From Botryllus schlosseri (lineage: Eukaryota), in contig CM119386.1 in assembly GCA_051294905.1 (NCBI GenBank), positions 5,022,001 to 5,086,000 of the forward strand: a stretch of DNA of 64,000 nucleotides, given 5' to 3'. The position numbers and the translations under genes were made by a program. Below the pieces are notes generated by a model, which worked only from the letters and a program-made list of their open reading frames with translations, was not told where the DNA came from and did not search any database. Below, one piece after another: positions 1 to 64,000 of the stretch (within the stretch, counting starts at the first letter, position 1; each line of letters opens with the position of its first letter).

Positions 1-8
1 GCAGTAGC

Positions 9-142
9 CCTGATTGGAATCGCTGGCCTTTTTGCCTGATATATCAGGGGAGCAGCGACGATTTTCCAAGTTAAATTAATTTAATAAAAAATAATTAAAA
101 AATGAAATATAGTGTGAGCACAGAACAGCGATTCCAAACAGG
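9..142. mobile_element. 134-bp MITE; TIR CCTG(A/T)TTGGAATCGCTG, 8-bp TSD GCAGTAGC
   Basis: Inverted ends at 9-25 and 126-142. GCAGTAGC is at both 1-8 and 143-150. The internal sequence TTTTGCCTGATATATCAGGGGAGCA is shared with 49242-49708. Confidence 0.8.
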
Positions 143-990
143 GCAGTAGCCTACATGGTAAATAGCGCAAATCTCTAGAACCTGACCAAGTAGCCTATAC
201 TAGTACTATGAGCTTGGCATTGGTATGTAACTGGTATCAAAATAAATAAACAGTAGAAAACAGAAAAATAGTCCATCCAATTCTCGCAGCAGACCTATAG
301 CAGTACATATATAGAATCATTCATTTACACCCTGATACAACTGTAGAAGCCTGAACACTGACGAGTGACAGAAACAGGTTGTCAATATTATAACAAGTTA
401 AAATCCTGATTATTTCATTCATTTCCATATTCTATTCGTTTTTCTGGAAATATTAAATATGACGAGTTATCGTATAGGTAGAAAACTATGAAGTCTATAA
501 TATTAACACTTTTTAATTTCCTTACGTAAGAACTTGTGCAGCAATTTACATGGGTGGCGAATCTAATCTGCCAACAAAACTGCTGCGGTTCGAGATCTTT
601 CTTGAATCTACCCTCCTCATAAATACGCCCACGATACCCCGACAATCGATCCTGACATATTGTAAACCTGATCTGAAACGCGTCGCATTGACTTACTAAT
701 CGAGCTCGAGTAGCCGTTGTTTTGGGTTGCGAGACATTCTGTTGTAATGCGTGACAATAAAACAGAGCTACCAACGCATAAAGTTTACACATTCAAAACG
801 GGCGCGCTGCTACCCACTGGGCTTTTCATTCGAGTCAAGCGATGTGGCGCTCCATTGTTCGTTCGGCTCGTATTAGTGATTCATTCATACGTATCTCGAT
901 TATATACAAAAACATACGTTCCCGCAAAAATGACGTAATTAGATTCTGACGACCGTCCCAAACGCCGGAATTGTCATTCGATTTGATATC

Positions 991-1305
991 TGAAGAGCTT
1001 CTTGGAGGTACAGAACTTCAATATACAATTAAATAGTATATTCATATTGAAATGAACCCGAATATTTTCGGCTGACACTCGTCAGGGGTAATCGTCAGCA
1101 ACTAGTAGAGAATTGGAAAGAACATTGTATATCAACAACTGTATCACAATCGGGTTCATTTCAATATGAATACGATTTCAATATGATACGATTGTTGATA
1201 TACAATGTTCTTTCCAATTCTCTACTAGTTGCTGACGATTACCCCTGACGAGTGTCAGCCGAAAATATTCGGGTTCATTTCAATATGAATATACTATTTG
1301 ATTTG
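991..1305 (+). repeat. Hairpin repeat family R1, fullest copy
   Basis: Head GAAGAGCTTCTTGGAGGTACAGAACTTC followed by near-perfect inverted arms at about 1031-1146 and 1184-1299. Other copies lie at about 2677-2850, 18341-18525, 29496-29672, 47815-47955 and 58447-58605, with fragments at about 42620-42690 and 44458-44500. Confidence 0.85.
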
Positions 1306-2877
1306 ATATCTTGAGGCTTATACACTTTTTATAAATCCTTCAGTTTCGTCATCAACTTTTCCCAAACATCGCTATACTGTGCCAGCATAAATAAAAATAG
1401 TTGAAACGACTTGACGAAGCCTGTCTATCAATCCGATTGAAGGCACCCTGTCACCGCAATTCCTTCGACGTGTAGATCCCGCGTAGATACAGTGGCGCTA
1501 AATCGTTTCTCAATGACATCCCGTCACCACAACAGCGATCTATCAGTACTTTGCAATCTCATGAATATCATTACCTCTAACGACCCACCGCATATCGCAT
1601 TCTAAAAACGCTTGAGCGCAACATATCAAAACAAACCGCGCGCAAATCAGTGCACACCGGCGTTAGCGGGAGTTCAACGACTGGCTTATATTGACGCGTT
1701 ACCCTCCGCCACCCCACTCCCTCCGCCACCCCACTCAACTTGTATAATACAATTGTTTCGAGAGCCGAGACTCCGACATATTATGCAGTATCGCTCCAAT
1801 TGAACTATTTCGGCGAGCGGCGCACGACTTCTCGAGTGATCGATATCTTTGGTCGATAAAAAAAGAACGCCCTTGACTCAAAGTACATTTCTTAATTATT
1901 TATTGTGTCAGCCTCATGACGCAACGCTCTTCTTCATCAATTCAAAAAGTGGAACGGCCGGCATTAGCGGGAAGTAGGCTACTAGTGCTGAAGGGCAATG
2001 GGACTGTGCGTTTTGCATTCGGCATATTACAGACATTGTTTATAAAAACTGAACAGAGTCATGCAATTTATTCCGTAACAACATGGCGCTGATCTAGCAG
2101 CTAAGGTAACAACCTCTTACTACAGTAAATAGGCCTTTGCTCCTTCACCGGCTGTTAATAATTCACCGCCGAAACAGTCCGCTCTGTTTACATTGCAGGC
2201 GTATCCCACACTTTTGATCAGCATACTGTAAATTGATTCCGACAATGGCCGCGTACGGGCCGTCTATTTACATTGTAATGATCGTGGCTCGGCGATATCA
2301 CGTGGCAACGACTAAAAATACTATAGTAAAAGCTAAAAACAACCTAAATAGTCACAGCATGCTCAGTCTGTTTCAGAACATTGTATTAGTTACCATGATT
2401 TTATTACATCAAACAGAAGTTAAGAAAAGTTTTTACACCGAGTTGACGAAATCACACAAAAAAATACAAAATTTACACGTAATGATAAAAATCAAAAAGT
2501 AGGAGAATATGGTTTTCGGTCACAGAAGTGCTGGGCTGCTCATGATTTCTTCTGCAATTGACTTCTCAAATCCATCGCGATTTCGGCTTCAGACGTGGGT
2601 GCTTTTTTCTCTGTATCTAAAAGTAGGTATTGAAGAAGTGGCTCAGATTGAAGAAAAATGAATTTCTATATACATTTGAAGAGTGTCTTGGAGGTCAAAA
2701 AAACTTCAATATACAATTAAAAAATATATTTATATTGAAGTATACCATAACATTTCATGTCCTTCTGAATTCTTCACCAGCTAGTTGCTGACAATTGTCA
2801 GTCAATAATAGTCAGATGAATTTTAATATGAATATATTCTTATTCAATACATAAAAATATACAATTATGCATCTGTG

Positions 2878-47655
<44,778 letters not shown>

Positions 47656-49241
47656 AATACAGGGTGTCAAATTGTCTATAATTGGTCAGCATGAACGGGT
47701 ACTTTAGTTAAAATATCATCTCTGTGATAGTAACTAATGATGACTAATCGATAATACTTTGAATCTTTCAAAATATCTGTAGACATTGATGGATATTATA
47801 ACAGAAACATAATAAGATCTTCTTGGAGGTACAGAACTTCAATATACGATTATCGATATACAATGCACTTTCCAATCCTCCACTAGATGCTGACGATTGC
47901 CCCTGACGAGTGTCAGACAAAAATATTTGGGTTCATTTCAATATGAATATACCGTTCAATAGTAACATTATAGTTATTCTTCATTGAATCTTTGTATCAT
48001 GTTCATTAAAGTTTGCGGCGAGGTTAATTAACATCACAGGTATATTCCTTTTGAGAAGGAGTTGTAGCTATATGATGACATCACTTCATATCAGGCACCT
48101 TCTGACAAAATTGCTCTCAAGTAACCCATTGAAATGGCCAATTAGAGATATGGAGGAGCTGCTGGAAGGCATAATGCGTCAATTGATTTTACATCTCTTC
48201 AAGTATTTGAATGGTCTGGAGTGATGGATGGTGTCCTGTAGACTTTGCATATTGAAACCAGCTAGATAGGCCTAACACTTGATAGCAACAGAGAACGAAC
48301 AATACTACCATTGGTGTTGCTCTGCTGCTATTATGCGTTAGGCCTATCAAGCATATTGGAAGAATTTTTTCCGCGAAAGTTCCATTATGTATACGACATA
48401 CGTATATATATATACATCAAGACATCTACTTCCAGAGTAATAAAGTTCATCCTCATGATTTACATGACAAAAACTAGTATATCATATTGTTGAATCCTGA
48501 TTCATCAAGTTGGGTAAGTATATTTTGACACCAGCAGTCAGAAATTTAGTGACTCGGCCATGACAATAATGCTGATACTTAACAAGATCGATCATGACGG
48601 ATAACCCATATTTTAGCACATATTTACTGAGTTAGTTTCAATAGGCCAACTGAAATCCTAAAATGACCACGGCACTTCAATCTTTAGTACGGTACCCTCG
48701 TCCAGTACCATAGCACACAAATTACAATATAATAGCAAGTTCAATCATATTCCAAATATGTTATATATACAAAAGACCTTTAAGATACGAAGTCAGTAAA
48801 AATATTCACGGGTTGGTGCAATTGAGTGCACAGTAACGTCAGTTGGGTGCATCATAAGGACAGACGTAAAAAATCCAAATCTGTATTTCCGATTAAAATG
48901 CCAAGGTTTCTGTCCATCATAGTCCCATAGGCCATATATAACATTTATTTTTTCGTATATACATTAATATTCAAATACTATATTGGTGTAATCTTGGTCT
49001 TAAAACGACAACTGGAAACAAATATATAGAATTTGAATATTAAGAGGAAAAAATTGAATTTGGATTTTTCAATGATGAATGATCAACAATTAACAAAGAC
49101 TGCAAAATTGTTATTAATATTAGAAATTTGTTATGTGCATAAACTGTCGTCATTGTACACGCGCTTCCCGATCGACTGACCGAGCATTAAACGCAACAAC
49201 ACTCTCCAAATATATGCATGTCGGCTCACGGTACATCGGTA

Positions 49242-49708
49242 CCCGATTGGAATCTCGGTACGTTTTGCCTGATATATCAGGGGAGCATTGAAGATTCCTC
49301 TGTGAGCACAGGCGATTTTGGTGTGAGACAATCTCGTTACCTGTGAGACACTGACGATTTTGCTGTGAGAATATCTCGACACAGGTGATTCTGCTGTGAG
49401 ACAATCTCGTTCCCTGTGAGACACCGAGGATTTTCCTGCGAGAAAATCACCATTGCCAATAAGAAATACATAGGCCACCTGCACAATAGTGATTTACTCA
49501 CAGGAAAATCCTCCCTATCACTTTTTGTTGAGAGTGATCTTCAAGAAAAACTATAGAGAGAATAGCGTGGTAAGACAAGCAGTGAGCAGTGAGCAAGAGC
49601 CTCCCTGACAGGTGAGCACGGGGCGCCAATTCATGAGGAACATTGTGAGCAGTGAGCAAGGCACCCGGCAAGCCGTCAGGTGAGCACCTGCCACCGATTC
49701 CAAACGGG
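49242..49708. mobile_element. 467-bp element of the CCYG(A/T)TTGGAATC family; perfect TSD CATCGGTA
   Basis: CCCGATTGGAATC starts at 49242 and GATTCCAAACGGG ends at 49708. CATCGGTA is at 49234-49241 and 49709-49716. The interior has repeated CTGTGAGACA and GTGAGCA motifs. Confidence 0.85.
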
Positions 49709-50922
49709 CATCGGTATCCTACCATTACCATTAATATACCAATAGGGATGTTAACAGGGGGAACAGTTAGACAATAAATGTACGCTACCGTATGAAACGC
49801 GAGTGATACGCATTGAGCAAGACGATTGTATGTATTTAACCGCGTGAGTATATCAATAAATCTTGCCATTCCATTATGGCATTATCAACTCCGAAATCGT
49901 CTAACACACTAACAGTATTCCAAACTACACATTATATAGCCGTTTCATAAATCGCGTCTATGCATATCGCTTCAATTTAAAAATACATCCATGTTTTATC
50001 CGAACATTGATACCGAACGCGCTGAACGTAAAACCAACAGGAAGTCAGACGCAAAATGCCGACGACGGTAACCTGACTTTTCGCACGGAAAGCGAAAGAC
50101 AGACGGCGGCCACAAATGAAAATTAACGAAATGACACATAAACGGAAAAAAAATATTCCATCACCCTAATCAGTTCGTCCATAGATGACAACATGCTTTT
50201 TGGAATTATGGGCATATTTCATAGTATGCTTTGATTTTTTTTCGTAGTAAATTGATTATTATAATAAAAGCGATGACCGACGGTATAATGTAAAAGCAAG
50301 CGTGTCTCTATGGTCGACCTATATTTAGTCGTGCATGACCTTTGAGTCATTCATCGAGTCATCTGATGACTCGAAATTCCGAAGGGAAAGATTTCACAGC
50401 AGCACAAACTTTAATTAGCAAACCATAGCCGGCGACTTCACTCATTGGTACAGCAGGACATTCATTCATGAACTAACCCTCTATCATAACGTATAGACTC
50501 ATCTTGTAGGTGTTGGGCTAAAACGATATATGTGTTGCAAATTGTATGATTGAATAGCATTTGAGATAGTCATGGGAATTTTCGACAAAACCAATGGAAA
50601 TTTAGACTATATATCATATTACACGATGCAGGAAATTTTGCATGATATTTTATTCCAATCTTATCTCACTGGACTTTCTAATCATCGGAAAACCTCAGGA
50701 ATGACACGATATTTCGGGGATTTTATCCAGAAAATTGATAAAAAACGACATAAATTTAACTTTGACTATCGCTTTTGCTAGAAAGTGTAGTCATTAGCAT
50801 ACTTTACCGCCGCCATAAAGGTTGACTCACTGCCCGATTAGGCGATTATCACAGGTTACACTGACACTTCGTGTCGTCATGCTCGATTATTAACCATGCG
50901 TTGGATGTCGCACTTAATCATA

Positions 50923-50936
50923 GTTGCTATAACAAC
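50923..50936. promoter_or_regulatory. RFX X-box upstream of CIMIP1
   Basis: GTTGCTATAACAAC fits the 14-bp X-box consensus RTHNYY-WT-RRNRAC and ends 70 bp before the CIMIP1 ATG, as is typical of ciliary genes. Confidence 0.7.
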
Positions 50937-51006
50937 GAGCAGACTCGTTTACATCGCCAAAATTTTACTTAGCAGCCACTAATCAAGTGTTTTCTGTCGA
51001 GGCGAT

Positions 51007-52939
51007 ATGGCTGCCCCAGGTCCTAAAGTAGGGAGACAGGTTGCCGGTTGCAACTATGTAGCAAACGATGAAATATGGTCAGTATGATTCCATAATTTCA
51101 ACGCCGATGTATAATTCTTGGCTTGCTTTTGCAGGAAAAGTCATGTGCACATGGAATGGGCGGCATCAAAAAGATGGCCAAACAATTGGGGATTCATGAC
51201 ACAAACTTATCGCGAGGTTTGCTAATATATCAGTCAATAATCAATAACATACCATAGTCATAGTTAAGCGCCAAAAATCATTAAACCTTAAACCTTAGGC
51301 CAATGATACAATCGAAAATTGCATGGTATGGGTAACAGTGTGTTGTCTGATATCATGTGATCTGATAGTAGTGAGTACTGAGCGTAATTCTTTATAGGAT
51401 ATAAACTTATAAGTATATAGGTTATAAACTTAACTTTATATGATACAACATTTCAGTGTTCGTTCTTGGCCTAACAGGTTCAACAAGCGTACAATGATAA
51501 TTGCCTTTCAGATGTATTGATTGAATATGCTACTTCAATAGCATACTAGATTACATGAGTCTCATCAGATGTAGTCGAGAGATAAAGATATATATAGCAT
51601 GATAACTAAAGAGGTGTTCTGAAACATTCGAGATGTTTATACAATAGAAATGTAATATGGTCATACGTCACTTTGAACAGCGTGCAGGTATGTCCAGAGG
51701 ATATAACACACTGGGGGTGTCTGAAATGGTAACAAGAAGCCTTAAATTGTCATCTATTCTTTTGATCATGTCATATTCAATGGTTAAGTCTTCTAGAACA
51801 GGTAAAGAAGAGCCTGCAAACATATTTTGAATTGATCGTCACCTCCGATATAATGGAAGCGATTGAACCACAATCCGAAACTACTCATTTAGTGGTATCG
51901 GTACTTCAATGAATAGACTGTGATATAGCCTACTTGTATCACAGTATATCGTTTTCAAAATTTATTGAAAATTACGGCTCATCTCATTATTGATACTGCA
52001 CAGGTAGTAGCCATCATTCTTGATATTTGACAAAATAGAGAAAATTAGTTTTGGAGTATGGTTGCTCCAGGTCCGAAATTATGGACACAGGTTGCCAGTT
52101 GCAACAACACTGCAAACAATGTTCTATAAGTGCAGTGTTGAAAGCAGAGGCGTTAATCATAGACTAGGTTTTTTTCGGTATTTAACCAAGATGGACGTCT
52201 CTAGTTGTTTCAATTTTATGCAGCATTGCTTCAACAATTCTTGGGTACAGATTAGTTATTTCCCACATTCAATAGGGTGAATTCTTCAAAACATTACAAA
52301 ACCCAACTTGGGATAAGTCATGGAAATGCCATTTTCATTCAGATAGAAAACATAACTAACAATACCAGTTCTTCAGTTCTTCTATTTTGGTAATGTTAAT
52401 GATAACTTGGATTACCACTGCTTCCAAACTGGTGTATTTGTTTGTTTGTGATGGTTGAATTCATTCTGGCGTTGGACCTAATCCAAAATCCCATCCCATG
52501 GCATATTCAGCTCAAGATTAAAAGACAAATCTTAATAATAACTTAGCAAAAGGTGAAAACTCTGACAGTCTAACTGCCATTGTGCTCCATTAAAATACGA
52601 ACTCGTATGTTTCCAAAATGTGCATAATCCTCATCCATGCTAGTACCTCAAGCGGGAGCGTAACTGTCTCATCCCTTCAAACAGCTCGCTGAAACAGAAG
52701 AAAAGGGCCCGAAGAAGCCCAAAGTGGAACTCCCCGAGCAATTGAGGCTACCTCCCATAACCCCAATCGAGAAATACATAAAGGTCGGCAAGTCTCCACC
52801 TGTTCCGCAGACCACGACAAGTATGATCGGTTGGCGGTCCACGAAGAATGATTGCACGTTGGAAATATATGGGGGCTACGCAAAGGGAAAAGGGGGATTA
52901 ATAAAGCAATTAAATTGGCCGCGGGAAGGAATCATATAA
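51007..52939 (+). CDS. CIMIP1: Ciliary microtubule inner protein 1 (C20orf85 family); 3 exons, 135 aa
   Basis: Exons 51007-51077 (MAAPGPKVGRQVAGCNYVANDEIW, donor GTCAGT), 51135-51216 (KSHVHMEWAASKRWPNNWGFMTQTYRE, donor GTTTGC) and 52685-52939 (LAETEEKGPKKPKVELPEQLRLPPITPIEKYIKVGKSPPVPQTTTSMIGWRS...LNWPREGII*). Phases are consistent. It matches my recollection of C20orf85 motifs DEIW, WPQNWGF, KPKIELP, TPVEKYIK and SPPVPQTT..IGWRS. Confidence 0.9.
52058..52130 (+). pseudogene. Degenerate duplicate of CIMIP1 exon 1 inside CIMIP1 intron 2
   Basis: Reads MVAPGPKLWTQVASCNNTANNVL* versus exon 1 MAAPGPKVGRQVAGCNYVANDEIW. The nucleotide match to 51007-51077 is clear; the Trp codon and splice donor are lost. 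Confidence 0.75.
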
Positions 52940-54314
52940 AAAGTAATACACAGCGTCCATATTGCTTTGACTGATAGACGATAATTGATGTGTATGGAAA
53001 AAATTTACGAGACGTCCAAATTTTATTGCTCTCATCATTTTGTGAATTTACGTTTTTCAAGCTATTACACACGGTACAAGTCTAATGCACTTATGAGAGC
53101 TTCACTCTCAAATTTTGCCTCCAAGCCACTCTGAATGCTACGGTATATTTTAGTTAATTTGCATGTTTTCAACCCACTCACTCACAAGCCATATCGCTTT
53201 TGTAGCTACTAGATATAATTTTACCAATCTCCGCACTTCAAATAAGTAACGTTCCTGTTTCGTCCTGAAATCATGAGTTTGATTCCTCATTTCGCAATAT
53301 CAGCATGAATTAAGAATGTATTGCATTTCTGTTTTGAATGATTGTTGCCAATAATTTTTCGTACACTGTATTACGTTATGTGCCAACAATATAATGCATT
53401 GGTTGATTGTTTTGTATGTTAAATTTCTGTAACATTTGAGACAGTGTTGGGATGACTCAAATCACTGCCCTTAAACAACTTGATTTGACTGGGACTCACA
53501 AACGTTCAGTTGAATGGTTAAAAAGTTTTGTTTTACTTGCGACACAAGTTGGTCCTTTCTGGGTCATTTCAACGAAATTCTCTTACAATTTTATCTTCAG
53601 ACTAAAAAGGTCCGACTTGACTTCAACACCAATGAAATTGAATGAATGAGATTTTCTGGTCGATCATTGCTTGAATTTGGATGTACTCCGCTTACGATTA
53701 CCATTAAAGATCCAATTGCCTCCCAAAATTGGAAAAGGCTCGTCCAAATAATAATAATGAATCCATTCCTAATTCAACATATAAAATGGTAAAAGGTCGA
53801 CTTCAAAACCTACGTTGATATCTCGGGATGTTTTAGATTAAATTCACTAGATTGTTATGATAATATACATGCTGTATTGTAAATTATGATAGCTGTCATA
53901 TTCAATTGTTGGCACGTCCATTTTGATATTGTGTACACTCAATATTAATTCATTGTAGGGTGATACAGTGGACAGGTTTTATTTCACAACAATTGTGCTC
54001 TCTTAAGATCAGCTTTCAGCACGTTTGTATGATTTGATTATACTGAAAGTGGAGCTGACTGTAGAAGTATCTCTGAAAGTCGAGAGGATTGAATGTCAGC
54101 TTGATATGTGCAGAATATGTAGCTTTTTCTTCAATTAGCGTATGAAGACAGGGGCAGAGTTGTAGAACAGGGAACATTATCGTAATTCAACCTATGATTC
54201 AATTTAACTTTATCTCAAAAAAGCTGAATATGACACAATCATAACAACGTTTTCCATATCAAATAAGCAGATATTCATATAACGTAAATAATAGCGCCCG
54301 CATTTGCGAAAGTC

Positions 54315-55481
54315 ATGGAGAACTGCGCTCCACAAAGAACATCAAATTCTAAGCTACAATCAAAAATGCCAGACTCAACTGTTTCTGAACGACTTTCAAG
54401 CACAATGAAAGAACTGAGTATGAGAGAAGCACCTCAAAGTCTAAAAAATAATCATAAGTCTACTAGCAATACAAAGGTACAACTTGAGAACACTGCTTGT
54501 CGAATCCTTCGGCAGGAGGTTTCTGACGAGAGGTATGTACGACCACATGAAACACTGAATGAATATGCGCGCTTTCTCGGAATCATTCCTGGAAAAGAAG
54601 ATAATCTTATGTGGATTGCCAGAGAAGGAGTGAATGCCCCTCTGCCCACACATTGGAAATCCTGTCGAGATCATGATGGAGACATCTACTTCTTCAACTT
54701 TGAAACGGGAGAAAGTATTTGGGATCATCCGCTGGATAGCCATTACAAAGAAATGGTCTCGCAGGAAAGACAAAAGAATGAATTGGCTGGAAAACACATA
54801 GATTCTTTCAAAAAGGCTAATGATAAGAATACAGGCGGAGGCCAGATAATTTTGGAAGAAGACTATGACGAGAATTATGTCCCAACACAAGAAGAGTTGA
54901 ATGAATATGCGGTAGTTATTGGGATCAACCCGGAAAAGGAAGAGAATCTTATGTGGGTCGCCAAAGAAGGTATAAATGCCCCCCTTCCCACACATTGGAA
55001 ACCATGCCAAGATCATGAAGGGGATATCTACTATTTCAATTTTGACACTGGAGAAAGTATTTGGGATCATCCTTGTGATAAACATTACAAAGAATTGGTC
55101 TTAGTGGAAAGACGAAAGAAGGAACTGCCTGGAAATCGCGAAGATGAGTTGAAAAATGATGATGAAATTAGGACAGTCGGGAGTCAGATAATCCTGGAAG
55201 AAGACTACGATGAGAATTACGTGCCATCACAAAACGATTTGCATGAATATGCACGTGTTATTGGAATCATCCCCGAGAAAGAAGAGTATCTCATGTGGAT
55301 TGCCCGAGAAGGTATAAATGCCCGCCTTCCTCCGCATTGGAAACCCTGTCAAGATCATACCGGAGACATTTACTACTTCAATTTTTCGACGGGAGATAGT
55401 ATTTGGGATCACCCTTGTGATAAGCAGTTCAGAGAAACTGTGATACGGGAAAGACAAAAGAAAAATTTGACTGGGGAATAA
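54315..55481 (+). CDS. Intronless 388-aa protein with three tandem CEP164-type N-terminal (helical bundle + WW) modules
   Basis: Uninterrupted ORF with ATG in good context (aagtcATGG) and TAA. Three units at exact 114-aa spacing (W100/W214/W328) with consensus [14 protein letters not shown]...[45 protein letters not shown], which matches the CEP164 N-terminus (QLVLEEDYDETYIP...[40 protein letters not shown]). No coiled-coil C-terminus follows, so this is not canonical CEP164. Confidence 0.9.
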
Positions 55482-55522
55482 TGCATCAAATCCGATACTA
55501 CTTCGATCTGTCCAATAAGAGT

Positions 55523-55562
55523 TGAACGTTCATATGGCACAATGAACGTTCATATGGCACAA
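55523..55562 (+). repeat. Perfect 20-bp tandem duplication just after the stop of the triple-WW ORF
   Basis: TGAACGTTCATATGGCACAA occurs twice in tandem. Confidence 0.9.
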
Positions 55563-56387
55563 TATCTTTATTAGATTATAACTGTAGCTCTCCATTAACG
55601 ACACATCCGCAGAGCGATACAGAGATGTTCTTTTAAAGATTAGAAGCCATGCAATTCACCATGTTGATTGGAAAAGAGCTTACTACTCAAGCGTTCAATA
55701 TGGCAATATCACTGTGGCCAACTACGTTAACTATGGCCTTGGCACATACCTATTGCAATTACTAGGTGGAGTAGTTCGTGATCCGAATTCTAATATCGGT
55801 CATGAGATGAGTGATAGTGGTGATGGACGGACCATTGACAACAAAATAATTACAATCCATTCCACAACCAAGTACATACGATATCTAATTCGCCTATCGA
55901 CACATGGCACTTCATATTCATAGCTTTTTATGTTATCCTCTAATACAGTGGTGCCCAAGCTTTGTTTTCACTTTTTCTGGGCTGAAACGAGCCAAGCCTT
56001 CGATACTTCCAATCCAGTGTACACGTCCCTTATTCTGATGGGTGTTTGAAAGACTACACCTGGTCGCTTCTACTCCTAGCTATATTTCCATTTTTTGCAA
56101 CAATATTAGTTATTATAAACTGAACTGAGATTCCTATTGCAAGATACAAAATGGCGACTTTCAAATGCTTTATTACGGTACGACACACATCGTGCATGAA
56201 TACAGAAGCTAAGTGCACACCAACACAAGAGTGATCGACAAAATACAAACATCGTGTATAATGAAAAAAGCACCATTAAGCCATGTAAAGCAGCAGCAGA
56301 AAATTACAAACAGCCAGAGATTCCAACCACAGTGAAGAACAAGCATAGCAAGACAGTTTCCTCATCTCCCGATCGAAAGCAAGGGTG

Positions 56388-59300
56388 TCATTCGCCTTTG
56401 CCAGATAACTTAACCGAGATGCTGTCGATGCCTTCCGCTTGAATGACCAGAGTGCTGTCAAAGATGCCTTTACTGGTAGGTTTGAAAGTAACGGGAAGGC
56501 AAGCGTAAGACATCGGTCTGCAAAAATAGTATAAACTTATTAGCCTTTATAGATATTGGCAACACTGAAAATATATGGTCACGATTAGAATCAGTGCACC
56601 GAATGCATCTTATGACCATTAAGTGAATTTGGTCCTAACAAAAAATTTTCAATCATGACGGACACATACAATGGATCAAGTAGCCTACCGATATAGCATT
56701 TGTCACTTACAATTGATACAATGGAATTATCTGATATTTATTGTGGTACGGATGATTATGAACACGATATCCAGGCAAATCTGACCACAGGCTCGTCACC
56801 CTAATACAAGTTGCAAGGTAGAAAATGGCAGGCTTGCGGAGTTTTATCAAGTGCTTCTCACATAATCTCAAGCATACCTGATCGTGTGTCCTTGGTGAGT
56901 AATGTGAAACGGCAGTCTTACATTGAGAAATTTCACCTGAAATGGCGAGAACGGTAACATAGCTCAAGCGCCAAATGGAAGAATCAAAAAAGAATATTTA
57001 CGTTGTGCGATTCTCTACTTCGATTTTTCACCGGAATTTTGATCACAGACGAATCGTTCACAGCCGTGAGTGGAAATCGCACCTTGTCTTCAGACACATA
57101 GAGACCGTGTCTGAAATAACAAACAAACACAAAAAATTCACATATACATTTAAAAATTTTGCCACGCTAGCCGACTTACTCTTTAGCTTTTGCAGTTTGC
57201 GCGATAGGTTGAGGTCCTTTTTTGGAAGCTACTCCCTGTAAACAAGGAATCAGGTGTTAACACATTCAAAGACATCGTCAGGACAAACACGGTCTAATTC
57301 AACTGTGTGACTTGTTAATAATGAAGCTGCTGTTGTACAAGTTAATTTCAGACCAGACTTTCGATCAGTCACCTAGTAGCACAAATGTGAAGGTTATTGA
57401 CGGGAAATATCCAAGTTGAACTCACCCTTTATGTGTATGAATTGCAGCAAATTTTGGCTTGCAACACATACTTAGACATGCTAATATGACCTGCAGTATA
57501 TCCTTAATATTACAGATAATCATGCAGTTCGGCGTGCTGATATGCACTAGAACACACATTGGTTTCCCACCAAATTTTGTCAGAGACTCCTTTCAGAATT
57601 TTTTCAAGCTTGCGGACACCCACATTTTTTAGAATCATCCCAAGCAACTCTTACGCAAAACTATTAAGCATAGATCCGCGAATAACAAAGCTCGGCAAAC
57701 ACCCAAATTTAATGGTCTTATAAGCAGGGTCGTAACACCACCGAAAGACTGTTGGTCTTGGTCTGCATTTCACTGTCGACATATGGTTGTACTTCACATC
57801 CATGCGAAATAGATTGGATATAATGTTTATGCTCATTATGTCAATGTCCAGTGCACTAATGGATCCCTAGCAAAGTCCAGATGGGTCCGTGGGCCCTTAT
57901 TTGTGAATGGTTGTGATGATGATGTTGAATAGGAACACACACATACACTACCGAGTCTTACCGTACAATTGCTAGCATTGGCAGGTGCGTTCCATGAAAT
58001 CATTACACACCAATACAGACAACCTCTCACAGAAGCTCAACGTAGCAGTGGCCCAACGTCACCATAGGCGTAATATCATTACCATAAAATCCTACCTGCC
58101 CATTAACTTGAATTCGGACTTTACTGAGCGATAGCGCAGCGGTGTCGGCGGCTTCGTGATGCTACGAAAGAATAAGGAAACCAAATTTCAATCTATCGGA
58201 AATGAAATCTCATGATAACCTACCTCAAGATCCCAGAATTGGGAATACTGGCCCTCGCCAATCGGGCTGAAAGTGACGGGGATCTTCACCTTGACACCGG
58301 TTTCGAGAAGGCCGGAGGTATGCGAAAAGATGAAGGCCGCGTACGTGGTCCTGTAGAGATCTCCTGAAAAAGGGAACGGTACATTTAGGATATTGGTGAG
58401 AAAATCAGAAGGAACGGTGCTTCAATAAAGAAATTTAGAACCTAATTTGAAGAGCTACTTGGAGGTAGAGAACTTTGAAATATAATTAAAAAGTATATTC
58501 GTATTGAAATGAACCCGAATATTTTCGGCTGACACTCGTCAGGGGTAATTGTCAGCAGCTGGTAGAGAATTGGAAAGAATGTTGTATATCAACAACAGTA
58601 TCACCGAATGTTACGTCACCGGCATGAAATTTTGAATAATTGGGGGGAAGAGATAAAAGTTGACTCCAGGGTTGTAACCAAGTCACAAGGCTCTGAGTCA
58701 CAAGTCAATTTCACTTTTCTAGTCTTGACTCGAGTTAAGTCGAGTCATTGTCAATTAATCACAGAGTCCAAGTCATCGAGCAGAGGGTCCAAGTCCGAGT
58801 CATGGTATCATGACTCGAGTCCGAGTCCAAGTCATTGTGTTGGCTGCTCAGTCTAAAGGTAAAGTCTTGTTAAACTCACTTTATATGACTATGTTTGCTG
58901 ATATCGAATGTTTCACATTTATCATATACTAATTTTCCCCACTTTTAGCAGTTTCTGGTTGCATTTTCAAGTACCAGTACCAATCAGACGAAATCCCAGT
59001 AGGATGGTTACTTCACAATTCTTCGAAATTACAATGAAATGTCGGTCTTGGCCGTCTGAGTCCCGAGTCAATGACTTGGTTCGAGTCATGCGCAATGACT
59101 CGAGTCCAAGTCGAGTCAATACACAGATTGACTCGAGTCGAGTCATTTCCGTATTTTGAAAAAATGACTCGAGTTCTGAAAAAATGACTCGAGTCAAGTC
59201 GAGTCATCAGAAAATCGTGACTCGAGTCGAGTCATGACTCGAACCATTACAAACCTGGTCGACTTCAAATCTAATTTTGAATACTTTCTGACATGATATT

Positions 59301-62300
59301 GACAGTGATCGCCAACCTTATGGTCTGCAGACCTGCACAGGATGCCTGGGAGCGAAGGATGATATCCGCTGATTTAGGGCGCGACATTTTCGAGGTACGA
59401 TTACACACGAAAAACGAGAATATGCATACCGGCTGTCCCACCGCTTTTGACGTAAGCCGGCGCGAACGAAGTCAATATCCAACGAATAGTGCTCGAGCAC
59501 ACGTTTGTAAACTCCAAATACGATTCTGAACAACATAAACTTTTGTCTCCCGCAAACACAAATTCCAAACAACGAGTCACATACTTGAACATGACTTCAT
59601 TGGAACCGACCCAAACTCGAGCAAGCTCGAAACGAGCGCGATTCTGTCGGAAGGTAAGATTTTCGTAGGTTCAGAAATGCGACTAGTGCCAGACGTAGCC
59701 ATCGGCGTGCTGAAGGAGTCCATCGTGGCTGCTTCGCAGTACCGGGCCTGCAGCGGGTAAACAGGACCAGGCGACGAGGGCCGGGGCGGAGGCTCGGCAG
59801 CGGCGACTTGGTCTCGCACTTGGACACGCAGCTGCTTGCTGTCACGTCCGTTCCGGGTGGATATCTGCACCGAACCCACCCAGGGCAGTTCGTCGCGACG
59901 CGTGGCCAGAGACGGGTTGGCATTCAGCAGTATGATCAGGGCGGTTCTAAACAAGAGAACAAATTATTGTTAGGCTGTATTACAAGGTTATAATGACTCG
60001 GCTTGAGTCATTTTTTTTCAAATACGAAATATGACTCGAATTGTACTCGAGTCACTGCGCATGACTCGAGACTAGGACAGCCAAGACAGGCACAACCACA
60101 TTATTGGTATTTTCGTCTATTAGTGCTGGTATTAGAAAAATAGGGCTAGAAACTGTTAAGAGTGAGGAAAAATACGATATTATGAATGCAAGGCAATCTA
60201 TACCACCCGGATACAGTTGTAAAAAGTGGGTTAAGCATGACGTGGACACAATGACTTGGACTCTAGTCACAGCACTATGACTAGGACTCTACCCTCTTCT
60301 CACTGATTAGGACTGGGAGCATATAATTTCAGTATTCAAAAGAATCAATAGAATTAATACCCTAACAATGAGGGCTAGGGCAGATGCCATAATGTCACAT
60401 ATCTAGTGAGCCATAAACAAAAAGTTTAAAACTAATCTGCAACACTGATAGAAAATAACAAATCCCAGCAATTCTACTAGTATGCTGTCCTATGCGTAAC
60501 CGCTAACCGTACGCTAAAAAAATAGACAGCACAACATCATCACGATTAACACTACAGAACATGATATCACTGGCAGGCAACACATATCTGAGAAAGTTCA
60601 AACTTACTCCGGCTCCACTTGTCCACAGTGCGGCGTGATTGTCAGATAATTCCTGGACCATGCGGCGTCGAATTTGAGAGGATGCTTGGACCGGTTGACG
60701 ATCTTCACTTTGGTAGGCCCGACGTTATCGGCTAAGCGCGGCACAGACAGGACGACGTGATCAGGAGAGATCACCCAATTATCACCGCCGACTTCCTCCT
60801 TTCAAATAGGATCACATTCGGAACGTTGCCCACACACACACACACTACTAGTTATGCATAGTTGACAAGGTGGATTTGAAACTTTCGCAGTGACATGGGG
60901 TGAGGGGCTGTGACCAAGTTTCGGCAGTGTCTTGTTCCTAATTCGACCGTTACGCCCATGCCAATTGATGCAAATCAGGGGTGATGAGCCTGCTGACTCA
61001 TGAGCAGAGGTGATAAATAACAAGTACCCAGGGGGTTCTCAAATTATATGATGAGAGTTACTACATAGACTAGGCCAGAACCAGTTTCGTCTGCTCATTA
61101 TAAAGGCTAATTGACTAGCGCTATTGCAATCTCAGCGTTTTGCTGATGTACAATGATAGGCTATGGTTCATGGGACTGGTCTGGTATTGTAAAGTCGTAT
61201 CCAGCATTGTCATAAAATGTGCGGAGAATATACCTACACTTTATGCAACAATATGTTAAAGGGGTGAGCCATACATCCAGATAAATCGGAATGTTATGCT
61301 TACGAGCAATCGATAACAAGTAGTTTGGGTTGAACGATGCATACTACAGAAAAAAATGGAAAAAATCATTTGACAATCACTATGAGAGCTCTTTTGTACA
61401 GAATTCAAAAATACAACATAATGCGGCCCGCAATACTCGGAAGGCCTGGTGTAAATAAACCAAAGACATTCCCAACACCATATGCATGCGGTCATAGGCG
61501 CCGACTTCTAATTTTTTACGAGGTGGCGAGGTCTTGTGGCGTCATAATTGTTTCATATCGATGACATCACCGTCACACTAAAACGCACTTTACTACATGC
61601 CGCTGGTGTACGTGCAGCGTTAAACCATTCGTGTGACGTTTTAATACTGGCCCTGCACTCATTAATATCAGTCGAGTTATTAAACGGAATCTTAAAACCG
61701 TACAATCCTTCGAAAGTGTAACTGCGCTACCGGTCCGTCGGACGGAATGCAACGAACAAGAATCAGAATTTACGTCACTGAGAATTTGGAGTTGCACCAA
61801 TGTTAGTCACTAACGAAATACACTGCACACTGGCCTGGCAAGTTCGCGAGTTAACGTAGAACAACTCTAGAATAGAAGGTTTCAAGCGGCCAATACTCAT
61901 GATTACAAACGCGAAATCGTGCAGCCAATCAGTAATTGTCTATAGCGGCTTCTGGCTTCGCCTTGAGTAGCTCGCATCGCGGCGATCGTTTGCCGATTAA
62001 AACAGCGATTTTCGCGGCATTGGTGCATTCGCCGATTTACGTTCGCAAAGTATCATTACATCTCGTCTCAAAAGAGGTCGCCTGATTACTAATTACTGGT
62101 AATAAACCACTTCGGCATTTAAGCAGTTTGTGCGAGGTGGCCGCCGCCTCGTAACCTCGTAAGTCGGCGCCAATGTGTGAGGTGACGTGTGTGTGTTTGG
62201 CGTACCACCTTGCCACCGTTTCCTTGGGCTGGTGCATATCAACAGATCCTAGGATGCATCTTGATCTGGATTGATGCTTTTGAGGCACAGCAGGGGTGTA

Positions 62301-63565
62301 ACGGCAGAACGATTTGATTTGCATCCTGTGTTATGGTGGAAATTGGTAGAATTCATGACTTTTGGGGAGAGTGACAGAACAGCATAATTTCAAGCGTTAA
62401 TCAATTAGAGTGCCATTAAAAATGACTTGAGATACCACTATTATCGAAATTTTACAATATTTTTAACAAAGTCTTATTAGAAAAATCAATAATTGAGAGG
62501 TGGGAAAACACTCTCAAGCCGTAGAAACAGAATACTTTACCGTGGGCGATCTTTTGTAGAGCGTGCGTGACAGAGCTGCCCTTGAGCTTGCACTATCTTG
62601 CCGAGTCTTGCCCGGTTCTACCATTTCCAGAAGGGGCTTCTTAGAACGAGGACCAAAGATCTGTAATCGAATCGAAACTGTCGTAACACAGGGGCTGAAC
62701 GAGCGGTCAAGGCATATCGGTAGCTAGTGTATGTGGTTAGCCACACGTTTAGTACTATTGGGTTGCAAACCCTTTCAGTGGTAATACCCCCAGGTGCGCT
62801 TTATTTCAGAACCGTTCAAGTATGCAACATGTCTTCAAAATTGATACTTCCACTTGTAATGGTATTCGAGTACAAAATTATGGCATTACTCAAGTGTTAA
62901 CATCGACTGCTACATTATTTTAGGCTCAGCCATTCAATAACAAAAATATCAGACACAGACTACGATGACACTTTAAAACTTTATTCCTCACAAATAACTA
63001 TGATCAGAAATTTACACATGGTAAAGTAAACAGCTCGATTACCTCGATGACGGTCTTTCTAACGCTGGAATAGAACACTTGCACGTCGCCGAACTGCGGC
63101 TTGACCTGCGTCAAATCTTCCTCCGTCTCGTGCAAGCCTGGACAAAACAAGGCAAACTTAATATCCCCTTTCTCAACGAAATTTCAACGCCAGTCAAACC
63201 ACCTTCCCCTTCAAAGATCCCGTCAAAGGCGACACCACGCAGGGGGTCACTTTCAGGCACACATTTCGCCACGCTAGACGGCCCGATTTTTCCCAACGCG
63301 TTTTTCAACAGGTGCCTCGCTATTTCTTCACCATGCCTGCAAAAGGAACGCTAAATTATGCCAAATTTCACACAAAATATGCGCCCGCACTCACCACATA
63401 CACAGCGACCCCAACAGATCTTTTCCGTCGCGAGAATAGCCCGTTCTTTGCAATTGCGATTTGTCAAGAGTAACGTTAATGACGCGAGAAGATTGCTTTG
63501 GTATTATGAATTGAGATGGTGACGTAGCGTTCGATGCGGGATGTAAGACGAGACAGTCTTGGTCG
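56388..63565 (-). CDS. CEP192: Centrosomal protein 192 (SPD-2), 3' portion; 13 exons, with the 5' part outside the window
   Basis: Phase-consistent exons 63565-63395, 63336-63203, 63137-63043, 62660-62541, 60798-60608, 59946-59585, 59525-59430, 58363-58224, 58161-58096, 57235-57180, 57110-57002, 56936-56878, 56517-56388 (TGA). The translation has CEP192 PapD/ASH-like domain motifs: WHGEEIAR..., FGDVQVFYSSVRK, LTITPHCGQVEPE, LPWVGSVQI, RWILTSFAPAYVK, GDLYRTTYAAF...SGLLE...YSQFWDLE, GLYVSEDKVRFP, LPVTFKPTSKGIFDSTLVIQ. Confidence 0.9.
58667..59257 (+). mobile_element. Full-length R2 MITE in a CEP192 intron
   Basis: CAGGGTTGTAAC at the left end and TTACAAACCTG at the right. Flanks are GTTGACTC and GTCGACTT (6 of 8 match). 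R2 fragments also lie at about 20843-20900, 59990-60110 and 60240-60290. Confidence 0.85.
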
Positions 63566-63747
63566 CTGGGGAAAAAATTTGAAGAGTTAAAACATACGAT
63601 ATCAACTCGACTTTGGACTTCGTGAAGCTAAAGCTAAAGTAATCAGCATCGCTACTCAAGTAGAAGTAGAAGTAACACCATAATTTCCTAAGGCCGTAAA
63701 TTACTATTAAATTACAACAGGGTCAAAGATCGCAAAATAGTAAATAC

Positions 63748-64000
63748 AGGGTTGTAATGACTCGAGTCACGATTTTCTGATGACTCAACTTGACTCGAGT
63801 CATTTTCTCAAAATACGGAAATGACTCGACTCAACTCGAGTCAATCTGTGTATTGACTCGACTTGGACTCGAGTCATTGCCCATGACTCGAACCAAGTCA
63901 TATGACTCGAGACTCAGACGGTCAAGACCGACATTTCATTGTCATTTCGAAGAACAGCAAAGTAACCAGCCTATTGGGATTTCGTATATTGGTAATTGCA
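63748..64000 (-). mobile_element. R2 MITE in reverse orientation, running off the window edge
   Basis: CAGGGTTGTAATGACTCGAGTC at 63748 is the reverse complement of the right end of 58667-59257. Confidence 0.85.

What the first reader, a model, noticed from the sequence alone, without database searches (positions are those of the whole stretch)
54315..55481. Stand-alone protein of three tandem CEP164 TTBK2-binding modules
Seen: a 388-aa ORF with a roughly 60-aa S/K-rich leader, then three units at exact 114-aa (342-nt) period, each with a helical segment plus a complete WW motif (W114/W136/P139, W228/W250/P253, W342/W364/P367), then a stop with no coiled coil. Established: in CEP164 a single copy of this N-terminal module recruits tau-tubulin kinase TTBK2 to centriole distal appendages to license ciliogenesis, and the coiled-coil body anchors it there. 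Inference: an unanchored trivalent version could act as a multivalent TTBK scaffold or as a soluble decoy that tunes cilium or flagellum initiation. I know of no described protein with this architecture, but I cannot search.
Basis: partly seen in the sequence, partly recalled or inferred. Interest (0 to 1): 0.9.

Follow-up and report, generated by a model that had tools for sequence, protein, structure and literature searches.

The report
Soluble triple CEP164 head-domain gene
A sea-squirt genome carries a small, transcribed, selectively maintained gene made only of three copies of the CEP164 "head" that normally recruits the cilium-licensing kinase TTBK2. It has none of the parts that anchor CEP164 to the centriole, so it is a plausible natural soluble competitor for that kinase, though no function has been tested.

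Summary
Window 54315-55481(+) is an intact 388-aa ORF: a disordered S/K/T-rich leader, then three 114-aa units. Each unit is a complete CEP164 N-terminal domain, a WW domain inserted in a three-helix bundle (E 6e-41 to human CEP164 1-109; predicted fold rmsd 1.7 A).

RNA assemblies from two studies cover about 54269-56000 colinearly, with no splice joints and no depth in the flanks or in neighbouring introns. It is therefore a stand-alone single-exon transcript, not an exon of CEP164.

The units group with ascidian CEP164 heads, and ascidian CEP164 is itself intronless, so no separate retroposition can be inferred. The gene lies between CIMIP1 and CEP192. The same gap in Styela clava holds no such sequence, so the gene is lineage-restricted.

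Unit-to-unit dN/dS is 0.15-0.21 (bootstrap upper bound 0.38). All four TTBK2-groove aromatic residues are kept in every unit.

Uncharacterised predicted proteins with 2-4 tandem heads exist in oyster, a cichlid and many protists.

The decoy or scaffold function is inference. It is supported by published dominant-negative effects of CEP164 N-terminal fragments. Verdict: new variant of a known kind, moderate interest.

The parts
54269..54314 (+). 5' untranslated leader of the transcript. An AG at 54266-54267 follows a pyrimidine-rich tract, so this may be a trans-splice acceptor or a transcription start. An in-frame stop lies at 54285-54287.
   Evidence: RNA contig X1 record 2 begins at 54269, and depth is zero over 53876-54269. 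Sequence read.
54315..55481 (+). Complete coding sequence, 388 aa plus stop.
   Evidence: RNA contigs from two studies show no indels or stops inside it.
54315..54494 (+). Leader, aa 1-60: S/K/T/N-rich, predicted disordered, with no homology found.
   Evidence: pLDDT 35-41. No Pfam or PDB match. Composition.
54495..54836 (+). Unit 1 (aa 61-174): a CEP164 N-terminal domain with a degenerate N-terminal strand (Q11->R, Y74->F, C88->L, P64->S) plus a linker.
54837..55178 (+). Unit 2 (aa 175-288): a complete CEP164 N-terminal domain plus a disordered linker.
   Evidence: 69% identical to the nearest ascidian CEP164 head.
55179..55478 (+). Unit 3 (aa 289-388): a complete CEP164 N-terminal domain, ending at the stop codon.
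   Evidence: (E 6e-41 to 7nwj).
55482..56000 (+). 3' untranslated region as far as RNA contigs reach. It contains a 20-nt tandem repeat at 55523-55563 that has one copy fewer in both RNA assemblies. No AATAAA or ATTAAA was found.
52683..53828 (+). Upstream neighbour: last exon and 3'UTR of CIMIP1 (C20orf85/LLC1). The previous exon ends at 51214. Highly expressed.
   Evidence: Pfam PF14945 at E 3.5e-24. 87% identical to Styela clava CIMIP1-like. Depth 85-240. Exon join.
56158..56517 (-). Downstream neighbour: last exon of CEP192, convergent with the ORF. Further exons at 56878-56934, 57000-57110, 57183-57234 and 58095-58163, with domains D5-D7 further upstream to about 63627.
   Evidence: Spliced RNA contigs with CT..AC joints. 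Pfam Cep192_D5 to D8.

Best explanation
SHOWN. This is a real, transcribed, single-exon gene in an ascidian (sea-squirt) genome. It encodes a disordered leader followed by three independently folded, flexibly linked copies of the CEP164 N-terminal domain, which is a WW domain inserted in a three-helix bundle. It is a paralogue at a new locus, between CIMIP1 and CEP192. It derives from the first ~115 codons of the already intronless ascidian CEP164 gene, triplicated in tandem. It is absent from the syntenic gap of Styela clava. The units have since evolved under purifying selection, about ten times weaker than on the canonical head.

INFERRED. All residues that form the two proline-binding grooves (Y73, W84, F75, F77), plus S82 and the structural P59/W62/H86/P87, are kept in every unit. 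Each unit therefore probably still binds a TTBK2-type proline-rich motif. Units 2 and 3 should bind fully; unit 1 should bind more weakly, because its N-terminal strand is degenerate. The protein lacks the coiled coil and the C-terminal centriole-targeting region, so it cannot sit on distal appendages. The most likely action is as a soluble, multivalent competitor or buffer that holds TTBK2 away from centriolar CEP164 (and from EB1). That would damp or time ciliogenesis in the cells that express it. It would be a natural counterpart of the dominant-negative CEP164 N-terminal fragments used experimentally.
For: Identity and fold of the units: three modules at pLDDT >90, linkers <50, pTM 0.35; 7o3b/7o0s, TMt 0.78-0.89, rmsd 1.7 A, 63% identity.

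Transcript: contigs in X1 (54269-54659, 54634-56000) and X4 (54511-54816, 54839-55728) are colinear with no joints. Depth is 0 in the flanking intergenic DNA and in CEP192 introns, so this is not DNA carry-over. Eleven RNA-type runs from five studies hold 28-59% of the words of the 2-kb stretch.

Selection: omega is 0.15-0.21 and dS 0.9-1.2 between units, with bootstrap upper bounds no higher than 0.38. The frame is intact in both RNA assemblies.

Origin: the three units form a clade (100/99) nested with ascidian CEP164 heads. The nearest full-length proteins are Clavelina, Phallusia and Ciona CEP164. Canonical ascidian CEP164 is intronless. CIMIP1 and CEP192 are convergent neighbours in Styela clava too, but its gap has no head-domain sequence.

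Binding residues: alignment A1, read against the mutational and structural data of PMC8752127.

Dominant-negative precedent, KD ~60 uM per head, avidity through self-association, and block of EB1 engagement: PMC8752127.
Against: No binding, localisation or phenotype data exist.

Expression is low: depth about 6 against 85-240 for CIMIP1 and 20-57 for CEP192. The gene is almost absent from two deep raw RNA runs.

The strand of the transcript is not shown directly, because contigs are unstranded and the raw libraries look unstranded. No canonical poly(A) signal was found.

The units evolve much faster than canonical heads (omega 0.15-0.21 against 0.013; long branches). They share derived changes in the WW beta1-beta2 loop (QDH.GD against QDT.GD) and have lost D10, which salt-bridges TTBK2 R1076 in human. 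Ligand specificity may therefore have shifted. However, the closest canonical ascidian head (P0133) also lacks D10.

Polymorphisms seen in RNA contigs are 5 non-synonymous to 4 synonymous, including Y298D and C368S (the list is incomplete). That is compatible with weak present-day constraint.

I could not check for TTBK2 or its motif in this species.
Confidence: 0.42

Rival explanations
1. Positive scaffold. The trivalent array clusters TTBK2 (or TTBK2 plus another proline-rich partner). It could promote kinase trans-activation, or deliver TTBK2 to a site specified by the disordered leader, rather than sequestering it.
For: The groove residues are conserved as in the best explanation. The beads-on-a-string geometry with flexible linkers suits multivalent bridging. 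TTBK2 and CEP164 self-associate, and avidity matters (PMC8752127).
Against: [quoted passage not shown] No targeting motif or domain was detected in the leader. Over-expressed N-terminal fragments inhibit rather than promote cilia.
Confidence: 0.18
2. Neofunctionalised binder. The copies kept the fold and the grooves but now recognise other proline-rich ligands, so the gene has left the TTBK2 pathway.
For: The evolutionary rate is about ten times that of canonical heads. A long stem branch leads to the unit clade. Derived substitutions are shared by all units in the WW loop and helix 3, and D10 is lost. Independent head-only arrays in oyster and protists hint at functions of their own.
Against: The four groove aromatics, S82 and Q11 (units 2 and 3) are precisely the TTBK2-contact set. 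The gene sits between two centrosome or cilium genes, though that may be coincidence.
Confidence: 0.2
3. A young, lineage-restricted duplicate with little or no present function. It would be transcribed at a low level from permissive chromatin between two active genes and be drifting towards loss.
For: Low depth, and near absence in two deep runs. Absence from the syntenic site in Styela clava, and no annotated orthologue in any ascidian proteome searched. A 5:4 non-synonymous to synonymous polymorphism ratio that includes conserved positions. A partly degenerate unit 1.
Against: The 1167-nt frame is intact across three units that have diverged to dS about 1. Omega is 0.15-0.21 with upper bounds no higher than 0.38. 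There are no frameshifts or stops in two further individuals' transcripts. All fold-critical residues are kept.
Confidence: 0.15
4. The ORF is an exon or mis-assembled piece of the canonical CEP164 gene, or an assembly artefact of a collapsed or expanded repeat.
For: None found. Tandem copies of CEP164 5' exons do occur in other assemblies: the Potamilus locus L001 and the cichlid model P0002 with two identical units.
Against: Independent RNA assemblies reproduce all three units colinearly, with a stop codon and untranslated regions. The units differ by 22-29% at the nucleotide level, so they cannot be collapsed or expanded copies. The canonical ascidian CEP164 lies at a different, conserved locus next to a UPF0004/radical-SAM gene. 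The window has no other CEP164-like sequence.
Confidence: 0.02

Closest known systems
Human CEP164 N-terminal domain (residues 1-109; PDB 7NWJ, 7O0S, 7O06, 7O3B with TTBK2 peptide)
   Same: The same fold: a WW domain inserted in a three-helix bundle. Identity is 59-63%, with Y73, F75, F77, W84, S82, P59, W62, H86 and P87 all retained.
   Different: There are three copies in tandem instead of one. No coiled coil or C-terminal centriole-targeting region follows. D10 is not kept. Unit 1 lacks Q11 and has a degenerate first strand.
Canonical ascidian CEP164 (Clavelina lepadiformis XP_076810122.1, Phallusia mammillata CAB3229941.1, Ciona intestinalis XP_018666680; 1016-1066 aa)
   Same: The closest relatives of the units (66-74% identity) and the inferred parent. 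They are also intronless, and each unit starts at the parent's residue 3-4.
   Different: The canonical genes have one head plus a ~900-aa body. Their heads are 78-89% identical to each other and under far stronger constraint (omega 0.013). They lie at a different locus, next to a UPF0004/radical-SAM gene.
Crassostrea gigas LOC105317981 (predicted, uncharacterised; 3- and 4-unit isoforms)
   Same: A short protein made of tandem complete CEP164 heads, with no long body.
   Different: An independent expansion: the oyster units form their own clade. Spacing is ~160 aa rather than 114 aa. There is a short C-terminal helical tail. Its gene structure was not examined.
Experimental CEP164 N-terminal (WW-containing) fragments that act as dominant negatives on ciliogenesis
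   Same: Head-only protein without centriole anchoring. Published over-expression blocks cilium formation, probably by competing for TTBK2 (PMC8752127 introduction, citing Schmidt 2012 and Cajanek & Nigg 2014).
   Different: Those are artificial, monovalent constructs. This is a genome-encoded, trivalent, selectively maintained gene.
Two-head proteins of protists (MMETSP, EukProt and metagenome entries of ~300 aa, e.g. P0006, P0009-P0019)
   Same: Stand-alone tandem CEP164-type heads that end right after the last unit.
   Different: Two units, with unit-1 and unit-2 orthology across species, so they form an old conserved family. They lie outside the metazoan clade. Their function is unknown.

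Membership tests
CEP164 (canonical distal-appendage protein) | N-terminal domain: a WW domain inserted in a three-helix bundle | tested here: met
   E 6e-41 to 7nwj. Three modules at pLDDT >90. Foldseek TMt 0.78-0.89, rmsd 1.7 A. Present three times.
CEP164 (canonical distal-appendage protein) | TTBK2-contact residues: XP groove Y73/W84, XP2 groove F75/F77, Q11 | tested here: met
   The four aromatics are invariant in all units. Q11 is kept in units 2 and 3 and is R in unit 1 (against PMC8752127).
CEP164 (canonical distal-appendage protein) | Long central coiled coil | tested here: not met
   The ORF stops 100 aa into unit 3. The stop codon lies inside colinear transcripts. The model has no long helix beyond the bundle.
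CEP164 (canonical distal-appendage protein) | C-terminal centriole-targeting region | tested here: not met
   Absent from the ORF. No other CEP164-like sequence is in the window.
CEP164 (canonical distal-appendage protein) | Physical binding of TTBK2 and localisation at the mother centriole | not testable with these tools
   Needs biochemistry and imaging.
WW domain (Pfam PF00397) | Score above the gathering threshold; two Trp and a Pro at the signature positions | tested here: met
   92.1 bits against 26.9, in 3 stretches. W/W/P positions verified.
Processed retrogene | Lacks the parental gene's introns | tested here: inconclusive
   Mussel and teleost CEP164 heads have two introns at shared positions, and the ORF has none. 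However, the ascidian parent gene is itself intronless in Ciona, Clavelina and P0133, so this feature cannot discriminate.
Processed retrogene | Poly(A) remnant and target-site duplications; a 3'-biased copy | tested here: not met
   No A-tract is seen after the ORF. The copy is the 5' ~115 codons of the parent, not the 3' end. Target-site duplications were not searched for, and at dS about 1 they would have decayed.
Tandem-WW supramodule scaffolds (KIBRA, MAGI, YAP, PRPF40 type) | Closely apposed WW domains that pack together and bind one bipartite ligand | tested here: not met
   The WW domains are ~114 aa apart, each embedded in its own helix bundle. Linkers have pLDDT <50 and pTM is 0.35. 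Matches to those structures have TM <0.45 and rmsd >13 A.

The most novel reading that the evidence does not exclude
A genome-encoded, trivalent 'TTBK2 trap'. On this reading, an ascidian lineage turned the kinase-recruiting head of CEP164 into a soluble multivalent inhibitor or timer of ciliogenesis. Head-only arrays that arose independently in oyster, fish and protists would then represent a recurrent, so far unrecognised class of natural regulators of the CEP164-TTBK2 step.
Probability: 0.25. Interest if true: 0.75.

Novelty: new variant of a known kind. Interest (0 to 1): 0.5.

Why it matters
Recruitment of TTBK2 by CEP164 is the licensing step of cilium assembly, and its failure causes human ciliopathies. 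No endogenous soluble antagonist of this step turned up in my literature searches; inhibition has only been achieved with artificial N-terminal fragments. A natural, selectively maintained, trivalent head-only protein would offer three things. First, a ready-made test of whether cells regulate ciliogenesis by competition for TTBK2. Second, a natural experiment on avidity for a 60 uM interaction. Third, a tractable system, since ascidian embryos can be electroporated. The independent appearance of similar arrays in other eukaryotes suggests the solution is reachable and possibly useful. If the gene proves functionless, it remains a clean example of a young domain-array gene born from the 5' end of an essential gene.

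Tried and rejected
(1) Retrogene origin. I first inferred retroposition because mussel (L001) and teleost (L002) CEP164 heads have two introns at shared positions. I rejected this as evidence after finding that Ciona, Clavelina and P0133 CEP164 are intronless over their full length.

(2) Giant multi-stretch hits of the representative search (12-23 stretches, including the diatom Epithemia). They looked like huge head arrays, but the unit HMM shows they match only the WW part, so they are not head arrays.

(3) Several locus look-ups failed or returned no DNA.

(4) The ESM Atlas gave only single-head fragments at sub-threshold scores.

(5) Searches of earlier scan notes for CEP164, WW and TTBK found nothing, so the genome's own canonical CEP164 was not located.

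(6) An RFX X-box scan found no good site near the ORF start. The only good palindrome lies upstream of CIMIP1.

(7) No AATAAA or ATTAAA occurs in the 3' region, and the libraries laid were unstranded, so the transcript's strand rests on the ORF alone.

(8) dN/dS of the units against canonical heads could not be computed because dS is saturated.

(9) Two literature searches found no paper on natural tandem-head CEP164 paralogues.

Full report
OBSERVATION

The ORF at 54315-55481 (+) is real: 388 codons from ATG to TAA. An in-frame stop lies 30 nt upstream of the ATG (sequence). Tandem Repeats Finder reports a 342-nt period, 2.7 copies, 78% matches and 1% indels.

Pfam finds three WW domains (92 bits against a cut-off of 26.9). 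Each 114-aa unit is more than a WW domain. Residues 288-386 align end to end with human CEP164 1-109 (PDB 7nwj and 7o3b) at E 6e-41.

An AlphaFold2 model, built on an alignment of multi-unit relatives, gives three modules at pLDDT >90. Each has helix, helix, three-stranded WW, then a long helix. The leader (1-63) and the linkers (162-174, 277-285) are below pLDDT 50, and pTM is 0.35, which means beads on a string. Foldseek matches a module to the CEP164 N-terminal-domain crystal structures with TM 0.78-0.89, rmsd 1.7 A and 63% identity. Classical tandem-WW proteins match only at the level of a single WW domain.

IS IT A STAND-ALONE, EXPRESSED GENE?

Eleven RNA-type runs from five studies hold 28-59% of the sampled words of window 54000-56000. 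I laid two assembled runs from different studies and two raw RNA runs on 52300-58200.

- Contigs cover 54269-54659 and 54634-56000 (X1), and 54511-54816 and 54839-55728 (X4). All are colinear with the genome, with no joints and no unmatched ends.
- Depth is zero between 53876 and 54269 and inside the introns of the downstream gene. The signal is therefore RNA, not DNA carry-over.
- The same contig sets show properly spliced neighbours.
- The stop codon and about 520 nt of 3' sequence lie inside the transcript.

So the ORF is not an exon of a longer CEP164. The window contains no other CEP164-like sequence (tblastn with 120 relatives).

Caveats:
- Depth is low: about 6, against 85-240 for the upstream gene and 20-57 for the downstream gene.
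- The two deep raw runs show only a few reads (X15) or none (X19).
- Contigs and these libraries carry no strand information.
- No canonical poly(A) signal is present.
- The contig start at 54269 lies two bases after an AG that follows a pyrimidine-rich tract. In an ascidian this could be an SL trans-splice acceptor, which I could not test.

WHERE IT COMES FROM

The length-restricted homologue search returned only short proteins. The best single-unit identities were 64-73%, to molluscs and fish. The unrestricted representative search showed that the nearest full-length proteins are 1016-1066-aa CEP164s of ascidians: Clavelina lepadiformis 74%, an unnamed ENA protein 73%, Phallusia mammillata 71% and Ciona intestinalis 68%.

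A careful maximum-likelihood tree of 40 head domains puts the three window units in one clade (100/99). That clade is nested with the ascidian canonical heads (87/91). The oyster and cichlid multi-unit proteins each form separate clades (the larger quick tree agrees).

The neighbours confirm the taxon. The upstream gene is CIMIP1 (C20orf85/LLC1; Pfam PF14945), 87% identical to Styela clava. The downstream convergent gene is CEP192, domains D5-D8. This agrees with an earlier scan note that called this genome an ascidian.

I first read the absence of introns as a sign of retroposition. Mussel and teleost CEP164 heads are split by two introns at the same positions: after the first strand, and after WKPC. 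That inference fails. The canonical CEP164 genes of Ciona, Clavelina and the unnamed relative are single uninterrupted ORFs of 3201, 3174 and 3051 nt. The parent was already intronless.

Each unit begins at the parent's residue 3-4 ([13 protein letters not shown]) and runs to about residue 115. The gene is therefore a copy of the 5' ~115 codons of CEP164, triplicated in tandem, with a new leader. Whether the first copy was made through DNA or RNA cannot be told.

The canonical locus lies next to a UPF0004/radical-SAM gene in both Ciona and Clavelina. The window ORF is elsewhere. Styela clava has the same CIMIP1 -> <- CEP192 arrangement, but its 1.9-kb gap contains no head-domain sequence. The Ciona CIMIP1 locus has none either. 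No ascidian proteome in the databases has an annotated orthologue. The gene is therefore lineage-restricted.

SELECTION

Between units, dN is 0.16-0.26 and dS 0.9-1.2, giving omega 0.15-0.21 (three methods). Codon-bootstrap 97.5% bounds are 0.29-0.38. The copies are old and have been kept under purifying selection.

The constraint is about ten times weaker than on canonical heads. P0133 against Clavelina gives dN 0.06 and omega 0.013, with dS saturated. The units also sit on long branches.

The RNA contigs of two other individuals carry nine listed substitutions in the ORF: four synonymous and five non-synonymous (K256R, D277N, Y298D, C368S, T375I). None is an indel or a stop. That list is truncated by the tool and too short for a test, but it does not suggest strong present-day constraint.

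FUNCTION: WHAT IS SHOWN AND WHAT IS INFERRED

Rosa e Silva et al. 2022 (PMC8752127) report the following.
- The human head binds TTBK2 1074-1087 with KD ~60 uM.
- Binding goes through an XP groove (Y73, W84) and an XP2 groove (F75, F77).
- There are contributions from the N-terminal strand (D10, Q11; deleting residues 1-18 weakens binding to ~270 uM) and from S82.
- P59, W62, H86 and P87 hold the WW domain to the bundle, and R93 stabilises the bundle.
- Head binding blocks EB1 engagement by TTBK2.
- Over-expressed N-terminal fragments are dominant negative for cilium formation.

In alignment A1, Y73, F75, F77, W84, S82, P59, W62, H86 and P87 are identical in all three units. R93 is K, K and R in units 1, 2 and 3. 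Q11 is kept in units 2 and 3. Unit 1 has R at Q11, F at Y74, L at C88 and a degenerate first strand. D10 is lost in all units, but also in the closest canonical ascidian head. All units share derived changes in the WW beta1-beta2 loop (QDH.GD).

The best-supported mechanism is therefore a soluble protein with two full and one weakened TTBK2-type binding sites. It cannot reach distal appendages and would compete with centriolar CEP164. Every step from "binds TTBK2" onward is inference.

Rivals, in order of weight:
- Neofunctionalisation to other proline-rich ligands, favoured by the rate acceleration.
- A positive scaffold role.
- A nearly functionless young duplicate, favoured by low expression and restricted distribution.

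An artefact or CEP164-exon reading is excluded.

COMPARISON WITH WHAT IS KNOWN

This is not a CEP164 orthologue, because the coiled coil and the C-terminal targeting region are absent. It is a CEP164-head-only paralogue.

The architecture is not unique. Among 257 retrieved relatives, 33 have two or more near-complete heads. Those with three or more are Crassostrea gigas LOC105317981 (3- and 4-unit isoforms), a Pelmatolapia mariae model mis-named NEDD4-like (two of its three units are identical, so it is a very recent duplication or an assembly or model artefact), and one protist transcript. About 25 proteins of ~300 aa from protists or metagenomes have two heads, with unit-1 and unit-2 orthology across species.

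The expansions are independent of one another. The mussel Potamilus also shows a 6.2-kb tandem triplication of the CEP164 5' exon block. The giant 12-23-stretch hits are WW-only arrays, not head arrays.

My two literature searches found no paper describing such proteins.

VERDICT

The architecture claim is right, but similar uncharacterised predictions exist elsewhere. The gene is real, expressed, constrained and lineage-restricted. Its function as a TTBK2 decoy is plausible but untested. I rate it a new variant of a known kind, with interest 0.5.

Noticed in passing
L003:3001-6051, L004:3001-6174, L007:2001-5201: The full-length canonical CEP164 genes of three ascidians (an unnamed ENA contig, Clavelina lepadiformis, Ciona intestinalis) are single uninterrupted ORFs. 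Mussel (L001) and teleost (L002) CEP164 heads are split by two introns at shared positions. The whole ascidian CEP164 therefore looks like an ancient intron-less replacement, by retrogene or by complete intron loss. In Ciona and Clavelina it is followed by the same UPF0004/radical-SAM gene.
   Followed up: partly
The CIMIP1 -> <- CEP192 convergence is conserved in Styela clava (L005), so only the middle gene is new.
   Followed up: yes
window 50923-50936: A near-palindromic RFX X-box-like site, GTTGCTATAACAAC, lies about 200 nt upstream of the CIMIP1 start codon. That fits a ciliary gene promoter. No comparable site lies near the triple-head gene.
   Followed up: no
window 55523-55563: A perfect 20-nt tandem duplication in the 3' untranslated region is present as a single copy in both RNA assemblies (20 nt left out). 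It is a length polymorphism between individuals.
   Followed up: partly
window 57110-57183: CEP192 shows alternative acceptor use at one intron: it skips 69 or 72 nt, with TCC between the sides. This changes the protein by one codon in both RNA assemblies.
   Followed up: no
window about 5000-47300, - strand: A large CHD-type chromatin remodeller gene fills most of the window. It includes a SNF2 helicase C-terminal fragment at 29707-30105, a CHD6-9-like SANT/SLIDE-type exon at 24977-25396, and an 861-aa P/Q/M-rich exon at 44694-47279. I identified it by reading the translations only.
   Followed up: no
window 11246-11967, - strand: Two overlapping ORFs (11617-11967 and 11246-11668). The first begins with a THAP-type zinc-finger signature (CxxC ... 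CxxH and a PVPTI motif), so this is probably a THAP9-like transposase remnant inside an intron of the CHD gene.
   Followed up: no
L001:8001-22000: In the mussel Potamilus streckersoni, the block of CEP164 5' exons that encodes the head is repeated three times at a ~6.2-kb period with near identity. The annotated 278-aa model strings parts of the copies together. This is either a real recent tandem duplication or an assembly artefact.
   Followed up: partly
window 54441-55085, - strand: A 214-aa antisense ORF overlaps units 1-2. It is most simply a by-product of the repeated, stop-poor coding sequence on the + strand. I did not examine it further.
   Followed up: no
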